Positions 1-64,000 of a stretch of 64,000 nt of DNA are shown one piece after another. Positions within the stretch are counted from its first letter, which is position 1. Each line of letters starts with the position of its first letter. The translations under genes and the position numbers were made by a program. Origin of the DNA: a virus (Duplodnaviria; Caudoviricetes); the IMG/VR virus record IMGVR_UViG_3300027710_000022, positions 11,076 to 75,075 of that record; one strand, written 5' to 3'. Under the pieces are notes generated by a model. It was not told the origin of the DNA, made no database searches, and saw only the letters and a list, made by a program, of their open reading frames with translations.

Positions 1-115
1 TATCCGTAAGGGTCATACCAGAACAACAAAGAAAAGAGCTTAGATTTTTTCAAAATTAAAACCCTCTCAACCCGAGAGGGTTTTTTTATTTCAAACCATA
101 ATATTTATATAACAT

Positions 116-961
116 ATGAAAAGTTTAAATGAACAAACATCCCGCATCAAACAAATGATGGGATTAAATGAACAAACATCGTTGGATGAAATTGGTTATG
201 GGGCATATGCAATGCAACAAGCAGGAAAAACATCCATTCAAACCACAGTATCACCAGAAAGTAAATCGATTGCGGACAAATTACGTAATTCAGTTGGGCA
301 TGAAGAATTTCTTAATGATATTAAATTAATTAAAAACACCAAACAATTTTGGGAAGTGGATGCCGCTATAAGAAAATTTAGAGCCGATAGACCAGATTAT
401 GGTTTTGAGAAATTGGCAAATAGTGGTGGTAATTATGGTAGAGGGGTAATGACCTCAGTTGTTGAACATCTTAAATCAATTGGTATTCAATCCGCACCGG
501 CAAACCAATTTAGTAGTAGTATTGAAATTCTAAGTAAACCAACTGTTGTCAAACAACAATGGGTTAAAAATAATGGTTTCCCATTAAAGTTTGGACAAAT
601 GACCGAAAAGTACCCAAATGGTATTATCGGTAAATTCCAAGTTGCATTAAATTCGGGATTGAATGGGGATGGTTATTTTGGTTCAACAACTGAAAATAAA
701 GTAAAGGTGAAATTTCCTCAGTATAAAAGAGAAATAGGGGTAACTGAAGAAATGTATAATACAATTGTAAAAAATGTTGCTGTTAGTAAAGACCTAAAGA
801 CAACATACGATATGAACACACAAGCAGGTAAAGATGCATATCTACAACAACAATTGAAAACCACACCATCGTTTAACCCTGCAGCCAAATATTCACAAGT
901 AACCGCACAACAACAAGCTAATGCCGATGCACTTAAAAACGGTCAACCGTTACCCAAATAA
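116..961 (+). CDS. Hypothetical virion-associated protein with a peptidoglycan-binding-like motif
   Basis: 281-aa ORF. N-terminus LNEQTSRIKQMMGLNEQ; FQVALNSGLNGDGYFGSTT resembles PG_binding_1 (DGxFGxxT). TATTTATA at 102-109. Confidence 0.6.
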   Translation: MKSLNEQTSRIKQMMGLNEQTSLDEIGYGAYAMQQAGKTSIQTTVSPESKSIADKLRNSVGHEEFLNDIKLIKNTKQFWEVDAAIRKFRADRPDYGFEKLANSGGNYGRGVMTSVVEHLKSIGIQSAPANQFSSSIEILSKPTVVKQQWVKNNGFPLKFGQMTEKYPNGIIGKFQVALNSGLNGDGYFGSTTENKVKVKFPQYKREIGVTEEMYNTIVKNVAVSKDLKTTYDMNTQAGKDAYLQQQLKTTPSFNPAAKYSQVTAQQQANADALKNGQPLPK

Positions 962-1067
962 AAAAAAGAATAATTAATCATAAAAAAATATTTAAATCCC
1001 TCCCACAAAGAGGGGTTTTTTTATTCCATATATTTTTTGTTGTATTTATATAAAAACAATATACAAT

Positions 1068-2093
1068 ATGTTAAAAGAACAAATTCCTACAGGTTGGCAA
1101 GGTGGTTTTCCATCTGAAAACCAAAAACAAATGTTATATCCTACTACAGATTTAACTTCATTACCTATGTTGGGTAATATGGATAATATTAATTTACTAC
1201 AAAGACAATGGGGTGTTAAATGGCCAATGTTTAGTTGGAATACACTAAATGGAGAAAAAGACCCAAAACGTTGTTATGTACAATTTGCTCCTTATATTTC
1301 AAGAATCGGATATACCAATGAAGGTAGAATCTATTCCATAATCTGTCCACAACAAGGGATGTGGATTAAAGATGAGATTTGTATCAATGTGGAAGTAACA
1401 GTTACGGGACAAAGAGGATGGGTTAATGAAGACACAAAAGAGATTGCTGCAGATATGATGGTAGAGGGAAAAATTTGGTTAACACCAGGTGAACATCAAG
1501 GTAAGTTATTAAAATTAATTTGGCCATTATTAAAATACAGTTCTCGCAAATACCCTATCGACAAAGATCATGCTATTCGTGTTTTAACACATCTACCAGG
1601 AAACCCTAAAGAACCTATATTCCAACTTGGAAAGGGATTATCTCCAAGATTTAAGAATCCTGATTTTGCCATAAAGGAAGAAGCATATAGTACAGGACAT
1701 ATCAATGTGGAAATAGGAGAAGTGGTTCTTACAAATGACCACAAATTAGATAAGTTTAATCAATACTTCTTAAACCTTTTTAACTTAGGTACGGGTAATA
1801 TGTTACAAAAGGGTAACGTATTATCGTGGAATCTATTTTTTGATTCACCTGAATTGGTTTCAATTCCTGAATGGCAAAATCATGCTGACTATTGGCGTAC
1901 ATCCATAGGTGCCCATCACGGTTCACCAGGTGGTGAAGGAACAAGTCCAAGATATTTTGATGGAACCTATTTTGACACGAAAAATTTCGCAATTAAGGAA
2001 GTTATTAAAGATGTTTTAGATCACGTTGTTAAAAACTCCGTATTGAATAAGATTCTAAAATTGGTTGTGGAATATTACCCTAAAACAAAATAA
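1068..2093 (+). CDS. Hypothetical protein
   Basis: 341-aa ORF with TATTTATA at 1043-1050; no recognisable family motif. Confidence 0.7.
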   Translation: MLKEQIPTGWQGGFPSENQKQMLYPTTDLTSLPMLGNMDNINLLQRQWGVKWPMFSWNTLNGEKDPKRCYVQFAPYISRIGYTNEGRIYSIICPQQGMWIKDEICINVEVTVTGQRGWVNEDTKEIAADMMVEGKIWLTPGEHQGKLLKLIWPLLKYSSRKYPIDKDHAIRVLTHLPGNPKEPIFQLGKGLSPRFKNPDFAIKEEAYSTGHINVEIGEVVLTNDHKLDKFNQYFLNLFNLGTGNMLQKGNVLSWNLFFDSPELVSIPEWQNHADYWRTSIGAHHGSPGGEGTSPRYFDGTYFDTKNFAIKEVIKDVLDHVVKNSVLNKILKLVVEYYPKTK

Positions 2094-2122
2094 AGTTTGT
2101 ATTTATATAAAAACAAAATACT

Positions 2123-2362
2123 ATGGACGAATTAATTGGAGTTGTAAAATTATTCGGTGGGAACTTTACCCCACAAGGATTCATGGAATGTAATGGACAA
2201 TTACTACCAGTAAATAATTATCAAGCGTTGTACTCAATACTCGGTAATACCTATGGAGGTAATTATCAATCCATGACATTCGCTTTACCTAAATTAACAC
2301 CTCCCAATGAGAATATGAAATATATTATGTGTGTGGAAGGTATATACCCATCAAGACCTTAA
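2123..2362 (+). CDS. Phage tail collar domain protein
   Basis: IGVVKLFGGNFTPQGFMECNGQLLPVNNYQALYSILGNTYGG...FALPKL is the typical tail-collar (MdpB-like) pattern. Confidence 0.85.
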   Translation: MDELIGVVKLFGGNFTPQGFMECNGQLLPVNNYQALYSILGNTYGGNYQSMTFALPKLTPPNENMKYIMCVEGIYPSRP

Positions 2363-2366
2363 TACA

Positions 2367-3098
2367 ATGACAAAAGACGAAGTACTCTATAACGTACAAT
2401 TATGTGACGTTGTATACAAAGACCAAAAAGACATTGACTTCAAATCACTTGGATTAAGTTCCGTTAAGTGGATTGACGAAAAGAAATCAGATACCCAAGG
2501 ATTTGTTGCCATGAAAGGGAAGTCACTATATGTGGTCTTCAGAGGTACGTCATCAAAGAAGGATGCTCAGAATGATGTATCCATCGACAAGGTTCCCTTC
2601 ATCAATGAGGGTGATAAGGTCCATATTGGATTTAAGTCCTCTTGGGATGCCGTTAAGAACACCATCCTCAAAGACATCACCAAGATGAGTGGGTATAATA
2701 AGATTGTTGTATGTGGTCATAGTCTTGGAGCTGCAGTTGCTACTCTATGTGCTTATAATCTTTCCCACGTATTTGAGGATACCACTATTGAATGTTGTAC
2801 CATAGGAAGTCCAAGGGTCGGTAATAAGACCTTTAAGAACAACTACGACAGTCGTAAGATTAAAACCCTTAGAATCGTCCATAATAACGACGTGGTGACA
2901 CGTTCTCCCAACATAGGGTACTATCACGTCAATTACATGTTACGAATCGATAACGAGGGTAATATTAAGAAATTTATGATTGATTGGGAACGTGCTTGGA
3001 ATTTCCTTAAATCTATGGTTACCGGAAAGAACATTAAGGACCATATGACGGATGGGTATATAAGTTCATTAAAGAAGTGGTACGATAAACAACCGTAA
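2367..3098 (+). CDS. Lipase class 3 (alpha/beta hydrolase)
   Basis: VVFRGT, VHIGF, GHSLGAAVA nucleophile elbow, GSPRVGN, NDVV, C-terminal DH. Start moved to ATG 2367, after the preceding stop. Confidence 0.9.
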   Translation: MTKDEVLYNVQLCDVVYKDQKDIDFKSLGLSSVKWIDEKKSDTQGFVAMKGKSLYVVFRGTSSKKDAQNDVSIDKVPFINEGDKVHIGFKSSWDAVKNTILKDITKMSGYNKIVVCGHSLGAAVATLCAYNLSHVFEDTTIECCTIGSPRVGNKTFKNNYDSRKIKTLRIVHNNDVVTRSPNIGYYHVNYMLRIDNEGNIKKFMIDWERAWNFLKSMVTGKNIKDHMTDGYISSLKKWYDKQP

Positions 3099-3099
3099 T

Positions 3100-3462
3100 A
3101 TGAAAGTTATTATATCAGAGTCCCAATTAAGGACCATTATTGAACAACAAACCACCAACCTTACCGTTCCCGAGCAAACCCTATTGGGTTTCTTAAATCG
3201 GTTCCTTAAAGGGGAAGAAGGGGAGTTTCAGAATACCCCCATAGATCAGCTTAGAAAGACGATGTTGTTTAATAGTAAGACAATATACCCGATGGCACAG
3301 AAGTTAATTGAGAAGAAAACCACCAGTAAGAAAACCTACGACGATAAGACTTTTAATTCCCTGTTTATGGCCATGGATAAATCCATCACAAAGGAACAAA
3401 GATATATGTTCTTTAAGGAAGGTGGTTCCATCACAGACATAAAGTACAATTCACAGTTTTAA
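3100..3462 (+). CDS. Hypothetical protein with MKxIxSESQL N-terminal motif
   Basis: MKVIISESQLRTIIEQ start shared with several other ORFs in the window. Confidence 0.7.
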   Translation: MKVIISESQLRTIIEQQTTNLTVPEQTLLGFLNRFLKGEEGEFQNTPIDQLRKTMLFNSKTIYPMAQKLIEKKTTSKKTYDDKTFNSLFMAMDKSITKEQRYMFFKEGGSITDIKYNSQF

Positions 3463-3695
3463 TGAAACATTACCAGATATCGAGTGTAATCGAGAATAAC
3501 CCCTGCTTTAACTGCAAACCTTGTTTAAGATTAAGGTTGATGGATATGGGGTTTATTCCCGGACAAAAGATTGATGTGGAAGACACTAAGTTGGGGTTAT
3601 ACTTGGTTCATTTAAAATCCTTTAATGGTAACCACGAACAGACATATGCATTGAGGGAAGATGAGTTTGAACGTCTGTGTGTTCTTCCTTTGTAA
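3462..3695 (+). CDS. feoA: FeoA-like SH3 domain protein
   Basis: RLRLMDMGFIPGQKIDV...YALREDE matches the FeoA pattern (RLxxMGxxPG...ALR). Confidence 0.7.
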   Translation: MKHYQISSVIENNPCFNCKPCLRLRLMDMGFIPGQKIDVEDTKLGLYLVHLKSFNGNHEQTYALREDEFERLCVLPL

Positions 3696-3798
3696 TTTCT
3701 AACCTCGTATATCCCCGTTCACAGTTCTCGTACTCCGGTACCCCCGTTCGCAATTTGTGTCCGTTATATTTTTGGGATATTTATAATGAAACAATTAT

Positions 3799-3921
3799 AT
3801 GGGAACTGCAGCAAAAAAACCACGTGCAATGAGAAGTGTACGTTCAGGAAGAAAGAAAATGGAAATCTATAAAAAGAATCAAGAAATTCTTAAGAAGTAT
3901 TTGAAATTAGCTAAAGGGTAA
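3799..3921 (+). CDS. Small basic protein (40 aa), not in the ORF track
   Basis: MGTAAKKPRAMRSVRSGRKKMEIYKKNQEILKKYLKLAKG. TATTTATA at 3778-3785; its stop overlaps the next ATG (TAATG). Confidence 0.6.
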   Translation: MGTAAKKPRAMRSVRSGRKKMEIYKKNQEILKKYLKLAKG

Positions 3922-4559
3922 TGAAATTTGAAAATATCATTATTGAAATGATTCAACATGATGTTGAGGAGATTGCAACGAAAGAAAAAGAACTCGTTGG
4001 TAAAGGAGCATTTCATAATGTGTATCCATCAAATAAAAATCCAAATATAGTTTATAAGATTGGGTTTGATGAGGATGTTAATGGTTGGGTGGATTTATTC
4101 AAAAGTCGTCCCGATATTTTTCCGAAGGTGTATGGTGCGGGTCACGTTAACATCAAATTGAAAAAACAAGTAACGAACTTCTCTTGGAGAACTGGTGAAT
4201 TTAAACCTATTACATATAACCCCGGAGATACTGTTAAAGTAAAGTATGTTGCGGTTGAGAGGTTGGATACCGATAAATCAAAACAACATTGGAATTCGTT
4301 GGCTAATGTTATTTCAACAATGTCAGGTAAATCATTACAAACATATCTTACAAGTTTGGGGATGGATGAGGAAATGGAAGAAGAATTTTTATCTCTTGGT
4401 GAAAAAATAAAAGAAACGGGTAATGATTTCATTTATGAAATCTTTGTTGAGTTATACAATCTTATTCATTCTGTATACGAATTGAAACCAACTGCTGATG
4501 TTCATGTCGGTAACTATGGATATGATAAGGATGGTAACTTAAAATGCTTGGATATTTAA
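3921..4559 (+). CDS. Protein kinase-like fold protein
   Basis: Gly-rich loop VGKGAFHNVY, VYKI lysine, catalytic-loop-like DVHVGNYG, terminal CLDI. Confidence 0.7.
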   Translation: MKFENIIIEMIQHDVEEIATKEKELVGKGAFHNVYPSNKNPNIVYKIGFDEDVNGWVDLFKSRPDIFPKVYGAGHVNIKLKKQVTNFSWRTGEFKPITYNPGDTVKVKYVAVERLDTDKSKQHWNSLANVISTMSGKSLQTYLTSLGMDEEMEEEFLSLGEKIKETGNDFIYEIFVELYNLIHSVYELKPTADVHVGNYGYDKDGNLKCLDI

Positions 4560-4563
4560 TAAT

Positions 4564-5622
4564 ATGAAGTTACTTGATGTTATATTTGAATCGGTAATTG
4601 AGTTAAATGAAAAAATGACTCAAGATGAGTTTATTGATAAATCCAATAAAGTTCATGGAGACAGATATGACTATAAAGACGTAAATTATGTTAATAACAG
4701 AACTAATGTAACAATTATCTGTAAAAAACATGGACCGTTTAGAGTCATTCCAAGTAATTTTTTGGCGGGAGGTAATTGCCCCGAGTGTGGAAAAGAAAGT
4801 AGAAGACAAAAACAAATAAGTAATACGGACGAATTCATAAAAAGGTCAATCGAAAGACATGGGGATAAATACGATTATACTAAGGTCGATTATAAAACCG
4901 CTAAAATTCCGGTTACCATCACTTGCCCAAAACACGGAGATTTTCAAATTACACCAAACAAACATCTGTTAGGTAGTGGATGTAAAAAATGTCATTTTGA
5001 TAGAAAAAGACATTCGGTTGATGATTTTATTAGAAAGGCAAAACAAAAACATGGAGATACATATGATTATAGTAATGTAAAATATGTAAATGACATGACT
5101 CCTGTTGAAATTATATGTGCAAAACACGGACCCTTCTATGCATCCCCAAATAATCACATAAGTAAAGGTTCAGGATGTGCACCATGTAAACATTCTAAAG
5201 GTGAAAAAATGTTAAATCAATTATTGGAAGATAAAGGTTTAAAATTTGAGACAGAATTTAAGTTTAGTGAATGTATTGGTTATAGTGATGAACATACATG
5301 TATTAAATCTAGAAAATTAAAATTTGATTTTTATGTGCCAGAATTAAATACGTTAATTGAATATGATGGAGCATTTCATTTTATTCAAATGGGAATGGTT
5401 AACGACGAGCAATTTTTAAGGGATATATTAAATGATAAACAGAAAAATGATTTTACTAAACGTAAAGGAATTAAATTAATTCGTATCGCTTATACTGATT
5501 TTGATAGTATATCTGAAGAATTAGAAAATGGTTTAAATAGTAATAAACAACTATATTTAAGTAAAAACTATCCCACGGATAAGGGTTGGGTAAGTTTTGA
5601 TATGAAAACAATACAAAAATAA
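4564..5622 (+). CDS. Putative homing-type endonuclease: three DUF723-like zinc repeats plus a C-terminal PD-(D/E)xK/Vsr-like domain
   Basis: Three copies of FIxK...HGDxYDY...CxxHGxF...GxGCxxC, then KFDFYVPELNTLIEYDGAFHF...KNDF...IKLIRI. Confidence 0.8.
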   Translation: MKLLDVIFESVIELNEKMTQDEFIDKSNKVHGDRYDYKDVNYVNNRTNVTIICKKHGPFRVIPSNFLAGGNCPECGKESRRQKQISNTDEFIKRSIERHGDKYDYTKVDYKTAKIPVTITCPKHGDFQITPNKHLLGSGCKKCHFDRKRHSVDDFIRKAKQKHGDTYDYSNVKYVNDMTPVEIICAKHGPFYASPNNHISKGSGCAPCKHSKGEKMLNQLLEDKGLKFETEFKFSECIGYSDEHTCIKSRKLKFDFYVPELNTLIEYDGAFHFIQMGMVNDEQFLRDILNDKQKNDFTKRKGIKLIRIAYTDFDSISEELENGLNSNKQLYLSKNYPTDKGWVSFDMKTIQK

Positions 5623-5629
5623 TAATATT

Positions 5630-5941
5630 ATGAAACTAACAGACATACTAACGGAATCAAAATCATTTGATGAGTTTGCAGAAAAAAGAATGGGTGGAGC
5701 AACTAAGATTGCTAATAATGCCAAAGAAAAGGGTGGCCCATCAATGTTGACTTATCATCATTTTAAAGTAAAACTTCCTTACTATAAGAAAGCATCTGAA
5801 GGTAAATTTGATATGGAAGAGTCAAAGAAAGAGTTTATTAAAACATTAAAAAGTATATCTTTAGATATGAACCAAACTGAATTTCAAACAGAGGTTGGTC
5901 GTTTAGAGGTACTTGGTGAACTTATAATCAAACATAAATAA
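5630..5941 (+). CDS. Hypothetical protein with MKLxDILxE N-terminal motif
   Basis: MKLTDILTES start; tightly packed with neighbours. Confidence 0.7.
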   Translation: MKLTDILTESKSFDEFAEKRMGGATKIANNAKEKGGPSMLTYHHFKVKLPYYKKASEGKFDMEESKKEFIKTLKSISLDMNQTEFQTEVGRLEVLGELIIKHK

Positions 5942-6456
5942 TGAAATTATTAGACATTTTAAAAGAACAAGGTTATTGGAGTGATGGTGCCGATAAGGTC
6001 GCATCTGAGAAACAGAAATGTGGTATTAGTGGACAACAAGGTAATAATTCTCGTGAAATGAGACAACAGGACAGAGAGCTTGCTGCAAGTAATAGAGCCG
6101 AAGCCAAAGCAAACGCTGCGGAACTCAAGAAGACCTTTGATATGAGATATAATAGAGATAATGAACCTTTAGATAAAGCAACCAGAAATCAAATATTTGG
6201 TGAGTATAAACAGTTTAACCAAGGTTTATTAGGTGGAGGTTCATATTCTCCCGAACAAAAATTTGCAGTCTTATATAAGGTTTATGATTGGGTTAAGAAC
6301 GTACCGAGTATATCATACACCAAAAAATTATCAGTTAAATTTAACAATCCAAATATAAAATCAATCTCTCTTGAACAACTTGCTGGTTATGCAAATCAAA
6401 TGGGATGGGACAATTTTATAAATTGGTATAATGCAGGTGGACCTGTCATTAAGTAA
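5941..6456 (+). CDS. Hypothetical protein with MKLxDILxE N-terminal motif
   Basis: MKLLDILKEQ start; stop/start overlap with the previous ORF. Confidence 0.7.
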   Translation: MKLLDILKEQGYWSDGADKVASEKQKCGISGQQGNNSREMRQQDRELAASNRAEAKANAAELKKTFDMRYNRDNEPLDKATRNQIFGEYKQFNQGLLGGGSYSPEQKFAVLYKVYDWVKNVPSISYTKKLSVKFNNPNIKSISLEQLAGYANQMGWDNFINWYNAGGPVIK

Positions 6457-6511
6457 GATACCTCCGGTTTGAAGACCGGACTTAGGGCCGGGACTAGTTA
6501 CTAATCCCGTT

Positions 6512-6545
6512 GGGACAAGAATTCGCTACTCTTGTCCCTTTTTTA
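6512..6545 (+). terminator. Intrinsic terminator
   Basis: GGGACAAGA/TCTTGTCCC 9-bp stem followed by a T-tract. Confidence 0.75.
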
Positions 6546-6593
6546 TTTAAATTATTTAACAAATCCGTATATTTATAAAGATACAATATCAAA

Positions 6594-6977
6594 ATGGGAA
6601 AGAAAATCAAAATCACAGAAGAACAATTAAAGAAAATAATTGCTTCTAAACAAGTAAACGAACAAAATCATTTTCCTACCAATCCAATTTCTGGACCAGT
6701 TTCCGCAGGTTCTACGGATGTGGCTAGTGAATCAGAAAGAATGATTGATAGTTTTGTTAATCAATATAAAGATTTAGTTGCAGGTTCAGAATTCGACACT
6801 GAAGAGTCTCTATTAAATGCTTGTGATGTATTAAAATCTAAACTATGCGGTAATAACGAACCGGTAGATTATACAATGGGTAGTGATGATGAAAACATGA
6901 TGCCAAACCCACCATCAGAAATTGAAATGAATGAATCGGTAATTAAAATAAAATCGGAATTTAATAGATTTTTATAA
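6594..6977 (+). CDS. Hypothetical protein with ITEEQLKKII N-terminal motif
   Basis: MGKKIKITEEQLKKII start; TATTTATA at 6570-6577. Confidence 0.7.
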   Translation: MGKKIKITEEQLKKIIASKQVNEQNHFPTNPISGPVSAGSTDVASESERMIDSFVNQYKDLVAGSEFDTEESLLNACDVLKSKLCGNNEPVDYTMGSDDENMMPNPPSEIEMNESVIKIKSEFNRFL

Positions 6978-7009
6978 TATTAAAAACCCTCATTAATGAG
7001 GGTTTTTTT

Positions 7010-7228
7010 ATGCCCATGGAGAAACAAAAATGTAATTTTATTGGTTGTGGTAGAGACGCTGAATATAAAGAAACATATAAAGTTCTTGATAGTAATTTAG
7101 GTCTATATTCGTTTACAACCAATTTATGTACAAAACACTTTTGGGAGATTCATAACTTCAAGGAAAAGGTTATTGGTGACTTTTCAGTGTTCTTTAAGGA
7201 GAGTCCAGATAAATCCTATTACGTATAG
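7010..7228 (+). CDS. Hypothetical protein
   Basis: 72-aa ORF between a terminator and the next gene. Confidence 0.5.
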   Translation: MPMEKQKCNFIGCGRDAEYKETYKVLDSNLGLYSFTTNLCTKHFWEIHNFKEKVIGDFSVFFKESPDKSYYV

Positions 7229-7240
7229 TATTTATACTAT

Positions 7241-7849
7241 ATGAAAATAGTATTAACCGAAAATCAATACAAATCTGTTATTCTTGAAGAAACGAATGGT
7301 ATTGACTCATTTATTGGTGAGTTGTTAACCGCTTACCCAAGATTGGAGTCTCATATTGATTTAGTTAAGAAATTCATAGAAGAATCAAATTGTCAAAATA
7401 TTGAATTTGGTACCTTTAAGTTACCTGCCGCTGGTATATCATTACACAACAAAGTTGTTATCAATAATAAAGTATTAAAATACACATTAGAAAATACCCT
7501 ATTTGTTATTTTCCATGAAGTTGCTCATCAATACCAATACAAGAAATATGGTTCAGATATGATGCACAGATTTTATGTTGGGGAGGTTGATATGGATGAA
7601 GCTGTTAGATTTTTAAAATATACGGAAAATGTTGCGGATCAATTTGGGTTGAGAAAGTGTAGAGAATTTGTTAAATTAGGCTTATTAACCAAGGAATACA
7701 TTCCCAAAATGGGCGGATATGATAATTTTAGTGATATGATGTTCGTGAACTATCTTAACATACTTAGGGATAAAATAAAAGAAAGTGGTGAAACGGATGA
7801 TGAAAAAATAAGTGAGTCTCTTTATAACTGGGCGATTGTAAAATTATAA
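7241..7849 (+). CDS. HExxH zincin-like metallopeptidase candidate
   Basis: VIFHEVAHQYQ motif; MKIVLTENQY start; TATTTATA at 7229-7236. Confidence 0.65.
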   Translation: MKIVLTENQYKSVILEETNGIDSFIGELLTAYPRLESHIDLVKKFIEESNCQNIEFGTFKLPAAGISLHNKVVINNKVLKYTLENTLFVIFHEVAHQYQYKKYGSDMMHRFYVGEVDMDEAVRFLKYTENVADQFGLRKCREFVKLGLLTKEYIPKMGGYDNFSDMMFVNYLNILRDKIKESGETDDEKISESLYNWAIVKL

Positions 7850-7850
7850 C

Positions 7851-8201
7851 ATGAAAATAGTATTAACAGAATCACAATTAAAGTGTATTATTGAATCTGA
7901 GAAAAACGGAGTTATACATTGTGACGGTTGTGGGTGGGAATGGAAGAAATCAGATGGGGGAAAAGATATATATGTGTGTCATAAATGTGGACATGACAAT
8001 GAGAAATTAAATGAAGATGATGGTGAGGAAAGAAAAGATGTTTACAGTTCTTTAACTGACAAACAAATTAAAAGTATTGATGATTTAAACAAGGACGCAA
8101 AATTCTTGAAATGTAAGGCGTGTAGAAAATTATACACCCAAACAACGTACAAAAAGAAAAAATCGTTACCCATTTGTCCTTGGTGCGGGAAACATAATTA
8201 A
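7851..8201 (+). CDS. Double zinc-ribbon protein
   Basis: Four CxxC pairs (CDGC, CHKC, CKAC, CPWC); MKIVLTESQL start. Confidence 0.7.
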   Translation: MKIVLTESQLKCIIESEKNGVIHCDGCGWEWKKSDGGKDIYVCHKCGHDNEKLNEDDGEERKDVYSSLTDKQIKSIDDLNKDAKFLKCKACRKLYTQTTYKKKKSLPICPWCGKHN

Positions 8202-8237
8202 TAACAATTAGGTATTTATATAACAAAGATAGTCCAA

Positions 8238-9506
8238 ATGAAGAAAATAATAGTGACAGAAAATCAAGCAAGAGTAATTGTTAATCATTTTATTAATGAA
8301 CAAAATGAGATAAAAACAGAAGGGATTACTGTTGACTTTGGAGCTGTTTGGCCTATGGGTAAATGGAAACTAACTAATGAGCAGATAACACAGATTACTC
8401 AAAAGGCAATACAAATAACCAATTTTATAACTAAACATAAGGGTAGTAAAATAACAATTCAAATAGAAGCCGGAGAAAGTCAAATTACAAATAAAGATAA
8501 TGAAGTGTCACCACCAGTTGAATTAGCACAAGGAGTATTATCACAAAAAAGGGGTGAGTCTATGGTAAATTTCTTAAAAAATTATTTCCAATCATTGGTA
8601 GGTAAGACTATAACACAAAATGAATTACCAAACATTCCTGAACCTAAAACAATAATTGGTACAACTCCATATAAAAAGGGTGACATTACAGATCCTAAAA
8701 CAGGTAAAGTAGACCCACAGAAGGCTGCTGTTTATCAAAATGAACAATTTGTTAGAGCGGTGATTACTGCATCAAAAGATTACGAATGTCTTGTGGGTAT
8801 GGAAATTACCATTGGATACTATCAGGGTCAAAATAAAGCGAATCACGAATGTGATGAGGCTATTTTTGATTTAAGAATGAACGGAATATCGTTAGGTGTG
8901 GTTAATTTAAATAACTCAAGTTTAGATATGGGAACTGATTATGCAAAAAATAATCTTCAAAGAAAACAAACGAATTACGAAAAAACAGTATCAGAATTTG
9001 AAAGGTTGCTTGCTGCCGGAACATATAAAGAAAGGGATAGAAAAAAATACGTTCCAGAACAACCAACAATCGCTTGGCCGCAATCATTTAGGTTACAGGC
9101 ATCTAAACTTGGATATAAAACAGTAGAACCGTTTGTTGAGGCTTTACAAACAATTAATGACTCTTTTAAACAATATGGTAGAAAAAGTGATGGTAAAAGT
9201 GGTGGAAACAGATCTCAAACTTTTATACTAGACGGAGCAAAGGCTAAAACTATAATTGATAATTCACCTTCGGATAAAATAGTTTTATCTATCGTCCCAT
9301 TGGTAACAAAAGATGGTAATTACAAAATATTTTATCAGACGGGTACACACGCAGACACTCCATGGGTAACTATTAAAAGTAAAACGTCCCCTGACCCACT
9401 ATTTAACGGGGAACCAAACGTGGGTATGGGTAGGGGTAGTACAAAGGAGACAATTCTTTTACAAACTGACCTATGCGGTAACCCAATTACTAAACCCCAA
9501 CCTTAA
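8238..9506 (+). CDS. Probable virion protein with an OmpA-C-like peptidoglycan-binding domain
   Basis: ITIQIEAGES...LSQKRGESMVNFL resembles the OmpA C-terminal motif (IxGxxD...LSxxRAxxVxxYL). MKKIIVTENQ start; TATTTATA at 8213-8220. Confidence 0.55.
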   Translation: MKKIIVTENQARVIVNHFINEQNEIKTEGITVDFGAVWPMGKWKLTNEQITQITQKAIQITNFITKHKGSKITIQIEAGESQITNKDNEVSPPVELAQGVLSQKRGESMVNFLKNYFQSLVGKTITQNELPNIPEPKTIIGTTPYKKGDITDPKTGKVDPQKAAVYQNEQFVRAVITASKDYECLVGMEITIGYYQGQNKANHECDEAIFDLRMNGISLGVVNLNNSSLDMGTDYAKNNLQRKQTNYEKTVSEFERLLAAGTYKERDRKKYVPEQPTIAWPQSFRLQASKLGYKTVEPFVEALQTINDSFKQYGRKSDGKSGGNRSQTFILDGAKAKTIIDNSPSDKIVLSIVPLVTKDGNYKIFYQTGTHADTPWVTIKSKTSPDPLFNGEPNVGMGRGSTKETILLQTDLCGNPITKPQP

Positions 9507-9682
9507 TTATCGGGTGAGTAGTTTTTAACAAAATTAATTGTGTGATTATAAAGAAGTGAGTCGTACTCTTTTTTTGTGACCATTTTATTTTCCCAAACAT
9601 GTGTTTTTTTTGTTACAATTTTTTGTTGTGAACACCCACATGTTACCATGATAAGAATCATAACCATTATAATATTTCTCAT
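9503..9682 (-). CDS. Small putative lipoprotein (59 aa), not in the ORF track
   Basis: MRNIIMVMILIMVTCGCSQQK...: hydrophobic signal followed by Cys. Confidence 0.45.
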   Translation of the reverse strand: MRNIIMVMILIMVTCGCSQQKIVTKKTHVWENKMVTKKEYDSLLYNHTINFVKNYSPDN

Positions 9683-9777
9683 ATTGTAATTTTTTACAAA
9701 ACTAATATTATTTTCTTAATTCTACAAATTTTTTTGGAATATTTATAAATAAATAAACATTTAATCAAACACAAAAT

Positions 9778-10620
9778 ATGTTATTAAAATTAGGATCAGA
9801 AGGGGAAGACGTTAAAAAACTACAAGTTAAATTAGGCGTTGACCCAATCGGTAAATTTGGACCAAAAACTGAAGCTGCCGTTAAATCTTGGCAATCTTCC
9901 AATGGATTAACAGCAGATGGTATTGTTGGTGATGGTACTTGGGGTAAATTATTTGCTGAGGGTACAGTATCTGCACCTACGGTAATTACTGAACCAGCAC
10001 CTATTGCCAGTGTAGGGGGATTAAAATTAGAAAAATTAAAGGGACATATTCCCGATTCAGTTATTAAAATGATACCCGACACTGCGGCTAAATTTCAAAT
10101 TAACACACCATTAAGACTTGCACATTTCTTGGCTCAATGTGGTCACGAATCAGGAGGGTTTAGAGCAACAAAAGAAAATTTAAATTATTCCGCTAAAGGA
10201 TTAGTTGGCACATTTAAGAAGTACTTCCCTACTGAGGCAGCCGCGAAACCATACGAAAGACAACCTACTAAGATTGCAAATAAAGTTTATGGAAATAGAA
10301 TGGGTAATGGCCCTGAATCATCAGGTGAAGGTGCAAAATTCTGTGGTCGTGGTTACATCCAATTAACTGGTAAAGAAAACTACACTGCATTTGGTAAATC
10401 AATCAATGAAGACATTTTATCAAATCCTGATAAAGTTGCTTCGGATTATGCGTTATTATCAGCGGCTTGGTTCTTCTCAAAGAACGGTCTACATAAAATG
10501 GCAGATGGTGGAGCAACCGATGCTGTCGTTACTTCAATTACAAAAAGAGTAAATGGTGGAACTATCGGATTAGCTGATAGAATTAAACACTTTAAAGAAT
10601 ACTATTCGTTATTATCATAA
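9778..10620 (+). CDS. Endolysin: PG_binding_1 plus GH19 lysozyme/chitinase domain
   Basis: LKLGSEGEDVKKLQ...DGIVGDGTW; RLAHFLAQCGHESGGF, GRGYIQLTGKENY, ITKRVNGGTIGLADR. Confidence 0.92.
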   Translation: MLLKLGSEGEDVKKLQVKLGVDPIGKFGPKTEAAVKSWQSSNGLTADGIVGDGTWGKLFAEGTVSAPTVITEPAPIASVGGLKLEKLKGHIPDSVIKMIPDTAAKFQINTPLRLAHFLAQCGHESGGFRATKENLNYSAKGLVGTFKKYFPTEAAAKPYERQPTKIANKVYGNRMGNGPESSGEGAKFCGRGYIQLTGKENYTAFGKSINEDILSNPDKVASDYALLSAAWFFSKNGLHKMADGGATDAVVTSITKRVNGGTIGLADRIKHFKEYYSLLS

Positions 10621-10622
10621 AT

Positions 10623-10651
10623 AAAAAAAGGGACTTAACGTCCCTTTTTTT
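10623..10651. terminator. Bidirectional intrinsic terminator
   Basis: A7-GGGAC TTAAC GTCCC-T7 between convergent genes. Confidence 0.75.
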
Positions 10652-12416
10652 ATATCTCTTCTTGACCATCCTGTTGGGGTTCTTGTGGTACCTCAGGATT
10701 AGGTTGTTGTACTTTTTCTTTTTTCTTCTTAGGAGGTAATCCGTGTTGAATGTCACCGTATTTTCCACCCTCATAACCAACCATAGTCGGTACTCTTTTT
10801 CCTTCGATTACGGTTAATCTATGAGACAAATCTTCATCCCACATTTGTTTACTAACTAAATAACCTAACGCTTCACCACCATCGGATAATGTTGGATTAT
10901 CAATTATTACATAGAAAGCATCTCCATTATCTGCAGAATAAGATTTAACGGCATATCTCTTACCTTGTTCATCTTCAGTTCTCATCATTTTTTCTTCTGA
11001 GAATCTATCATTATACTCTATCTTAGTTGTACCGTCCATTACCCATTCAAATGAACTGATGTGATAGATACCAAATAAGTGAGAAGATTTACTTTGGTAA
11101 ATTCTATAGTTGTCATCCTTCTGTCCTTTTCTAACAAGAACATAGTCTTTTTGCATGAAATCATTAACAAGATATTCAATACCTGGCTTCCCAATTTGTT
11201 TTAATTTCCTATCTAATTTTTCACGATATGGATAATCAGGAGGACTTGTTTTTAATATTGCGGTTAATAATTTACTATTTGAAATTCTTGATGTTGCATC
11301 ATGTAATTGCATCATCGTAATATAAGTCGTCTTTAATTCTGGTGTCATTGCATTCCAAGAATCGACTTCTTTAATTTTACCACCTACAGCAATATATTCT
11401 GTCATTCTCTGTGGTGTTTGTGCTGAAAATTCATTTGGATCACCAGGAGTTTCATTGATAACGTCCGTAACCTTTGCAGATTCTAATTCTTCTTGAGATA
11501 ATGCTCTCCATTCAAATTTATCTCTTTCACCATCTAATTGTGGCCAAGTACTAACAATAAAATCCCAACTCTTGGTTTCATCTCCATCATTAAACATTGA
11601 ACTTACAGTATAAGAACCGTAGTTGTTTATTTGGATTGCTGCCATATGAAATCTAGCCTCATTGGTATCATCACTTAAATAATTTCTATTATCATCAATA
11701 AGGAAATAGAATGTTTTCTTATCACTTCTTCTGTAGTAACCGTATTGATTGGTACCATTACCGTAAAGATAGTTTCCTTCATCGTCAGTAATTCTAACAT
11801 CTCCCCTCCATGTAACACACCAAGGTGAATTTATTCTACCGTTTCTTCTAAATTTAATGTACTGGTCTCTGTGTAAAGATTGGTAGTAATAACCCATCCT
11901 TTTTGCATGAGTCTCACTTAATACTTTATATACTCTTACACCACCTTTATTTATAATGCAATTCTCATCACTAAACCACATTGGTTTCGACGCCTCAATT
12001 TTTGCTACGTTTGGTTGGTTACCGTCTGACGCAAATATTGCATCAAGTTTAGCCTTTTCATCCTCAACATCGTTTTCCTTTTCTTCACCACCCATTTCAA
12101 ATTTACCAAACTCAACTAAAAAAGAAACTAAGTCTTTAAATTTAAAAACTTGTATTTGTTTTAAATCATTTAATGAATATTTCTGTTTGTCCGGAAATCT
12201 ACCGTCGTGTCTTTTTAAAAATCTTAAGACACCTGAATTCTCAATAGAAATTTGATTTTTAATGTTGGTGTGTCTATTAAAGACCTTTTCTCCTTGCTCG
12301 TCTGTTAACTCGGGAACCTCAGTTCTCCATTTAGTCATTAGTTCATTGAAAAAGGTTTTTTGATTTGCTTTTATCTCCTCAAAAACCATATCAAATATTA
12401 AATCATTAATCTTCAT
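10650..12416 (-). CDS. Large hypothetical protein
   Basis: 588-aa ORF; MKINDLIFDMVFEE start; two TATTTATA copies upstream on the minus strand (12421-12439). Confidence 0.75.
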   Translation of the reverse strand: MKINDLIFDMVFEEIKANQKTFFNELMTKWRTEVPELTDEQGEKVFNRHTNIKNQISIENSGVLRFLKRHDGRFPDKQKYSLNDLKQIQVFKFKDLVSFLVEFGKFEMGGEEKENDVEDEKAKLDAIFASDGNQPNVAKIEASKPMWFSDENCIINKGGVRVYKVLSETHAKRMGYYYQSLHRDQYIKFRRNGRINSPWCVTWRGDVRITDDEGNYLYGNGTNQYGYYRRSDKKTFYFLIDDNRNYLSDDTNEARFHMAAIQINNYGSYTVSSMFNDGDETKSWDFIVSTWPQLDGERDKFEWRALSQEELESAKVTDVINETPGDPNEFSAQTPQRMTEYIAVGGKIKEVDSWNAMTPELKTTYITMMQLHDATSRISNSKLLTAILKTSPPDYPYREKLDRKLKQIGKPGIEYLVNDFMQKDYVLVRKGQKDDNYRIYQSKSSHLFGIYHISSFEWVMDGTTKIEYNDRFSEEKMMRTEDEQGKRYAVKSYSADNGDAFYVIIDNPTLSDGGEALGYLVSKQMWDEDLSHRLTVIEGKRVPTMVGYEGGKYGDIQHGLPPKKKKEKVQQPNPEVPQEPQQDGQEEI

Positions 12417-12467
12417 AGTATATAAATATCCTATAAATATCTTTTTTTAGTGTTAAAATCAAGACAT

Positions 12468-12809
12468 TTATTGGGTTAATTGAGATTCCGATTTAATATA
12501 TGTTTGTTTTAAGTTATCCAATTCATCTAAAATAGATTTACACATCTTTTCGATCATTAGTATTTTCATAAAGTTATCCGCATTGGATTTATCAAACTCA
12601 GAATTGTAGTTATTTAAAAGAACCATTTTCATGAGATTATCGTTCTCTGATTTTAACGTTCTTTCCTTTTTTCTTTGGAAATACTTCTTAGAATTTTCAC
12701 GGGTACACTCAATACAGTAATTGCTATGACCGTCCAAAACTAATTTGTTTTTGTAAAAATTGTCAAGGGTTTTAGGTGTTTTACAACCCGAACATTTCTT
12801 TTCGTTCAT
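12468..12809 (-). CDS. Zinc-finger protein (CxxC...CxxC)
   Basis: CSGCKTPKTLDNFYKNK...YCIEC; upstream TTTG(12862-65)-N20-TACTTTTG(12834-41) promoter. Confidence 0.7.
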   Translation of the reverse strand: MNEKKCSGCKTPKTLDNFYKNKLVLDGHSNYCIECTRENSKKYFQRKKERTLKSENDNLMKMVLLNNYNSEFDKSNADNFMKILMIEKMCKSILDELDNLKQTYIKSESQLTQ

Positions 12810-12905
12810 CTTTTTATTGGTTTATTTATGATGCAAAAGTATGTATATTAAAAAAGATTACCAAATATTCTAAAAAATATTTGTGTATAACTAAAATTAC
12901 GTTAT

Positions 12906-13472
12906 ATGGGAGAACCGATACTAAAAATAGGATATTACTCAATTTATCAAATAAAGACAGCTAGAGGGGTAAAATATAAAGTTGATAGTGGTAAGACCAT
13001 ATACATCGAAAGGTTCAAAAAATTCATCATTAACCCCTATAGAGACACTAAAGAGTTCACTTCTCTTGATAAGGCTAAAGAATATGTGGGTCTTAAATTA
13101 GTAAAAAGAGGTCAAGAAAAAAAGAAAAAAATTGATAAATTACCGAAATCTTTGTATTTGGTGTTAATTAAAGAAGAGTCGACAGGTAAGACATTTGTTA
13201 AGGTTGGTATAACATCTAAACGATTCATAATGAGACGTTTTAGTAAAGCATATGGATATGAAGGTTATATTGTTGAGACGATATTAAGAAGAATAGATAC
13301 ACCTAACGCCGAAAAATTAGAAGATGATATTAAAGAAAAACTTAATAAAAAAAAATCTGTAAAAAAATACAGACCAATTTTAGAATCTTTTTCAGGTTAT
13401 TCTGAATGTTTTAATTATGATGGATTAGACGAAATTGTTAAAATTTTCGATGAACTAACAAAAAATTGTTAG
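12906..13472 (+). CDS. GIY-YIG-like (T5orf172/MUG113-type) protein
   Basis: LYLVLI...FVKVGITS...RRF...GYSECF pattern. Confidence 0.6.
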   Translation: MGEPILKIGYYSIYQIKTARGVKYKVDSGKTIYIERFKKFIINPYRDTKEFTSLDKAKEYVGLKLVKRGQEKKKKIDKLPKSLYLVLIKEESTGKTFVKVGITSKRFIMRRFSKAYGYEGYIVETILRRIDTPNAEKLEDDIKEKLNKKKSVKKYRPILESFSGYSECFNYDGLDEIVKIFDELTKNC

Positions 13473-13915
13473 TCCCAAGCAAAATCTAAAGACAATTTAC
13501 CGTTATCGTTTTTGACAGTTAATCCACCATTTGCAATTGCAAGATGTGAATCGGCACCAACAACACCAAAAACTAATGTTGCTCCGTTGTTTAAACTGAT
13601 AACCGTTTCATTATCGAATTGTTTACCCTTGGCATTCTTATCAATAGGGGTACCTCCAATTGAACCTACAACTGATGGTGATTTATAATTTTTATTATAA
13701 ACATCTGAATTAGAAACGTCTGAACGGAATCCTAAAACCACTAATTTAACTTTTTGTGTTTTTAAACGTTTTATAATATCAATGTTACCTTGTGTTGTAG
13801 TTGCAGTTTTAATTGTTCCCGAAACTTTAGACACCGTCTTTGGGGACATTTGTTCACTTAATTGTGAATCTATAATTTTTTTTAACTGACCTTCTGTGAA
13901 TATATATTTTTTCAT
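13469..13915 (-). CDS. Hypothetical protein with FTEGQLKKII N-terminal motif
   Basis: MKKYIFTEGQLKKIIDSQLSEQ start. Confidence 0.7.
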   Translation of the reverse strand: MKKYIFTEGQLKKIIDSQLSEQMSPKTVSKVSGTIKTATTTQGNIDIIKRLKTQKVKLVVLGFRSDVSNSDVYNKNYKSPSVVGSIGGTPIDKNAKGKQFDNETVISLNNGATLVFGVVGADSHLAIANGGLTVKNDNGKLSLDFAWD

Positions 13916-13916
13916 A

Positions 13917-14216
13917 TTACTTAGCTCTTGGAGTTTTTTTGTTTAACGTTTCGTTTTCTTTGGTTAGATACTCAACTTTAACACTTAATGCGGCGACTTC
14001 TCTAGTCAATGTTAAAACCATTGATCTTAAGTCATCTTTTTCTCTTGATGCGGATTCTAATAATCCCTCTAATTTAGAAATTCTATCTTTACAATCGTGG
14101 CGAATGAAATCTTCATCTCTTTCTTTGTGTAACGCTCGCCTTTCGTAATATCTCCAAGCTCCTGTACCACCTAAAACCGTCACCGCAGTTATCAAAACTG
14201 AATAAATGTTCTCCAT
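13917..14216 (-). CDS. Membrane-anchored coiled-coil protein (holin-like candidate)
   Basis: N-terminal hydrophobic helix ending GGTGAWRYY, then a heptad coiled coil. TATTTATA just upstream (14222-14229). Confidence 0.5.
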   Translation of the reverse strand: MENIYSVLITAVTVLGGTGAWRYYERRALHKERDEDFIRHDCKDRISKLEGLLESASREKDDLRSMVLTLTREVAALSVKVEYLTKENETLNKKTPRAK

Positions 14217-14450
14217 ATTGTTATAAATAGTGTAATACAAAATAAAAATTTAAACTTTTTTAATATATCCTATCTATTATCCCAAATTAATTTTTTAATG
14301 ACAAATAGTCATGTGAAATTTAACCATTTTGGGTAACAAGTTCTTATTTATTTGTGTATGGAAAAAAATAATATAATCGATTCCAAACTTTCTTATATGG
14401 TTATTTTTCCGTATATTTTACAAAACAATAAATTCTTAAACAAAAAACGA

Positions 14451-17400
14451 ATGAAAAAAACAATTCTAAGTTTACTACTTTTATTAGTGGTAGGGTTTTC
14501 TGGGTTTGCTCAAGTAACAACCTCGACGATTTCCGGTATCGTAAAAACCGAAAAGGGTGAGACATTACCAGGTGCCACCGTTCAAGTAGTACACGTACCA
14601 ACAGGAACAAAGTACGGAGCAAGTACAAATTTATCTGGTAAATATGTGGTTCCTGCAGTGAGAGTAGGTGGACCGTACAAAGTAATAGTATCATTTGTTG
14701 GTTTTAATCAAAACGAACAATCAGATGTTAATACTTCTCTTGGTGTTACAACAAACGTAGATGTTGTGTTAGTTGAGTCGAGCACATCATTAAAAGAAGT
14801 TGTGGTAACAGGTGGAGGTAGAAATAGTACTTTCTCAAAAGAAAGAACTGGAGCATCACAACAATTCAGTAGACGAGAATTACAGGCAATTCCAATTACA
14901 GGTGCAAGAACTATCGATGGTATCACAAAATACAACCCATTCGGTAATGGTTCTTCATTTGGAGCTCAAGATTCTCGTTTGAATAATTTTACAATCGACG
15001 GTTCTCAATTTAACAACAACTTCGGTTTAGGTTCATCAGCACAAGCAGGTGGTAGAACAGGGGCTTCCGCCATATCGTTAGACGCGATTGAGCAATTGCA
15101 AGTGAACGTAGCACCATTCGATATTCGTCAAAGTGGATTTGTTGGTGCAGGTATTAATGCTGTAACAAGAAGTGGTTCAAACGAAATCGAAGGTTCGGTA
15201 TACCAAACACAAAGAGATAATAGTTCTCGTTATGTTGGTGACAATGCAAGAGGTACAACGGTAACCGCATCTAAATTTGATGAGAAGGTACAAGGGTTCC
15301 GATTAGGAGCACCAATCATTAAGAACAAATTGTTCATCTTTGGTAACTATGAATCAATTGATAGAACCGAACCAGGTACAACTTGGATTTCAACAGGTTC
15401 TCCTTTAACAGGTTCACAAGTTAGTAGACCAACTTTCCAACAATTGACTGACCTTTCTAAATTTATGAAAGACAAGTTTAATTATGAAACGGGTCCGTTC
15501 GAAGGATATTCTAACACTAACACTTCCAATAAATTCTTGGTACGTTTAGATTGGAATATTAATGATAAAAATAAATTAACAACTCGTTATGTGTTCCATA
15601 ATTCAGAAGCACAAATTGGAATTTCAAATTCACAATCTGCGGGTTTCGGTAATAGAACTCAAAACATCAATGCAATGTCTTTCCAAAATAGTGGATATAC
15701 TATTCAGGATAACACACGTTCATTGGTAATGGAATTAAACTCAAAGTTCTCAAACACTTTACATAACAACTTAATTGTTTCATATGATAAACAAATTGAG
15801 AATAGAGGTTACATGTCTCAAATGTTTCCAACGATTGATATTAAAGAGGGTTCAACAACATTAACATCTGTTGGTTTTGACCCTTTCACTCCTGGTAACA
15901 AATTAGATTATAATACATTTAACATTACAAACAACTTAACAAAGTACATGGATAAACATACTTTAGTGGGTGGTTTTAACTTTCAAATGTATCAATCAAA
16001 TAATTTATTCTTTCCAGCTTCTAATGGTGTTTACATCTTTAATAGTTTGGCAGATTTCTACACCGCGGCTAATCAATCATTGGCAAATGGTGGTAAACCA
16101 TCAGCATTCGCACCAGCTCGTTTCCAATTCCGTTATTCGGCATTACCCGGAGCGATCGAACCAATGCAAACTCTTAAATCTAATAGATTAGATTTGTATT
16201 TACAAGATGAATATAATGCAACTAAAGATTTAGTTTTAACATTTGGTGTTAGAGCGAACATTATTGGATTTGATAATACTGCTTTGGAGAACCCAACAAT
16301 TACCGCAATGACATTTGCAAATGGTGAGAAGTTTAATACGGGTACAATGCCAAAAACACAAGTTCTATTAGAACCTCGTTTAGGATTCAACTGGGATGTT
16401 AAGGGTGAGAAGAAAACACAAGTACGTGGCGGAACAGGTGTATTCACAGGTCGTCCTCCATATGTGTTCTTATCTAACCAAATTGGTAACAATGGTGTGT
16501 TAACAGGATTTATCGATGTTAGTGGAGCCGCAGCTGCACAATACGGATTCACTGCGGACCCTAACAAATACTTTATCCCATCAACCCCAACTTTACCATC
16601 AACATTTGACTTGGCGTTAACTGACCCTAATTATAAATTTCCACAAGTATGGAAAACAAATTTAGCGGTTGACCAAAAATTACCATTCCTTGGTTTAGTC
16701 GGTAGTGTTGAATATTTGTATAATAAAACAATCAATGCTGTTCATTATTATGAGGCTAACTTACAAAATCCGGTGGGTACATTGGGTGGTGTTGATAATA
16801 GACCTCGTTTTGGTGGTACTGATGCAACAGTTAGAGTAAATAATAGTGTTTCAAGAGCGGCTGTCCTTACAACTAAAGACGGTGCATATCACGAATCATT
16901 AACATTGAAATTAGAAAAACCAGTTCAAAAAGGATTTTGGGGTTCAATTGCTTGGACAACAGCAAACTCAAAAGACTATATGAGTGCGGGTTCAATCGCA
17001 AGTGGTTCTTGGCAATCAGCATTATCAGTTAATGGTAATAACGATTTAGGATTATCATTCGCAGATGCGTTTGTTAAAAATAGATTTGTTGGTTTATTAG
17101 GTTACAGAATTGATTATGGTAAAGGTTTAGGTGGGGCAACTACATTTACTTTAGGTTATGTGGGACAACAATCTAATCCATTCTCATACATCGCAGCAGG
17201 TGACTTAAACGGTGATAGAGTAAACAACAACGATTTAATCTTCGTACCTAACAAGGGTTCAGATATCAAATTCGCAAGTTTAACCGCAGGTGGTAAAACA
17301 TTTACTGAAGCAGAACAACAAGCCGCATTCGATGCATTTATTGGACAAGATGAATACTTGTCAACTCGTAGAGGTCAATATGCTGAAAGAAATGGTGGAT

Positions 17401-17735
17401 TATTACCATATCTACATAGACTTGATTTCTCAGTTGCACAAGATGTGTTTGTTAAAATTGGAGGTAAAAGAAATTCGTTCCAAATTAGAATGGATATTCT
17501 TAACTTTACAAATATGTTGAATAATGATTGGGGAGTTTCTCAAAGAGCAACAGCACCTCAATTGTTAAACTTTGTAAGTAGAGATGCTGTTACAAATGTA
17601 CCAACATATAGATTAGCAACTCAAAGATTGACAGATGGTTCTACTATTTTAGCTAGAGATTCTTATCAATACAATTCATCAGTATTTGATGTATGGAGTG
17701 CTCAATTAGGTATCCGATATATCTTCGGTAGATAA
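14451..17735 (+). CDS. TonB-dependent outer-membrane receptor, Oar-like (carboxypeptidase-regulatory-like N-domain)
   Basis: Signal peptide MKKTILSLLLLLVVGFSGFAQ; ISGIVKTEKGETLPGATV; plug motifs NNFTIDG, LDAIEQLQV, AGINAVTRSG; C-terminal QLGIRYIF. Confidence 0.92.
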   Translation: MKKTILSLLLLLVVGFSGFAQVTTSTISGIVKTEKGETLPGATVQVVHVPTGTKYGASTNLSGKYVVPAVRVGGPYKVIVSFVGFNQNEQSDVNTSLGVTTNVDVVLVESSTSLKEVVVTGGGRNSTFSKERTGASQQFSRRELQAIPITGARTIDGITKYNPFGNGSSFGAQDSRLNNFTIDGSQFNNNFGLGSSAQAGGRTGASAISLDAIEQLQVNVAPFDIRQSGFVGAGINAVTRSGSNEIEGSVYQTQRDNSSRYVGDNARGTTVTASKFDEKVQGFRLGAPIIKNKLFIFGNYESIDRTEPGTTWISTGSPLTGSQVSRPTFQQLTDLSKFMKDKFNYETGPFEGYSNTNTSNKFLVRLDWNINDKNKLTTRYVFHNSEAQIGISNSQSAGFGNRTQNINAMSFQNSGYTIQDNTRSLVMELNSKFSNTLHNNLIVSYDKQIENRGYMSQMFPTIDIKEGSTTLTSVGFDPFTPGNKLDYNTFNITNNLTKYMDKHTLVGGFNFQMYQSNNLFFPASNGVYIFNSLADFYTAANQSLANGGKPSAFAPARFQFRYSALPGAIEPMQTLKSNRLDLYLQDEYNATKDLVLTFGVRANIIGFDNTALENPTITAMTFANGEKFNTGTMPKTQVLLEPRLGFNWDVKGEKKTQVRGGTGVFTGRPPYVFLSNQIGNNGVLTGFIDVSGAAAAQYGFTADPNKYFIPSTPTLPSTFDLALTDPNYKFPQVWKTNLAVDQKLPFLGLVGSVEYLYNKTINAVHYYEANLQNPVGTLGGVDNRPRFGGTDATVRVNNSVSRAAVLTTKDGAYHESLTLKLEKPVQKGFWGSIAWTTANSKDYMSAGSIASGSWQSALSVNGNNDLGLSFADAFVKNRFVGLLGYRIDYGKGLGGATTFTLGYVGQQSNPFSYIAAGDLNGDRVNNNDLIFVPNKGSDIKFASLTAGGKTFTEAEQQAAFDAFIGQDEYLSTRRGQYAERNGGLLPYLHRLDFSVAQDVFVKIGGKRNSFQIRMDILNFTNMLNNDWGVSQRATAPQLLNFVSRDAVTNVPTYRLATQRLTDGSTILARDSYQYNSSVFDVWSAQLGIRYIFGR

Positions 17736-17804
17736 TTTAAATTATAAAAAAGAATGGGGAGATGTTTTTACATTCTCCCCTTTTTTATGTATATTATGTG
17801 AGAT

Positions 17805-18356
17805 ATGAGCAAGATAATTAATTTTTTCGGTGGTCCGGGTATCGGTAAATCCACACAAGCATCTGGTTTATTTACCGAGATGAAAAAACGCCACATGAGT
17901 GTTGAATATACATATGAGTTCCCAAAAGAGGTGGCTTGGGAAGGTAATATATCCCAATTAAGGGATCAGTTCTTTATAACCGCAAATCAACATAGAAACA
18001 TTAGTCGTCTTTATGGTAAGGTTGATTATATAATTGTCGATTCACCGATTATTCTTGGTTGCTTTTATGAACAAAGATATGGTGATGGTTATCCAGCATC
18101 ATTTTATGGAATGACAGGTTTAGGTAACTTTATATGGAAGTTGTTTAAACAATATGAAAATATAAACATAATCTTAAAGAGAAATAATGAAACATATGAC
18201 CCTAACGGTAGGATACAAGATTTACGAGAGGCTGAAGAAATTGATAAAGATATTAAACTCACATTGGACATTAATAATATACCTTATAGTGAATTTTCTG
18301 TTCATAATGACACTCCTTTGGAGATTTACAACTATTTAATAGAAAACAATTTATGA
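17805..18356 (+). CDS. P-loop ATPase/kinase, AAA_28 (NadR-type) family
   Basis: INFFGGPGIGKST Walker A, YEFPKE, YIIVDSP. Confidence 0.75.
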   Translation: MSKIINFFGGPGIGKSTQASGLFTEMKKRHMSVEYTYEFPKEVAWEGNISQLRDQFFITANQHRNISRLYGKVDYIIVDSPIILGCFYEQRYGDGYPASFYGMTGLGNFIWKLFKQYENINIILKRNNETYDPNGRIQDLREAEEIDKDIKLTLDINNIPYSEFSVHNDTPLEIYNYLIENNL

Positions 18357-18955
18357 AAAAAGGTTTACTATTAATCGTCTTTATTTTATTCGGTGCAGTA
18401 TTATTCGCACAAGATACCATAAGAGTTAAAAATCAAGTATTTGAGGTACTTTACTCTCAAAAATTAGAATCACCTCTTTGGTTAAAATATCGTTCAATTA
18501 ATAGACCGACAAATGTCAATAGAGGGTCTATGGATTTTTACACCGAAAAGAATATTAAAACTTCGGACGCCGAGGACTATAGAGCGAACATATATGATAA
18601 GGGTCATTTAGCACCCGCAGCTTCTTTTTCTGATAATATGGAAAACTTGAAACAAACATTTTCATATTTGAACTGTATGATGCAAGACCAATATCAAAAT
18701 AGAGGTGAGTGGAGATTGTTGGAAGAACAAGAAAGAAAATGGGATGATGTTGAACCGTTAACAATAATCATTAAAGTATTTTTTGACGATACACCCAAAA
18801 GAGTACCAACAAATGCGGCAATTCCATCACACATGCAAAAACACATATATTTTGAAAAACAAAAAAAGTGGAAATGCTTTGTTTTCTTAAATCAAAAGCC
18901 TAAATTTAAATGGGATGAACTTGAAATGGTATGTCCACCAAGTGATCACAAGTAA
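18353..18955 (+). CDS. Secreted DNA/RNA non-specific endonuclease (NucA/EndA, beta-beta-alpha-metal)
   Basis: Signal peptide; YDKGHLAPAA catalytic motif; NRGEWRLLE. Confidence 0.9.
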   Translation: MKKGLLLIVFILFGAVLFAQDTIRVKNQVFEVLYSQKLESPLWLKYRSINRPTNVNRGSMDFYTEKNIKTSDAEDYRANIYDKGHLAPAASFSDNMENLKQTFSYLNCMMQDQYQNRGEWRLLEEQERKWDDVEPLTIIIKVFFDDTPKRVPTNAAIPSHMQKHIYFEKQKKWKCFVFLNQKPKFKWDELEMVCPPSDHK

Positions 18956-18958
18956 ATT

Positions 18959-19159
18959 ATGTTAAACAAAGAATTAGTAAACTATCAAGATAAACTATAT
19001 TGGGTTTATAGAAGAATTAAACATTCACAAGTAAAGGAAGGTTCTGTTAATGATTTAAAGGAATTTTGGTACTGTGATATGGTAGTTAGAAATAGAAATC
19101 AACAAGACGATACCCTTTTATTTTTAAGAGAGATTGAAGAAGCTAAAATAGTTTCTTAA
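18959..19159 (+). CDS. Hypothetical protein
   Basis: 66-aa ORF contiguous with the nuclease gene. Confidence 0.55.
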   Translation: MLNKELVNYQDKLYWVYRRIKHSQVKEGSVNDLKEFWYCDMVVRNRNQQDDTLLFLREIEEAKIVS

Positions 19160-19535
19160 TTTCCTTTAAACAAATATTAGAGTACTTTTCTTCGTTTCTC
19201 TTAGCTTGTCTTTCTAAAGGGTTTTGAGAATAATATCTGGACAATTCGTATTCTCTATATTTTCTACGGACCTGCAAGTAATGCGTATATTCGTGAATTA
19301 CTGTCGATATAATATCGTGTATTGTGTTATTATTTGGTAGATATATTATAATTTCATTTCTATAAAAACAATAGTTACCGAAAACATCAAAATTATCCAT
19401 CTTACGTTTTCTTTCACTAAATCTAAACAATAACTTACGTCTTTTTCTATCACATAGACCAAAATACTTTATACACCACTTCAATGCATATGTGGCATAA
19501 CGTTTTTTGGTTTCTATGTCAATAGTTCTACCCAT
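19143..19535 (-). CDS. HExxH metallopeptidase-like protein
   Basis: TVIHEYTHYLQ...NPLERQA motif. Confidence 0.6.
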   Translation of the reverse strand: MGRTIDIETKKRYATYALKWCIKYFGLCDRKRRKLLFRFSERKRKMDNFDVFGNYCFYRNEIIIYLPNNNTIHDIISTVIHEYTHYLQVRRKYREYELSRYYSQNPLERQAKRNEEKYSNICLKEIKKLF

Positions 19536-19887
19536 TGTTAGTTTTATCTGTTTTTATAGTTCTCGTGGTCTTTTTAGGTGGTTTAACGAAATCGTTAATC
19601 GCGTCGAAGTTGTTTGAAATGTCTTTTAAAACCGCAGCAAATTCGTAATTTTCATTTTCCTCATGTTTTTTCAATAAAACGATAAGAAAACTTTTTAACT
19701 CCATGTCGGTTAATTGGGCTCTGGATTTAACCGAACTCTTCATTAACTTAAAAACCATATAAAGTACTGACATTTTTTTCTCTTGTGGTAACGAGAAGTA
19801 ATTCTCAATGGTAACATTAGATAAAATGTTAATACTCACGGTTTCCAAGAATTGGATAAAAGATGGATGATTTACGTTTACTTTCAT
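19528..19887 (-). CDS. Hypothetical protein with a UvrB/C-like (UVR) motif
   Basis: HEENENYEFAAVLKD resembles the UVR motif (ExYExAAxLRD). Confidence 0.55.
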   Translation of the reverse strand: MKVNVNHPSFIQFLETVSINILSNVTIENYFSLPQEKKMSVLYMVFKLMKSSVKSRAQLTDMELKSFLIVLLKKHEENENYEFAAVLKDISNNFDAINDFVKPPKKTTRTIKTDKTNNG

Positions 19888-19987
19888 TATTATTTCGTTT
19901 TTAAATAAATAGTGGGTGGATTGTTATAATAAATAAAAAAAGGGATAAAATTTTAGTTTTACCCCTTATTTGAAATAGTCTAAAATT

Positions 19988-20347
19988 CTATTTTGCCCAT
20001 TTTCCTCTGATTACAATTTGAGCGATAATGTTATATACAGATAAATCTTGATATGTATCTTCGATAGCCTCACCTACCGTATCGGGTTTACCTAATAACA
20101 CCAATTGCTTCAATCTCTGAATCTTATCGTTCATTCTGAACCAAAGACCTGTCTGAGACAATTTAACCTCTTCAGGGGTCTCTAAACGGGTTCCTACGGA
20201 GATATTATCGGGTCCGTAGTTTAATTGCTTTCTACAAAAGATTTCATACTGTTCCTTTAGGATTTTTTTGAATTCTGCTGTGGTTTCTGGGTACTTTTCC
20301 TCACATAATTTGATGGGGGATAGTTGTGGAGTGGTATCTTCTGACAT
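19988..20347 (-). CDS. DUF1599 / nucleotide-modification-associated domain 1 protein
   Basis: FCRKQLNYG...RMNDKIQRL...EAIEDTYQDLSVYNII family pattern. Confidence 0.75.
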   Translation of the reverse strand: MSEDTTPQLSPIKLCEEKYPETTAEFKKILKEQYEIFCRKQLNYGPDNISVGTRLETPEEVKLSQTGLWFRMNDKIQRLKQLVLLGKPDTVGEAIEDTYQDLSVYNIIAQIVIRGKWAK

Positions 20348-20418
20348 ATTTTTGTGTTTTTTATTAATATAACGAATTTTATTTGTAATACAAAATATTT
20401 ATATAAAAAACACATATC

Positions 20419-20667
20419 ATGGCATCAGACGCATATAAAGAAATGCAAGCATCGAAAGATACACCAGGTTCAAGTCAACCAAAACACAAACAACTGATAA
20501 AAATGTTAACATTTAGGGTTGTTCCAGCATATTATAAGGAAATTGAGAAGGTTGCTAACAACCAAGAGGTAACAGTATCTAAATTAATTAGAAATTACAT
20601 TAAAGAAGGTATGAAGAGGGACGGTGAATTAACAGATAGAGAAGAAAAAACCTTTGGTTTAGAATAA
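20419..20667 (+). CDS. Ribbon-helix-helix-like DNA-binding protein
   Basis: MLTFRV...EIEKVA...VTVSKLIRNYIKEGM pattern. Confidence 0.55.
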   Translation: MASDAYKEMQASKDTPGSSQPKHKQLIKMLTFRVVPAYYKEIEKVANNQEVTVSKLIRNYIKEGMKRDGELTDREEKTFGLE

Positions 20668-20670
20668 TTT

Positions 20671-21000
20671 ATGGAAAAAAACATTATATCCGAAAATTTG
20701 ATTAAAGAGGCCGTTGATAAGGTCTTATTTGAACAAATGTCAAAAGTATCAAGACAGGATTTTAGTAGAGTACAGTTTAAAATAGAGGAATTACAAAATT
20801 CTTTAGGTGAAACGGTAAAAGAACTGAGGAAATTAGAAGATTCTATACCATCAGGACTAAAAAGCACGTCAAACGCTAGAATTTCAGGTATAACCGTGAG
20901 TTTAAATAACGCCCAAAAACTATTAATTCAACTTAAAGATAAAGTTAGACAATATAAGAAGTCTATTTACACACAATCTTTAGACGAGAAGAAAAAATAA
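20671..21000 (+). CDS. Coiled-coil hypothetical protein
   Basis: 109-aa ORF starting NIISENLIKEAVDKVLFEQ. Confidence 0.65.
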   Translation: MEKNIISENLIKEAVDKVLFEQMSKVSRQDFSRVQFKIEELQNSLGETVKELRKLEDSIPSGLKSTSNARISGITVSLNNAQKLLIQLKDKVRQYKKSIYTQSLDEKKK

Positions 21001-21002
21001 TT

Positions 21003-21359
21003 CTATTTTAACTTTTCATCACTTTTTAGGACTTTTTTACCCTTTTCAGTTAAGAAAAACATCTCTTCGGTGTCGTCATCTTCGTAAGAATTTACCAATC
21101 CTTTTGTTTTAAGTTCATTTAGGATTGTACCTGCAACAATTTCACGTAAAAGAGCTTCAAACTCATCTTCATCAAATATTTCATCTTCAGTAAGGTCAGT
21201 ATCTCCATTTATGAACTTCTCGGTTAATTTGTTAGATATATGATTTTTAGCGAAATCGGTAACCTCAATTTCATAATCCAAAAAGAACCCAGTTTCCACT
21301 AAAGTTTCAATTATCTCTTTCGTTCTTTCAATAACAATTGGTTGGTATATTTTTGACAT
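21003..21359 (-). CDS. Hypothetical acidic protein
   Basis: Probable start MSKIYQ at 21359. Confidence 0.6.
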   Translation of the reverse strand: MSKIYQPIVIERTKEIIETLVETGFFLDYEIEVTDFAKNHISNKLTEKFINGDTDLTEDEIFDEDEFEALLREIVAGTILNELKTKGLVNSYEDDDTEEMFFLTEKGKKVLKSDEKLK

Positions 21360-21469
21360 GATAAAAAATTTGATTTTTATTAAAATATAGGTAAAAAACA
21401 CCAATAAAAAAAATTATTTGGTTGAAAGTGTCCACATTTTTTTATATATTATTGTATAATTAAAATATA

Positions 21470-22720
21470 ATGGGTAACAACAAAATTTTCATTCAAATTG
21501 CATCATATCGAGATCCGCAATTAATACCAACAATAAAAGACTGTATTAAAAACGCAAAAAAACCTGAAAATTTGGTTTTTTCAATTGCTTGGCAAAGGTC
21601 AAAAGAAGATGTGTGGGATAACTTAGATGAATTTTTAAATGACGAAAGATTTAAAATAATCGATATTAACTACGAAGACTCTAAAGGTGCTTGTTGGGCC
21701 AGAAATCAGTTACAACAACAATATAATGGTGAGGAGTATACAATTCAATTAGATTCACATCATAGATTTGCGGAGAATTGGGATGATGATTGTATAAAAA
21801 TGATTAAACAATTACAAAAGAAGGGACATAAGAAACCTTTATTAACTGGTTACGTTTCATCATTTGATCCTGATAATGATCCAGCAGGTAGAATTCAAGC
21901 ACCGTGGAAAATGAACTTTGACAGATTTATTCCTGAAGGTGCAGTGTTTTTCTTACCAGCAACAATAGATGATTATCAAGAAAGAACTGAACCAGTTCCC
22001 GCTAGATTTTATTCTGCACATTTTTGTTTTACTTTAGGTTCATTTGTTAAAGAGGTTCCACATGATCCTGAATATTATTTTCACGGAGAAGAAATTTCTA
22101 TTGCAGTAAGATCATATACTTGGGGTTATGATTTATTTCACCCACATAAAACAGTTGTTTGGCACGAATATACTCGTAAAGGTAGGACTAAACAATGGGA
22201 TGATGATAAACAATGGGTTAGTAAAAATGTACATTGTCATAAAAGAAATAGAAAACTATTTGAAATGGATGGTGAGGTAAAAGATGTTGATTTTGGAATT
22301 TACGACTTCGGTAAAGAAAGAACTTTGGAGGATTATGAAAGATATGCCGGTATTTCATTTAAAAAGAGAGCGGTACAAAAATATACAGTTGATAATAATT
22401 TAGCACCTAACCCTCCTTTATATGGTGATGAATTTAATAATTCATTCTTATCAATTTTTAAACACTGTATAGATGTTACATTTGATAGAGTACCTGAAAA
22501 TGATTATGATTTTTGGGTGGTTGCTTTTCATGATGAAAAAGACGAAACTCTTTTTAGAAAAGATGCAGATAGGGATGAAATAAAAAGATTAAAAAATGAT
22601 CCTGACGGATACTGTAAAATTTGGAGGGAATTTACGGTGGAAAGTAAACCAAAATATTGGGTTGTTTGGCCACATAGCGAATCTAAAGGTTGGATGGAAA
22701 GAATAAAAGGAGATTTATAA
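21470..22720 (+). CDS. GlcNAc-type glycosyltransferase (Skp1-hydroxyproline GlcNAc-transferase-like family)
   Basis: IFIQIASYRDP, GACWARN, IQLDSHHRF, YFHGEEI, GYDLFHP motifs. Confidence 0.85.
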   Translation: MGNNKIFIQIASYRDPQLIPTIKDCIKNAKKPENLVFSIAWQRSKEDVWDNLDEFLNDERFKIIDINYEDSKGACWARNQLQQQYNGEEYTIQLDSHHRFAENWDDDCIKMIKQLQKKGHKKPLLTGYVSSFDPDNDPAGRIQAPWKMNFDRFIPEGAVFFLPATIDDYQERTEPVPARFYSAHFCFTLGSFVKEVPHDPEYYFHGEEISIAVRSYTWGYDLFHPHKTVVWHEYTRKGRTKQWDDDKQWVSKNVHCHKRNRKLFEMDGEVKDVDFGIYDFGKERTLEDYERYAGISFKKRAVQKYTVDNNLAPNPPLYGDEFNNSFLSIFKHCIDVTFDRVPENDYDFWVVAFHDEKDETLFRKDADRDEIKRLKNDPDGYCKIWREFTVESKPKYWVVWPHSESKGWMERIKGDL

Positions 22721-22728
22721 AAAGTAAT

Positions 22729-23496
22729 ATGAAAATATGTTTTGCAACCGAGGTAACATATGAAAATTATGTTAATAGAATTAAGAAAAGTTCGTTAAGT
22801 TGGTTTTTAGAAAGGGAATTAGATAAAAGAGGAATTTCATATTATATATCAACAAATTTACCAAATAATTTTAATGAATATAGTGACAATGATTCTATAA
22901 AGGTTTTTGATATTGAGGACCTAAGAAAAAATCATCCTACTTCGAAACAATATGAATTATTTCCTGAAGACCCGAGGGGGTTATATCCTTCTAGATATCC
23001 TTGGAATATGAGGAGATTCATTATTGAGAAGGCAGCACAAGATGGATATGATTATGTGATTTACATTGATGCTGATAATATGGTTATTTCACATTTAACA
23101 ACTGATGATATCATCAACACATTAGTTGCAACTTACGAACCGAATGTTGTGTCAACTAACTCCGCAGTTTTTAGATACGAGGGTAGAAAACCAGATGATG
23201 TATTCCAATACCATGACAAATATATTGAACATTTTAATTTAAACTTTAAAGACGAACAATACGACACTATAGATGGTCCCGTACAAGTTTTTATGGGAAA
23301 CACAAATGAAGATATATTAAGATTTACATCTAACTGGCATAAATTTACTGATTTTGGTTACGCACAAGAATTTGGGTTTGGTTATGGTAATAATAAACAC
23401 GGTAATTTATCATTTGTAATTCCAGTTTCAAATTTTAAATTAGAATGGAAGGGGTTTCCATTTAGTCCTCATCATAGACCTGAAGATAGGTATTAA
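22729..23496 (+). CDS. GT-A fold glycosyltransferase-like protein
   Basis: YDYVIYIDAD DxD motif; sits in the glycosyltransferase cluster. Confidence 0.6.
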   Translation: MKICFATEVTYENYVNRIKKSSLSWFLERELDKRGISYYISTNLPNNFNEYSDNDSIKVFDIEDLRKNHPTSKQYELFPEDPRGLYPSRYPWNMRRFIIEKAAQDGYDYVIYIDADNMVISHLTTDDIINTLVATYEPNVVSTNSAVFRYEGRKPDDVFQYHDKYIEHFNLNFKDEQYDTIDGPVQVFMGNTNEDILRFTSNWHKFTDFGYAQEFGFGYGNNKHGNLSFVIPVSNFKLEWKGFPFSPHHRPEDRY

Positions 23497-23521
23497 TAAT
23501 TATAAAAGATTTAAATCACAT

Positions 23522-25042
23522 ATGTTTAGTATTGATGGTGTTGTATTAGCAAATAAAGGGTTTTATGTAAATTTGGATTCGTCTGTAAATCGCAAGAATC
23601 ATATTGAAAATCTAATTTTAAAACATAATATTGTTGGTTTAGAAAGATTTAGTGCGTTGAGAGATGAGTTAGTACAATCGTCATGTACCAAAAGTCATTT
23701 AGGAATTTTTAAACAGGCTTTAGATGAGGATTTAGAAATTATATTTGTTGGTGAGGATGATTTTGACATAAAAGAATATTGCTACGCACCATATAGTGAT
23801 ATTCCCGTTAGTTTTAATGAGTCTATAATGAAAATTTCAGAGGACTTAAAAAATGTAGAATGGGACGTATTATTGTTTGGGTGTAATCCAAAATCTCATT
23901 TAATTCCTGTTACGGAAAATTTAGCAAAAAACTATTTTAGTACTGGTGCATGGGCATATCTAATAAAAAAGAGAGCTTATAATTATATTTTAGAAAATTC
24001 AAATTACTATAGAGATTATATTGCAATAGATGATTATCTTCCACTTTTAAGTAAAAAGGGGTTTGTTACTTTAACAACAATACCATTAACAATTAACCAC
24101 GCAATTGGATTTGAATCCACTTTACAACCTAGAGGTCCTGTTAATTACGATGCATGGATACAAGGTAGTTATGGTAAATTTTTATACGGGAATTATAAAG
24201 AAAAAAGTTTTAATAGTATGTCATTAGAAAAACAAACAACGGTAGTAATAACGGGTCATTATGTTGAGAATTATTTTTTTTATTTAAGTTATCTTTTACA
24301 TAGTTTACCTGACGAATTATTAAAATGTAGATTTATTGTTCATTATGATGAAGGACATGGTCACGATAGTTCGACTCAAAAAGTTAAATTAAATGCATTT
24401 TTTAGAGACTATGATAAAAACATCAATGTAACTTTAAGTTATGGGTACGGTGGATTAATATCAAGTTTAGAATCGGTAATGGAACAAGTAACAACTCCAT
24501 ATTTTATATTTTTAGAACATGATTGGGTATTTTTGAAAAAAGACAATATTGATTTTCTAAATTTAATGAAGGCATTTAATAATCATGATTTTATAAATGC
24601 CGTTTGGTTTTCAAAAGATGACAATACAATGAGAGGTTTTGATATTGCTAGAGATATCGATGATGTAACAACTCCTTTTGGTAAGGAGGATAGAGTAAGT
24701 GAGGTTAATTTAGTAACAACTTGTAGATGGTCAAATAATCCTGTTATGTTCAGATTGAGTAAATTAAAAGAATGGTATTATAACATAATTAAAAATGAAT
24801 ACGTTGGTGTCGTTCATCAGGCTCAACAAAATATTGAAGAAACAATGATACCTCATTATAGGGATATAATTAGTAAAAATAAATGGTTAGATATTAGAGA
24901 TAATTGGGGAACCTTTTTATATGGTGCATTAAATGAAGGTCCGTATGTTGGTCACACTGACGCATCAAAAAGATACCAAGGTATTGCAAAATCAGGTCCA
25001 GAATATAATGGTGAGGAATATATAAAAAATAACCCATTATAG
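23522..25042 (+). CDS. Two-domain glycosyltransferase (GT25-like plus GT-A)
   Basis: YVNLDSSVNRK...CTKSH...GEDD...WDVLLFG (GT25-like); second domain YFIFLEHDW. Confidence 0.75.
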   Translation: MFSIDGVVLANKGFYVNLDSSVNRKNHIENLILKHNIVGLERFSALRDELVQSSCTKSHLGIFKQALDEDLEIIFVGEDDFDIKEYCYAPYSDIPVSFNESIMKISEDLKNVEWDVLLFGCNPKSHLIPVTENLAKNYFSTGAWAYLIKKRAYNYILENSNYYRDYIAIDDYLPLLSKKGFVTLTTIPLTINHAIGFESTLQPRGPVNYDAWIQGSYGKFLYGNYKEKSFNSMSLEKQTTVVITGHYVENYFFYLSYLLHSLPDELLKCRFIVHYDEGHGHDSSTQKVKLNAFFRDYDKNINVTLSYGYGGLISSLESVMEQVTTPYFIFLEHDWVFLKKDNIDFLNLMKAFNNHDFINAVWFSKDDNTMRGFDIARDIDDVTTPFGKEDRVSEVNLVTTCRWSNNPVMFRLSKLKEWYYNIIKNEYVGVVHQAQQNIEETMIPHYRDIISKNKWLDIRDNWGTFLYGALNEGPYVGHTDASKRYQGIAKSGPEYNGEEYIKNNPL

Positions 25043-25043
25043 A

Positions 25044-25664
25044 ATGAAGATTAATCTTTTTACCGGATGGTATTATGTACCTAAAAATCCTATAAGGGAG
25101 GACGAGTTTAATTTTTGTTATGAAAAAAATAAAAAACTAAACTTTGGTGAGTATTATATTGATAGAACTCAAAGACCGACTTATAATTCATTTTTAAACG
25201 AAATGAAAAAATATCCAAATGATATTAACATAATAGCAAATCCTGATAATTTTTTTGACGAGAAATTTTTAAATGATGTATATGAACTATACTCCAAATA
25301 TGAAAACAAAGAAAAATTGTGTTTAGGGTTAACAAGATGGAACTATATCAATGAGGGAGATGTAAGATATTTTAATGCCAAGGACTCACAAGATATTTTT
25401 ATATTTTACGGTTCAGTAGATTTAAACGTTGGCGAACAAATACCTTTAGGTAGACCCGGATGTGATAATAGATTGGCGGCAATATTAATAAATGATTTAA
25501 AAATGGATGTCTTTAACCCAAGTTTAGATTTAAAATATTATCATTATCACCCATCTGACGATTCAACAAGAACCTATTTAAATGAAAAATTAGAAAGGAC
25601 TGAATTTGTTATGGGACCTCATGAATTTATATATTCATGTAGATTAAATGATGTTAAAAAATAA
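25044..25664 (+). CDS. Glycosyltransferase-like hypothetical protein
   Basis: IIANPDNFF...SQDIFIF...LGRPGCDNRLA; within the glycosyltransferase cluster. Confidence 0.5.
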   Translation: MKINLFTGWYYVPKNPIREDEFNFCYEKNKKLNFGEYYIDRTQRPTYNSFLNEMKKYPNDINIIANPDNFFDEKFLNDVYELYSKYENKEKLCLGLTRWNYINEGDVRYFNAKDSQDIFIFYGSVDLNVGEQIPLGRPGCDNRLAAILINDLKMDVFNPSLDLKYYHYHPSDDSTRTYLNEKLERTEFVMGPHEFIYSCRLNDVKK

Positions 25665-28014
25665 AATTATGGAAATTGTTAATAAGATATTGTCATTTGA
25701 CAATAAAAAAATAGATGGTAGTATAATAAATGATGAACAAATAAAAAATTTAGTTTTTTATTTGTTAGACTCAATTGATAATAATGTCGACGGAGATGTT
25801 GTTGAATTTGGATGTTATGTTGGTGAGTCCAGCAAATATCTAATGAAAACTTTACTAGAAACAAATTCAAGTAAAAAACTTTTTGTTTATGATTCTTTTG
25901 AGGGTCTTCCTCCATTATCTAAATGGGAGGAAAATACAGGATGGAGAGCAGGGACGTTAAAAAGTACCGAAGAAATACTAATATCAAATTTTGAACAAAA
26001 CAATTTACCAACACCAATCATCCATAAGGATTGGTTTAAGGATGTCCCTGAAGATAAAATACCTGAGAAAATATCCTTTGCATTTTTAGACGGGGATTTT
26101 TACGATTCAATTTATGATAGTTTAAATAAAGTTTTTGATAAAGTTACTGATGGAGGTTACATATGTTTTCACGATTATCAAAGAAATGATTTACCGGGTG
26201 TTCGTGCGGCAATAGAGGATGTTTTTAAAGAAAAAGGTGTTGATTATACCGTAGAGGAAGTTTGTGGTCAATTAGGAATTTACAGAAAAAATAGTACCAT
26301 TGAAAATAGAATACCCCAAAGACCAACTAGTGAAGTTAATTATGGTGGGACAACAATCGTTACAGGTATTTGGGACATTAAAAGAGAAGAACTTACCGAA
26401 GGGTGGAGTAGAAAATTTGACCATTATTTAAATCATCTTTCTAATTTAATGAAGACAGATGATAACATGATAATTTATATTGAGGAGAAGTATAGGTCAT
26501 TTGTTGAGGACCATAGACCCAAAGAAAACACATTAATAATTGTTAGGGAGTTGGAATGGTTTAAGAAGAGTGAATTTTTTAACAAAATTCAAAAAATAAG
26601 AAATGATTCTAATTGGTCCAACACTTCTGGTTGGTTACCTGAAAGTACGCAAGCAAAATTGGAAATGTATAATCCAATTGTTATGTCGAAGGTATTTCTT
26701 TTAAATGACGCATCAATAATGGATCCGTTCAATTCATCACATTTAGTTTGGGTGGATGGTGCAATTACAAATACTGTACATGAAGGATATTTTTGGAAAG
26801 ATGGGGTAATTAAAAACGTTTCTAAATTTTTTAATAAATTCTCATTTGTTTGTTTTCCTTATGACGGAAAAGTTGAAATACATGGATTTAAGTATAATGA
26901 AATGTGTATCTATTCTGAGGATGAGGTAAACAAAGTTGCAAGAGGAGGTATATTCGGGGGTCCAAAACATTTAATAAGTAAAATCAACGAAATATATTAT
27001 TCATTATTAAACGATACCCTATCTAACGGTTTAATGGGTACGGAAGAGAGTATATTTACAATCATCACATACAAATATCCTGAACTAGTTCAGTATTTTG
27101 AAATTGAACAGAATGGATTGTTGGGTTTGTTTTTTGAAAATTTAAAAAATGGTAATTTAATTCCGAGACAAGAAAAAAGTGAAACGATAAAAATAAATCC
27201 TCATAGTAAAGAAAATATTGCACTTTACGTAATGACGTATAATTCACCAAGTCAGTTTGAAAAATTATGTATGTCGTTTGAAATGTATGATAGAAATTTT
27301 TTAGATAGACCTAAGAAATTTTTATTAAATAATTCAATAGATTCGGATACAGATTTAACATATTCAAATCTTTGTGAAAAATATGGATTTACTGAAATTA
27401 AAAAAGGTAATTTAGGTATTTGTGGTGGTAGACAATTCATATCAGAACATGCTGATGAGAATAATTTTGATTACCATATGTTTTTTGAGGATGATATGTT
27501 TTTTTATTTAGGTGATGATGAGTTTTGTAGAAATGGATTTAGAAGAAAAATAAAGGACTTCTATAATGTCATGTTAGATATCATATGGAACGAAAACTTT
27601 GATTTTTTAAAATGGAATTTTAGTGAGTTCTTTGGTGATAATACAAGACAGTGGTCTTGGCATAATGTACCTGGCGATACAAGAGCTCGGTTATTCCCTG
27701 AAAAACCTGTTAAAATAAATAATGACCACAACTACGCTCCCTATTTAAATTTTAAAAACATTAAGTCATATAAATCGGTACCGTACGCATCGGGAGAGAT
27801 ATATTATTGTAATTGGCCACAAATAGTCTCAAAAGAAGGAAATAGAAAAATGTTTATAGATACAAAGTTTGCCAATCCATTTGAGCAAACGTGGATGTCT
27901 TTTATATATCAAGAAACATTAGAAGGTAAGATTAAACCGGGAATATTATTAGCAACACCAACGGAACACGATAGGTTCGAATTTTATCCAAGAGAGGACA
28001 GGAGAGAAAATTAA
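25648..28014 (+). CDS. Fusion of TylF/MycF O-methyltransferase, HtrL/WlaTC-like glycosyltransferase and a GT-A domain
   Basis: GDVVEFGCYVGES, DSFEGLP, FAFLDGDFYDS, FHDY (TylF); TTIVTGIWDI...LVWVDGA (HtrL-like); MFFEDD. Confidence 0.8.
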   Translation: MMLKNKIMEIVNKILSFDNKKIDGSIINDEQIKNLVFYLLDSIDNNVDGDVVEFGCYVGESSKYLMKTLLETNSSKKLFVYDSFEGLPPLSKWEENTGWRAGTLKSTEEILISNFEQNNLPTPIIHKDWFKDVPEDKIPEKISFAFLDGDFYDSIYDSLNKVFDKVTDGGYICFHDYQRNDLPGVRAAIEDVFKEKGVDYTVEEVCGQLGIYRKNSTIENRIPQRPTSEVNYGGTTIVTGIWDIKREELTEGWSRKFDHYLNHLSNLMKTDDNMIIYIEEKYRSFVEDHRPKENTLIIVRELEWFKKSEFFNKIQKIRNDSNWSNTSGWLPESTQAKLEMYNPIVMSKVFLLNDASIMDPFNSSHLVWVDGAITNTVHEGYFWKDGVIKNVSKFFNKFSFVCFPYDGKVEIHGFKYNEMCIYSEDEVNKVARGGIFGGPKHLISKINEIYYSLLNDTLSNGLMGTEESIFTIITYKYPELVQYFEIEQNGLLGLFFENLKNGNLIPRQEKSETIKINPHSKENIALYVMTYNSPSQFEKLCMSFEMYDRNFLDRPKKFLLNNSIDSDTDLTYSNLCEKYGFTEIKKGNLGICGGRQFISEHADENNFDYHMFFEDDMFFYLGDDEFCRNGFRRKIKDFYNVMLDIIWNENFDFLKWNFSEFFGDNTRQWSWHNVPGDTRARLFPEKPVKINNDHNYAPYLNFKNIKSYKSVPYASGEIYYCNWPQIVSKEGNRKMFIDTKFANPFEQTWMSFIYQETLEGKIKPGILLATPTEHDRFEFYPREDRREN

Positions 28015-28168
28015 AAAAACCTCTTATTTGGAGGTTTTCTTCTTTTCTTCAGGTTTTTGTAAACCTTTCTTTATCTCACCTTTTTTTTCACCGTCTTTCT
28101 TCATTGCGGTTTTGTGTTGTTCAGAGATTTTCTTTTTCTCCTCTTCAGACATTCCAAATACTCCCATA

Positions 28169-28459
28169 TTATATTGTATTATTTTTTATTATTTCGGTTG
28201 AATCGTCTTTTTTATTTTTAAGTTTTTCACATTTTTCATATTCTTCTCTTTCCTCAAAAACTATTATTAACGAATCTATTATTTCTATGTACAACTCCAA
28301 ATCATTATCATATGATAATATCGTACATGTATTATTATAATCATTTAATATGTCATTGTCAAGGGAAGTGATGAAATCATAAATCATAGTCAATTCCTCC
28401 TCATCATAATTCCCAACATTTAAAACTCTTGTTGCCTGTAATAAAAAATTAAAATTCAT
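28169..28459 (-). CDS. Hypothetical protein with a UVR-like motif
   Basis: FEEREEYEKCEKLK; TATTTATA upstream (28462-28469). Confidence 0.55.
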   Translation of the reverse strand: MNFNFLLQATRVLNVGNYDEEELTMIYDFITSLDNDILNDYNNTCTILSYDNDLELYIEIIDSLIIVFEEREEYEKCEKLKNKKDDSTEIIKNNTI

Positions 28460-28473
28460 ACTATAAATACATT

Positions 28474-28866
28474 CTACTGTTTATCTCTTATTAATTTATC
28501 TAAGATTCTGAAACATTCTAAAAATCCATCATATTCTACCTCACTTCTAGTTGTTTTAGAATCTTGTGTTGGACCAAAAACTATACCATTGGCCAACGAT
28601 ATTGAAAATACCCATTGATGTGGGTTATACATTTCAATAGTCAAATATACACCTTCTTTATCAAAAAAATAATAAAGTTTTTTTGTGTCATAAAACTCTA
28701 AAGTTGATAAACTTAGAACCCCGACATTAGGAAACATTACATTTGTAAATTTCTTAAATGAGGAAGGATACAAATATTCAATACTATACCAATCTATCAT
28801 ATTATTAATTATAATGCATTTATGGTACTTTGTATATTGTATTTTTTGTTTTTTCAATAAAATCAA
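28474..28866 (-). CDS. Hypothetical protein
   Basis: 130-aa ORF; the true start may lie downstream (MIDWY). Confidence 0.55.
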   Translation of the reverse strand: MILLKKQKIQYTKYHKCIIINNMIDWYSIEYLYPSSFKKFTNVMFPNVGVLSLSTLEFYDTKKLYYFFDKEGVYLTIEMYNPHQWVFSISLANGIVFGPTQDSKTTRSEVEYDGFLECFRILDKLIRDKQ

Positions 28867-28877
28867 TATAATTATGA

Positions 28878-29126
28878 TTGTTTACAATGATTATACATGA
28901 ATTCTATTACAACGATGACAACAGGACGTTGTACGTTGAATTTTCAACCGATGATGACAGCGATAATTTTTATCGAGTTCTAAATCTTGGATTTGAGGAT
29001 GTTGAATATTATTCCCCCGAAATAATAGTTGAGGAGGATATGGAAGGTATTGATGAAGATTTTGTGAAAGAATTAATCGTTCAATACGGTAAAGAGAATG
29101 ATTTACCAGAAGAAAAAACTTTGTGA
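28878..29126 (+). CDS. Acidic hypothetical protein
   Basis: 82-aa ORF. Confidence 0.6.
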   Translation: MFTMIIHEFYYNDDNRTLYVEFSTDDDSDNFYRVLNLGFEDVEYYSPEIIVEEDMEGIDEDFVKELIVQYGKENDLPEEKTL

Positions 29127-29138
29127 TATTTATAAGAT

Positions 29139-29507
29139 ATGGGATTTTTAAACGATGATAAGAAGGAAAAGTTAACTGCGTTCGTAAAGTTCGTAAAAGA
29201 CCAATTGGAACTTAAAACAGTTCCCACTATCTCGATTAAGGGTAATAGAGACGGTTTGAAAACGACCGCGAATTATGATTACACTAAAGAAAATAAGATA
29301 ATCAAAGTTTATGGTAAAAACAGAGCTTTGGTTGACATTATGAGAAGTGTTGCCCATGAAATGGTCCACCACAAACAATTTGAAGATGGTCGTTTAGAAC
29401 AAAGACCACCCGATATTGGGGGTGAGATTGAGGATGAGGCAAATGCAAAGGCGGGACAATACATTAAATTGTACGCAAAAGAAGACCCGACCATCTACGA
29501 GGATTAA
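29139..29507 (+). CDS. HExxH metallopeptidase-like protein
   Basis: RSVAHEMVHHKQ...IEDEANAKAG; TATTTATA at 29127-29134. Confidence 0.6.
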   Translation: MGFLNDDKKEKLTAFVKFVKDQLELKTVPTISIKGNRDGLKTTANYDYTKENKIIKVYGKNRALVDIMRSVAHEMVHHKQFEDGRLEQRPPDIGGEIEDEANAKAGQYIKLYAKEDPTIYED

Positions 29508-29508
29508 T

Positions 29509-30090
29509 TTATTTTTTATGTAATGTTATCTCTAAGTGAGATTCTATTGCTTTATCATATACATTGTTACCTAATTTAATACTGGTAAAAAATGATTGAC
29601 TTGTTAATAACAATTCATTTGATGGCATGGCCCCATATGTATCTATTGAGAAGGTGTACCTTGTCTTGTTCCCAAAATAACCCCATTCCATGATTGTATT
29701 TTTAGTACAATATGTACAAGGAAATCCAACAAATATATAGTCATCTTTAACCACATTTTGGTTGTTTTCATATATCCTAAGTTGGTTATACTCAAAAGAC
29801 CATGTTGTTTTATTTACACTAAATCTTCTATCTATTGATGAATTTTTAAAATCTTGACTTAAAAGTAATGTACTATCATTAAGAATTTGTTTTACATAAA
29901 AATCACTAACCGAAGCCTCGTTTTCCGATACCACAGTTACGTGACTATTGAAATTTACCTTATCTATAACGACTTTAACTTTAACAACGTCCCATCTACC
30001 ATTAAGATTTAACATTGGGTTACTCGGTAATTCATACTTTTCACACCCAAATAGGGTAAAAACAACTAAAATCGATATTAATTTCCTCAT
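29509..30090 (-). CDS. Lipoprotein (lipocalin-like candidate)
   Basis: MRKLISILVVFTLFGC lipobox; LNGRWDV motif. Confidence 0.65.
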   Translation of the reverse strand: MRKLISILVVFTLFGCEKYELPSNPMLNLNGRWDVVKVKVVIDKVNFNSHVTVVSENEASVSDFYVKQILNDSTLLLSQDFKNSSIDRRFSVNKTTWSFEYNQLRIYENNQNVVKDDYIFVGFPCTYCTKNTIMEWGYFGNKTRYTFSIDTYGAMPSNELLLTSQSFFTSIKLGNNVYDKAIESHLEITLHKK

Positions 30091-30171
30091 GTCTTTATAT
30101 TTTAAGCAAAAATAGGTATTTTTTGGTATATCACAATCAATTTCAAAGATTTTTTTAGGTATTTATATATT

Positions 30172-30429
30172 ATGAGAATGGTCATTAACGAAAAACAACT
30201 AAAATTGATACTATCAACTGAAAATCAAGATATTGAAGAACAGGGGGAAGTTGCGACTGAACCATCCGCAGGCACATCAAGTACTCAAGCTGGAGGTCAA
30301 GGGTACCCTGAGGTTGGGAAATGGGAAAGTGGTATAGAGAGAGGTCCTGCCAATCAAATTGGGGTTACAAAATGGGCGGATATCGTTGGTGCAAATTTAA
30401 AAAGAGGTAAGTCCAATCCACTAAAATAA
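30172..30429 (+). CDS. Hypothetical protein with INEKQLKLI N-terminal motif
   Basis: MRMVINEKQLKLIL start; TATTTATA at 30160-30167. Confidence 0.65.
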   Translation: MRMVINEKQLKLILSTENQDIEEQGEVATEPSAGTSSTQAGGQGYPEVGKWESGIERGPANQIGVTKWADIVGANLKRGKSNPLK

Positions 30430-30464
30430 GAAATTACAGATATTTATATAGAAATCAAAAAATA

Positions 30465-31673
30465 ATGGTTTATCAAACAAGAAATATAGTTACAGAATCC
30501 GAAAGAAATAGAATTAGTTCAATACACGGATTTGTACCAAAAAAACGTGATTATATATTTGAAGCATGTATCACGGTTGATGGAAGATACTTTGTTATAC
30601 AAGACGAAGTGTTTGATATACAAGAACAAAAAACAATAGGAAACGTTTGGGGTTCATTGGATGTTTTTAAAACAATTTTTGAGAGTGTTAAATTAGAAGA
30701 TGAGGGTTATTCACAAATTAGAGAAAACGTCCTTTCTTTACCAATATTAGAATCACAACAAAACCTTTATGGTTTAAGGGACATATTACTTGAATTTAAT
30801 TTTTTACAAGATACGTGGTTAGGTAGACAATTTAAAAGTGCTGGAGATAGTGTTGCCGATTTTGCAAAAACATCATATGAAGGTGTAAAGAAATTTGGAC
30901 TTGCAGTATCTCAAGGGGATTGGATGGGTATTTTAAAATTATTAGGTCAAGGTGTTAAATACGTTTTAAGAAAATTAAAAGATGCCTTATATAGTAATCT
31001 AGGTATGATTGTAGATGCGGTTTTAATTGCAACAGGTGTTGGTGCAGGAGCGACAAAAATTGCTTGGGGATTGGTTGTAGCTTTAGACCTTTATCAATTA
31101 ATAAGTGATGATTGGCCAGAAGAAGAAAAAAATGATCCGTTTTGGTTAAAATGTTTATTCTTAGGTTTTGATATATTAGGATTTACAACTGCAGCCGCGG
31201 CTGCTAAAGCGGCTAAAGCGGGAATTATGCCAATTAAAACACTTGTAAGTAATCCAGCAAAAATTGCACAATATTTTGAAAAGAACCCAAAGGTTAAAGG
31301 AATGATAACCTCAATGGTTGACGGAATAAAACAAGTGCCAGCCTTATTACAATCGGTAATGAAGACACTTTCGGCTAAATTTCCTAAAGGTGCAAGTTTT
31401 ATTAACGGTGTTTTAGGTGGATTAAAAACAATATCAACAAGATTCACCGAAAGTTTACAGAGATTGTTAGGACAAAAAGCGGGTACAGGAGCATCTGCTG
31501 GTGCGAAGACCACTGGTATACTTTACGGTTTTGAGAAAGCAATCGGTGGACACGAAACTAAAGGTGCGACTATGGCTACTAATAGTGCTGCTAATGGTAT
31601 GGACCCTATGGTATCGAACCAATATGCTGAATTAGTTAGAACTAAATATAATGGTAAAGATCCATGGGATTAA
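30465..31673 (+). CDS. Probable virion/ejection protein with hydrophobic helices
   Basis: 402 aa with Gly/Ala-rich hydrophobic stretches; TATTTATA at 30441-30448. Confidence 0.6.
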   Translation: MVYQTRNIVTESERNRISSIHGFVPKKRDYIFEACITVDGRYFVIQDEVFDIQEQKTIGNVWGSLDVFKTIFESVKLEDEGYSQIRENVLSLPILESQQNLYGLRDILLEFNFLQDTWLGRQFKSAGDSVADFAKTSYEGVKKFGLAVSQGDWMGILKLLGQGVKYVLRKLKDALYSNLGMIVDAVLIATGVGAGATKIAWGLVVALDLYQLISDDWPEEEKNDPFWLKCLFLGFDILGFTTAAAAAKAAKAGIMPIKTLVSNPAKIAQYFEKNPKVKGMITSMVDGIKQVPALLQSVMKTLSAKFPKGASFINGVLGGLKTISTRFTESLQRLLGQKAGTGASAGAKTTGILYGFEKAIGGHETKGATMATNSAANGMDPMVSNQYAELVRTKYNGKDPWD

Positions 31674-31695
31674 ATTTAAAATTTAAAATTTATAT

Positions 31696-33516
31696 ATGAA
31701 AGATAATACAAACCCAATTGACAGAATTAAATTAATGATGTCATATGATAATGAAAAAACTTTAAATGAAAATTTAAATGTTTTAAACTTAATAAGTGAA
31801 GATGAGTCAACTGAGGTTGGGGAACAATTCAGGAAAGAAGTTGCAAGTAGATTTAAAAATACCGCTACAGGTGCTAAGGAAACCGCTATAATTTCTGCAA
31901 TGGGTAAAGAATTTAAATTGGCAGATAATGTTATTGCAACAGCATTAACAAAAGACCTTACTCAATTAACTAAAGAACTTGAAGATGCGATAAAGTTGGA
32001 TTTGAAAAATGGAGTAAGAGTATCAACAACAAATACATTGGGGCCAGCAGCGAAAGAAGCCTCTAAATTAAAGGCAATGAAAGAAATGTCATTAAAAAGT
32101 AGTGAATTAAAGGCATCAGGAAAAAATATAACAACTAAAGAAATTGATGATATAGTTTTAAGAGCACAAACGGAATCTAAAGAGATGGCTAGAAAATTAG
32201 AAACTGGTGTTGTTAGTAAAGAAGGAAAAAAAGCTGCCAATCAAACAAAGAAAATTGCGGATTTAGAAGCAAAGATTAAACAATTAGAAACAGTTAAAAC
32301 ACCTCAACAAGCGGAAGCAGCAATTAAAAATGAGGTTAACATTACTATGACTCAGGGAGGTGCCGCAGGAACACACGCTGAAATGCAAGCAATTAAAGAA
32401 ATGGCACCGGAAGCTAAAGTGGTTGCTCAAGAATCCAAAGCAATAGTTGAAACAATGAAACCATCTAAATGGGAAAAATTCAAAAAAATTGCAGGTAGAT
32501 TAAGTCCAAAATATTGGATTATGTTAGGTTTAGCTGGTGTAGGTGGTTGGTATCTTTGGAAATTTTTTAAAGGTGGAACAACAAAACCAGGAGATCAATT
32601 ATTTGGTAAATGTTTAGATGATGTTATAGACGATAACGGAACAACGATTGTAAATACATCGGGTGGAGATCCAGTGGTACAGGTTAAAAATACAGGTAAT
32701 ACGGAATATGATCAAAAGGGTGGATTATGGTTTTACAACAATGGTAGAGTGTGGATGGTTGATGGGACTAAAAAAGGTAGATGGTCATGTAAAGGTAAAG
32801 AAACAGTAATTGCAGAACAAGGAGACGGTAATCCAAATACAGGTATTGGTAACATTAATATTACTTGGGATGGTGAATCGAGTCCGGTAACAACAGAACC
32901 GATAAAAACGGAACCAGTAAAAACGGATAATCCAAAATATCACGATTGTGCTTCAAAAGATTTTCCGTTTGAATTTGGATGTATTTCACCAAAAATTGCG
33001 GAAATACAAAAATGTTTAGGTATAACACCACAAAAAGGTTATTTTGGACCTAAGACTAAAAAAGGTTTAGAAGATTTACAATATAATTTATCAGGTGGTA
33101 TTACTAAAGAAACATATGATAAGATTATATCAGCTTGTAACCCAACAACTGGTTCTACAACTGGTACAACTACAGGGTCTACAACAGGTTCTACCACTTC
33201 AGTAACGGGTACAACTACAGGTTCTACAACTGGTAATACAACAACCGCACCAATAACACCTCCAGCAGTACCTGCTGAACCTGTATACGATAGAAACAGA
33301 TTACAAGAATTATTGGCTAGTAAAAATTTAGTTAAAAAACGTAATGGTGTTATTGTTAAATGGAAAGGTCCTGAATTAGAAGGTAACGACTATTACATCT
33401 TAGATAAATATTTGAAAGACCAAGGTTATATTCAAAAGAAACAAAGAGAAACTGGTGATAGAGACGATGAAGATGTAACAATGAAATATAAGTGGAAATT
33501 ACAAGGAGAAGAATAG
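31696..33516 (+). CDS. Probable virion protein with a TM helix, PG-binding-like motif and Thr/Gly/Ser-rich linker
   Basis: IDRIKLMMSY...LNE start; WIMLGLAGVGGWYLW; IQKCLGI...GYFGPKT; TTGSTTGTTTGSTT repeats. Confidence 0.65.
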   Translation: MKDNTNPIDRIKLMMSYDNEKTLNENLNVLNLISEDESTEVGEQFRKEVASRFKNTATGAKETAIISAMGKEFKLADNVIATALTKDLTQLTKELEDAIKLDLKNGVRVSTTNTLGPAAKEASKLKAMKEMSLKSSELKASGKNITTKEIDDIVLRAQTESKEMARKLETGVVSKEGKKAANQTKKIADLEAKIKQLETVKTPQQAEAAIKNEVNITMTQGGAAGTHAEMQAIKEMAPEAKVVAQESKAIVETMKPSKWEKFKKIAGRLSPKYWIMLGLAGVGGWYLWKFFKGGTTKPGDQLFGKCLDDVIDDNGTTIVNTSGGDPVVQVKNTGNTEYDQKGGLWFYNNGRVWMVDGTKKGRWSCKGKETVIAEQGDGNPNTGIGNINITWDGESSPVTTEPIKTEPVKTDNPKYHDCASKDFPFEFGCISPKIAEIQKCLGITPQKGYFGPKTKKGLEDLQYNLSGGITKETYDKIISACNPTTGSTTGTTTGSTTGSTTSVTGTTTGSTTGNTTTAPITPPAVPAEPVYDRNRLQELLASKNLVKKRNGVIVKWKGPELEGNDYYILDKYLKDQGYIQKKQRETGDRDDEDVTMKYKWKLQGEE

Positions 33517-33517
33517 T

Positions 33518-34162
33518 ATGAAAGATATTAAAAAAATAGTAAGTGAAAACCTCTCAAAGAAGCATTCTATAAACGAATCCTTTGAGAGGATTTTTCTAAA
33601 TGAAAATGATGAAGATAAATTCGGTTTAACCATACAATATTTGGGTAAATTGATAGATGAGGGATATGACAATGAACAAATAGAAAATGTAGTAAACGAA
33701 CAATTTGATTGGTTAAAAAAACTATTCACCCCAAATAAACAAAATCCACAAGATGCATCTACAAGAAGTGGTATTTTAGATAAAGTAGGTGGTGGAGCCA
33801 TTTCACAATTTAAAGAATATGCAATAACGACATTATTAAACCTAATAGGGTTTAAAGGTCCATTAGTGAGTGCAATGGCAACTGCAATGAGTGAAATGAC
33901 ATTAAGTGATTTAATTGCTGTCTTTAGAGATAAACAAAGTTGTTCATATCATGGTAGTACTGTTGCAGATGCATTATCAGAATCATTAGTGGTATATATT
34001 ATTTCATCAAGTACTGAAGAAGATTCAATGGCGGCAAATTTCTTAAGAAATACAGTATTTGAATACATAAAATCAAGTCAATTTGGTGAAATGTTAGCAA
34101 ATGCTGTTTGTAATGTTGCATACAAAACAAAATCAAGAATTATTTCAAACATTAATGAATAA
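33518..34162 (+). CDS. Hypothetical protein
   Basis: 214-aa ORF; MKDIKKIVSENL start. Confidence 0.7.
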   Translation: MKDIKKIVSENLSKKHSINESFERIFLNENDEDKFGLTIQYLGKLIDEGYDNEQIENVVNEQFDWLKKLFTPNKQNPQDASTRSGILDKVGGGAISQFKEYAITTLLNLIGFKGPLVSAMATAMSEMTLSDLIAVFRDKQSCSYHGSTVADALSESLVVYIISSSTEEDSMAANFLRNTVFEYIKSSQFGEMLANAVCNVAYKTKSRIISNINE

Positions 34163-34320
34163 TAAGATATTTATATGTAGAGTTTAATTGGTTTGGTCGC
34201 CATTAAACGATAATACTTATAAAACGAAAAGGAGGTGTTCTAAATCTCGACAAAGGGTCTTCGGACCTTTTGCTCGTTTATATGGGTACCAAATAAAAAA
34301 CCCATCCGAAGATGGGTTTA

Positions 34321-34730
34321 TGGTGGAGGTGACGGGACTCGAACCCGTGTCTTTCCTGTTCAACAATAAATGACTACACGTTTATTCAATTAGTTCACAA
34401 CTGACAAATATTTGGTTCCTATTTTGACATCGTTACCAACAACTGTGTCGAGTTCACTTTTGTTACGGTAGTCCTCTGAACGAGACCGTTTGTTTCTTTT
34501 TGGGTAGAAACCACACCTTAAGTACTTCTGTTCCTAGGTTATATGTACGTCGACCCGATTGTAGTTTCGCCTTAGGCTACTGCTACGTTAGAAGTTGCAA
34601 GAATACCTGCTACTTCCATGTTGTTGTAAACGTTGCCGTCTAAAATTTTCCACCGTAGATTTAAGTCATAGATGAAGTCTGACTACGTGCCACTTACCCC
34701 TGATACCTGAAATCAATGCCAGGCACCCCC
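34321..34730 (-). ncRNA. ssrA: tmRNA
   Basis: 5' GGGGGTG pairs with 3' CACCTCC-A-CCA including the G3.U70 Ala determinant; T-arm CGGG-TTCGAGT-CCCG; internal tag frame 34637-34572 (GNVYNNMEVAGILATSNVAVA*) after TTAGAC. Confidence 0.92.
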
Positions 34731-34749
34731 ATATTTTAAAGAACTTATA

Positions 34750-34781
34750 CAAATGTAGATGAAAAAGGGTTAAAAAACAAA
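34750..34781 (-). promoter_or_regulatory. Bacteroidota sigma70-type promoter for tmRNA
   Basis: TTTG (34778-81), N20, TACATTTG (34750-57) on the minus strand. Confidence 0.75.
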
Positions 34782-34814
34782 TTTTAACCCTTAAATTCCT
34801 ATATGTGTAATTAT

Positions 34815-35117
34815 TTATTTCTTAGCAGATGGTTTTCTTCCTTTACGAGCTTGATTTCCTTTAGTTGCGGTTACAACATCCTTAGATTGTTTAACAACTT
34901 TTTTTGCTGCTTCAACAACATCTTTAGATTCCTCAACCACTCTTTTTGCTCTTTCTTTAACTACTTTAGCAACTTCTTTAACTTCTGCTAGTTTTTCTTC
35001 AACCGCATCTGGAATGTTATTACCATCTTTGTCTTCGATTTTACCTGATTTCATTAGGAAAAATACTACAGCTCCAGCTACAACCAAAGCCAATAAAATT
35101 AAAAGTACTGTCATCAT
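34815..35117 (-). CDS. Small membrane-anchored Lys/Val-rich protein
   Basis: N-terminal TM helix, DKDGNNIPD motif, basic tail; TATTTATA at 35134-35141. Confidence 0.65.
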   Translation of the reverse strand: MMTVLLILLALVVAGAVVFFLMKSGKIEDKDGNNIPDAVEEKLAEVKEVAKVVKERAKRVVEESKDVVEAAKKVVKQSKDVVTATKGNQARKGRKPSAKK

Positions 35118-35153
35118 AATTGTTTGTTTTATATATAAATATCCGTTATTGTG

Positions 35154-35843
35154 CTAAAATCGATTAACCCTTAAAGGGAAGTGTTTCTCATATAATGCTT
35201 CAAAAAACAACTTATTTTTCTCCCATTGTTTATTAGTCATACCAATAGATTTGTGTGTTACCATTATTTTAGTGGTAACCCCAACTTTAATTCCATCTAA
35301 ATGGTTGTCAACACAAAATGGTAAATCATAAAAATGAAACCCTGTAAATTCTTCATTAAACTTATGTTTAATTCTACCTTTATGAACCATAATAAACAAT
35401 CCATCAACAATTACCACTTCTTTTGGTTTGTCACCAAATGATTGTTTTGAATAGTGATTTACATGTCTTTTACCTTCATGTTCATGACCCACAACACCAT
35501 ACATAGATTCTCTATCTTGCCACCACATTCCACTCATTAAGTTATCAGTACCTGCCAATCCTAAAATTCCATATTCAGGATTTTCTTCAAAAAGTCTAAC
35601 AACTTTTGGTGTAATGTTGGAAGTTTCTAAAATAAGATCATCATGCATAAACACAACAATATCATGTTCAGAATCTTGTAATCCTGTGTTATATATTTTA
35701 GGTAGAGAATCCACACCATCATTCTCATAAATTAATATTTGAGTTTTAGGGTGTGAAAACATTTTCTCAACGTGTTTTAAATAGACATCATCAATTTTAC
35801 GTGTTGAGATGACGACACTTATTGGTTCATTATATTTCGACAT
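35154..35843 (-). CDS. Glycosyltransferase family 2-like protein
   Basis: IYNTGL...IVVFMHDD...GILGLAG...VDGLFIMV...FHFYDLPFC. Confidence 0.8.
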   Translation of the reverse strand: MSKYNEPISVVISTRKIDDVYLKHVEKMFSHPKTQILIYENDGVDSLPKIYNTGLQDSEHDIVVFMHDDLILETSNITPKVVRLFEENPEYGILGLAGTDNLMSGMWWQDRESMYGVVGHEHEGKRHVNHYSKQSFGDKPKEVVIVDGLFIMVHKGRIKHKFNEEFTGFHFYDLPFCVDNHLDGIKVGVTTKIMVTHKSIGMTNKQWEKNKLFFEALYEKHFPLRVNRF

Positions 35844-36579
35844 GTGTTGCGATTATTTCACCATAAACTTCTTGAAGGTCTATGATTATTGGTTTATTAA
35901 TTGGACTATATCCAGGATTACATATTGACGCATTTACAAATAATGTTTTATTACCGATCTCAACACCGTAACCTTCGTGAATATGACCAAATACACTTAC
36001 TAATGGATTTATTTCTTCTATTCTATTTCGTAACAACTCACAACCAACATTCGTATTTGGTTGTCGCCAATTATTAACTAAATCTCCATATCCATTTGGT
36101 GGTCCGTGTGTAATTAACACGTCGGTATCGGTTGGGATGTTATTCCATTTTTCTAACAACTCTTCACCCATTCTCGGTAAATTAAAAGCCCAATCATAAA
36201 ACCATGGTTGCCAAGGACTACCATAAAATTTAATAGGTCTTGAAAATTCATCACTTTCAATTGTTATAAAACTATCCTCTAAATAAGTTACATCAGATTG
36301 AGATAAATTTTCGGGTGACATTAAATTATGTAACCAATCATAATCACCTTTATGGTGAGGTTGATTAACTCTTTCAAAACAATGGTCGTGATTACCTGAT
36401 ATGAATATTTTTTCATCAAATCCTTTAATGTTTTGAAACCAATGAATAAATTCGGTAACATCCCTTTCTCCACCTCGATTAGAAATATCACCCGCATGTA
36501 TTAGCACATCACCAGATGGTATTTCGTGGGCCATACCACTATGTAAACTATGTGTGTCAGATATACAAACGATTCTCAT
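35830..36579 (-). CDS. Calcineurin-like metallophosphoesterase
   Basis: CISDTH, HAGDIS, SGNHD, THGPP, FGHIHEG motifs. Confidence 0.92.
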   Translation of the reverse strand: MRIVCISDTHSLHSGMAHEIPSGDVLIHAGDISNRGGERDVTEFIHWFQNIKGFDEKIFISGNHDHCFERVNQPHHKGDYDWLHNLMSPENLSQSDVTYLEDSFITIESDEFSRPIKFYGSPWQPWFYDWAFNLPRMGEELLEKWNNIPTDTDVLITHGPPNGYGDLVNNWRQPNTNVGCELLRNRIEEINPLVSVFGHIHEGYGVEIGNKTLFVNASICNPGYSPINKPIIIDLQEVYGEIIATHVEI

Positions 36580-36613
36580 AATATCAAATATAAGTAAAAT
36601 TTATTAAAATGCA

Positions 36614-36640
36614 TAAAAAAAGTCAGAATAAATCTGACTA
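36614..36640 (-). terminator. Intrinsic terminator closing the large ncRNA unit
   Basis: Minus strand AGTCAGA-TTTAT-TCTGACT followed by a T-tract. Confidence 0.75.
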
Positions 36641-36649
36641 ATTTTTTTT

Positions 36650-37513
36650 GGGCCGAACGGTTTTAAAACGTTCCAATTCCACCACTTTGTTTTACTAAAC
36701 AAAGAAAAAAAACACTGAGAATACATGTTTTAACAATTGACTTGGGGACATTATTTGATTCTTCCCTTTTCCACTACCTTTTGAGTAGTACCAATCAGCG
36801 GCGGTCAATTAGATTAACCAATCCTTAAGTCGTTATATACTCTTTTAATACTCATTACTCATCAAAGATGCCTCCCTGATTCAACCTTGCGGGTTTAGAG
36901 AACTTTTTTAAAAATCACATTGGGCTTGAGACCCTTTGTGGCCGTGAACCCCTCACGACTATGTAGCCACCTGTCTACAACGACTGACGAACACTTTTTC
37001 TTGTATGATTTTAAGTTGTTAAACCAAAATTAACAAAATTTAGTTTCCGAATTTGGGAAAGTAGTGGTTCGTCGACCAGCCAAGCCACCTTTTGAGCGAC
37101 TCGATACTAAACTACTCTCTGTAACATCCCTGCTACCATATTTTTGGACCCCTTCAAAACTAAACTCTTGGTAGAGTTTAATAAAGGATGATAACGACAC
37201 CACTCGTACTTCACCATACCTTTCGGTTTTAAGATTCCCATCATATTGAATCACGCAATTGTAAAGTCGGATAACGATACTTCTCACAATAACTCTATGG
37301 ATTATTCTTATTGGTGTTCCCACCTCAACCAAACAACTCGGATTGCTTGGTCGTCAAACCACTTTCCCTAAAGTGTTACCCTCAGTACTTAAGGTTTAAC
37401 GATACTCCACTTGCCTACTCGAGATCCATTACTGAATCCGCAACTCACCCCAACCAAGGGTTTGTCACTTTATCCCACTTTCATGGTTTATTTTAATCGA
37501 CCATAGGCGGCCA
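36650..37513 (-). ncRNA. Large (~860 nt) structured ncRNA, GOLLD-like candidate
   Basis: No credible ORF; own promoter and terminator; ends pair (GGCCG/CGGCC); many hairpins including GNRA loops and two identical UCAAAAG loops; next to a tRNA array. The family assignment is inference. Confidence 0.75.
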
Positions 37514-37551
37514 ATATTTTTAAATCAAAGAACTATTTCTTGTTTCTTTTA

Positions 37552-37582
37552 CAAAGATAAGAAAACTTTTTTAAAAAACAAA
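37552..37582 (-). promoter_or_regulatory. Bacteroidota sigma70-type promoter for the large ncRNA
   Basis: TTTG (37579-82), N19, TATCTTTG (37552-59); AGTTCTTTGA at 37525-34 just downstream. Confidence 0.75.
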
Positions 37583-37589
37583 ATATTTT

Positions 37590-37823
37590 TTAATTATTTT
37601 CTACTTTATTTTTTTTCAATGTTTTTTTAGAAGATACTTTCTCAGTTGTCTTCTTTGTCTTGTACTCAGGATTTTTATAAAGTTTATATTCGGTCTTTGG
37701 TGCAAATGACCAATAACCACCCTTAACTCTTAAATCCGCTTCATTGTCATCTACTCTCAGTACCTCACCAATTTCATGACCCTTACTTGCTTTAATTAAT
37801 TTAATACATTTCATATTTTCCAT
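37590..37823 (-). CDS. Small basic hypothetical protein
   Basis: 77-aa ORF. Confidence 0.6.
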   Translation of the reverse strand: MENMKCIKLIKASKGHEIGEVLRVDDNEADLRVKGGYWSFAPKTEYKLYKNPEYKTKKTTEKVSSKKTLKKNKVENN

Positions 37824-37864
37824 GTTTATAATAAAATATAAGAAATAAAAACCATAAAAAAAAA

Positions 37865-38692
37865 TTAAAGTACATTTCTTTTAAATTCCTTATTAACTAA
37901 ATTTGGTTCATCGTCATAACCAAAGAAGATACATTCTTTTTTAAACATTTCACATACGGTCAAATACTCATTAAGTGTAATTTCATCATAATAGTAATTC
38001 GGATTTTTTGAATGGTGATATCCTGACAAAGAATCCTTAAAATAGGTATAGAAAACCATAAATGAATTATTCATACCGTTTGGAAAATCTTTTAAAAAAT
38101 AAAATGGTTTTATATAGGGTTTATTTAATATGCCAAAATTTTTTAAATTACTTTCACTTAATAAATTGTTATTAATTTTTACAATATCATTAATATCCTC
38201 TATTCTAAAAAATCTATAATTATAATTTTCAAAACGTTTATCATATTCTTTTCTAAAATTAAAATTTAAATTTGATATAATTTCATTACCCAATGGGTCA
38301 TTTAGAAAAAAAGAACTTTGTGGTAAAAAATGAGTATCATTTGAACTTTCAATAAAAGAGTTATATTTTTGAATAAATTTTGATAAGGAGTCTATCTCAA
38401 GATCCTCAAATGTTTTTAACGACTCTTCTGTTCGTTCTAACTCTTTTTTTGTTAGTTTATTTAACATATTAAGGTCATATAATCTTTTCAACTTTACATA
38501 CCAATCGTATGACGAAAAAAATCTATCGATAGGGTTTCTTATAAATAAGAAACAATTTTTTTCTAATTCTTCATTAACAAAATTAAACTCGATTGAATTT
38601 AATTGTAATATATCTGATAAAGTTGAGTAAATTATTGTATTTCCAGATTTATGGGGGATAATAAAACTTGTATTATATTCAGGTACATTCAT
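37865..38692 (-). CDS. Sulfotransferase family 2-like protein
   Basis: PHKSGNT (5'-PSB-like), FLFIRNPIDRFFSSY (3'-PB-like), HFLPQ, terminal FFGY. Confidence 0.7.
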   Translation of the reverse strand: MNVPEYNTSFIIPHKSGNTIIYSTLSDILQLNSIEFNFVNEELEKNCFLFIRNPIDRFFSSYDWYVKLKRLYDLNMLNKLTKKELERTEESLKTFEDLEIDSLSKFIQKYNSFIESSNDTHFLPQSSFFLNDPLGNEIISNLNFNFRKEYDKRFENYNYRFFRIEDINDIVKINNNLLSESNLKNFGILNKPYIKPFYFLKDFPNGMNNSFMVFYTYFKDSLSGYHHSKNPNYYYDEITLNEYLTVCEMFKKECIFFGYDDEPNLVNKEFKRNVL

Positions 38693-38735
38693 ATGTGTAT
38701 TATAAATACCATTAGGTTAACAAGAACAATTTTTG

Positions 38736-38886
38736 CTGTAGTGGGTGGGTTCGAACCACCAAGTGGAGATTCAACCGATAACATGACGCTTGCAAGCTGG
38801 TGGTCTACCCCCTAATATTATCAATCTGTTTCTTTGTCCACACCCCCGAGACAGGAGGGTACGTTTGCCAATTTCGTCACACTACA
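38736..38886 (-). tRNA. tRNA-Asp(GTC)-like RNA with an 82-nt extended variable region
   Basis: Acceptor TGTAGTG/CACTACA, G73, D-arm ACG/CGT, anticodon arm CCCTC-CTGTCTC-GGGGG, T-arm GGTGG-TTCGAAC-CCACC. Confidence 0.65.
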
Positions 38887-39079
38887 ATATAACACCCTTT
38901 TATCAGCCGAAGCCTCACATAACCTTAGTGTGGAACCACAGGTAGGTGTCATGAATGATTACCACTGAGAATGTAGATTTTCACTAACTCGATTTAGCGG
39001 TCTCTATGGTAATTTTTTTGATGGATGAAAAACATCTATTTTTCTTGCGGATTTCCATCGGAATCCCATAATTTAAAAG

Positions 39080-39153
39080 TGGACCAGATAGGAATCGAAC
39101 CTATTACCTTCACATTATGAGTGTGCCGCTCTAACCGAGTGAGCTACAAGTCC
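39080..39153 (-). tRNA. tRNA-Met or Ile2 (CAT)
   Basis: Cloverleaf with loop CT-CAT-AA; elongator Met versus lysidine Ile2 cannot be resolved by eye. Confidence 0.85.
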
Positions 39154-39224
39154 AATTAATAGGTGGGGCTTAATTATTTAACTCTTTACCACCATTAAGT
39201 CTTTAATGCTTTAGACACCTATCG

Positions 39225-39298
39225 TGATCCCGTTTGGATTCGAACCAAAGACCCACATCTTAGAAGGATGTTGCTCTATCCAACTGAGCTACGGAACC
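39225..39298 (-). tRNA. tRNA-Arg(TCT)
   Basis: GGTTCCG/CGGGATC acceptor; ACATC-CT TCT AA-GATGT. Confidence 0.92.
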
Positions 39299-39414
39299 AA
39301 AGTAATGTAATGTCTGTACGGTTTGTATCTAATCCACACCTTTGTACGTGTTTCAAAAGTTTCCATTTCATACGTAGCGTCTGTTCCGTCACTTATTTCT
39401 AAGTCATTACATTG

Positions 39415-39499
39415 TACCTGGGGCGGGACTTGAACCCGCACGGGACTTTCGCCCCAACAGATTTTAAGTCTGTCATGTATACCATTTCATCACCCAGGC
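39415..39499 (-). tRNA. tRNA-Leu(TAA)
   Basis: GCCTGGG/CCCAGGT; ACAGA-CT TAA AA-TCTGT; long variable arm with a GAAA loop. Confidence 0.92.
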
Positions 39500-39616
39500 A
39501 TTTGTTTTTCCAATACATCAAAGAACTATAATCAAATATAAGAATAAAAAATGATATAAAAAAACCCCGAACATTTTTTTTAGTTTGTTCGGGGGAATTA
39601 ACTGAACTAAAAATGT

Positions 39617-40066
39617 TTATTTTACTTTATACGATAACCCAAGTCCTAATGTAAAATCACTACCAACTAAATTACCGATAGTCCATAAATTTATGACATT
39701 ACTTGGTCTAAGTGGATTGTACATTATAAGAAAATTTGGTTTATTACCATTAATTGTTGGTTGTAACCCAAATCCAATAATTGCTTTGTCCTCTTTTAAT
39801 TCTCTAAGAACACCAAACTTCATATTATCAGATAAAGTTCCTGTATTGGTGTTGACACCAGGAGGAAGTGTTATTCCACCATTTTGGCTTTTCAATTCAC
39901 CATATGGAAGACCTGCATAAAACCCCCAACCTTTTTTCATAAAACCACCTGTTATATAACCATCTGATGGGCCACCTTTTCGAGTGGCGGTTATAAACCA
40001 CTCTTGCCCATTTGCCACGACTTCTACTCCCAAAAGTAACGTTAGCACTAAAAAAATTTTTTTCAT
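39617..40066 (-). CDS. Secreted/outer-membrane beta-barrel-like protein
   Basis: Signal peptide MKKIFLVLTLLLGVEVVANGQ; alternating beta strands; ends LGLSYKVK. Confidence 0.6.
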   Translation of the reverse strand: MKKIFLVLTLLLGVEVVANGQEWFITATRKGGPSDGYITGGFMKKGWGFYAGLPYGELKSQNGGITLPPGVNTNTGTLSDNMKFGVLRELKEDKAIIGFGLQPTINGNKPNFLIMYNPLRPSNVINLWTIGNLVGSDFTLGLGLSYKVK

Positions 40067-40365
40067 TTTTTTGATTTGGACAAGGAGTCTTCCGTTGCCC
40101 ATTTTTCTTTTAACTTTGCTACCTTCTCAATCTTTACAATTTTACCATTCAATTTGGTAATCTCGTCCGCGATTTCTTTGGTTTTGACGGCCCTGCTAGC
40201 GAAATTTTCATCTGTTACTTCAACCCATTCAATTTTTCTTTCCAGAGATTTAATCTCTTTCTTTATTTGATTGACTGACTTTCTTTCGTCTGAAAGACTT
40301 GGGTCGATAGATGATGTTAATGTATTAAAAAATAGCATTAACGATAGTGTGATTTTATCTATCAT
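40063..40365 (-). CDS. Coiled-coil hypothetical protein with a hydrophobic N-terminus
   Basis: 100 aa; TATTTATA at 40370-40377. Confidence 0.6.
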   Translation of the reverse strand: MIDKITLSLMLFFNTLTSSIDPSLSDERKSVNQIKKEIKSLERKIEWVEVTDENFASRAVKTKEIADEITKLNGKIVKIEKVAKLKEKWATEDSLSKSKK

Positions 40366-40443
40366 ATATTATAAATATTAATAATATGATAAATATACAG
40401 AATAAAATATTGTAAATCAATATCTTAATATAAAAAAATTTTG

Positions 40444-40515
40444 TACTCGGTACGGGATTCGAACCCGTGCAACCACCGTGAAAGGGTGGTGACCTAACCA
40501 CTAGTCGAACCGAGC
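40444..40515 (-). tRNA. tRNA-Glu(TTC)
   Basis: GCTCGGT/ACCGAGT; CCACC-CT TTC AC-GGTGG. Confidence 0.92.
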
Positions 40516-40751
40516 AAGTAATCACTCAAATGGGTATTTGTTATAATATCACAATTGTTGCACTATACTTTGGTTAATTACTCCGTCTGTATCCAACAGC
40601 TTTATGTTGGCTTATAATTGGCTACTTTATTATAACTCACATTTTTATTTGTGATTAATTAAGAACTAACATTGCTATCAGGGTTTAAATGGTTCACAGA
40701 TAAATCCGGAATCACCACCTACCGATTTTACGGTATCTTAGTTAATTCTTG

Positions 40752-40836
40752 CAGAGAGTTAGGGATTCGAACCCCAGATACCTTTCAGTATGCCAGTTTT
40801 CAAGACTGGTGCCATCAACCACTCGGCCAACTCTCT
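40752..40836 (-). tRNA. tRNA-Ser(TGA)
   Basis: AGAGAGT/ACTCTCT, G73; CCAGT-CT TGA AA-ACTGG; long variable arm. Confidence 0.92.
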
Positions 40837-40923
40837 AAAATTGATTCTAACTCACCTTAAGTTGCACCATCCGAGTCACTGCTCTGGTTGACAAAGTCCT
40901 CGTTGAGTTAGTCTCAAAAAGTT

Positions 40924-41133
40924 ACAGGTTTTTCGTACCATCTATGTACATCATGACCGAAGTTTGGTTGGATTTACATCACGTCTCAGCAAACTTTACT
41001 CGGTGGTTACATTTTCGTATTGGGGTAATTATTCCCGACTTATAGTAACTCTACCCTCACCGCCCTACCTCGCGAGTCAGACGGATCTTTTGGGATTCAT
41101 AGACAGTGGGGTTACACCACCGTCGTCACCTGT
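40924..41133 (-). ncRNA. Unassigned ~210-nt structured RNA
   Basis: Closed by ACAGGT/ACCTGT; internal helices GACGGTGG/CCACTGTC, GCGA tetraloop, GTTAC/GTAAC, ACCGA/TCGGT. Confidence 0.5.
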
Positions 41134-41135
41134 TG

Positions 41136-41209
41136 AGCCCAAACTCAGATTCGAACTGAGGACCTACTGATTACAAATCAGTTGCTCTGGCCAGCTGAGC
41201 TATTCGGGC
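41136..41209 (-). tRNA. tRNA-Thr(TGT)
   Basis: GCCCGAA/TTTGGGC; ACTGA-TT TGT AA-TCAGT. Confidence 0.92.
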
Positions 41210-41343
41210 TACTATGGAAAACAGAAGATGGGGGTGTGGACATCTGTTTTTATGATTGGCGTTTCTCGCTATTCGCTAGCCCCGTTAAATCCCAATCAAC
41301 CATTTGTTTTACAAAGATAAAAAATAATTTTAGATATTCCAAA

Positions 41344-42177
41344 TTATTTATTATCTTTTATATATTTTTTTAATATTTCAAATTCATTTTTAACAAATTC
41401 GGGGTCATAACTTCCCATATCTTTTATTATATATGGTTCATATCCCATTTTTTTAATCTCATTAATTTTAATATTGTCACGATTTTTAACTTGTTTAAGT
41501 GAATGTTTTTTAGTTATTTTTTCATAATGCCATTTACCATTCCACATAATTGCTAATTTATAGTCATTAATTATTACATCGGCATCCCATCCATTAAACA
41601 TATTTTCATTAGATAAAACATCGTTATATTCTTTTTTACAAAGTTCAAATAATAAAATTTCATTTTTACTTCTTTTACCTTGTTTTGATTTTTTACCACC
41701 CGCAGATCCCGAGCATTTGTATGAACAAAATCTTCCTTTTAAATTTTCTTTACGTTCAAAATGTTTACCACAGTTATCACATCTACGTATTGTATATTTT
41801 ATTTCTTTTTTGGGTCTCGGAGGTTTGTTTTTTAACGAAACAGATATTTTAATTCTTGTTTCTTCATTAAAATCTCTACTATTTGAACATTTATAAGAAC
41901 AATGTTTTGGGTAATCCCCTATTGAAAATATATGTTCAGTTACATTTATTTTATATTCTTTATCACATTTTACACAATTTAATATCTTTTCATTTTTAAT
42001 TTGGTTTTTTGTAATTAACGATTTTTCAATCATTAATTTTTTATTTGGGTTCATAGAACAATTAGTCACGTGAGCTCCTGCTTGTTGTTTCTTTTCAAAA
42101 ACAAACGTTTCATTACAAAACTTACATTTATATTCCATCATACTCATTAATATAATTAATAAATATGACAAAATCAA
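41344..42177 (-). CDS. Putative free-standing homing endonuclease (multiple zinc ribbons plus PD-(D/E)xK-like domain) inside the tRNA array
   Basis: CKFC, CVKC...CSYKCS, CDNC...FCSYKCS; C-terminal WDADVIINDYKLAIMWNGKWHY...RDNIK. The true start may be ~42141-42147. Confidence 0.65.
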   Translation of the reverse strand: MILSYLLIILMSMMEYKCKFCNETFVFEKKQQAGAHVTNCSMNPNKKLMIEKSLITKNQIKNEKILNCVKCDKEYKINVTEHIFSIGDYPKHCSYKCSNSRDFNEETRIKISVSLKNKPPRPKKEIKYTIRRCDNCGKHFERKENLKGRFCSYKCSGSAGGKKSKQGKRSKNEILLFELCKKEYNDVLSNENMFNGWDADVIINDYKLAIMWNGKWHYEKITKKHSLKQVKNRDNIKINEIKKMGYEPYIIKDMGSYDPEFVKNEFEILKKYIKDNK

Positions 42178-42179
42178 AG

Positions 42180-42266
42180 TTGCGGGTGCAGGATTCGAAC
42201 CTGACGTGTCGTTTTACCGACGTGTGCTTATGAGACACCTGAGTTTGACCACTACTCTAACCCGCA
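42180..42266 (-). tRNA. tRNA-Met(CAT) with an atypical long variable arm
   Basis: TGCGGGT/ACCCGCA; loop CT CAT AA; 18-nt variable region with a GTCG/CGAC stem. Confidence 0.75.
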
Positions 42267-42271
42267 AAATG

Positions 42272-42342
42272 TTGTCCCTCGTGGATTCGAACCACAACTA
42301 GATGGACCAAAACCACCTGTACTACCGTTATACTAAAGGACA
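42272..42342 (-). tRNA. tRNA-Gln(TTG)
   Basis: TGTCCTT/AGGGACA; GGTGG-TT TTG GT-CCATC. Confidence 0.92.
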
Positions 42343-42347
42343 ATATG

Positions 42348-42427
42348 TACCCAAGGTCGGACTCGAACCGACACGCCTTTCGACACGGTTTCTAAGACCG
42401 CTGTGTATACCATTCCACCACTCGGGT
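42348..42427 (-). tRNA. tRNA-Leu(TAG)
   Basis: ACCCGAG/CTTGGGT; GCGGT-CT TAG AA-ACCGT; variable arm with a GAAA loop. Confidence 0.92.
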
Positions 42428-42434
42428 ATTATTG

Positions 42435-42506
42435 CACGCATGTAAGGACTCGAACCTTCATCTTCGGTTTTGGAGACCGAAATTCTACCAATTGAACTAC
42501 ACACGC
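42435..42506 (-). tRNA. tRNA-Trp(CCA)
   Basis: TCGGT-CT CCA AA-ACCGA; G73; 5' end ambiguous by 2 nt (42506 or 42508). Confidence 0.88.
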
Positions 42507-42512
42507 GTTTTG

Positions 42513-42584
42513 CGTTGATGATAGGACTCGAACCTATAATCGTTCGGTTAACAGCCGAAAGCTTCACCATTAAGCTACATCAAC
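42513..42584 (-). tRNA. tRNA-Asn(GTT)
   Basis: GTTGATG/CATCAAC, G73; TTCGG-CT GTT AA-CCGAA. Confidence 0.92.
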
Positions 42585-42589
42585 AACTG

Positions 42590-42664
42590 TAGGGTAAAGA
42601 GGACTCGAACCTCCATGATACCTTGCTCCCAAAGCAAGTGACTTAGCCATTAGTCCATTACCCT
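42590..42664 (-). tRNA. tRNA-Pro(TGG)
   Basis: AGGGTAA/TTACCCT; CTTGC-TT TGG GA-GCAAG. Confidence 0.92.
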
Positions 42665-42671
42665 ATTTGTA

Positions 42672-42711
42672 TAAAACAAAAAACCTCGAGATTTTTAAGT
42701 CCCGAGGTTTT
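42672..42711 (-). terminator. Intrinsic terminator immediately upstream of the first tRNA (candidate attenuator)
   Basis: Minus strand AAAACCTCGGGA/TCTCGAGGTTTT 12-bp stem followed by TTGTTTT. Confidence 0.75.
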
Positions 42712-42734
42712 CTAATATTTTAAGTTAAACTAAA

Positions 42735-42830
42735 TTAACCAACATCAGTATCATCGAGACATATGTGCATAGGTTGCTCATTCCAATTTAGTTGGTTTGA
42801 AAACGATGTCATGTTTGTTAATTGTCTCAT
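42735..42830 (-). CDS. Putative 31-aa leader peptide, not in the ORF track
   Basis: MRQLTNMTSFSNQLNWNEQPMHICLDDTDVG*; lies between promoter TATCTTTG (42858-65) and the terminator. Confidence 0.55.
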   Translation of the reverse strand: MRQLTNMTSFSNQLNWNEQPMHICLDDTDVG

Positions 42831-42932
42831 TGAATTTAGTTTTATCTTTTTCTTTTACAAAGATAACAATAAATATGTATATAATCAAGAAAAGTTAATA
42901 AAGATTTTTTTTGACTAGTTGCCGGAACGTGA

Positions 42933-42940
42933 TATTTATA
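42933..42940 (+). promoter_or_regulatory. TATTTATA element (putative phage late promoter); representative copy heading the surface locus
   Basis: The same 8-mer lies ~5-35 nt upstream of about 20 start codons in coding-strand orientation (e.g. 102, 1043, 2100, 3778, 6570, 7229, 8213, 9740, 20396, 29127, 30160, 30441, 51683, 61373); this copy is further from its ATG. Confidence 0.6.
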
Positions 42941-43014
42941 AGGGACAAATAAAAATTATCTCTCTCCTGACTGTTTTCATATGAAAATTGCGGGAGCATT
43001 TTAAAAAATTTCAT

Positions 43015-43665
43015 ATGGAAAGAATTAGAACATTATCACTTAGTTTAGGCAATAAATTAGCCCACGCATTTTTCTTATTAGTTGGGGTTTGGATTGTATT
43101 CGCTCTATGCTTCCAATTATTCTTCGTTTATTTAGAATTTTCCGGTAAACATGAACTACAAAGAAATGTTGTAAATTGGATTGAATGGAGAATCGATGGT
43201 ACATTCAAAAATAATCCTGAAAATATATGGTACGATGCCGACGACCATATTTGGGTTGAAAGTGTAACCAATGAGGTTAAAATCGGTAAATTAGCTGGTA
43301 ATAGAAATTTAGCATTTGGAGTTAAAAACATCTTAGAAGAGTTTTTACAAGAAAAGGGCTACGATTTATCGGCATCATCTCCGTACAAATTACAAGTACA
43401 AATTGTTTATTTAGATGTTCTTACAACAAAGAAGAACATATCTGTTTTCCATTCTGGTGAGGAGGAAGTGGTTATTAGACTGAAGGGAACATTGACAAAA
43501 GACGGTAAAAAGGAAAAAGAACTTATTGTTGAGGAGTCGTCATCTGAGGTATCTATGTCTACTCTAATTGTTGATGAAGGAGGGTCGTTTAATCAAACTT
43601 CTTTAAGTAACGCACTCAAAAAAGCCAGTGAAAAACTAATAAATAAATTAATGGTTAAAAAATAA
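43015..43665 (+). CDS. Membrane-anchored protein with a CsgG/LptE-like alpha/beta domain
   Basis: N-terminal TM helix; C-terminal FNQTSLSNALKKASEKL resembles FNQSTISIATKKALD of ORF 50907. Confidence 0.5.
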   Translation: MERIRTLSLSLGNKLAHAFFLLVGVWIVFALCFQLFFVYLEFSGKHELQRNVVNWIEWRIDGTFKNNPENIWYDADDHIWVESVTNEVKIGKLAGNRNLAFGVKNILEEFLQEKGYDLSASSPYKLQVQIVYLDVLTTKKNISVFHSGEEEVVIRLKGTLTKDGKKEKELIVEESSSEVSMSTLIVDEGGSFNQTSLSNALKKASEKLINKLMVKK

Positions 43666-43671
43666 AAAAAA

Positions 43672-45339
43672 ATGAGAAATCTATTAATAATAATCGGGGT
43701 AATAACACTATCCCTAATTACGTTTAAGTCAAATGCACAATTAACCGTTAACCAATCGGTAACTCCAACAACGGGGTTAAAAGTTGGAGATACAATTTCA
43801 GTAAAGTATACGGTTGCAAGAGGTACAACCACACCTCGTTATTTTTGGTTAAGATACCAATATAATAACAAAGCATTAGCATATGTTTCAACTACATTCT
43901 CACAAGGAACATCGGTTCAGACATTCTATACAGGTTGGTCGTCATATAAATTCACTGCGAGTACTGCGAATAGTATCACCGCTAAAGATTTATATGCTCA
44001 ATATTTGGTATCACCTTGGGGTTATGCCGCTAACGCAGATTGGAGTGTTGGTCAATTAACTGTTCAAAGAACTGATGCATCAATCAACGGAGACATTGCA
44101 ACTCAAAAATATGTAATTAAGGATTTGGGTGCATATACTGATATTCACAAATTAGACTTATCATATTCAATTGACGCAACAAGTGCCAACATTACACCAA
44201 TAACAACCGACCCAGGTACAATGTCTTTAACAAATGTAACGGGTAACACATCTCAATTTAAAGTAAGAGTTTTATTCCCAACAGGATACGATATTACCGC
44301 TCATAGTGTTTCATTAATACCATTAACAACCGCAGGTGAAGTTAACTGGACGGCACAAGCAATTGCTTCTAAGGTATTGGATGCAAGTGGTGAGGCAATA
44401 TTTACAACTGAAACAAAAGTGGGAGACACATTTGCAGTATTTGTAAATGCAGCATTACAAAAAACGTTTATGAATAACATTATAACTGTATCTGACGCAT
44501 ATAGAGCATTTTTAGGTATTTCACAAGTGGATATATCAGGTACACAAACATATTTCACAAGACCAATATTACAAAAGAAAGTTGGTTTAATTACAAAAGA
44601 TAAAACAACATTTAGTGAAAGTGATTCATATAATTTATTTGCACATGTAATGGGAATAGATGTTAAGTCATCTGCTATGATTCCATCAAACGCAGCACCT
44701 GTAAATGGTGTTGTAAATTATAAATGGTATAATGGTTTATTAAATCAAAGTTGGTTAGATGGGACACCGACATATAAAACTAAGGTAACATCTTCAAATC
44801 AAGCGGTGGACATGGTATTTGCATGGGGTGGTGATTTAGATTGGTCTCATTCGTCAGATCCTGACGTAATTGCCTCGAGAATAGCTTCGGGAAATTATGC
44901 AAATTCAATTAATCCATCTGAAAATGTTATTAAAACAATGTCAACAACAACAATGTCATACACACCAACAGTTGAAAAGGCGACATTGAGTTTGAATTCC
45001 ACAATTGCCAATAATAAAGTTGTATTAACAGGAACATTAACTAAAGAAGGTTTGGCTGGTTTAGAAGTTATATTACAATATGATAATTCTAAATTGACTT
45101 TTGATAATATTGCATTTGATGCTGGCGCCAATGTAACTAACTTCTCAACAAATGAGGACGGTAGATTAACATTTGGTTCAATGGACCAAACAAAAACTGC
45201 AAGAATTAAAGTAGGTACACCTTATAAATTAACATTTATACCAAAACAAACTTTAACGAATACAGCTGGTTTATTTTATACTGTTTTATCAGATGCCGTT
45301 GATGGTGGTGGAAACAAAATAAATTTAATAGTAGAATAG
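43672..45339 (+). CDS. Secreted surface protein with dockerin-like and C-terminal cohesin-like segments
   Basis: Signal peptide; ITVSDAY; AGLEVILQYDNSKLTF (cohesin-like xxQFxLxYDxxxL). Confidence 0.6.
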   Translation: MRNLLIIIGVITLSLITFKSNAQLTVNQSVTPTTGLKVGDTISVKYTVARGTTTPRYFWLRYQYNNKALAYVSTTFSQGTSVQTFYTGWSSYKFTASTANSITAKDLYAQYLVSPWGYAANADWSVGQLTVQRTDASINGDIATQKYVIKDLGAYTDIHKLDLSYSIDATSANITPITTDPGTMSLTNVTGNTSQFKVRVLFPTGYDITAHSVSLIPLTTAGEVNWTAQAIASKVLDASGEAIFTTETKVGDTFAVFVNAALQKTFMNNIITVSDAYRAFLGISQVDISGTQTYFTRPILQKKVGLITKDKTTFSESDSYNLFAHVMGIDVKSSAMIPSNAAPVNGVVNYKWYNGLLNQSWLDGTPTYKTKVTSSNQAVDMVFAWGGDLDWSHSSDPDVIASRIASGNYANSINPSENVIKTMSTTTMSYTPTVEKATLSLNSTIANNKVVLTGTLTKEGLAGLEVILQYDNSKLTFDNIAFDAGANVTNFSTNEDGRLTFGSMDQTKTARIKVGTPYKLTFIPKQTLTNTAGLFYTVLSDAVDGGGNKINLIVE

Positions 45340-45340
45340 T

Positions 45341-47626
45341 ATGAGGAAATTATTAGTAATATGTTTTTTACTAATCTCATTTTTAGGGTTCGGACAGAGT
45401 GTATCTGCTCCGGACTCTAAGTCGTTTATACCGTCTACAATTGGGCAAGATGCAAGTGGGTTTAGTTTAAGTGGATTTTCTACGACATCTAATTTGTTAG
45501 CATCAATAAGTTTAATCAACCCATCAACAAATACTACGTTCTACCTTAATACAACAACGGGTTTAACCGCAGCAAGTGGATTTACTTTAACAGGTAATAA
45601 AACTCGTTTAGTGGTAACAGGTACAATGGCTAGTATCAATAATGCATTAGCATCTTTAAAAATAACCACAGGCTCAGTAGTTGGTAATGTTCAAATATCG
45701 GTAGCGGCAACTGTAAACCCTGTTGGATATTTTTACAATGGTGTAAACGGACACTTTTATAGACCAATATCAACAGGTACAACATACACCGGAGCAAGAG
45801 CCGCATCATTATTAACAACATTCAAAGGACAGACAGGATATTTAGTAACAATAACATCAGCATCTGAAAATGCTTTTATATTTTCCAACGTACCACAAGC
45901 TAATATATGGTTTGCGGCAACCGATGAAGTTAAAGATGGGACTTGGGTAATTGACGCGGGACCTGAAAAGGGGACGGTAATGAAAACCTCAAATGGACAA
46001 ACCGCCGGAAATATTCCTGGTGTTTATAATAACTGGGCATCAGGTGAACCAAATGGTAATAATGGTAGTGAGAATTATGCAGTAACAAACTGGAACAGTC
46101 AACCAACATGGAATGATTTATCAAACAATTGGAACAATCCTTATATAATTGAATACGGAACTTGGACTAACCCTGATGATGCAACATTTACTGAATTTTA
46201 TACCAATAGTGTAACTCACTCAAACGGAGAAGTATTAAGAGCATCATTTAATGTTGATTTTGGAACTAATATAGATGAAACTAAATTTTCAGCAAAAGGA
46301 TATACATACACAAATAATACTTGGAATGTAGTAAACGGAACCGCTAAACAATTAAGTGGTTTAGGTAAAGTTGATTTAACGAGTTTATTAGATACTTCTA
46401 AAACTGCAAATGGAGTTAAAGCGACAACATCCGCTGGACAAGTTGAATGGGCAATAATAAATCCATATGACGCCAATTTAGGTGGACATCAATTATTAAT
46501 AGACGAAAGAGAATTTGATGGAACGGGTGTTTCTCCAAACAATGTAACTTCAATTAAATTATTTGATATATACGATGGACCAGTTACCGTTAGTAATGTA
46601 AGTGGTTTTTGGAAAACCTATATAATGTCAGGTAATTTAACAACCAAAATAACTTCATCAACATTTCAATCTCAATTAAGATTACAAGATGGTTGGTATG
46701 GAACGAAAGCTGAATTTACTTTTTCACCAACGATGACATATAAACCACACGGAATGGAATTATCTCATTCTAATCAAAACGAACTAAACACATTATATAA
46801 TAGTATTGTTACAGTATCGGATGTTTTTTTAGCGTTTAAGGAATTGGCGGATGGTGGGATATTTGGAAATCAAAGTGGGATGGGATTAACAAATGGTATT
46901 CAGTATTTGAACGCAGATGTGGACGGTAATGGGGTATTTAATGAAAGTGATACATATAAATTATTACAACATCTTACAGGAGTTCAATCACTTTCACAAT
47001 CCACGGCATTAACTTATTTGATGAAGTTATATAACAAATCCGATTATGATGGGATAACAACATCAAATTGGGCGACTCAATTTAATTCAACTCGTAATCT
47101 ACTTCCATTTACATTGAGTAGTTTGAATAACACGTATAATTTAAGTGTAACTTGGTTGGGTGATGTAAACCTTTCACATTCAGCACAGCAAAGTGTAAGT
47201 GGTGTTGCAACTAATTCATATAGGACAATGAGTTTAACAACTAATTCAGTTTCAAATGAAATTAACGCATCACTTATGGGTGAAAATATAGGTGGTAAAG
47301 TTGTAGTAACTATATCAATAGACCCGTTACAACAAGAGTTAGTTGGTGCACAATTCCAATTAAATTATGATAATACGATATTAGAATTCCAAAAGGTAGA
47401 GTTTATAACAAAAGGTAACCCAACTAATTTTGGAACCGATAAAGGTACCTATGTAAAAATTGGGTCTCTAATTGGTGATGCATCAACTACATTGGATAAA
47501 ACAACGGAATATAAAATAACATTTGTACCAAAAATTGGAATAACCGGAATATTAGGATTGACTTCAATATCAACAACTGATGCGGTTAATAAAAATGGAA
47601 CACAATTAAAAGTGAAAGTAAACTAA
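45341..47626 (+). CDS. Secreted adhesin-like protein: C-type lectin-like, dockerin-like and cohesin-like domains
   Basis: GHFY...YLVTITSASEN...WASGEPN...ENY...WNDL (CTLD); ADVDGNGVFNESDTYKLLQHL; GAQFQLNYDNTILEF. Confidence 0.7.
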   Translation: MRKLLVICFLLISFLGFGQSVSAPDSKSFIPSTIGQDASGFSLSGFSTTSNLLASISLINPSTNTTFYLNTTTGLTAASGFTLTGNKTRLVVTGTMASINNALASLKITTGSVVGNVQISVAATVNPVGYFYNGVNGHFYRPISTGTTYTGARAASLLTTFKGQTGYLVTITSASENAFIFSNVPQANIWFAATDEVKDGTWVIDAGPEKGTVMKTSNGQTAGNIPGVYNNWASGEPNGNNGSENYAVTNWNSQPTWNDLSNNWNNPYIIEYGTWTNPDDATFTEFYTNSVTHSNGEVLRASFNVDFGTNIDETKFSAKGYTYTNNTWNVVNGTAKQLSGLGKVDLTSLLDTSKTANGVKATTSAGQVEWAIINPYDANLGGHQLLIDEREFDGTGVSPNNVTSIKLFDIYDGPVTVSNVSGFWKTYIMSGNLTTKITSSTFQSQLRLQDGWYGTKAEFTFSPTMTYKPHGMELSHSNQNELNTLYNSIVTVSDVFLAFKELADGGIFGNQSGMGLTNGIQYLNADVDGNGVFNESDTYKLLQHLTGVQSLSQSTALTYLMKLYNKSDYDGITTSNWATQFNSTRNLLPFTLSSLNNTYNLSVTWLGDVNLSHSAQQSVSGVATNSYRTMSLTTNSVSNEINASLMGENIGGKVVVTISIDPLQQELVGAQFQLNYDNTILEFQKVEFITKGNPTNFGTDKGTYVKIGSLIGDASTTLDKTTEYKITFVPKIGITGILGLTSISTTDAVNKNGTQLKVKVN

Positions 47627-48519
47627 TGAAAAAACTATTATTAATCATATCGTTAGTTTTGATTGGATTTGTATCAAATGCACAAATACAAAAACCCGAT
47701 ACATTACAACTATCGGCAAAAGAATTATTTGGAGAGAGTGATGATTGGAACGATGTGGGTATATTACAATCCTATGTTAATTTTTCAAAAGATGTACTTT
47801 CATCCTCAAACTTATCAGTTGGTATAATTGGAAAACAAATATCAACTACTCTTAATTTGGGTTACAATAAATCATCTATGAATGGGCAGTGGGGACATAC
47901 ATTCGCGGGATCAATAAATCCTATATGGAACTACTATGGTGTGGGTTATGGCCTTAGTAAAAATACTGAAAAAAGAACTACTACATTACAATCATTTTAT
48001 TCAACGGATTTTGATTTCCAAAAAGATATTACATTATCATTTATCGATGTATTCAGAACTAAAAAGTTTGGAACATTCGGTTATAGTGTAATTGCGTCAA
48101 AATCATTTTGGGAGACTTATCAGGGTGAGTGGGAAGGAAAATATACGGTAGATGAAAATGGTGATTTTAAAGATTTAATATACCCAATGATACCGGCATC
48201 AAGTGAAATAAGTTATAGAGGTATGGTGATGTACACATATACATTGAAAACAAAGAGAGTAAACATATCACCACAAATATTTGCAATGAGCGATGTATAT
48301 AAAGTATTTAAAGATGGTACTGAATCGGATTTAGCATATATAGACGATTTCAATTTGGACTTATATTATGGAACATCTATTGATTGGAAAATAACTAAAA
48401 GGTTCATTTTGAATACTAATATTAGATATAACACAACTTTTGACAAATTGAGCGAATCGGTTGGGTATAAAAAGAGTAATCCAATAATGTTTATGATAGG
48501 AACAAACTTTCAATTTTAA
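47626..48519 (+). CDS. Outer-membrane beta-barrel protein
   Basis: Signal peptide, amphipathic beta strands, C-terminal IGTNFQF. Confidence 0.7.
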   Translation: MKKLLLIISLVLIGFVSNAQIQKPDTLQLSAKELFGESDDWNDVGILQSYVNFSKDVLSSSNLSVGIIGKQISTTLNLGYNKSSMNGQWGHTFAGSINPIWNYYGVGYGLSKNTEKRTTTLQSFYSTDFDFQKDITLSFIDVFRTKKFGTFGYSVIASKSFWETYQGEWEGKYTVDENGDFKDLIYPMIPASSEISYRGMVMYTYTLKTKRVNISPQIFAMSDVYKVFKDGTESDLAYIDDFNLDLYYGTSIDWKITKRFILNTNIRYNTTFDKLSESVGYKKSNPIMFMIGTNFQF

Positions 48520-48522
48520 CAT

Positions 48523-48864
48523 ATGAAAAAAATACTATTCATATTTGTGATTTTACTATGGGGTTGTACTAAGATGGATATCCCAACCCCAACTTCCCCT
48601 GTTGAAAAAATATTCAATGTGGGTGAAAGTAGTGTAACAAATGGTCAATCAATTTTTTTTGATTTAACCTCTAATACTGTACATTATTTAATTTTAATCG
48701 ATAAAAATAGTGGACAAGTAATAAGTCGAGAAAAATTTAATGGTCAAATAGGTGAAAATGAAAAAAAGATTTATACCAATTCACTACCCAAGGGATATTT
48801 ATATTTAGTACTTGAGGATGTGGATAAAAAAGAATTAAAAAAGACAACAATAATAGTAAATTAA
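48523..48864 (+). CDS. Lipoprotein
   Basis: MKKILFIFVILLWGC lipobox; C-terminus resembles a T9SS CTD (LPKGYLYLVL...TTIIVN). Confidence 0.65.
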   Translation: MKKILFIFVILLWGCTKMDIPTPTSPVEKIFNVGESSVTNGQSIFFDLTSNTVHYLILIDKNSGQVISREKFNGQIGENEKKIYTNSLPKGYLYLVLEDVDKKELKKTTIIVN

Positions 48865-48867
48865 AAA

Positions 48868-49248
48868 ATGACAAAAATGAAAAAGATTCTCTTATTGGTA
48901 TTGGTATCCACAATTTTAACAGGATGTTATAAGGACGATATCTTACCCGCACCTCAATCAATATCAGAAGACCTTAAAATGGCAAGTTCTGTTGGTATTA
49001 AACTACAATCAGCATTTGTCACTTCAGAAGTGGCTATGAACGTTAAAATTGAAACCGCAGGTTCGGTAACAATTAAAATATTTGACATTTCAAATAGGGT
49101 GGTATCTAAAGAAACAATGAATGTAATTGCCGGTGATAATTTATTGAAGGTTTACACAAACGCATTACCATCATCAGCATACAGAATTGGATTGTTTGAC
49201 TCTAACGGTAAACAATTAGGAATTACAGATTTTAATAAAATACAATAA
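48868..49248 (+). CDS. Lipoprotein with a T9SS C-terminal-domain-like fold
   Basis: ILTGC lipobox; VTIKIFDISNRVV...GDN...LPSSAYRI...FNKI resembles the type A sorting domain. Confidence 0.6.
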   Translation: MTKMKKILLLVLVSTILTGCYKDDILPAPQSISEDLKMASSVGIKLQSAFVTSEVAMNVKIETAGSVTIKIFDISNRVVSKETMNVIAGDNLLKVYTNALPSSAYRIGLFDSNGKQLGITDFNKIQ

Positions 49249-49268
49249 TTATATAAAAACAAAATACA

Positions 49269-49586
49269 ATGTCAGAAGAAGTAGAAAATTCAAACGATGG
49301 GACTTTATCAGGATTGAAAAAAACTATTATTGGTGTAATAACAACAGCAGTAATGGGATTAGGAACTTGGGGAGTAACCCAAATAACGGGTGGTGGTGAT
49401 GAACCTGCACCGGTACAACAGGCAGCACCTGTAATTAACATTACAAACTCAAACCAACAGGCACAACAAGCGTCAGGTGGTGGTAAGACAGTTGTAATTA
49501 AAGAAAAAGAAACAATTAAAGAAAAACCAGCACCGGTTAAGAAAAAAGAAGGTGATGAGTTTAAAGAAGAGGCTCCTAAGTGGTAA
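49269..49586 (+). CDS. Single-pass membrane protein
   Basis: TM segment IIGVITTAVMGLGTWGV. Confidence 0.6.
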   Translation: MSEEVENSNDGTLSGLKKTIIGVITTAVMGLGTWGVTQITGGGDEPAPVQQAAPVINITNSNQQAQQASGGGKTVVIKEKETIKEKPAPVKKKEGDEFKEEAPKW

Positions 49587-49587
49587 T

Positions 49588-49740
49588 ATGGAACAGGGGT
49601 TAAGTTTTATATCAGTGGTTTCTATATCTATGATAGGAATAGCAATCGATTCACCAATATGGTTTTTATCATCATTCGTAATCGGTTGTACATATCTAGT
49701 TATTAGAGGAAAGAAAAAGGGCTGGCGTTGGGAAAGATAA
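49588..49740 (+). CDS. Small two-TM membrane protein
   Basis: MEQGLSFISVVSISMIGIAIDSPIWFLSSFVIGCTYLVIRGKKK. Confidence 0.45.
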   Translation: MEQGLSFISVVSISMIGIAIDSPIWFLSSFVIGCTYLVIRGKKKGWRWER

Positions 49741-49762
49741 AAATTTAGTAAAACAATTAAAA

Positions 49763-50392
49763 ATGTCAGAAAAAAAAGAACAACCGAGTGGTTTTAAAGA
49801 TTTATTGAGTAATATGATGAAACGCAGATGGTATATTACTGCGTTAGTATTGGGTGGATTTATGTTTATTATAGGAGGAATGTTTTTCGCCATACTAAAC
49901 AAATCAGAAATAGCGGGAGAATGGAAAGAACTTCTTTTATTGTTATTAGGTGCTTTCATTGGTTCTTATGGTAAAATCATTGACTATTGGTTTAGTGATA
50001 CCGATAAGGATAAGATGTTAGTTCAGAAAATGGATGAGGAAGATGGTACATCATTAAGTAACACAGCTGATATGCCTGTAACTCCACCGAATAATAGTCC
50101 TTTAATTCCTGAATCATTTCAAACAGCATTAGAGAATTCAAAAGTTGAAAAGATAAACGATACGTTTGAACAAGTACCGACTACACAACCAAGAACTGGT
50201 GTGGAGGTTGATGAAGATGGTGATGGTACAATGGATGGTATTGATTTTGATGGTGATGGTAAAATTGACATGTATTTCGCACACAGACAATGTGAACACG
50301 TTTGGGGAGATTTAGACGGAGATGGTACTGAGGAATGTTTGAAATGTGGTAAGATAAAAGATGAAATTGCAGAAATGCATATGGAAGGATAA
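49763..50392 (+). CDS. Two-TM membrane protein with Ca-binding DxDxDG repeats
   Basis: Two TM helices ending IIDYWF; DEDGDG, DFDGDG, DLDGDG loops. Confidence 0.7.
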   Translation: MSEKKEQPSGFKDLLSNMMKRRWYITALVLGGFMFIIGGMFFAILNKSEIAGEWKELLLLLLGAFIGSYGKIIDYWFSDTDKDKMLVQKMDEEDGTSLSNTADMPVTPPNNSPLIPESFQTALENSKVEKINDTFEQVPTTQPRTGVEVDEDGDGTMDGIDFDGDGKIDMYFAHRQCEHVWGDLDGDGTEECLKCGKIKDEIAEMHMEG

Positions 50393-50417
50393 TAAATAAA
50401 ATTAAAAATTGACAAAA

Positions 50418-50666
50418 ATGAAATTTAAAGAATGGGTTATCGAACTTTTCAAAGATGAAAGGGGATCAATATCGGTTAAGCCGGTAATAGCAATGGTAGG
50501 TGCAATGTTCCTATGTATTACGATGGTATTAAATTCGTTCTCTCACGCGGATTTCGCACCGTCACCTGAATTAGTTAATGCTGTGATGTTAATCACAGGA
50601 ATTGGTATGGGTGCTGATACGGTGGACAAGTTCACACACAAAAAGAAAGACGAAATGGAAGGTTAA
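50418..50666 (+). CDS. Small two-TM membrane protein (holin-like candidate)
   Basis: FKDERGSISVKPVIA, two TM helices, charged C-terminal tail. Confidence 0.6.
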   Translation: MKFKEWVIELFKDERGSISVKPVIAMVGAMFLCITMVLNSFSHADFAPSPELVNAVMLITGIGMGADTVDKFTHKKKDEMEG

Positions 50667-50725
50667 TATTAAGGGGGGATAAAACCCCCCTTTTTTAATA
50701 AAAATTTATTTAAAATTAATTAAAA

Positions 50726-50896
50726 ATGGAAGAAAATAATGAAATCGTTACAATTATTGAAGAAATAATTACGGAACCCGAAATTGTCGAGGTTGTTGAA
50801 GAAGTAATTTCAGAACCTGAAATTGTTGAGGTTGTTGAAGAAGTAAAAAATAAAACATTTAAAAGAAAATCACACCCAAAAAATTGGAAGGGTTAA
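50726..50896 (+). CDS. Small acidic repeat protein (56 aa), not in the ORF track
   Basis: EPEIVEVVEEV twice, followed by a basic tail. Confidence 0.55.
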   Translation: MEENNEIVTIIEEIITEPEIVEVVEEVISEPEIVEVVEEVKNKTFKRKSHPKNWKG

Positions 50897-50906
50897 AATA
50901 GAATGT

Positions 50907-51629
50907 ATGAAAAAATTATTAATATTATTAAGTGTTCTTTTACTAAGCGTTGTTGCCGTTAGTGCACAAACAATTGGTAAAACTAAAACAGAAGAGTATA
51001 AGGCAGACTTTGAAAAGAAAAGAGATATAAGTGCTTACATGGATTACGATGGACCCCAAATTCCAATTCAAATATTAAAGGCCGGAATTTCTGATGAAAT
51101 GTATGAGATGTATCCTGAATTAAAAGAAAAACGTGTTGGTTTAGGTGTTGCCAATATTTCAATGGAATACCTTGAAAACTTAAACAGATTCAAATTTACC
51201 GAAGATAAAACGGAAATTAAGAATCGTATGGTAAAACAATTCCAAGCATCTGCAGCAGGCATATCTGAAAACAAATTAGATGGTCGTGGTAAAATCAATT
51301 TGGCGGAGTATTTTGTCACTATTGAGTGTTATGACTACTCGGTATCAGAAGATGAAACCATTAACCTAAAAGACGGTATTAAAGACAATATGGTAACTCG
51401 TATAGGTCTTCAGGTTAGATTTACAAATGCTGAAACTGGAGTAGTATTCGGTGGATCAGGTTTAGGTGAAGCCACAACAAAAAGAGAACTAACCTTATTG
51501 TCAGATGCAACGATAGACCCAATTAAGTTTAATCAATCAACAATATCAATTGCAACAAAAAAGGCTTTAGATGTTGCTTGTGCTAACATTTTAGATAGAA
51601 TGATTAAAAAGGGTATTTTCACAAAATAA
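50907..51629 (+). CDS. CsgG/FlgT-like secreted protein
   Basis: Signal peptide; LGVANISMEYLENLNRFKFTE...AEYFVTIECYD...IGLQVRFTNAETG fits the CsgG-family alpha/beta pattern. Confidence 0.6.
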   Translation: MKKLLILLSVLLLSVVAVSAQTIGKTKTEEYKADFEKKRDISAYMDYDGPQIPIQILKAGISDEMYEMYPELKEKRVGLGVANISMEYLENLNRFKFTEDKTEIKNRMVKQFQASAAGISENKLDGRGKINLAEYFVTIECYDYSVSEDETINLKDGIKDNMVTRIGLQVRFTNAETGVVFGGSGLGEATTKRELTLLSDATIDPIKFNQSTISIATKKALDVACANILDRMIKKGIFTK

Positions 51630-51703
51630 AATCTTAACATAAAGAATTATTAAAAAGGGGGTATAATAACCCCCTTTTTTTATATTTATATAAAAACAAA
51701 TCT

Positions 51704-52522
51704 ATGAAAACTCTCTTATTTGTATTATTATTAATACCGTCCCTGATATTTGGACAAGTGTCAAATTGGAGAACCAATCCTCCACAACAATCAACTCCAC
51801 AAACAAGAGTGGAAGTGCCTAGAGTACAACAAAACACTACACAAACAAACGATATAAGTAGATGGAGAAATAATTCACCTAGACAATCACAACCAGACCC
51901 TCGTGGAAGAGTTAGAATTCAAAATTGGGGCAGACCTAATCAATTTGGTTATTATTGGGGTAATTGGGGATGGTACCAACCATTCCCATACATATGGTAT
52001 GATGATTTTGGGTGGAGACAAAGAAGTGTGATTCGTGTATATGAAAATGGTAAAAGAGACACTATTAGAAAAGAAAAGGTATATACATCGTTTGGTATTG
52101 GTCACACAAACAATAAACAAGCATCATTTTGGGGAACTATCGGAGGTAAGAAAGGATATTTCATTATGGATTATGTGATGAGTTATGATATAGATAGAAA
52201 TCAGTATTTTCCAAATGGTAATTTAGTTATTGCAGATTTTCCTGTTAGTAAAGAGATATTCACAAAAGAACATACACTTTATTTAGGAGGTGGAAAGAGA
52301 TTCAATAAATTCGGAGTACATACAATGATAGGATTTGGTAACGAAATTCAAAGATATCAGGGTAAAGATGACTTAGGTGGTATATCATTTCCAAAATCAA
52401 ATATAAACTTTACCACATTCAAAGTCGGACTAATAAGAGATTTCAAATGGTTCACATTAAAATTAGATACTGACCCAATTAGAAAGTATTCTCAAATATC
52501 AATCGGACTGAACAATAAATAA
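51704..52522 (+). CDS. Secreted protein with a Pro/Gln/Trp-rich N-region and beta-barrel C-region
   Basis: Signal peptide; YYWGNWGWYQPFPYIWY; alternating beta strands. Confidence 0.6.
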   Translation: MKTLLFVLLLIPSLIFGQVSNWRTNPPQQSTPQTRVEVPRVQQNTTQTNDISRWRNNSPRQSQPDPRGRVRIQNWGRPNQFGYYWGNWGWYQPFPYIWYDDFGWRQRSVIRVYENGKRDTIRKEKVYTSFGIGHTNNKQASFWGTIGGKKGYFIMDYVMSYDIDRNQYFPNGNLVIADFPVSKEIFTKEHTLYLGGGKRFNKFGVHTMIGFGNEIQRYQGKDDLGGISFPKSNINFTTFKVGLIRDFKWFTLKLDTDPIRKYSQISIGLNNK

Positions 52523-54075
52523 TGAAAAAATATATTATCTCTCTCCTAATATTATTTTTTTGTGGTAAGTCTTTTGGTCAAAGTACAATAACACAGACTT
52601 ACATTGACCCATGTGATAATAAAGTTTACGTGGTTACAATTCCATTTGGTCAAAATCAAACAATTGCAATTATTAGAGGTAAATCAAGAATTGTCACATT
52701 AGCGGATATTAATAGTGGAGCGTTCCAATTATGGGTAAATTCTATATTTGCAACACCGTGTTCGACACAAGATGATGCAATTTTCTTAGCTCAACAAGCA
52801 GCGGCAAGAGCGGCGGCAGATGCTGCAGCTAAAGCGGCCGCGGATGCGGCGGCGGCTGCCGCGGCCAAAGCGGCTTCAGATGCTGCAGCTAAAGCTGCGT
52901 CAGATGCCGCAGCCGCTAGTGCCGCCTCAGCCGCAAGTAGTTCCGCCTCATCAGCAGCAAGTGGAGCCGCTTCGTCTGCTGCAAGTTCAGCAGCATCATC
53001 AGCAGCAAGTTCGTCAGCAAGTGGTGCTGCAAGTGGTGCCGCGTCATCAGCGGCAAGTACTGCATCAACACCACCACCAACTTCATCACCTCCACCATCA
53101 AGTGGTAGTTCATCACCACCAGCAAGTGGTGGATCATCATCTTCATCAAGTAGTTCTTCTTCGTCAAGTAGTTCTTCTTCATCATCATCGGAAAGTAAGA
53201 CTGAAACTAAAACCGAATCAAAGACAGAAAGTAAAACTGAATCAAAAACAGAAGAAAAGAAAACTGAAACTAAATCAGAAGAAAAGAAAGAAGAAACTAA
53301 ATCTGAAGAAAAAAAATCAGAAGAGAAGAAAGAAGAAAGTAAAAAAGAAGAAGAAAAGAAAGAGGAGAAAAAAGAAGAAAAAAAGAAAGAAGAGGATAAA
53401 AAGAAAAAGACTGAAGTCACAAATCCATTATTAATGTCTTCCGACTTAACAACGGCTCAAACACCAGATAATAGATATTTGGTATCCATATCAATAGGTG
53501 TGAGTAAATCATCAATGGCGGGAGATGAAAGTTATAGTGGTGGAATGGTAATTACTAGTGATTTAAGTCAAGTAGTTGCCACAGGTGGGTACACAAAAAT
53601 GGCAATGAAAAAAGACGGGACTTTAGATGCAATACATTCATATGGTACTGCGGTTGCCTATTTGGGAGGAAACTATATGAATCTATTAGGTTATACTTGG
53701 ATTAAACCAACACCAAAAAAAGGAACATTTGGTTATAATGTCGGAGTTATTAATTTATTTTTAAAAAACGCAAACAATGGATTTGATTATAATGTGGCAT
53801 CATCAGCAATTGCATTTTGGACCAAACCATATCAATATAGTAAAAAATTAACCGTGTCTCCACAAGTATTCACAATGTTTTCACCAATATCGTGGAATAG
53901 TGTAAATGGTGAAACAACCGTGAATAGACACATGGGATTTTTATTAGGTTCTTCGTTTGATTATAAACTAAGTAAAAGATTTGGTTTTAGTTTTAATTAT
54001 AGATTAAATGGTAGTACCAAACCAGGTTCTCCATTCTTAAGTAATTTCCTTATAGGATCAAGAATGATGTTATAA
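52522..54075 (+). CDS. Secreted protein with Ala/Ser/Pro- and Lys/Glu-rich low-complexity linker and a C-terminal beta-barrel
   Basis: Signal peptide; AAxAAADAA, poly-Ser and EEKK repeats; beta-rich C-terminus. Confidence 0.7.
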   Translation: MKKYIISLLILFFCGKSFGQSTITQTYIDPCDNKVYVVTIPFGQNQTIAIIRGKSRIVTLADINSGAFQLWVNSIFATPCSTQDDAIFLAQQAAARAAADAAAKAAADAAAAAAAKAASDAAAKAASDAAAASAASAASSSASSAASGAASSAASSAASSAASSSASGAASGAASSAASTASTPPPTSSPPPSSGSSSPPASGGSSSSSSSSSSSSSSSSSSSESKTETKTESKTESKTESKTEEKKTETKSEEKKEETKSEEKKSEEKKEESKKEEEKKEEKKEEKKKEEDKKKKTEVTNPLLMSSDLTTAQTPDNRYLVSISIGVSKSSMAGDESYSGGMVITSDLSQVVATGGYTKMAMKKDGTLDAIHSYGTAVAYLGGNYMNLLGYTWIKPTPKKGTFGYNVGVINLFLKNANNGFDYNVASSAIAFWTKPYQYSKKLTVSPQVFTMFSPISWNSVNGETTVNRHMGFLLGSSFDYKLSKRFGFSFNYRLNGSTKPGSPFLSNFLIGSRMML

Positions 54076-54375
54076 TATATCCTTATCTAATATAAGAGGT
54101 TTAATGTGTTGACGTTGTTTACGAACACCATAATGATTGGTTGTTTTAGAAAGCGTAATTCCAAAAGAGGAACATAATAAGATAAGACCTATAAGTAAAT
54201 TTAACATATTGTATTTTTTTATATAACTATTGGAAAAATACAAGAAAAATATTATAATACCAAGAAAAATAGGATAATAACAAGAGATTCTTTATATAGT
54301 ACAATAAAAAATCCCCGATGGATAAATCCAACGGGGATATGACAAAAATGAAAATGTACCTCTCTCCTGATACAA

Positions 54376-54726
54376 TTAAATTATAGATAATTCTTTTTTA
54401 TTTGTCAACACTTCATATAATTTTTTTATTTCCGCACATTTTTCGTAGTCCTCAATACTCTCAAAATATGGTAACACATCTCTGGTTAAAACAATTGTAT
54501 CGGTCCTATTAAATTTAAATTCAGTATCCCATTCTAAACCTTGTATAATAGCTTGAATATAAAGGGTTAATATTCTTTTTTTATTATCTTTAAAACCATA
54601 GAACACCTCCAAAATATTTTCATAAATTGATTTTTTATTGATGTCATAAAAATCAGAGAAATCTTCATATTTCCCTTTTATGTACATTTTTTTATATGGT
54701 GTTCTTGTTTTTTGTGTGTAAGCCAT
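54376..54726 (-). CDS. Hypothetical protein with a UVR-like motif
   Basis: FESIEDYEKCAEIKKL. Confidence 0.6.
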   Translation of the reverse strand: MAYTQKTRTPYKKMYIKGKYEDFSDFYDINKKSIYENILEVFYGFKDNKKRILTLYIQAIIQGLEWDTEFKFNRTDTIVLTRDVLPYFESIEDYEKCAEIKKLYEVLTNKKELSII

Positions 54727-54777
54727 TATCTAATATTTGATTACTATAATATAAATAATTTATTTTAAAAATAAAAA

Positions 54778-55263
54778 TTATTTTTCATTACTTCTATCCC
54801 ATTTTGCTTTTCTAGCTTCAGGTGAGAGTATCAATGGCTCATCAATTGTGTGTTCTATTTTAACTCTAATACAAGTTTGAGGTAAACTACAATTCATTAA
54901 ATAATTATTAATGTAACCCATCATATTAGCACTTCCAATTGGGTTGGCGGAATGTACATAAATTTGGGGGAGTGGTATTTTTTTACTCATACTTTCACTA
55001 ACCAAAAATTTACAACAATCGTATCCTGTTTTTTCACCAACTATGTTGTCATAATTTAACACATAATTATTTTTTACATTTGTATAGTATTCAATCATAG
55101 ATTCCTCACCTAAATCATGATCTAATGAAATAACTTCAAAATTTTCTAATCCATATAATCTAATGTTAGAAACAAAATGTTCATAATTTCTTACAATAAT
55201 CCAATCCTTACCAATTGGTGTTCGTACATCATCTAGGTAAATTCTTTTCTTTTCGTTATTCAT
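54778..55263 (-). CDS. Cyclic-phosphate-processing receiver-domain protein
   Basis: IYLDDVR, ISLDHDLG, KTGYD, VHSANPIG; adjacent to the RNA ligase. Confidence 0.75.
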   Translation of the reverse strand: MNNEKKRIYLDDVRTPIGKDWIIVRNYEHFVSNIRLYGLENFEVISLDHDLGEESMIEYYTNVKNNYVLNYDNIVGEKTGYDCCKFLVSESMSKKIPLPQIYVHSANPIGSANMMGYINNYLMNCSLPQTCIRVKIEHTIDEPLILSPEARKAKWDRSNEK

Positions 55264-56425
55264 CTTTCTTAAATGGTTTTGAGTAATCTGGATATAATAT
55301 TTTCCAAATAGTTTGTTTAGGGTTTGTTCCATCTAACATGTTAAATAAAATGTTAGAGTGTCTATATTGTTTCGCTCTTAAAGCAAAATCTTTTCTACTT
55401 AAATTTCGATTATTTAAATTTTCAAATATTTCTCTATAATCTTTTTCTATATTTTCAAATCTTACTGTTAAATCACGTACAGTTTCTTTAACCCAATTGT
55501 AAAATTCGTCAGGTACCTTATCAAGTATTTCATCTAAAGGTCTATTATCTTTTAAGTATTCCCATATATCTCTATTTGATATATTGGTTAAAATTTTATG
55601 TAATCGTTTATATTCTTCTCCTTTGATTTTCATACGAAAACCATTTTTAAAACGAATTACATAACCTTCTCTGTCCTTACTAATTTCTTCTTTAAGTAAA
55701 TCATACCCTTCACCCCAAGTTTTGTATGTTGTCACAATTTCAAATCCACAATCTTGTAACCAAAATATTGAACTGTCGGGAACTTCGTCACCTGTTTCAG
55801 TATGTATAGCACCAAGAACTACTAATTTTTCTTCATTACCGTAATCAACAACGATTCTATTTTCAGGATAGATAATTTCAAACAAATATGTGTTATCTTT
55901 TCTTATTGCACTGATATCATGTCTGTCAAGAATTTCCTTTCCCTTAATTGCCTGTGGTGATGTAAAAGAACCTCTAGTTGCTAATATCCATTCACCCTTT
56001 GTCTTAGGTGTTGGTTCATAATATGGATTATCATAATCGGGTATGTTGTTTGGGTCAAAGAACCTTTCCATACCCGTTTCATAATTGTTATTAAACCATA
56101 TGTTATATCTCCTTTCATCACTTAATTCTTCTTTATAATAAAAAAGAATACCCAAAGAACCATCCATTTTTTCATAGACAACAAAATCTTCGTTAGGTAT
56201 ATCTTCTGGTTTATGTTCTTCGTAGTTAAAAAATTTCTTAAACGGTCTTGCAACAACATCACCTTTTGAATTGGTGACTAAACCGCGGCATTGTATAGTG
56301 ATGTCATCCCACAATCTTTCATATTGAACTTTTGGAGAATAATTCCAAATAGTTAAGTCAAGGGTTGGGTGGGTCTGTTTATGTAACAAACCGTCTTTAT
56401 GATATTTCTCTAAAATTTCCAACAT
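55256..56425 (-). CDS. T4 Rnl1-type RNA ligase
   Basis: CRGLV...RPFKKFFN, motif I EKMDGS, LFEII, EGYVI, MKIK. Confidence 0.88.
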   Translation of the reverse strand: MLEILEKYHKDGLLHKQTHPTLDLTIWNYSPKVQYERLWDDITIQCRGLVTNSKGDVVARPFKKFFNYEEHKPEDIPNEDFVVYEKMDGSLGILFYYKEELSDERRYNIWFNNNYETGMERFFDPNNIPDYDNPYYEPTPKTKGEWILATRGSFTSPQAIKGKEILDRHDISAIRKDNTYLFEIIYPENRIVVDYGNEEKLVVLGAIHTETGDEVPDSSIFWLQDCGFEIVTTYKTWGEGYDLLKEEISKDREGYVIRFKNGFRMKIKGEEYKRLHKILTNISNRDIWEYLKDNRPLDEILDKVPDEFYNWVKETVRDLTVRFENIEKDYREIFENLNNRNLSRKDFALRAKQYRHSNILFNMLDGTNPKQTIWKILYPDYSKPFKKDE

Positions 56426-56670
56426 TACTTGATGCGTTTAAATAATCCAATATTGTATGTCCACTTCAACCAATTAAAAGATAGATATACTGCACATATT
56501 TTGTTTTGAAGTAATGATTTATGTGATTCTGGTTCACATGTTTCAAAATAAAGATATGCAAATGGTAACGGGTATACCGCCCATTGGTTTTTAAATAAAC
56601 TTGAATGGAATTTCATTTTTGTTTTTTTTGGTGACATGATTTTAAAATAAGATTCAATAAATTGACTCAT
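56425..56670 (-). CDS. Hypothetical protein
   Basis: 81-aa ORF overlapping or abutting both neighbours. Confidence 0.55.
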   Translation of the reverse strand: MSQFIESYFKIMSPKKTKMKFHSSLFKNQWAVYPLPFAYLYFETCEPESHKSLLQNKICAVYLSFNWLKWTYNIGLFKRIK

Positions 56671-57099
56671 CTACAATTTGATTTCAAACCTATTCTTCAT
56701 TTGTTGAAGTTTATCTCTTGGAACTCCGTGAATATTTTCGTTACCGTGTCTATTTTCAACAATTATGGTGTGAACACGATAATCATATCTTTCTGCCATT
56801 TTAAAATATTCATCCATCTCCCATTCTTGGGTAAAAGTATTCGCAACGACTATTCTTGATTTTTGTTGTCTCATTCTTTCAGAGCACCTAAATTGACAAT
56901 AGTTATGAGCTTCTTTTAATTTGGTGGGGTCAAAATTATATCCACCATTTCCGTCGTCAAAAAAATCATCCGCCGATAATATCTCTTGTGGGTTATTATT
57001 TGGTTGTTGTAATATAACATTTGCTAATGTTGTTTTACCTGAACCAGGTATACCTCTAAGAAGTATTAAATCACCTTGTTTTTCTGTATTTGTATCCAT
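56671..57099 (-). CDS. AAA_33 P-loop polynucleotide-kinase-like protein
   Basis: LLRGIPGSGKTT, SADDFF, AHNYCQ, VANTF, NIHGVP. Confidence 0.85.
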   Translation of the reverse strand: MDTNTEKQGDLILLRGIPGSGKTTLANVILQQPNNNPQEILSADDFFDDGNGGYNFDPTKLKEAHNYCQFRCSERMRQQKSRIVVANTFTQEWEMDEYFKMAERYDYRVHTIIVENRHGNENIHGVPRDKLQQMKNRFEIKL

Positions 57100-57153
57100 G
57101 GAGAGTGGGTTTTAAATTAAAAATAAGGTCGGATTGGTTACCGACCTAAATTT

Positions 57154-57333
57154 TTATTTTACAGCTGAGCTGTCTGCAGGAATTTGTGCAGTTGTTGAAT
57201 CTGTTGCAGTTACAGCCACAGAATCTACAATAACTGCCGTTGAGTCAGTTGTTTCAGTTGCGGTTGACCCTGAACCACATGCAGTTAGTGTAAGTGCTAC
57301 ACCAAGTGCTAAGATAAATGTATATTTTTTCAT
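57154..57333 (-). CDS. Small Bacteroidota-type lipoprotein (59 aa), not in the ORF track
   Basis: MKKYTFILALGVALTLTAC lipobox; Thr/Ser/Ala-rich with DST, DSV and DSS motifs. Confidence 0.75.
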   Translation of the reverse strand: MKKYTFILALGVALTLTACGSGSTATETTDSTAVIVDSVAVTATDSTTAQIPADSSAVK

Positions 57334-57521
57334 ATAATGTAAATATACGAAAATACACTGATAAAACCAAATTTCAATGAAAAAACCCCAACGAGATGTC
57401 GGGGTTTAAGGTCTTTCGGTGGGTTCAACCCCACTTACTTATGAAAAAAAACGAAAAGGTAATCGACAAAGAGAACCTCTGAGAATATAAATATATATAA
57501 CTTTATAAAAAAGTCAACTAT

Positions 57522-59540
57522 TTATAACAATTTTTTTGAAATTGTCAGTTTTTCGTCTTTATATTTAAGGATTATTTGTTCTCCTTCTTTAATATTTCCT
57601 CTTAAAATTTCTTCACTTAAAAAATCTTCACAAAGATTTTGAATGATTCTTTTTAGAGGTCTAGCGCCGTATTCTTCTTGACTGTTTAATTCGAAAATTC
57701 TATTTGTAACAGTTTTATCAAAGGTTACCAAGAAATTTTTATCCAACAATCTATTGTTTAATTTACTAATCTCTATTTGAATGATTTTCTTAAGAGTTTC
57801 TTCATTAAGAGCATTAAATAATATTACGTCATCAATACGATTTAAAAATTCTGGGTTAAATTGTTGTTTTAACGCCTTTTGTATCATTGACTTTCTTACC
57901 TCGTACTTTTGAGTTTCGCTTGATGATGTATTAAAACCAACACCTCCACCAAATTCAGAAACTCTTTTAGCCCCCAAATTGGATGTCATAATAACCAAGC
58001 AATTTGTGAAGTTTATTTTTCGACCAAATGAATCAGTTAAATGTCCTTCATCTAAAATTTGTAATAATAGATTAAAAACGTCTTTATGTGCCTTTTCAAT
58101 CTCATCAAATAAAATAACAGAGAATGGGTTGTTTTTAACCTTTTCAGTTAATTGACCACCTTCATCGTACCCAACGTAACCTGGAGGGGAACCAATTAAT
58201 TTAGATACATTGTGTCTATCCATAAACTCACTCATATCAACACGAATGATTTTTTCAGGGTCACCAAATAAAAGATTAGCTAATGATTTTGCTAAATGTG
58301 TTTTACCAACACCCGTAGATCCTAAAAAGATAAATGAACCTATAGGTTTATTAGCGTCTTTGATTCCAACACGATTCCTTCTAATTGCTTTTGATATTGT
58401 TGTAATAGCTTCTTCTTGTCCAATTACTTTATCTGTCAATAAGGTTTCCATTTTTAATAGTTTCTCTGTTTCCTTACTATCAAGTTTAGTAATCGGTACA
58501 CCGGTCATTTCGGAAACTATTGTATAGACATCATCAACAGAGACAGGAATTTTATTCCCCTTTTGTTTTTCTGACCATTTTACCTTTTCATTTTCAAGTT
58601 TATCGAAAACTTTCTTTTCTTCATCTCTTAATTTTGCCGCTTGTTCATAATTTTGAGATTTAACAACTTGTATTTTTCTTTCTTTTATCTCATCAATCAA
58701 TTTTTTTAATTTTTCAATTGATTCGGGTACTCTACTCGATACTCTTTTTTCTGAACCTAATTCGTCTATTACATCAATCGCCTTATCAGGAAATTGTCTA
58801 TCTGTAATATATCTACCAGAAAGTTTAACAATTGTTTCTATTACATTTTCCTCATAAGATACCCTATGAAATGTTTCATATGACTCTTTTAAATTTTTAA
58901 GAATCTCAACTGTTTCTGCCATCGTAGGTTCTTTTAAAATTACCTTCTGAAATCTTCTAACTAATGCAGAATCTTTTTCGATGTGTTTTTTAAATTCATC
59001 AAAAGTAGTTGCTCCAATACATTGTATTTCACCTCGAGCTAAAGCTGGTTTCATAATATTTGCAGCATCCATCGCACCACTTGCATTACCCGCACCCACC
59101 ATTGTGTGTAATTCATCAATAAACACGATTACATTTGGTGACTCTTGTAATTCGTTTAAAATTGCTTTAATACGTTCTTCAAATTGTCCACGATATTTTG
59201 TACCTGCAACAAGTGAAGTTAAATCTAAAGACATAATTCGCTTATCTAATAAATTTGTTGGACAATCTCCTTTAACAATCATTAAAGCAAGTTTTTCAAC
59301 AAGTGCGGATTTACCAACACCAGCATCGCCAACAATAACCGCATTATTTTTCTTTTTACGTGAAAGAATTTGCGCTATTCTTTTTACTTCTTTATCCCTA
59401 CCAACAACAGGGTCAATTTTACCATCTTCTGCGAGTTTAATTAAATCTCTTGAGAAGTTATCTAAAATTGGTGTGGTTGAACCTTTGCGTCCCTTTTTAG
59501 GGGTTGAGGTTGGTCCGTCCTCGAAGAAATCTACTGCCAT
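57522..59540 (-). CDS. clpC: ClpC/ClpA-type double AAA+ unfoldase lacking the Clp-N domain
   Basis: GDAGVGKS and FIDELH (D1), UVR middle motif NYEQAAKLRDE, GSTGVGKT and FDEIEKAH (D2), GARPL. Confidence 0.9.
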   Translation of the reverse strand: MAVDFFEDGPTSTPKKGRKGSTTPILDNFSRDLIKLAEDGKIDPVVGRDKEVKRIAQILSRKKKNNAVIVGDAGVGKSALVEKLALMIVKGDCPTNLLDKRIMSLDLTSLVAGTKYRGQFEERIKAILNELQESPNVIVFIDELHTMVGAGNASGAMDAANIMKPALARGEIQCIGATTFDEFKKHIEKDSALVRRFQKVILKEPTMAETVEILKNLKESYETFHRVSYEENVIETIVKLSGRYITDRQFPDKAIDVIDELGSEKRVSSRVPESIEKLKKLIDEIKERKIQVVKSQNYEQAAKLRDEEKKVFDKLENEKVKWSEKQKGNKIPVSVDDVYTIVSEMTGVPITKLDSKETEKLLKMETLLTDKVIGQEEAITTISKAIRRNRVGIKDANKPIGSFIFLGSTGVGKTHLAKSLANLLFGDPEKIIRVDMSEFMDRHNVSKLIGSPPGYVGYDEGGQLTEKVKNNPFSVILFDEIEKAHKDVFNLLLQILDEGHLTDSFGRKINFTNCLVIMTSNLGAKRVSEFGGGVGFNTSSSETQKYEVRKSMIQKALKQQFNPEFLNRIDDVILFNALNEETLKKIIQIEISKLNNRLLDKNFLVTFDKTVTNRIFELNSQEEYGARPLKRIIQNLCEDFLSEEILRGNIKEGEQIILKYKDEKLTISKKLL

Positions 59541-59596
59541 GTGTTATTAAGTTTTGTTGATACAAACATAACACATTTCATTCTAAAAAACAAATA

Positions 59597-59654
59597 AATG
59601 TCAAAATGTCTAAAAAAATGTCTAACCAATGTCTAAATGTCAGTTTTAGACATT
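59597..59654. repeat. AATGTC direct-repeat array (5 direct copies, 1 inverted) between divergent clpC and hsp20
   Basis: TGTC at 59599, 59607, 59619, 59630 and 59638; GACA at 59649. Confidence 0.75.
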
Positions 59655-59695
59655 TGGCAAATAATTTGTAAAAATATATTAAAAATATAAAAACT

Positions 59696-60052
59696 ATGAT
59701 AACATTATTTAAAGACCCATTCTTCACAGGATTTGATACTAACAGATTTTTATCAACTCCTGAAACTAACATCAGTAAAAGTGAAACTGAATATTCAGTT
59801 TCGATAAGTGTACCTGGATTAACCAAAGATGATTTAAAAATCTCAACAAAAGAAGGTATATTAAAAATTATTTACGAAAAACAAGAAAGTGATAAATCAC
59901 ATCATTTTGTTGGGAGTTTTGTAAAATCCTATAATATACCCGATGACGTGAAGGAAAAAGATATCATTGGTAAGGTTGAAAACGGAGTTCTTGAACTTAC
60001 TTTACCTATTGATAGGAAAAAGTCATTGGAGAGACAAATTTCTCTTAATTAA
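59696..60052 (+). CDS. Small heat-shock protein (Hsp20/alpha-crystallin)
   Basis: VPGLTKDDLKI...SFVKSYNIPDDV...ENGVLELTLP. Confidence 0.9.
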   Translation: MITLFKDPFFTGFDTNRFLSTPETNISKSETEYSVSISVPGLTKDDLKISTKEGILKIIYEKQESDKSHHFVGSFVKSYNIPDDVKEKDIIGKVENGVLELTLPIDRKKSLERQISLN

Positions 60053-60104
60053 ACTAAACCCCGTGAAAACGGGGTTTTTTTATACTTATAATAAAGAAAA
60101 TATA

Positions 60105-60278
60105 ATGAATAAAAATTTAATGAAACGTAACCATATTGAACAAGTCAACATTAAACTTCTTAAAAGTACCGATGACGAATCAATTCGTAATAAATTTAAT
60201 GAACCTGAAGTTAAGAGTACAAAAAGAAAGGAATATCTTAGTGATAAACTCATCAATCAATTAAAAAAGAATTTTTAA
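60105..60278 (+). CDS. Small basic hypothetical protein
   Basis: 57-aa ORF between two terminators. Confidence 0.5.
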   Translation: MNKNLMKRNHIEQVNIKLLKSTDDESIRNKFNEPEVKSTKRKEYLSDKLINQLKKNF

Positions 60279-60354
60279 TTTATCACCCCCGACTCATCGG
60301 GGGTTTTTTATTTGATATTTATTGTTTATATTATAGTACTAAAACAATAATATT

Positions 60355-60600
60355 ATGGGAATAATTTCAGAAACAATTAATGGAAAGATGATTGACGTTA
60401 CCATCAATTCGTCTAATTTAAAATCGGCCTCATTTAATACAGAAAATGAGGATTTAACTGTGACTTTTAATAATGGTGCTATTTATGAGTATAATAAAGT
60501 TCCTTGGTCCAAGTTCACTAAGTTTAGACTTGCTGAATCACAAGGAAAGTACTTCAACGAGAATATCGCCAGAAGTTATAAGTTTACTAAAAAAGGATGA
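60355..60600 (+). CDS. KTSC-domain protein
   Basis: SSNLKSASFN...LTVTFNNGAIYEYNKVP...AESQGKYFNENI. Confidence 0.85.
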   Translation: MGIISETINGKMIDVTINSSNLKSASFNTENEDLTVTFNNGAIYEYNKVPWSKFTKFRLAESQGKYFNENIARSYKFTKKG

Positions 60601-61343
60601 GTTTATTTGAAGAACTGATTGAGGATAAGGAAGAAGATAAGAAAATTATCAAGTCTTTCAAATCAAAAGATTCACTATCGGAACAAATTTTCGAAGGGTC
60701 TGATGGTAAGTTTTCTATGCGTGAGGATATTCGAAAAAATTTACTAAAGATATCAAATGATTTTATTGATAGTCTCGGTATTGAATTTTTTATTCATGAT
60801 ATAGTTCTTACAGGTTCTTTAGCAAACTACAATTGGTCAAACTATTCAGACGTAGACCTACATATTTTAATTGATTTTAAAGAAACGGATTATAATTTAG
60901 ACTTACTAAAAGAATTTTTTGACGCTAAGAAAAACGTGTGGAATGAAAAACACAACATTATTATCAAAGGATACGATGTTGAGTTGTATGTCCAAGATGT
61001 TGATGAAGAACACGTATCTTCAGGTGTTTATTCTATTCTAAACAATAAGTGGATTGTTGAACCAGATAAGGTTAAATCTAATATTGACGATAAGATGATT
61101 CTTCAAAAATCTGAAGAATATATGAAGAAAATAGATTTACTTATCAAAAAAGGGGGACCGATTGAATCAATTGATGAATTAAGAAAGAAATTAAAAGAAT
61201 TTAGACAAAGTGGTTTAGAATCAGGAGGGGAGTATTCTTATGAAAACTTGACCTTTAAATTACTTAGACGAAATGGGTACATTGAGAAATTATTAAAACT
61301 AAAAACAACACTTGTAGATAAGAAATTATCCATAACACAATAA
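60597..61343 (+). CDS. Pol-beta superfamily nucleotidyltransferase-like protein
   Basis: VLTGSLANYNWSNYSDVDLH (hGS...DxD) plus DVELY as third acidic strand. Confidence 0.7.
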   Translation: MSLFEELIEDKEEDKKIIKSFKSKDSLSEQIFEGSDGKFSMREDIRKNLLKISNDFIDSLGIEFFIHDIVLTGSLANYNWSNYSDVDLHILIDFKETDYNLDLLKEFFDAKKNVWNEKHNIIIKGYDVELYVQDVDEEHVSSGVYSILNNKWIVEPDKVKSNIDDKMILQKSEEYMKKIDLLIKKGGPIESIDELRKKLKEFRQSGLESGGEYSYENLTFKLLRRNGYIEKLLKLKTTLVDKKLSITQ

Positions 61344-61413
61344 AGAACCTTATTTTTTTCCCTATATCAATGTATTTATAGGATAAGAATAAGTATATCT
61401 AACAATTAATAAA

Positions 61414-62412
61414 ATGGCAGACTTAAAACCACTTGGTAGTGAAAAACTTAACGGAGATGACAAATTAAAAAGAATTCTCGAGTTAACCTACTACAACAAT
61501 AACCAACCATCAACTAAAAAATCCGAATTAGTGAAAGAATCAACTAATGGGGGTGTTTACGGTATCGTTAAAGAAAAAGACGGATACTATGTAAAAAAGG
61601 GGTTAAACGAAAGTTCTCTTGATTACATTGGTGGTATGTTTATGAAGAACAAAAATAAATTTTCATCATATGCTGAAGCATTTAAAAGATTAGATCTTTT
61701 AAAAGGTCAAGAAGACTTGCAAGAGGCTACAAAATATGTTTTAAAACAAACAAAACCACAAGATGAGTCTCCATTGGCACAACCTTCTATGGATGCACCT
61801 ATGGCTCCTGATGCTGGTATGGATGTTCCACCTGCGGCTGAAGAGCCAATGGGAGATGTTCCTGCTGAGGAACCAATGGGTGAATTACCACCAGCGGGTG
61901 GAGAAGAAATGGGAGTAGAAGGAAAACGTTCTGATTATATGGCTGAAGCTCAAAAATTTGCAGGTAAGTTAGGACAAGAGTTAAGAGATTTACAGGATAA
62001 AATGGAAAGTGATGATATCAAGTACATTTTAAACATGATTATTTCTGCCGTTGATTTAGATAAATTAGACGATGAGGATATTGAAGACATTGCTAAAAAA
62101 TTCGAAAGAGAGGAAGATGAAATGGGTGGAGAAGAACCAATTGCTGAACCATCTGCAGAAGATGAGGTACCTGCTGAAGAGCCGGTAACCGGTGACGAAG
62201 ACTTAGGCGAGACTATGGATTTATTGAATAGTTTTATTGAGTCGCCAATTGGTGAAGAAGATACCAATGAATTGGATTTAAGTCAATTTGCAGACATTGA
62301 AGCAAGTGAAGGACAGTCTTATGAAGATGACGTTCAAGAACTTGATTTAGACGAAATTAAAAACGATATTAATCAAGCTATTAGTGAAAAATTAAGTAAA
62401 TACTTTAAATAA
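61414..62412 (+). CDS. Acidic Pro/Glu-rich probable head/scaffold-associated protein
   Basis: TATTTATA at 61373-80; very acidic flexible segments. Confidence 0.6.
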   Translation: MADLKPLGSEKLNGDDKLKRILELTYYNNNQPSTKKSELVKESTNGGVYGIVKEKDGYYVKKGLNESSLDYIGGMFMKNKNKFSSYAEAFKRLDLLKGQEDLQEATKYVLKQTKPQDESPLAQPSMDAPMAPDAGMDVPPAAEEPMGDVPAEEPMGELPPAGGEEMGVEGKRSDYMAEAQKFAGKLGQELRDLQDKMESDDIKYILNMIISAVDLDKLDDEDIEDIAKKFEREEDEMGGEEPIAEPSAEDEVPAEEPVTGDEDLGETMDLLNSFIESPIGEEDTNELDLSQFADIEASEGQSYEDDVQELDLDEIKNDINQAISEKLSKYFK

Positions 62413-62413
62413 A

Positions 62414-62815
62414 ATGCATCTTATCTATGTCAATGAAATAGGTTCTGATTATAAAGGTCAAAAACAGTACGAATTTATCTTTAGTAAAAGTACTGAAATT
62501 GACATGGATGGGTGGTTTATTATACCCGCATCCGCATCATCACAACCTAAATCACCTGAGATTGAATATGTTGATTTAGTTGGATTATTAAAAAATACAG
62601 ATTTACAATTAGAATTAGTTCAAGACTCCGATTATTTCGGAGTTATTGATGCTGTAGATGGTGTAGTCGCAATGGCTTGGGAGAAATTTGACATTGATTC
62701 AGATAGTGAAAGATTAACATTTAAATTTGGTGAATCAATTGATAGTGTTACAAAAAAATTAAAAATTAGAAGTTATCTTCTTATAAAAGAGGAAATAAAA
62801 TTCAAAGAAATATGA
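62414..62815 (+). CDS. Hypothetical protein
   Basis: 133-aa ORF contiguous with neighbours. Confidence 0.7.
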   Translation: MHLIYVNEIGSDYKGQKQYEFIFSKSTEIDMDGWFIIPASASSQPKSPEIEYVDLVGLLKNTDLQLELVQDSDYFGVIDAVDGVVAMAWEKFDIDSDSERLTFKFGESIDSVTKKLKIRSYLLIKEEIKFKEI

Positions 62816-63645
62816 AAAGGTCAGAATTAGTTGATAAATTAATCAAAGAAGGAATGTCAGAAAAGACATTGGTAAAATTCACAGATAAACAACTTAGTAA
62901 CTTAGCCAACAGAATGTTAGGTGAAGCTATTACAACTACGGCCGATGCTTTATCAAAAAGTGCAGCATTACAAAACTTAGCTAAAAAACAAGATATTAAA
63001 CTTGTTGGTGAGGAAGGAGAAGTTTCTGAAGAATTAAAAGGTAATCAAAAGAAATTAGACAAAAACCACAATGGTAAAATTGATGGTCAAGATTTTAAAA
63101 TATTAAAGGGTCAGAAAAAAGAAGTTAAAGAGGGTAAGAAATGTGATAGTTGTGGAGAATCAGTAAAAGATTGTAAATGTGATCACACACATATGGACGA
63201 GTCTAAAAAGATAAAAAAATGGGTTAATACATTAGCAGAAGAAAATTTTCATAGTTTTACATCAAAAAACGAAATTATGGAATTAATCAATATTAAATTA
63301 AACGAATCAGAAGTACACCAGTATGGTCCAAATGTAAAAACAGGACATAATGGCCTTCCTGAATTCATGACATATGAAGCTATTGTTGGAAATGGTCCAA
63401 AAATTGCACCAAGCAAACCAAAGGTTGACCCGGGTACAAAACCTAACAAACCTAAAACACCATTCCAACCTGGACCAAAGGTAAATCCTAATCCTAAAGC
63501 GTTGAGGGAAGATGATCCAAAAATTGCACCGAGTAAACCAAAGGTTAATCCTGGTACTAAACCAAATAAACCTAAATCTCCACTTAAACCTGGACCTAAA
63601 GTTAATCCTTTCCCTAAAGCAACAACTAAGGGAGATAAAAAATAA
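62812..63645 (+). CDS. Probable virion protein with an EF-hand-like loop and a duplicated Pro/Lys repeat
   Basis: LDKNHNGKIDGQDF; PKIAPSKPKV(D/N)PGTKPNKPK...PGPKVNP twice, 120 nt apart. Confidence 0.7.
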   Translation: MKRSELVDKLIKEGMSEKTLVKFTDKQLSNLANRMLGEAITTTADALSKSAALQNLAKKQDIKLVGEEGEVSEELKGNQKKLDKNHNGKIDGQDFKILKGQKKEVKEGKKCDSCGESVKDCKCDHTHMDESKKIKKWVNTLAEENFHSFTSKNEIMELINIKLNESEVHQYGPNVKTGHNGLPEFMTYEAIVGNGPKIAPSKPKVDPGTKPNKPKTPFQPGPKVNPNPKALREDDPKIAPSKPKVNPGTKPNKPKSPLKPGPKVNPFPKATTKGDKK

Positions 63646-63654
63646 TTTGAAAAT

Positions 63655-64000
63655 ATGAAATTATCTAAGAAAAATTTGTTATCTTTAATTAACGAAAATT
63701 TAAAAGAGATGGCAATGGATTTTGATACTGCTGATAGACCAAATCCCGATTTACAAGCTAAATTGGCTTCAGGAGATACACCCTTAAAAAAAATACCTTT
63801 TCCTAAAACAGGAAACGAACCAAACCAAAATTTCCAAGAACTTTTGGCTTCTGAAAGATATAGACAAATTGTTAATAATGTTAGACAATACACAAACTAT
63901 CAAGGTACATTAGATGGTACTGAAATGGGTCCATTATTGACAATGATGTATACTGCTCATAATAATATTATTAGACTTGAATCAACACATAAAGAGGCGT
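63655..64000 (+). CDS. Hypothetical protein, truncated by the window end
   Basis: MKLSKKNLLSLINENLKEMAMDF... open to position 64000. Confidence 0.7.
   Translation, partial: MKLSKKNLLSLINENLKEMAMDFDTADRPNPDLQAKLASGDTPLKKIPFPKTGNEPNQNFQELLASERYRQIVNNVRQYTNYQGTLDGTEMGPLLTMMYTAHNNIIRLESTHKEA

What the first reader, a model, noticed from the sequence alone, without database searches (positions are those of the whole stretch)
36614..37582. Self-contained ~860-nt giant structured ncRNA gene (GOLLD/ROOL-class candidate)
Seen (minus strand): TTTG-N19-TATCTTTG promoter, boxA-like AGTTCTTTGA, ~864 nt with no credible ORF, then a terminator. The 5' GGCCG (37512-08) pairs with the 3' CGGCC (36655-51). 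Helices include ACCAAGCAA/TTGTTTGGT, TAAACTC/GAGTTTA, CACTTT/AAAGTG, ACC-GAAA-GGT, GTGGC/GCCAC enclosing CGTGA/TCACG, CTTTGTTT/AAACAAAG and long-range AATTGAC/GTCAATT. Two hairpins share the loop UCAAAAG (37087-95, 36776-84). Established: GOLLD RNAs are ~800-nt phage-associated RNAs found near tRNA genes, and GOLLD and ROOL form RNA-only multimeric cages. Inference: a GOLLD-like or new giant RNA family; the repeated loops may be tertiary or intermolecular contacts.
Basis: partly seen in the sequence, partly recalled or inferred. Interest (0 to 1): 0.85.

Follow-up and report, generated by a model that had tools for sequence, protein, structure and literature searches.

The report
GOLLD RNA gene in freshwater phage
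The gene-free stretch is a true member of the known GOLLD family: a giant, elaborately folded phage RNA, relatives of which build RNA-only cages and whose job is unknown. It lies in an uncultured large freshwater phage, so the finding is real but the kind is not new.

Summary
Window 36705-37512 (minus strand, 808 nt) is a GOLLD RNA. Rfam RF02032 matches 36712-37119 end to end at 309.6 bits (cut-off 150, E 1e-87). ROOL, OLE and HEARO give no match. The 5' half, which Rfam does not model, recurs with the 3' half in 43 non-identical IMG/VR phage contigs, some over 200 kb. On that alignment 98% of cells pair, and 141 of 197 predicted pairs show compensatory changes (70 of 102 in the 5' half).

The 100-codon frame is open in only 3 of 44 sequences. 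Contigs from RNA libraries of four freshwater studies lie on the RNA. The Bacteroidota-type promoter, the AGTTCTTTGA box and the terminator are all present.

The proposed GGCCG/CGGCC end closure has no covariation support and clashes with two covarying helices. Both UCAAAAG loops are nearly invariant across the family.

Extras: the GTTCTTTRA box also sits at a fixed distance before the phage tmRNA and tRNA-Leu genes, and this clade carries a conserved 3' trailer.

This scan has noted GOLLD many times on other DNA. Verdict: a new member of a known kind, function still unknown.

The parts
37552..37582 (-). Bacteroidota-type promoter TTTG-N19-TATCTTTG, with the extended -33 region TTTGTTTTTTA also seen before the tmRNA gene
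   Evidence: 13 matches in the window against 5.1 expected. The same type lies at 34750-34781 upstream of the tmRNA. The -33/-7 consensus is from established knowledge. TAnnTTTG boxes were also seen in an Aquimarina rrn leader.
37525..37534 (-).
   Evidence: GTTCTTT[AG]A lies 12 nt before GOLLD in 27 of 55 loci, 5 nt before the tmRNA in 12 of 18, and 16-21 nt before tRNA-Leu(taa). Background is 0.116 per kb per strand.
36705..37512 (-). GOLLD RNA core, 808 nt: the block conserved in all 44 aligned sequences, from GGCCG to the last hairpin plus its U8 run
37121..37512 (-). 5' domain (not in the Rfam model): about 16 helices, invariant loops GAAA (37482-37479), GGAA and GGGA, and ACC-GAAA-GGT (37227-37218)
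   Evidence: nhmmer finds it next to the 3' half in about 55 loci; 70 of 102 pairs have compensatory changes; loop conservation.
36712..37119 (-). Conserved 3' domain, the Rfam RF02032 match
   Evidence: 309.6 bits, model positions 1-416 of 416, E 1e-87.
36996..37056 (-). AU-rich linker of variable length inside the 3' domain; it holds no tRNA here
   Evidence: the least conserved columns, 599-681. ARAGORN finds no tRNA here. It corresponds by position to the disordered linker of env-38 (PMC12286853).
36986..37073 (-). Pseudoknot helix GACGAAC (37073-37067) with GUUCGUC (36992-36986) that closes the linker; it crosses the outer stem of the UCAAAAG hairpin (37119-37111 with 37065-37057)
   Evidence: both helices covary, for example CG 34/UA 9 and AU 21/GC 18/GU 5.
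37081..37103 (-). Hairpin with loop UCAAAAG (37095-37089)
36772..36790 (-). Second hairpin with loop UCAAAAG (36784-36778)
36862..36895 (-). Two neighbouring hairpins whose loops hold self-complementary dinucleotides: CGCAA (36891-36887; GC switches to AU or CG in relatives) and GGCA (36872-36869)
   Evidence: CGCAA 37, CAUAA 4, GUCGA 3; GGCA 41, CGCA 2, CGCG 1. The pattern matches the symmetric kissing loops L21a and L21b described in PMC12286853. The assignment of those loop names is my inference.
37163..37206 (-). Two hairpins with mutually complementary, nearly invariant loops: GUGGUG (37203-37198) and UACCAA (37173-37168). A candidate kissing pair.
   Evidence: Complementarity is read from the sequence. 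Whether the contact is within one molecule or between molecules is not known.
36651..36704 (-). Clade-specific 3' trailer: hairpin CUUUGUUU-AGUA-AAACAAAG (36704-36685), invariant UGGUGGAA (36684-36677), a second small hairpin (GAACG 36673-36669 with CGUUC 36659-36655), then GGCC
   Evidence: 16 close relatives keep it, with compensatory changes in the first hairpin. Distant GOLLDs lack it; an X15 RNA-library contig spans 36679-36799.
36615..36639 (-). Intrinsic terminator AGTCAGA-TTTAT-TCTGACT followed by T6
   Evidence: It is conserved in the close clade.
34321..34730 (-). Context: a phage tmRNA gene downstream on the same strand, with the same promoter type and the same leader box
   Evidence: The order tRNA array, GOLLD, one to three genes, tmRNA recurs in relatives.
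39079..42664 (-). Context: 12 tRNA genes upstream on the same strand

Best explanation
Shown: window 36705-37512 (minus strand) is a GOLLD RNA gene (Rfam RF02032) in the stable-RNA island of an uncultured phage. Relatives of this phage are large (contigs of 213-316 kb) and live in fresh water. The RNA has a 5' domain of about 390 nt and the family's conserved 3' domain of about 410 nt, joined around a variable AU-rich linker. Both domains are held in shape by selection. The frame inside is not coding. The sequence is present in environmental RNA libraries.

Inferred from sequence:
- It is its own transcription unit. A Bacteroidota-type promoter at 37582-37552 puts the start near 37545. The leader carries AGTTCTTTGA, and an intrinsic terminator ends the unit near 36615, giving about 930 nt.
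- The abundant species is probably the 808-nt core. It could arise by trimming the leader and the 3' trailer, or by stopping at the U8 run after the last hairpin.
- The host is probably a Bacteroidota bacterium.

Inferred by homology only: like env-38 GOLLD (14-mer) and Streptococcus agalactiae GOLLD (12-mer), copies of this RNA assemble through kissing loops and A-minor contacts into a closed RNA-only cage. The 3' domains would form the ring, the 5' domains the caps, and the linker would point inward. The loops that would make such contacts are conserved here: the CAAAA loops, the self-complementary GC/AU/CG loop, the GGCA loop and the GUGGUG/UACCAA pair.

What the cage does is unknown. Because it is linked to tRNAs and a tmRNA under shared control signals, I favour a role in the phage's takeover or protection of translation during lytic growth.
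For: - Family: 309.6 bits over the whole model against a cut-off of 150, E 1e-87.
- 5' domain: found next to the 3' domain in about 55 loci. There are 43 non-identical full-length relatives.
- Structure: 98.0% of cells pair. 141 of 197 pairs have changes on both sides, against 40-60 in the slid controls. The covariation score is 0.577 against 0.07-0.12, and 0 of 500 shuffles reach it.
- The ORF is not conserved.
- Promoter, terminator and leader box.
- RNA libraries: contigs of four studies lie on 36679-37512, with summed word depths up to about 5e5 in X15 and 3e4 in X17.
- Phage context: tRNAs and a tmRNA, phage-type genes, relatives in IMG/VR viral contigs of up to 316 kb, and a GOLLD in a 634,780-bp uncultured phage record.
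- Contact-loop signatures, compared with PMC12286853 and PMC12990946.
Against: - Cage formation, subunit number and function were not tested here and cannot be tested with these tools.
- I could not align this RNA to env-38 or to the S. agalactiae GOLLD, so helix and loop names are assigned by position and pattern only.
- All homologs were collected with two sequence patterns from the 3' domain, so GOLLDs with other 5' domains were not sampled.
- The consensus structure was predicted from the same alignment on which the pairs were counted, which flatters the slid controls.
- The runs laid are assembled contigs. They cannot give the strand, the ends or the level of the RNA.
- The host assignment rests on promoter motifs alone. 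The scan of bacterial genomes gave only 4 true hits, all on short contigs from MAGs (metagenome-assembled genome bins).
Confidence: 0.85

Rival explanations
1. It is a new giant RNA family that only resembles GOLLD.
For: Rfam does not model the 5' half. Blastn against the phage collection found only one weak match.
Against: The whole GOLLD model matches at twice the gathering score. The 5' and 3' halves always travel together. Published GOLLDs are described as a conserved 3' domain joined to a less conserved 5' domain (PMC12286853).
Confidence: 0.02
2. The stretch encodes a small protein (frame 37332-37030, 100 codons).
For: The frame is open in the window and in two close relatives.
Against: 41 of 44 homologs have early stops. 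Many have length differences that are not multiples of three. Substitutions follow base-pairing, not codons.
Confidence: 0.01
3. The RNA is not an independent gene. It is made as part of a long precursor with the upstream tRNAs and cut out by tRNA-processing enzymes, and the promoter-like site is incidental.
For: In distant relatives a tRNA-Met directly abuts the GOLLD on its 5' or 3' side. One X18 contig runs at least 36 nt upstream of GGCCG in a relative.
Against: In this window two protein genes (37590-38692) lie between the nearest tRNA and the RNA. The promoter, box and terminator layout is repeated at the tmRNA and tRNA-Leu genes and is conserved in the close clade.
Confidence: 0.12
4. 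The cage is incidental or absent in vivo. The RNA works instead as a partner or decoy for the translation apparatus or for host defence nucleases that attack tRNAs.
For: It is constantly linked to tRNA arrays and a tmRNA. PMC12286853 cites pull-downs of ribosomes with GOLLD. The leader box is shared with the tmRNA and tRNA-Leu genes.
Against: There is no direct evidence here. The conserved self-complementary loops are most simply explained by self-assembly. The two readings do not exclude each other.
Confidence: 0.25

Closest known systems
GOLLD RNA, Rfam RF02032 (Weinberg et al. 2009); env-38 GOLLD, 833 nt, 14-mer cage, PDB 9MEE (PMC12286853)
   Same: The 3' domain matches the model in full. 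The size (808 nt against 833 nt), the two-domain layout and the variable linker about 65-75 nt into the 3' domain are the same. So are the GAAA and CAAAA loops, the self-complementary kissing-loop pattern, the phage context beside tRNAs (env-38 lies downstream of a tRNA-Met) and the aquatic metagenome origin.
   Different: It has its own Bacteroidota-type promoter with a GTTCTTTGA leader box. It has a conserved 3' trailer of about 55 nt before the terminator. The nearest tRNA is about 1.6 kb away, with two protein genes between. Residue-level correspondence with env-38 was not tested.
Streptococcus agalactiae GOLLD, 700 nt, 12-mer, PDB 9L0R (reviewed in PMC12990946), and the Lactobacillales prophage GOLLDs
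   Same: Same family and the same 3' domain.
   Different: That form is shorter and is reported to lack P9, P11a-c and P21b and part of P7 and P10. The window's RNA has about 16 helices in its 5' domain and two adjacent hairpins where P21a and P21b would be, so it looks like the full consensus form. Its hosts are Firmicutes, and it sits in prophages rather than in large, probably lytic, phages.
Mycobacterium tRNA-array GOLLD with a tRNA embedded in the linker (Morgado et al. 2020, cited in PMC12990946)
   Same: A GOLLD inside a tRNA island.
   Different: The window's linker (37056-36996) holds only a short hairpin and no tRNA.
ROOL RNA (octameric or hexameric cage)
   Same: A large phage-associated RNA near tRNAs that forms cages.
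   Different: The sequence and fold are unrelated, and Rfam gives no ROOL match at E<=1.

Membership tests
GOLLD (RF02032) | Covariance-model score at or above the curated gathering score (150 bits) over the conserved 3' domain | tested here: met
   309.6 bits, model positions 1-416 of 416, E 1e-87.
GOLLD (RF02032) | The helices of the 3' domain are kept by compensatory change in relatives | tested here: met
   Helices 23-38: nearly all have pairs changed on both sides, for example 10 of 10 pairs in the long-range helix 36985-36976 with 36837-36828.
GOLLD (RF02032) | About 800 nt in two parts: a less conserved structured 5' domain, the conserved 3' domain, and a variable linker | tested here: met
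   808-nt conserved block. In the 5' domain 70 of 102 pairs are compensatory. The linker columns 599-681 vary in length.
GOLLD (RF02032) | Encoded by phages or prophages, usually beside tRNA genes | tested here: met
   12 tRNAs and a tmRNA within 6 kb. Relatives lie on IMG/VR viral contigs and on a 634,780-bp uncultured phage record.
GOLLD (RF02032) | Symmetric kissing loops with a self-complementary core (L21a switching between GC and CG; L21b conserved) | tested here: inconclusive
   The loops at 36891-36887 (GC 37, AU 4, CG 3) and 36872-36869 (GGCA in 41 of 44) show that pattern. Their identity with L21a and L21b is inferred by position, not by alignment to env-38.
GOLLD (RF02032) | Self-assembly into a closed homo-oligomeric RNA cage | not testable with these tools
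   It needs in vitro transcription followed by mass photometry or cryo-EM.
GOLLD (RF02032) | The RNA is made, with expression rising during phage lysis | tested here: inconclusive
   Contigs of four metatranscriptome studies lie on the RNA. They are contigs, so strand, ends and timing are not shown.
ROOL / OLE / HEARO | A match to the Rfam model | tested here: not met
   No match at E<=1 in 36300-37900 with permissive filters.
boxA (NusB/NusE antitermination site) | An RNA element in the leader of stable-RNA operons that matches the host's rrn boxA | tested here: inconclusive
   The box lies in the leaders of the GOLLD, tmRNA and tRNA-Leu genes and resembles the boxA consensus as I recall it. 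The one Bacteroidota rrn leader I read (Aquimarina, L158) instead carries AGTTCAYMGRRA three times.

The most novel reading that the evidence does not exclude
In this phage clade GOLLD is one of a small set of stable RNAs (GOLLD, tmRNA, tRNA-Leu) under a common, previously undescribed control signal. That signal is the GTTCTTTRA box, placed at a fixed distance from each mature 5' end. It could be a phage-specific promoter or antitermination element, or a processing mark. In addition, the RNA is first made with a conserved 3' trailer that repeats the invariant kissing-loop sequence GUGGUG. The trailer could hold back or tune cage assembly until it is removed.
Probability: 0.2. Interest if true: 0.5.

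Novelty: new member of a known kind. Interest (0 to 1): 0.28.

Why it matters
GOLLD is among the largest bacterial and phage non-coding RNAs and forms a striking RNA-only cage, yet its function is unknown. This locus does not change what GOLLD is.

It does give a clean, self-contained example with a mapped promoter, leader box, core, trailer and terminator. It also gives a 44-sequence alignment in which the 5' domain covaries as strongly as the 3' domain, and evidence that the RNA is present in freshwater RNA libraries of several studies. The promoter type hints that the hosts are Bacteroidota.

The control box shared with the tmRNA and tRNA-Leu genes, and the conserved order tRNAs, GOLLD, tmRNA, strengthen the link between GOLLD and translation. 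They also offer testable handles on its function.

Tried and rejected
- **Whole genome:** none is held for the window.
- **Phage collection:** megablast of 20 kb around the RNA gave only tRNA-sized matches. Blastn of the RNA gave one partial match.
- **Bacterial and archaeal genomes:** a scan with a 19-base pattern from the 5' domain gave 19 loci. Only 4 are real, all on short MAG contigs binned as Woesearchaeota, Bacteroidetes and Methylocystis, and probably mis-binned phage DNA. No host can be named from them.
- **Flanks in RNA libraries:** the flanking genes (35600-36640 and 37576-38700) had no or almost no cover in the four runs. No DNA run was laid beside them, so I make no claim about transcript ends or relative level.
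- **Possible fragment ends:** Illumina adapter letters directly abut contigs at 36715 (X19) and 37503 (X15). These are at most weak hints of where fragments ended.
- **Terminal closure 5' GGCC with 3' GGCC:** no covariation. The 3' side changes without compensation, and G37508 and C36655 are taken by other helices.
- **GGC (37512-37510) with GCC (36802-36800):** RNAalifold also pairs these, but the columns are invariant, so that pairing is untested.
- **Trailer fold:** RNAalifold on the trailer alignment supports only the first hairpin and a GGU:ACC pairing. The second hairpin is my reading by eye.
- **boxA check:** the literature search for boxA with GTTCTTTGA returned only unrelated primer lists. 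Cyclobacterium (G001) gave no 16S match.
- **Weak Rfam matches:** mir-287 and RsaF, E 0.36 and 0.9, are chance.

Full report
**What is there.** The stretch 36614-37582 lies on the minus strand between a 77-codon ORF (37590-37823) and a metallophosphoesterase gene (35830-36579). A scan of the whole window against Rfam gives one strong non-tRNA, non-tmRNA match: GOLLD (RF02032) at 36712-37119, minus strand. The score is 309.6 bits against a gathering score of 150, E 1e-87, covering model positions 1-416 of 416. A permissive rescan of 36300-37900 adds nothing credible and shows no ROOL, OLE or HEARO match.

**Relatives.** A 29-mer from the first UCAAAAG hairpin occurs in 24 IMG/VR viral contigs. 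A degenerate 3'-domain pattern brought in more. With nhmmer, the window's 5' half (37120-37545) and 3' half were each found, side by side and on the same strand, in about 55 loci.

After removing identical copies, 43 full-length relatives remained, at roughly 72-98% identity. They were aligned with the window as A1. The block conserved in every sequence runs from GGCCG (37512) to the last hairpin and its U8 run (36705), which is 808 nt. Several carrier contigs are 213-316 kb. The only match in the phage collection is a 634,780-bp uncultured phage record. It carries its own GOLLD (287 bits) between tRNAs.

**Structure.** RNAalifold on A1 predicts 197 pairs. Counted on the alignment:
- 98.0% of cells form standard pairs.
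- 141 pairs show changes on both sides, against 40-60 when partners are slid by 1-3 columns.
- The covariation score is 0.577, against 0.07-0.12 for the slid versions.
- No shuffle out of 500 reaches the observed values.

The 5' domain alone has 70 of 102 pairs with compensatory change, so it is as constrained as the 3' domain. Two caveats apply. The structure was derived from the same alignment, and all members were recruited through 3'-domain patterns.

A pseudoknot helix, GACGAAC (37073-37067) with GUUCGUC (36992-36986), covaries and closes the variable AU-rich linker (37056-36996). It crosses the outer stem of the UCAAAAG hairpin, which also covaries.

- Five helices hold with covariation: ACCAAGCAA/TTGTTTGGT, TAAACTC/GAGTTTA, ACC-GAAA-GGT, CGTGA/TCACG, and CTTTGTTT/AAACAAAG in the trailer (close clade only).
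- Three do not hold. CACTTT/AAAGTG varies on one side without compensation. GTGGC/GCCAC pairs only in this sequence. In AATTGAC/GTCAATT both strands have other, covarying partners.
- The proposed closure of the ends (GGCCG 37512-37508 with CGGCC 36655-36651) is not supported. G37508-T37503 pairs with GUAGGC 37418-37413, with UA 26/CG 18 and CG 20/GC 17/AU 6 at the two variable pairs. By my reading C36655 closes a trailer hairpin with G36673. The 3' sequence changes to CAGACC, CGAGCC or CGATCC with no matching change at the 5' end. Distant GOLLDs keep GGCCG but have no trailer at all.
- The two UCAAAAG loops are real and nearly invariant.

**Not coding.** The 100-codon frame 37332-37030 is open in the window and two close relatives only. 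The other 41 sequences have stops from codon 19 onward, and many differ in length by a number not divisible by three.

**Transcription unit.** TTTG-N19-TATCTTTG (37582-37552) fits the Bacteroidota -33/-7 promoter consensus (established knowledge). The pattern occurs 13 times in the window against 5.1 expected. One copy sits before the tmRNA and has the same TTTGTTTTTTA start. An intrinsic terminator lies at 36639-36615 and is conserved in the close clade.

Between the last GOLLD hairpin and the terminator, the close clade keeps a trailer of about 55 nt. It has a hairpin with compensatory changes (CUUAGUUU/AAACUAAG, UUCAAUUU/AAAUUGAA), an invariant UGGUGGAA, and a second small hairpin. The trailer repeats GUGGUG, which is also an invariant loop of the 5' domain (37203-37198). 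That loop is complementary to the nearly invariant loop UACCAA (37173-37168).

**The leader box.** AGTTCTTTGA (37534-37525) is not unique to GOLLD. GTTCTTT[AG]A lies:
- 12 nt before GGCCG in 27 of 55 GOLLD loci;
- exactly 5 nt before the tmRNA 5' end in 12 of 18 tmRNA genes (34745-34736 in the window);
- 16-21 nt before tRNA-Leu(taa) (39527-39518 in the window).

The background is 0.116 per kb per strand, or about 0.005 expected per 40-nt upstream window. The loci are related, so these counts are not independent events, but diverged lineages are included.

At the tmRNA and tRNA-Leu genes the box follows a TAnnTTTG box by 4-5 nt. At GOLLD it follows by 16 nt. It resembles the boxA consensus as I recall it. 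However, the one Bacteroidota rrn leader I could read shows a different repeated motif. The box could be an antitermination site, a promoter element or a processing signal, and this remains open.

**Is it made?** The sequence is held by DNA runs from freshwater, riverine and subsurface metagenomes of at least nine studies, and by six metatranscriptome runs of five studies. I laid contigs from four RNA libraries (four studies) on 35600-38700. They lie on 36679-37512, with very high summed word depths: about 2.4-5.4e5 in X15 and 1.2-3.4e4 in X17. There are many single-base variants, as expected for a diverse natural population. One X15 contig (36679-36799) bridges the core and the trailer. Contigs cannot show strand, ends or level. 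The empty flanks are recorded only under Tried and rejected.

**Context and host.** The RNA sits in a stable-RNA island on one strand: 12 tRNAs (39079-42664), two protein genes, GOLLD, two enzyme genes, then a tmRNA (34321-34730). The same order recurs in relatives. In distant relatives a tRNA-Met abuts the GOLLD directly, as reported for env-38 (PMC12286853). No isolate genome carries this RNA. The Bacteroidota host is inferred from the promoters only.

**Comparison with what is known.** PMC12286853 and PMC12990946 describe GOLLD as an RNA of more than 800 nt from phages and prophages near tRNA islands. [quoted passage not shown] It assembles into 12- or 14-mer cages through kissing loops and A-minor contacts.

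The window's RNA matches in size, layout and linker position. It also shows a loop whose core switches between GC, AU and CG (all self-complementary), next to a conserved GGCA loop. That is the pattern reported for the symmetric kissing loops L21a and L21b. I could not align to the solved sequences, so helix names are assigned by position.

Function is unknown in the literature and was not tested here. Earlier notes of this scan also record GOLLD on other phage DNA, including Bacteroidota giant phages.

**Verdict.** This is a genuine, expressed, strongly structured GOLLD RNA: a new member of a known family. The shared leader box and the conserved trailer are modest, untested additions.

Noticed in passing
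window 34736-34745, 37525-37534, 39518-39527 (minus strand); also L003, L008, L009, L024, L092, L106, L131: The box GTTCTTT[AG]A sits at a fixed distance before three kinds of stable-RNA gene: 5 nt before the tmRNA, 12 nt before GOLLD and 16-21 nt before tRNA-Leu(taa). This is far above its background density. It could be an antitermination site, a promoter element or a processing signal.
   Followed up: partly
window 34321-34730 (minus strand): A phage-encoded tmRNA with an unusual predicted tag (GNVYNNMEVAGILATSNVAVA; ARAGORN reads only ATSNVAVA in some relatives). It is conserved downstream of GOLLD in the clade and has the same promoter type.
   Followed up: partly
window 36651-36704 (minus strand): A clade-specific 3' trailer holds the invariant UGGUGGAA. 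This repeats the invariant 5'-domain loop GUGGUG (37203-37198), which is complementary to the loop UACCAA (37173-37168). No explanation was tested.
   Followed up: partly
L058 2371-2444, L059 11602-11675, L062 1505-1577, L092 8675-8747, L094 2394-2467, L138 8271-8343; also L014, L034, L035: In distant relatives a tRNA-Met(cat) directly follows the GOLLD 3' end, or lies 155-411 nt upstream of it. This suggests co-transcription and processing in those lineages.
   Followed up: no
L001 (LR745206.1 417453-423663), 3423-3828: A 634,780-bp uncultured phage record, which has no annotation, carries a GOLLD (287 bits) flanked by tRNA genes.
   Followed up: partly
L002, L005, L023 and L070, L073, at the ACC-GAAA-GGT hairpin (A1 columns 356-394): Some relatives carry an extra small hairpin inserted into the GAAA hairpin, for example ACCGUAGCGUAGCAAUACGGAAGGU. 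This is a tolerated expansion site in the 5' domain.
   Followed up: no
window 38693-39078 and the tRNA spacers 39500-41343: There are several hundred bases of non-coding spacer between tRNA genes and before the first tRNA-Met. Other first-stage notes propose tRNA-like or structured RNAs there. I did not examine them.
   Followed up: no
window 21470-28014 and 35154-35843, 37865-38692: The window holds many glycosyltransferase, methyltransferase and sulfotransferase-like genes, including a 416-aa protein matching phrog_24687 at E 1.9e-179. This suggests DNA or surface glycan modification functions around the RNA island.
   Followed up: no

Follow-up and report, generated by a model that had tools for sequence, protein, structure and literature searches.

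A putative tRNA-derived RNA with an oversized, branched variable arm in large phages and on Bacteroidota chromosomes

What kind of gene is a tRNA-like element that carries 82 nt between its anticodon and T stems? One such element closes a 12-tRNA array, 192 nt downstream of a tRNA-Met, in a viral contig (IMGVR_UViG_3300027710_000022) of which we analyzed a stretch of 64,000 nucleotides (the window). The GC content of the window (32%), its GOLLD RNA, its tmRNA (4 kb from the element) and a gene coding for a SusC-like outer-membrane barrel fit a large phage of Bacteroidota. A first-pass annotation had correctly placed the element at 38736-38886, on what turned out to be the minus strand (5' end of the RNA at 38886), and had read it as a tRNA mimic or decoy, or else as a functional RNA built on a tRNA scaffold. 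The features behind that reading are all present in the window copy, i.e., a complete cloverleaf frame with GUC, C38, G73 and G2-C71, as well as U37, a class II-type D arm and an insert that separates the anticodon stem from the T stem by exactly 82 nt. The acceptor stem (7 bp) starts with U1-A72 and G2-C71 and is followed by G73, U8 is in place, and the CCA end is not encoded, C74 coming after G73. No promoter-like excess or terminator was found near this copy. In the minimum-free-energy fold (ViennaRNA), a single long, branched arm extends from a cloverleaf (Table 1). Since the window copy, taken alone, does not surpass shuffled sequences in folding energy (z = -0.6), a single sequence proves nothing here, and the proof has to come from its relatives.

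Table 1. Parts of the tRNA-like RNA gene in the window (all on the minus strand; numbering of bases as in tRNA)
Feature	Position	Strand	Remarks
Whole tRNA-like RNA gene, 151 nt	38736..38886	-	U1 = 38886, discriminator G73 = 38736
Acceptor stem, 5' strand, positions 1-7	38880..38886	-	pairs with 38737-38743
Acceptor stem, 3' strand, positions 66-72	38737..38743	-	covariation, helix 1
D arm	38861..38877	-	3-bp stem plus A13.A22; loop A14, A15, G18, G19
Anticodon-like arm	38843..38859	-	5-bp stem; covariation, helix 3
Anticodon loop C32 U33 G34 U35 C36 U37 C38	38848-38854	-	GUC = 38850-38852
Variable-arm domain, 82 nt, branched	38761..38842	-	between anticodon and T stems
P1 helix of variable arm	38838-38841 with 38763-38766	-	covariation
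P1b helix of variable arm	38831-38833 with 38767-38769	-	covariation
Conserved 5 x 4 internal loop of variable arm	38826-38830 with 38770-38773	-	
P2 helix, 11 bp	38815-38825 with 38774-38784	-	covariation
P3 hairpin	38799-38811, 13 nt	-	4 bp, tetraloop UAGA, bulged A
P4 hairpin	38788..38797	-	10-nt perfect palindrome
T arm	38744..38760	-	5-bp stem, canonical 7-nt T loop; covariation, helix 10

ARAGORN lists 12 tRNAs and the tmRNA in the window and omits the element. Rfam 15 recovers the same tRNAs and tmRNA plus the GOLLD RNA, and gives no relevant match for the stretch concerned at E ≤ 10, the tRNA family RF00005 included; six bacterial loci that carry relatives gave none at E ≤ 0.1. The first-pass annotation had expected tRNA finders to mis-call the element, but ARAGORN and the Rfam tRNA model miss it entirely. 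A blastn search of the element against 50,697 GenBank phage records produced no match, and a full-text literature search found no paper describing such a family. The RNA family is thus absent from Rfam and from the literature as searched.

Relatives were found in IMG/VR, where an exact-pattern query (anticodon arm, gap, T arm) matched 38 phage contigs and a second scan, anchored solely on the conserved hairpin of the arm, gave at least 120 matches; at least 120 lake-phage contigs carry the RNA. From phages and Bacteroidota, we collected 105 distinct full-length members. A structure made up of the cloverleaf and six arm helices was tested on an alignment of 59 non-redundant sequences (<88% identity). 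Paired cells amount to 95.6%, versus 76.6% in shuffles and 44 to 54% in slid-partner controls, compensatory double changes occur in 34 of the 45 pairs, and on each of the five measures the alignment outdoes all 500 shuffles. Each helix of this structure has covariation support. The acceptor stem (helix 1) is paired in 100% of the cells, with double changes in 5/7 pairs and covariation of pairs 4 to 7. Covariation extends to two of the three pairs of the D stem (helix 2) and to all five of the anticodon stem (helix 3), and in helices P1, P1b and P2 of the arm (helices 4 to 6) 15 of the 18 pairs have compensatory changes. The stem of P4 (helices 8 and 9) covaries in the phage relatives, and its loop is always UGCA or GGCC. 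The P3 hairpin is nearly invariant in sequence throughout the phage copies and most of the bacterial ones, its closing pair changing from G-C to U-A in a divergent subgroup. The family is a real conserved structured RNA and not a chance fold, a pseudogene or an intron; decay of the gene, named beforehand as one way of refuting a functional role, fails as an explanation because the insert is conserved and covarying in the homologs. Regarding the helices originally proposed for the arm, GTGGA/TCCAC is supported for 4 bp, the GATAATAT/ATGTTATC pairing belongs to the 11-bp P2 helix and the GCTTGCAAGC hairpin is real. The GATT/AATC pairing has no covariation support, a 3-bp AGA/UCU helix covarying instead, and a fourth hairpin, P3, had been missed and is supported by the relatives. 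A covariance model of the family (R1) separates its members, at 77 bits and above, from ordinary tRNAs, which do not exceed 56 bits, the best non-members being tRNA-Leu genes (45 to 56 bits); the window copy reaches 150.8 bits, and every ordinary tRNA in the window stays at or below 45.

Some positions do not vary at all within the family. U1-A72 and G2-C71 are invariant (59/59 non-redundant members), and the former is also found in all 64 aligned bacterial copies; U3-A70 is invariant or nearly so, and G73 is present in all members. In the core, U8, A14, G18 and G19 are invariant and A15 is so or nearly so, as are, without exception, G53, U54, U55, C56, G57 and A58 of the T loop region. Every member has U35, C36, a pyrimidine (U or C) at position 37 and C38 in the anticodon loop. 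G34 is universal among the phage copies and is shared by 58 of the 64 bacterial ones, with A34 in four copies of one bacterial genome and U34 in two copies of another, so that the Asp identity set pointed out in the first-pass annotation is kept across almost the entire family. Position 33 is mostly U, as in the window, with A, C or G in about one-sixth of the members. Position 10 is A in the window, and the G10 element is not kept; the pair 10-25 is A-U (25), U-A (17) or G-C (11) across the family. At 51-63, nearly all members have U-A or A-U. The branch between acceptor and T stems is 7/5 in all of them, and the D loop is Leu-like, with extra bases between G19 and the stem. Many phage copies have an additional hairpin of 6 to 8 bp inserted in the D loop, which the window copy lacks. 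There are also short bacterial variants (109 to 123 nt) that keep P1, P1b and the internal loop, and so mark the core of the arm, and do without the distal hairpins, P3 included.

Two roles for P3 within the molecule were considered and rejected. Pairing of its GAC with the GUC of the anticodon loop would need a C that is already part of the P3 stem, and GUC persists in the short variants, which have no P3. Competition of its CCACC with the T stem does not hold either, as T stems vary while P3 is constant, with no covariation between them. As for the internal loop, neither a K-turn nor a loop E nor a tetraloop receptor fits by eye.

The body of the molecule resembles a class II tRNA-Leu (RF00005), with which it shares the 7/5 branch, the 3-bp D stem, the arm after position 45, A14, A15, G18 and G19 in the D loop, U48 and the canonical T loop; the D arm itself is class II and tRNA-Leu-like. 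However, the arm of the family is 82 nt long and branched, with conserved loops, versus ca. 13 to 21 nt in tRNA-Leu, the discriminator is G73 and not A73, the first pair is U1-A72, and the anticodon loop is of the Asp type with a pyrimidine at 37. In other words, the class II features (3-bp D stem, long helical arm, A15/U48-type core) are present, and the Leu, Ser or Tyr anticodon and A73 are absent. With canonical tRNA-Asp(GUC) the family has in common G34, U35, C36, C38, G73 and G2-C71, which together form the AspRS identity set in Escherichia coli. This set has been reviewed (PMC9976931). The differences from tRNA-Asp are U1-A72 in place of G1-C72, U37 in place of A37, the loss of G10, the class II D arm, the giant arm and a 51-63 pair that is U-A instead of G-C; phage tRNA-Asp genes have G1-C72, and G51-C63 in 13/13 cases. 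We take the element to be the phage copy of a tRNA-derived, non-decoding RNA that occurs also on Bacteroidota chromosomes, with a tRNA-Leu-like body and a tRNA-Asp-like anticodon loop. Long variable arms with class-mismatched anticodons are also known from the metagenome- and phage-borne allo-tRNAs and other irregular tRNAs of class II type (Mukai et al. 2017, PMC5389517), but allo-tRNAs have 8/4 or 9/3 branches and arms of ordinary length, versus the 7/5 branch and the branched 80-nt arm of this family. The tmRNA and the bacterial Y RNA YrlA (PMC4201824) likewise have tRNA-like modules on which tRNA maturation enzymes act, in the service of a non-decoding job, and they occur in phages. In them, however, other domains replace the anticodon arm, whereas this family keeps the whole cloverleaf and makes its addition in the variable arm, and the Rfam search found no match of the element to tmRNA or Y RNA.

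The insert is retained in RNA libraries. Four freshwater metatranscriptome assemblies have contigs 97 to 98% identical to the window that cross the arm and both of its borders, spanning 38740-38866 and 38746-39000 without any joint, and in contigs of relatives the shared anticodon arm is followed immediately by the variable arm of the relative itself. Being assembled contigs (0.05 to 0.14 of the sampled words), they speak for the presence of an unspliced form and not for its level, ends or strand, and those near-identical to the phage of the window have a depth of 3 to 6 and could be DNA carry-over or precursor. Removal of the insert to give an ordinary tRNA-Asp, the other foreseen refutation, fails on these unspliced contigs. 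The reading as a conserved tRNA-scaffolded RNA has thus held, the insert being conserved, covarying and retained, but the decoy reading has no support beyond the shape. A real RNA that keeps its arm and does not decode is very likely what this family represents.

The setting of the gene differs between phages and bacteria. Of 106 phage copies, 35 follow a tRNA-Ser gene at a distance of 12 nt at most, and for another 41 the 300 nt upstream contain no tRNA. In a sample taken evenly across Bacteroidota, the RNA was present in 14 of 151 genomes, and within one order of the phylum in 69 of 101 (many of the misses being small, incomplete bins), where as many as 6 copies can stand in tandem. When each prokaryotic species was represented by a single genome, the pattern scan proved noisy, most of the listed matches being chance ones in high-GC genomes; the true members among the listed matches are all Bacteroidota (Chitinophaga, Pedobacter, Saprospiraceae, Cyclobacteriaceae, Cytophagaceae and others). 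The culturable carriers with chromosomal copies include Chitinophaga pinensis and a Pedobacter. A promoter motif of the Bacteroidota type (TAnnTTTG) precedes many of the bacterial copies and ends 15 to 43 nt upstream of U1, which indicates that they are separate genes, and RNase P would need to remove a short leader. C74 follows G73 in almost all of them, the same as in the tRNA-Asn genes of the hosts. We also searched the other genes of two complete jumbo phages carrying the RNA for a synthetase and GatB. Neither AspRS or AsnRS (class IIb synthetases) nor GatB was found in these two phages, so any such chemistry must be that of the host.

On the bacterial chromosomes, a gene of about 155 codons is located immediately upstream of the RNA, on the opposite strand, in about 15 of 20 loci. 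Its product belongs to the Lrp/AsnC family (best solved relative, E. coli AsnC, PDB 2cg4, E = 3e-35). On the NCBIfam AsnC model it scores 157 to 180 bits, which is below the curated cutoff (227 bits) and 85 to 110 bits above any other model of the Lrp family. An orthologue of this regulator (E ≤ 1e-47) was present in all 14 RNA-positive genomes of the Bacteroidota sample versus 2 of the 137 others, and it was adjacent and divergent to the RNA gene in 9 of the 14. Other bacterial neighbors vary and include sufB, a trmB-like gene, LysRS and ArfB. The first-pass annotation had not noticed these chromosomal copies and their AsnC-type regulator, nor the invariant U1-A72 and the tRNA-Leu-like body. 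In E. coli, asnC is back-to-back with asnA and activates it at low asparagine. The RNA gene sits where asnA sits beside asnC in that species. We looked for asnA beside more distant homologues of the regulator in GatB-negative genomes and found none.

The reading that we tentatively favor is a plausible one, namely, an RNA that would be handled by the tRNA machinery, would work off the ribosome and would be tied to the metabolism of asparagine or aspartate. RNase P would excise it from the transcript of the phage tRNA array, and its 3' end would be trimmed and supplied with CCA as for the tRNAs of the host. The host AspRS would then charge it with aspartate, as suggested by the conservation of G34, U35, C36, C38, G73 and G2-C71, and the RNA is probably aspartylated. 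The pyrimidine at 37, the variable position 33, the weak T stem and the giant arm argue that it would be kept off EF-Tu and the ribosome, and very probably it acts off the latter. The T stem tunes the affinity of EF-Tu for tRNAs carrying weakly binding amino acids such as Asp. Given this tuning, the change at 51-63 should make the Asp-charged RNA a poor ligand of EF-Tu.

How asparagine might come in is suggested by the first pair. In bacteria, U1-A72 promotes the amidation by GatCAB of Asp bound to tRNA-Asn, and G1-C72 blocks it (PMC1635274, PMC2811023). The invariant U1-A72 is thus a determinant for GatCAB, and Asp bound to the RNA could be amidated to Asn; the RNA may be a GatCAB scaffold. 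Such a GatCAB/asparagine mechanism is possible, if on the unlikely side. More speculatively, it would provide an RNA-scaffolded asparagine supply under the control of AsnC. Spelled out, a discriminating AspRS would charge a scaffold excluded from the ribosome, GatCAB would amidate it, and the AsnC-type regulator would turn the RNA gene on when asparagine is short; in this full form, we regard the proposal as somewhat unlikely. The giant arm, the pyrimidine at 37 and the weak T stem would keep the Asn-RNA from Asp codons. A phage that is AT-rich and Asn-rich would bring its own copy and so keep the asparagine supply running, and the rare copies with a UUC loop (L274) would be a glutamate/glutamine counterpart. 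The established substrates of GatCAB, tRNA-Asn and tRNA-Gln, share U1-A72 and G73 with the family (Bailly et al. 2006, PMC1635274; Nakamura et al. 2010, PMC2811023; Alperstein et al. 2014, PMC4206432), and phage tRNA-Gln genes have U1-A72 in 26/26 cases. Unlike them, the family has an Asp anticodon, would be chargeable by a discriminating AspRS and appears unfit for decoding. GatCAB substrates are also recognized by the lack of a supernumerary D-loop nucleotide (U20A); with its extra bases between G19 and the stem, the Leu-like D loop of the family may or may not conform to this rule. Some observations go against the asparagine reading. G10 is an element for AspRS in E. coli, but the family allows A, U or G at that position, six bacterial copies have A34 or U34, and the reading gives no role to P3 or to the conserved internal loop, both of which may bind something.

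TRNA-dependent synthesis of asparagine has been proposed for organisms that carry GatCAB together with AsnRS and GlnRS, Bacteroidetes included, in which the retention of GatCAB is a published puzzle (PMC4206432). GatB was found in 14/14 RNA-positive genomes and in 112 of the 137 others, but as it is present in 126 of the 151 sampled Bacteroidota, this co-occurrence does not discriminate. AsnRS, GlnRS and GatB occur together in the five RNA-positive genomes that were checked. Four of these five have an AsnB-type asparagine synthetase above the cutoff, and four a tRNA-Asn with U1-A72, and thus the RNA is not needed as their sole route to Asn. The idea that carriers lack an asparagine synthetase is accordingly unsupported for AsnB. 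AsnA was not found in RNA carriers, but this is uninformative since it is missing from 10 non-carriers alike. The asparagine model is well fitted by a single case, the draft genome G076, with no AsnB above the cutoff, no AsnA and a tRNA-Asn with G1-C72.

Among the alternatives, a regulatory or sensor RNA survives best, although we consider it unlikely. The tRNA frame would then serve processing and stability, perhaps also a read-out of the charged versus uncharged state, and the internal loop and P3 would be docking sites for a protein, a ligand or a second RNA; the RNA might, for instance, titrate AspRS or some other factor that binds tRNAs, or be a decoy that draws off an enzyme attacking tRNAs in the course of infection. 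Conservation within the arm is indeed strongest in single-stranded or loop sequences and not in the helices, which is typical of binding sites, and the self-complementary P4 loop of the phage copies (UGCA or GGCC) would permit dimerization. A regulator responsive to amino acids as partner would suit a regulatory RNA linked to starvation, and the tandem multicopy arrays suggest the need for a high dose. However, no Rfam aptamer or protein-binding motif matched (E ≤ 10 for the window and E ≤ 0.1 for the six bacterial loci), the phages show no conserved partner gene, and the invariant U35, C36, C38, G73 and U1-A72 are left unexplained unless an enzyme that reads tRNAs is involved.

An aminoacyl donor for a non-ribosomal transferase acting on cell wall, lipid or peptide, with the arm as a handle for the transferase, seems improbable. 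In Staphylococcus, non-proteinogenic tRNA-Gly species feed the Fem transferases, and the isoacceptors of S. aureus are a precedent; these cell wall donors have normal size and normal anticodon loops. Like the family, they are kept beside a decoding isoacceptor, act off the ribosome and have T-stem changes expected to weaken EF-Tu binding, but the family is oversized and no transferase partner is seen. The features that speak for charging without decoding (anticodon loop and T stem) serve this explanation as well as the one that we favor, and the multicopy arrays fit it too. Nevertheless, no gene of the Fem, MprF or cyclodipeptide synthase type adjoins any copy, the AsnC-like regulator is the only conserved neighbor, and a role in the host envelope is hard to square with at least 120 phage carriers.

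We find little to commend a working isoacceptor of tRNA-Asp that reads GAY codons despite its large arm. Its GUC anticodon, its full cloverleaf and its location inside phage tRNA arrays are what would be expected of one, U33 is found in most copies (that of the window included), and there is no other tRNA-Asp among the 12 tRNAs of the window. Against it, 20 phage loci have a canonical tRNA-Asp(GTC) in the same stretch, among them those of close relatives that share the array and gene order of the window (L005, L012 and L016). The pyrimidine at 37 in all members and the freedom of position 33 (A, C or G in about one-sixth) are foreign to elongator tRNAs, some copies have A34 or U34, the G51-C63 pair that 13/13 phage tRNA-Asp genes have in the T stem is missing, and known class II arms reach at most about a quarter of the length of this one.

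Finally, an interrupted tRNA-Asp gene with the 82-nt insert as an intron removed after transcription is highly improbable: the sequence without the insert would resemble a 69-nt tRNA and archaeal precedents for odd tRNA intron sites exist, but the four RNA libraries have contigs crossing both borders and no spliced joint, the D arm has the class II form that goes with a long variable arm, the loops of the insert are conserved from phage to bacteria, bacteria have no tRNA splicing endonuclease, removal would still leave U37, and, in agreement with the first-pass annotation, the insert is too short for a group I or II core (with no Rfam intron match) and is not at a canonical site, with plain covarying helix at its borders in place of a bulge-helix-bulge.

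Should this view of the family be right, a widespread tRNA-derived RNA has been overlooked by current annotation pipelines, one present in about two-thirds of the genomes of one Bacteroidota order, in multicopy arrays, and on at least 120 lake-phage contigs. The tRNA fold would be turned to other ends in a new way, in which the cloverleaf and the handles for enzymes are kept, decoding is disabled and a domain of 80 nt is set on the variable arm. The tight pairing with the regulator offers a concrete link to amino acid metabolism, through AspRS and GatCAB in cells that also have AsnRS and GlnRS. In large phages, tRNA arrays would then hold more than decoding tRNAs.

The P4 hairpin in the variable arm of the tRNA-Asp-like RNA is a perfect palindrome in every phage copy (window 38788-38797, minus strand, and loci L001-L136), with covariation in its stem and a four-nucleotide loop that is either UGCA or GGCC. 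Self-complementary loops of this kind would allow kissing or duplex dimers. In roughly half of the phage copies the D loop holds a further insertion, a hairpin of 6 to 8 bp, itself with a conserved 7-nt loop; two examples are listed in the table and it is present in many other phage loci. This hairpin is absent from the window copy and from most bacterial copies. Several RNA-library contigs from relatives (assembled from freshwater metatranscriptomes) stop in the D loop (window 38871-38875) and continue directly into Illumina adapter sequence. These adapter junctions could reflect cDNA synthesis stopping in the D loop, or cleavage of the RNA there, although contigs cannot fix RNA ends.

Two bacterial sets, the L274 pair and the L305 array, differ from the rest of the family at position 34, and P3, the other distal hairpin of the variable arm, is absent from the UUC copies of the former and the AUC copies of the latter. 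Bacterial copies also have varied neighbors. In genome G148, a gene for a ribosome-rescue hydrolase lies directly upstream of one of the two RNA copies, and the AsnC-like regulator gene, often a divergent neighbor of the RNA in Bacteroidota, is located elsewhere in the genome. A sub-threshold Flavo-1 match is found ca. 0.8 kb from two Pedobacter copies.

Coordinates of features in the window and in loci of relatives
Feature	Location	Strand	Details
ORF, CarboxypepD_reg domain and outer-membrane beta-barrel	window 14352-17735	+	1127 aa
tmRNA, phage-encoded	window 34321-34730	-	82.5 bits
GOLLD RNA, full-length	window 36712-37119	-	309.6 bits (gathering score 150)
Spacer, tRNA-Met to tRNA-Asp-like RNA	window 38887-39078	-	192 nt
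tRNA-Met(CAT) by call, class II-like	window 42180-42266	-	87 nt
Phage copy with D-loop hairpin	L040:2739-2907	-	
Phage copy with D-loop hairpin	L059:7909-8079	+	
Bacterial copies, UUC (Glu anticodon)	L274:1070-1179 and 1292-1400	+	short, tandem
Bacterial copies, AUC	L305		four, tandem
ArfB gene	L314:4128-4553	+	genome G148
Flavo-1 RNA match	L260:2607-2674	-	35.1 bits (gathering score 42)

In the window, the RNA shares a single phage tRNA region with a GOLLD RNA located 1.6 kb downstream. The phage tmRNA encodes the tag peptide GNVYNNMEVAGILATSNVAVA, and a tmRNA near the tRNA array is also found in relatives L004, L021 and L038. Putative short stem-closed elements lie inside the spacer. The long-armed tRNA of the array scores lower on the Rfam tRNA model (42 bits) than any other tRNA there. 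It has U1-A72, its variable arm is 14 nt long, and its anticodon stem has a C.C mismatch at the base; its CAU anticodon together with a long arm is an unusual combination.

The large ORF resembles a SusC/TonB-dependent receptor in domain make-up, an unusual cargo for a phage, and its presence hints at a Bacteroidota host.

Follow-up and report, generated by a model that had tools for sequence, protein, structure and literature searches.

A six-tRNA array of a giant uncultured phage (42664-42179) is, in our judgment with good but incomplete confidence, gated by a phage-encoded ribosome-mediated (leader-peptide) transcription attenuator, and the phage probably makes these tRNAs only when the codons of the leader are decoded slowly. 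Conserved anatomy, codon-to-array tracking, alternative pairings, and a lack of promoter space were observed by computation. Translation, stalling, regulated read-through, the direction of the switch, and its physiological trigger are inferred only, without experiment. The preliminary description of this DNA had proposed a codon-matched leader followed by a terminator with a competing antiterminator. This core reading, in which translation of the leader is itself an inference, survived all the computational tests that were run and is supported.

Leader anatomy and codon content

The promoter box, 31-codon ORF, terminator, and six tRNAs from which that description started were all found on the minus strand where it had placed them in the window, by which we mean the whole 64,000-nt stretch analyzed here. 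Based on its sequence and motif position, the promoter (42888-42858) is of the Bacteroidota -33/-7 type, with TTG at 42888-42886, a 20-nt spacer, and TATCTTTG at 42865-42858. This block is conserved among relatives, and the transcription start, predicted near 42852, is inferred rather than mapped. The leader ORF (42830-42735) contains 31 codons plus TAA and would encode 31 amino acids. Segment 1 (42833-42823) extends from the final 3 nt of the 5' UTR across the start codon into codons 2-3; the sensor codons 2-21 (42827-42768) are supported by match statistics and by co-variation with the array. Segment 2 (42761-42751), TGTCTCGATGA, has the core GTCTCGA at 42760-42754, lies in codons 24-26, and is similar to the 3' arm of the terminator. 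Hairpin H (42748-42712) carries the stop codon (42737-42735) in its 5' strand and would be enclosed by the 2:3 helix. The intrinsic terminator (42711-42672) consists of a 5' arm (segment 3, 42711-42700), a loop, a 3' arm (segment 4, 42691-42680), and a T run, with TCGGGAC at 42705-42699 in the 5' arm; a terminator-like hairpin of 15 pairs, five of them G-C, spans 42714-42677 and is followed by the T run.

The array assigned to this leader (42664-42179, minus strand), as identified by ARAGORN and Rfam, contains tRNA-Pro(TGG) at 42664-42589, Asn(GTT), Trp(CCA), Leu(TAG), Gln(TTG), and an 88-nt CAT tRNA at 42266-42179, separated from one another by 3-6 nt. The end of the terminator stem lies 12 nt from tRNA-Pro, and a promoter does not fit between the terminator and tRNA-Pro in this window; the separate promoter that would have refuted the preliminary description therefore has no room here. 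Because of this 12-nt gap and the divergent upstream gene, the terminator serves the short leader transcript only. A Pfam search of the neighboring ORFs gave no relevant match. Elsewhere in the window, the same TATCTTTG box stands upstream of the GOLLD RNA gene and of tRNA-Thr, and boxA-like GTTCTTTGA motifs lie downstream of other promoters in the tRNA region. A leader-like short ORF behind the promoter at 41319-41312, ahead of tRNA-Thr, has no convincing codon match.

Codons 12-21 read Asn Gln Leu(CTA) Asn Trp Asn Glu Gln Pro Met, as quoted previously, and eight of the ten can be decoded by the six adjacent tRNAs under strict wobble rules. The comparison with ten-codon background windows that had been suggested bears this match out, with a mean of 1.66 and a maximum of 7 in 14,346 windows; this background was taken from the long ORFs of the 64,000-nt window, not from the whole genome. 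The earlier caveat about CCT was justified, since this codon is only a loose, not a strict, match to the anticodon UGG. Codons 2-11 had additionally been assigned to tRNAs further downstream. The codon likeness stands, as 18 of the 20 codons 2-21 match when all 12 tRNAs of the window are considered (background maximum 17); the distal tRNAs (Thr onward and Leu(TAA) onward), however, have promoters of their own. Tail codons 22-31 have no match (0/10), and the match is specific to the reading frame, at 55% versus 27% and 21% in the other frames. Among the three leader classes described below, the coverage test for class 1, to which this leader belongs, gave P = 0.057 on its own, and the class 2 sensor covers all eight tRNAs of its array (background maximum 7, 13,108 windows). 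Collectively, the regulatory codons are cognate to the tRNAs supplied by the genes that they are thought to regulate.

Contigs of three RNA libraries connect the leader with the terminator and tRNA-Pro, and no such contig extends across the promoter. These bridging contigs lend weak support to the proposed attenuator. They are Logan contigs of low depth and with small shares, which cannot show transcript ends, strand, or level; they may derive from carried-over DNA, and uncovered stretches are uninformative.

Predicted pairings and direction of the switch

The predicted fold of the 178-nt leader has a free energy of -40.2 kcal/mol (z = -4.4 versus shuffled sequences), and both the minimum free energy and the centroid structure consist of helix 1:2, hairpin H, and helix 3:4. 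Folding predicts three trp-like alternative helices, formed by the start region with segment 2, by segment 2 with the terminator 5' arm, and by the terminator itself. Helix 1:2 has 10 bp and a stability of -7.3 kcal/mol alone, compared with -8.9 kcal/mol for hairpin H and -15.0 kcal/mol for the terminator. The GTCTCGA:TCGGGAC pairing put forward in the preliminary description is predicted once segment 4 is absent, when the 2:3 helix forms around H at -18.1 kcal/mol. With the first 10 codons masked, the 2:3 helix around H is predicted in 46 of 49 leaders versus 190 of 490 shuffled controls; in 39% of the controls, too, there is thus pairing with the G+C-rich 5' arm. The antitermination conformer is approximately 13 kcal/mol less stable than the termination conformer, and the switch must therefore be kinetic.

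Support from covariation differs among the helices. In the terminator, all cells are paired in 43 sequences, and two pairs are compensated on both sides. For hairpin H, the stem is kept, the length and sequence of the loop vary, and some pairs are compensated; in two relatives (L126 and L182), H is made from a different sequence. Segment 1 is invariant in 15 sequences that were not selected on it. Helix 1:2 does not vary in classes 1 and 2, hence no covariation can be seen, and helix 2:3 in these classes shows only one-sided (wobble) changes without double compensation. The predicted helices 1:2 and 2:3 are thus not proven by covariation within classes 1 and 2. Class 3 recreates the predicted antiterminator and anti-antiterminator from different sequences and has the same three-helix design.

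In the mechanism that we propose, transcription from the host-type promoter would yield an RNA whose first 178 nt hold the 31-codon ORF and the four pairing segments. Codons 2-21 would sit in the loop between segments 1 and 2 and use codons of the phage's own tRNAs, codons 12-21 being those of the adjacent array. Without a ribosome, or with a ribosome that reaches the stop codon in H, segment 2 would be paired with segment 1 or covered; the terminator would then form, and the transcript would end 6-13 nt before tRNA-Pro. If a cognate charged tRNA were scarce, the ribosome would be held anywhere in the sensor and keep segments 1 and 2 apart. Free segment 2 could then pair with the terminator 5' arm around H, no terminator would form, and RNA polymerase would continue into the tRNA genes. 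The expected outcome is negative feedback on the supply of exactly the listed tRNAs. With its A site at codons 9-19, a ribosome leaves both segments 1 and 2 uncovered, so that the model depends on the ribosome sterically preventing a helix from closing around it.

The same parts might obey another logic, in which smooth translation of the leader promotes read-through (feed-forward) or the position of the ribosome controls precursor processing or stability. The tracking of the array by the leader codons, described below, shows coupling to decoding and not the sign of the response, and both the weakness of the antiterminator relative to the terminator conformer and the missing double compensations of helix 2:3 leave room for such a scheme. 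We nevertheless consider it unlikely. The footprint of a ribosome at the stop codon ends approximately 10 nt before the terminator 5' arm, and such a ribosome therefore cannot block the terminator; it also melts hairpin H, which the 2:3 helix requires. Moreover, the matched codons end at codon 21, just ahead of segment 2, as would be expected if a stalled ribosome has to keep that segment free, and a hairpin with a T run is a canonical intrinsic terminator.

Leader variation across related phage contigs

Approximately 40 distinct leader versions were collected from related uncultured phage contigs (IMG/VR and metagenome contigs) with four different search keys. Segments 1 and 2 formed part of two of the search patterns, and raw counts overstate independence because the loci are related. 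Wherever enough downstream sequence is available, a true leader has tRNAs behind it. Common to the leaders are the promoter, the start region, the GTCTCGA segment, the stop-codon hairpin, and the terminator, while the middle sensor codons vary along with the tRNA array. Class 1, the class of this window, precedes the array Pro-Asn-Trp-Leu(UAG)-Gln; class 2 precedes Ala-Ile-Phe-Lys-Trp-Arg-Cys-His; and class 3 precedes Leu-Arg-Pro-Asn-Leu-Tyr-Met-Val-Thr-Gly-Gln-Ser. Class 3 has a different sequence with the same architecture; it ranked first when all the short ORFs upstream of tRNA clusters were scanned without bias in all loci collected by then, and a second promoter lies between its terminator and its tRNAs. 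In cultured-phage records, only tRNA matches were obtained and the leader was not found; in a scan of 185,579 cellular species genomes, none of the 111 pattern matches was a real leader.

The preliminary description had suggested conservation of the ORF frame, the codon identity, and the antiterminator pairing as a check on its proposal. The frame is open and the codons track the array; within classes, the antiterminator has only weak covariation. In 40 distinct versions of 31-34 codons, the ORF, whose translation is inferred, is open, its indels are multiples of three, and the sensor region has no stop in frame 0 versus 23 and 30 in the other frames. Leader-array matches numbered 307, versus 217 ± 16 after the pairings were shuffled (reached by 0 of 10,000 shuffles), and shuffling within class 1 alone gave P = 1e-4. 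A CTR codon and tRNA-Leu(UAG) occur together in 30 of 30 rows of the neighbor-gene tree, at no fewer than four separate places and with the codon at three different positions. Similarly, the sole class 1 leader with TGC has tRNA-Cys added to its array, and the sole one with CGT has tRNA-Arg(ACG) added. Codons have also been kept after the array lost the tRNA, namely Asn in L224, Asn and Trp in L056, and Ile, Phe, and Lys in L151, L195, and L219. Leaders 2 and 3 reside together in the same genomes, where matches to their own arrays are enriched 2.1-fold and 1.9-fold over background, compared with 0.5-fold and 0.2-fold for each other's array. Genome-wide codon adaptation was rejected because leaders 2 and 3 in one genome match their own array only.

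These comparisons bear on the possibility that the ORF and terminator constitute a self-contained small gene, for a micro-protein or a dual-function small RNA, with the tRNAs expressed by leak and the codon likeness a by-product of codon usage. The element does have its own promoter and its own strong terminator, and the leader RNA of a classical attenuator, once terminated, can have functions in trans (PMC6614838). We hold this explanation to be quite improbable. Variation in the sensor columns is mostly nonsynonymous, and the peptide itself is therefore not conserved. In the tail, GTCTCGA is kept as nucleotides while the residues change (codon 24 is Cys, Ser, or Gly), and in L126 and L182 the motif is retained in another reading frame; as judged from the sequences, the leader tail is constrained as RNA, not as peptide. 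Furthermore, co-resident leaders match only the adjacent arrays, the codon set tracks gains and losses of single tRNAs, and the tRNAs would be left without a promoter of their own. A functional or arrest peptide and a RiPP precursor were likewise rejected, given the mostly nonsynonymous sensor and a conserved tail motif that survives a frame change.

Read-through could instead depend on a protein or RNA factor and not on the ribosome, with a phage or host antiterminator binding H or segment 2. The conservation of hairpin H and its flanks goes far beyond coding needs, and the boxA-like motifs downstream of other promoters in the tRNA region point to Nus-type antitermination nearby. However, no boxA-like motif is present in the leader sequence, and a factor leaves unexplained an open frame with in-frame codons that track the array, which makes it a very doubtful explanation. 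Finally, a chance ORF beside an ordinary terminator, conceivable in that several sensor codons are common in AT-rich DNA, is already refuted by a codon match that no background window reaches and by conservation of the ORF in three array-specific sensor classes.

Relation to known systems and significance

Amino-acid operon attenuators include trpL, hisL, leuL, and pheL, as well as the multivalent thrL and ilvGMEDA leaders. The phage element shares with them a promoter, a short ORF with regulatory codons (its translation being inferred here), and an intrinsic terminator immediately ahead of the genes under control, together with three mutually exclusive helices 1:2, 2:3, and 3:4, which are predicted here. 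Charged-tRNA availability would also be sensed via ribosome speed, as inferred for the phage leader. Like the phage sensor, the ilv and thr leaders combine codons of several amino acids. In contrast, the attenuators of amino-acid operons regulate biosynthetic enzymes, whereas the phage leader would regulate tRNAs. Its sensor has approximately one to three codons each for 6-12 tRNAs instead of runs of one or a few, and lies in the loop between segments 1 and 2 instead of inside segment 1; moreover, the element is phage-encoded and has a Bacteroidota-type promoter. The general principle of leader-peptide attenuation is described in PMC1183508. None of the Rfam leader families Trp_leader, His_leader, Leu_leader, and Thr_leader was detected in window positions 33000-44000 at E <= 1, and one relative (L099) scored 22.2 bits for His_leader, below the gathering score of 49.

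The pheST (pheM) leader attenuator of E. coli controls phenylalanyl-tRNA synthetase. It is similar in that cognate codons of a leader peptide tune the supply of part of the decoding machinery and not of an amino acid, and differs in being cellular and serving the synthetase of one amino acid, compared with viral tRNA genes here. T-box riboswitches likewise sense tRNA status and control an intrinsic terminator via a competing antiterminator. However, a T-box binds one uncharged tRNA directly, through a specifier codon and the T-box sequence and without translation, whereas the phage leader has an open frame with many codons, whose translation is inferred. No T-box match was found with Rfam in positions 33000-44000.

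The nearest published case that we found is the tRNA L-array (trn operon) of Anabaena sp. PCC 7120, an accessory array that is horizontally mobile, silent by default, and induced when translation is impaired (PMC8421152). Its control is exerted at the promoter, via direct repeats and the repressor TrcR (PMC8421152, PMC10272220), and neither of these two papers mentions a leader, attenuator, or terminator for it. The terminator-based anatomy of the phage element is unlike that of TrcR-type repressed L-arrays. Searches of the literature turned up no account of a leader or an attenuator that controls tRNA genes. If our reading is true, it would be the first example of leader-peptide attenuation acting on tRNA genes, and classical attenuation would extend from amino-acid operons to the tRNA genes themselves. 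The element, at approximately 180 nt, is self-contained and makes clear mutational predictions, with a possible use as a natural multi-tRNA sensor or tRNA-depletion reporter in Bacteroidota.

Why phages carry tRNA genes and how these are controlled is still debated; among the reasons put forward are codon bias, a host pool that is degraded and must be replaced, and evasion of tRNA-cleaving defenses. We lean toward the view that, in this lineage of giant phages, each tRNA block is an autonomous self-tuning module, whose leader lists about one codon per tRNA and opens transcription when any of them is limiting, and that leader and array are exchanged together between phages, with the codons re-tuned upon gain or loss of single tRNAs. 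The leader, if it works as proposed, would give the phage a ready-made sensor of host tRNA loss, for example through host shut-off or anticodon nucleases, and these phages would regulate their tRNA supply by demand, block by block.

Leader architecture and relatives

As in the preliminary description, a promoter box, an ORF, a terminator and six tRNAs lie in order on the minus strand. The promoter box TATCTTTG (42865-42858) has a TTG 20 nt upstream, and we take its spacing and sequence to be those of the Bacteroidota -33/-7 promoter type. It is followed by a leader ORF of 31 codons (42830-42735), a terminator whose 15-pair hairpin runs into a T run (42714-42677), and an array of Pro(TGG), Asn, Trp, Leu(TAG), Gln and an 88-nt CAT tRNA with spacers of 3-6 nt. 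The array starts 12 nt past the end of the terminator stem, and no promoter space exists for the six tRNAs themselves. Moreover, because the upstream gene (42988-43665) is divergent from the leader, the terminator can end only the short leader transcript. The last array gene (42179-42266, minus strand) carries a long class II-like variable arm, which is unusual for Met or Ile2 tRNAs, and its Rfam tRNA score is just 42 bits.

Cultured phages showed no resemblance to the window beyond its tRNAs. With the divergent neighbour gene as the query, 80 IMG/VR loci were collected on contigs of up to 335 kb, and further loci from IMG/VR and metagenomes were obtained with three DNA patterns from different parts of the leader. 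Once chance matches were discarded, approximately 40 distinct leaders were left. All of them keep the promoter, 7 nt of the UTR with the first three codons, the GTCTCGA segment, the stop-codon hairpin and the terminator, and tRNAs follow every leader having enough downstream sequence. The leader was absent from the 185,579 cellular species genomes scanned.

Sensor codons and tRNA arrays

The preliminary description had matched leader codons 12-21 to the adjacent tRNAs. Against a background of 14,346 ten-codon windows from 42 long ORFs of the window, scored under strict wobble rules, this match exceeds every background window: the six adjacent tRNAs can decode 8 of the 10 codons (9 if UGG reads CCU), versus a background mean of 1.66 and a maximum of 7. 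When the full set of twelve tRNAs in the window is counted, 18 of 20 codons of the whole sensor (codons 2-21) are matched, versus a background maximum of 17, and none of the ten tail codons is matched. The match is also frame-specific (55% in frame versus 27% and 21% out of frame).

Across the related leaders, the open ORF anatomy is kept and the sensor codons vary with the adjacent array. The middle of the ORF takes two forms. Class 1, which includes the window, has the core NQLNWNEQPM and the array Pro, Asn, Trp, Leu(UAG) and Gln, while class 2 has the core FIICSKWADERA and the array Ile, Phe, Lys, Trp, Arg(ACG), Cys and His, preceded by a degenerate tRNA-Ala(UGC). All eight tRNAs of the class 2 array are represented in its sensor (maximum of 7 in 13,108 background windows). 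The tRNA-Ala(UGC) was detected by Rfam and relaxed ARAGORN and missed by default ARAGORN. In L099 (4982-5052, plus strand) and other class 2 loci, it is the first gene after the terminator; its D arm is reduced, and its acceptor stem has two mismatches along with G3-U70.

The actual leader-array pairings of 27 loci gave 307 matches versus 217 ± 16 when the pairings were shuffled (0/10,000), and restriction to class 1 gave P = 1e-4. Among the anticodon types of the proximal arrays, 16 of 19 never occur without a cognate sensor codon. In particular, a CTA or CTG codon is found in the leader if and only if the array has tRNA-Leu(UAG), and its position differs by sub-lineage (codons 8, 14 and 19). 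On the neighbour-protein tree, this codon and the tRNA are concordant in all 30 rows, with joint changes in at least four places; L162 and L116 have near-identical neighbour proteins, yet are separated by one of these changes. Similarly, TGC occurs in a single class 1 leader (L113), whose array gained tRNA-Cys, and CGT occurs in a single one (L115), whose array gained tRNA-Arg(ACG). Mismatches run in one direction: in L224, L056, L151, L195 and L219, the arrays lost tRNAs and the leader codons were retained. Class 1 and class 2 loci are intermingled on the neighbour-protein tree, indicating that the leader and array move jointly as a module.

Blind to the known leader, we also scored all short ORFs (12-45 codons) lying no more than 300 nt upstream of a tRNA cluster, in all loci collected up to that point. 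The top match was an ORF of 35-36 codons whose N-terminal sequence is unrelated to classes 1 and 2. This class 3 precedes the array Leu(UAA), Arg(UCU), Pro, Asn, Leu(UAG), Tyr, Met, Val, Thr, Gly, Gln and Ser in genomes also carrying class 2, and 19 to 25 of its 34-35 codons match the array. In the 3 × 3 table of sensors against arrays, the diagonal lies at 2.7, 2.1 and 1.9 times background and the off-diagonal at 0.2-0.8 times, except where array 1 forms a subset of array 3. General codon adaptation as the source of the match pattern is ruled out, since leaders 2 and 3 in one genome each match only their own array.

The class 3 leader with its 12-tRNA array is located at 4155-4477 (minus strand) in L161 and also occurs in L096, L148, L188, L213 and L226. 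Its terminator is separated from the tRNAs by a second promoter, which is degenerate in L119, L148 and L188.

RNA folding and helix conservation

The window leader has a folding energy of -40.2 kcal/mol (z = -4.4), and the MFE and centroid structures agree on three minus-strand elements: a helix between segment 1 in the start-codon region (42833-42823) and segment 2 in the GTCTCGA region (42761-42751), hairpin H containing the stop codon (42748-42712), and the terminator, formed by segments 3 and 4. Folding without the terminator 3' arm predicts GUCUCGA:UCGGGAC pairing around H, the antiterminator that had been proposed from inspection. The helix energies are -7.3 (1:2), -8.9 (H) and -15.0 kcal/mol (3:4), and the conformer with 2:3 and H reaches -18.1 kcal/mol versus -31.2 kcal/mol for 1:2, H and 3:4 together.

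Across sequences, pairing in the terminator is complete (100% of cells), and two of its pairs are compensated. H has a few compensations, pairing in the 2:3 helix reaches 98-99% with wobble changes only, and the 1:2 helix is invariant. With the first ten codons masked, 46 of 49 leaders show pairing of the terminator 5' arm with the ORF, versus 39% of shuffled controls. Codon 24 is TGT, AGT or GGT with GT always kept, ATGTCTCGA is retained in a different reading frame in L126 and L182, and variation in the sensor columns is mostly nonsynonymous. Judged from sequence comparison, the leader tail is constrained as RNA and not as peptide.

In class 3, the counterpart within the ORF is UGUUCGG, the 5' arm contains CCGAACA and the 3' arm contains UGUUCGGG, and a helix between codons 3-8 and 25-30 has two compensated pairs. 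At the level of predicted pairing, class 3 is the same RNA design built from different sequences, with covariation of whole segments. L126 (3887-4066, minus strand) and L182 are hybrid leaders that combine a class 1/2 start and sensor with a class 3-like tail end (DINKG); their TCTCGA segment is out of the usual frame, and their stop-codon hairpin comes from a different sequence.

Proposed mechanism and known systems

Transcription would start near 42852, and a ribosome would load before segment 2 is synthesized. With fast decoding, it would clear segment 2 and melt H at the stop codon during synthesis of segments 3 and 4, allowing the terminator to form; with no ribosome loaded, the 1:2 helix and then the terminator would form. 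A ribosome waiting at any sensor codon would occupy the 61-nt loop between segments 1 and 2 and hold the two apart, so that the 2:3 helix could form around H, with read-through of the polymerase into the tRNAs. The geometry fits, as codon 21 is the last matched one and a ribosome stalled just beyond it would cover segment 2, and the footprint of a ribosome at the stop codon falls short of the terminator. One weakness is that neither segment 1 nor segment 2 is covered when the ribosome stands at codons 9-19, so that steric exclusion must be assumed. Metatranscriptome contigs of 211-489 nt from three studies span the leader ORF, terminator and tRNA-Pro, and none of them extends across the leader promoter; these low-depth assemblies are only a weak hint of leader-tRNA expression.

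Within the window, the genes behind the attenuator are limited to the six-tRNA array and perhaps the ORF at 41344-42177. From tRNA-Thr onward, the genes have their own promoter, TTTG-N20-TATCTTTG (41343-41312, minus strand). Those from tRNA-Leu(UAA) onward are preceded on the same strand by a terminator (39594-39560), the promoter TATATTTG (39540-39533) and a boxA-like GTTCTTTGA within 39520-39594. These elements at 39520-39594 correspond to the 3' part of the cassette that accompanies class 3 in relatives, and the class 3 leader ORF is missing from this site. The ORF at 41344-42177 (minus strand), between the array and tRNA-Thr, is Cys-rich (~265-277 aa) without a Pfam match. It looks inserted, because relatives have only ~200 nt there, and is possibly a mobile endonuclease-like gene. 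The tRNA-Thr/Ser/Glu spacers (40870-41133, minus strand, and others) are G+C-rich, lack an ORF on the transcribed strand and gave no significant Rfam match (sX4, 28 bits, under threshold). Approximately 5 kb downstream of the tRNA region lies a full-length GOLLD RNA (36712-37119, minus strand; Rfam RF02032, 309.6 bits, model positions 1-416), with a TATCTTTG box at 37559-37552. A tmRNA (34321-34730, minus strand; ARAGORN; Rfam 82.5 bits; 21-residue tag) was also found; a phage ribosome-rescue RNA adjoins a system proposed to act via ribosome stalling.

The leader element matched no Rfam leader family or T-box, and leader-peptide control of tRNA genes was not found in full-text literature searches. 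The Anabaena trn operon is an inducible tRNA array under promoter repeats and the repressor TrcR (PMC8421152, PMC10272220). For this nearest published inducible array, neither paper mentions a leader or terminator, whereas the phage array has both. The comparative evidence supports classical leader-peptide attenuation as the mechanism class, with translation, stalling and read-through inferred and without experimental proof; the nearest systems in logic are the multivalent ilv and thr leaders and the pheST leader.
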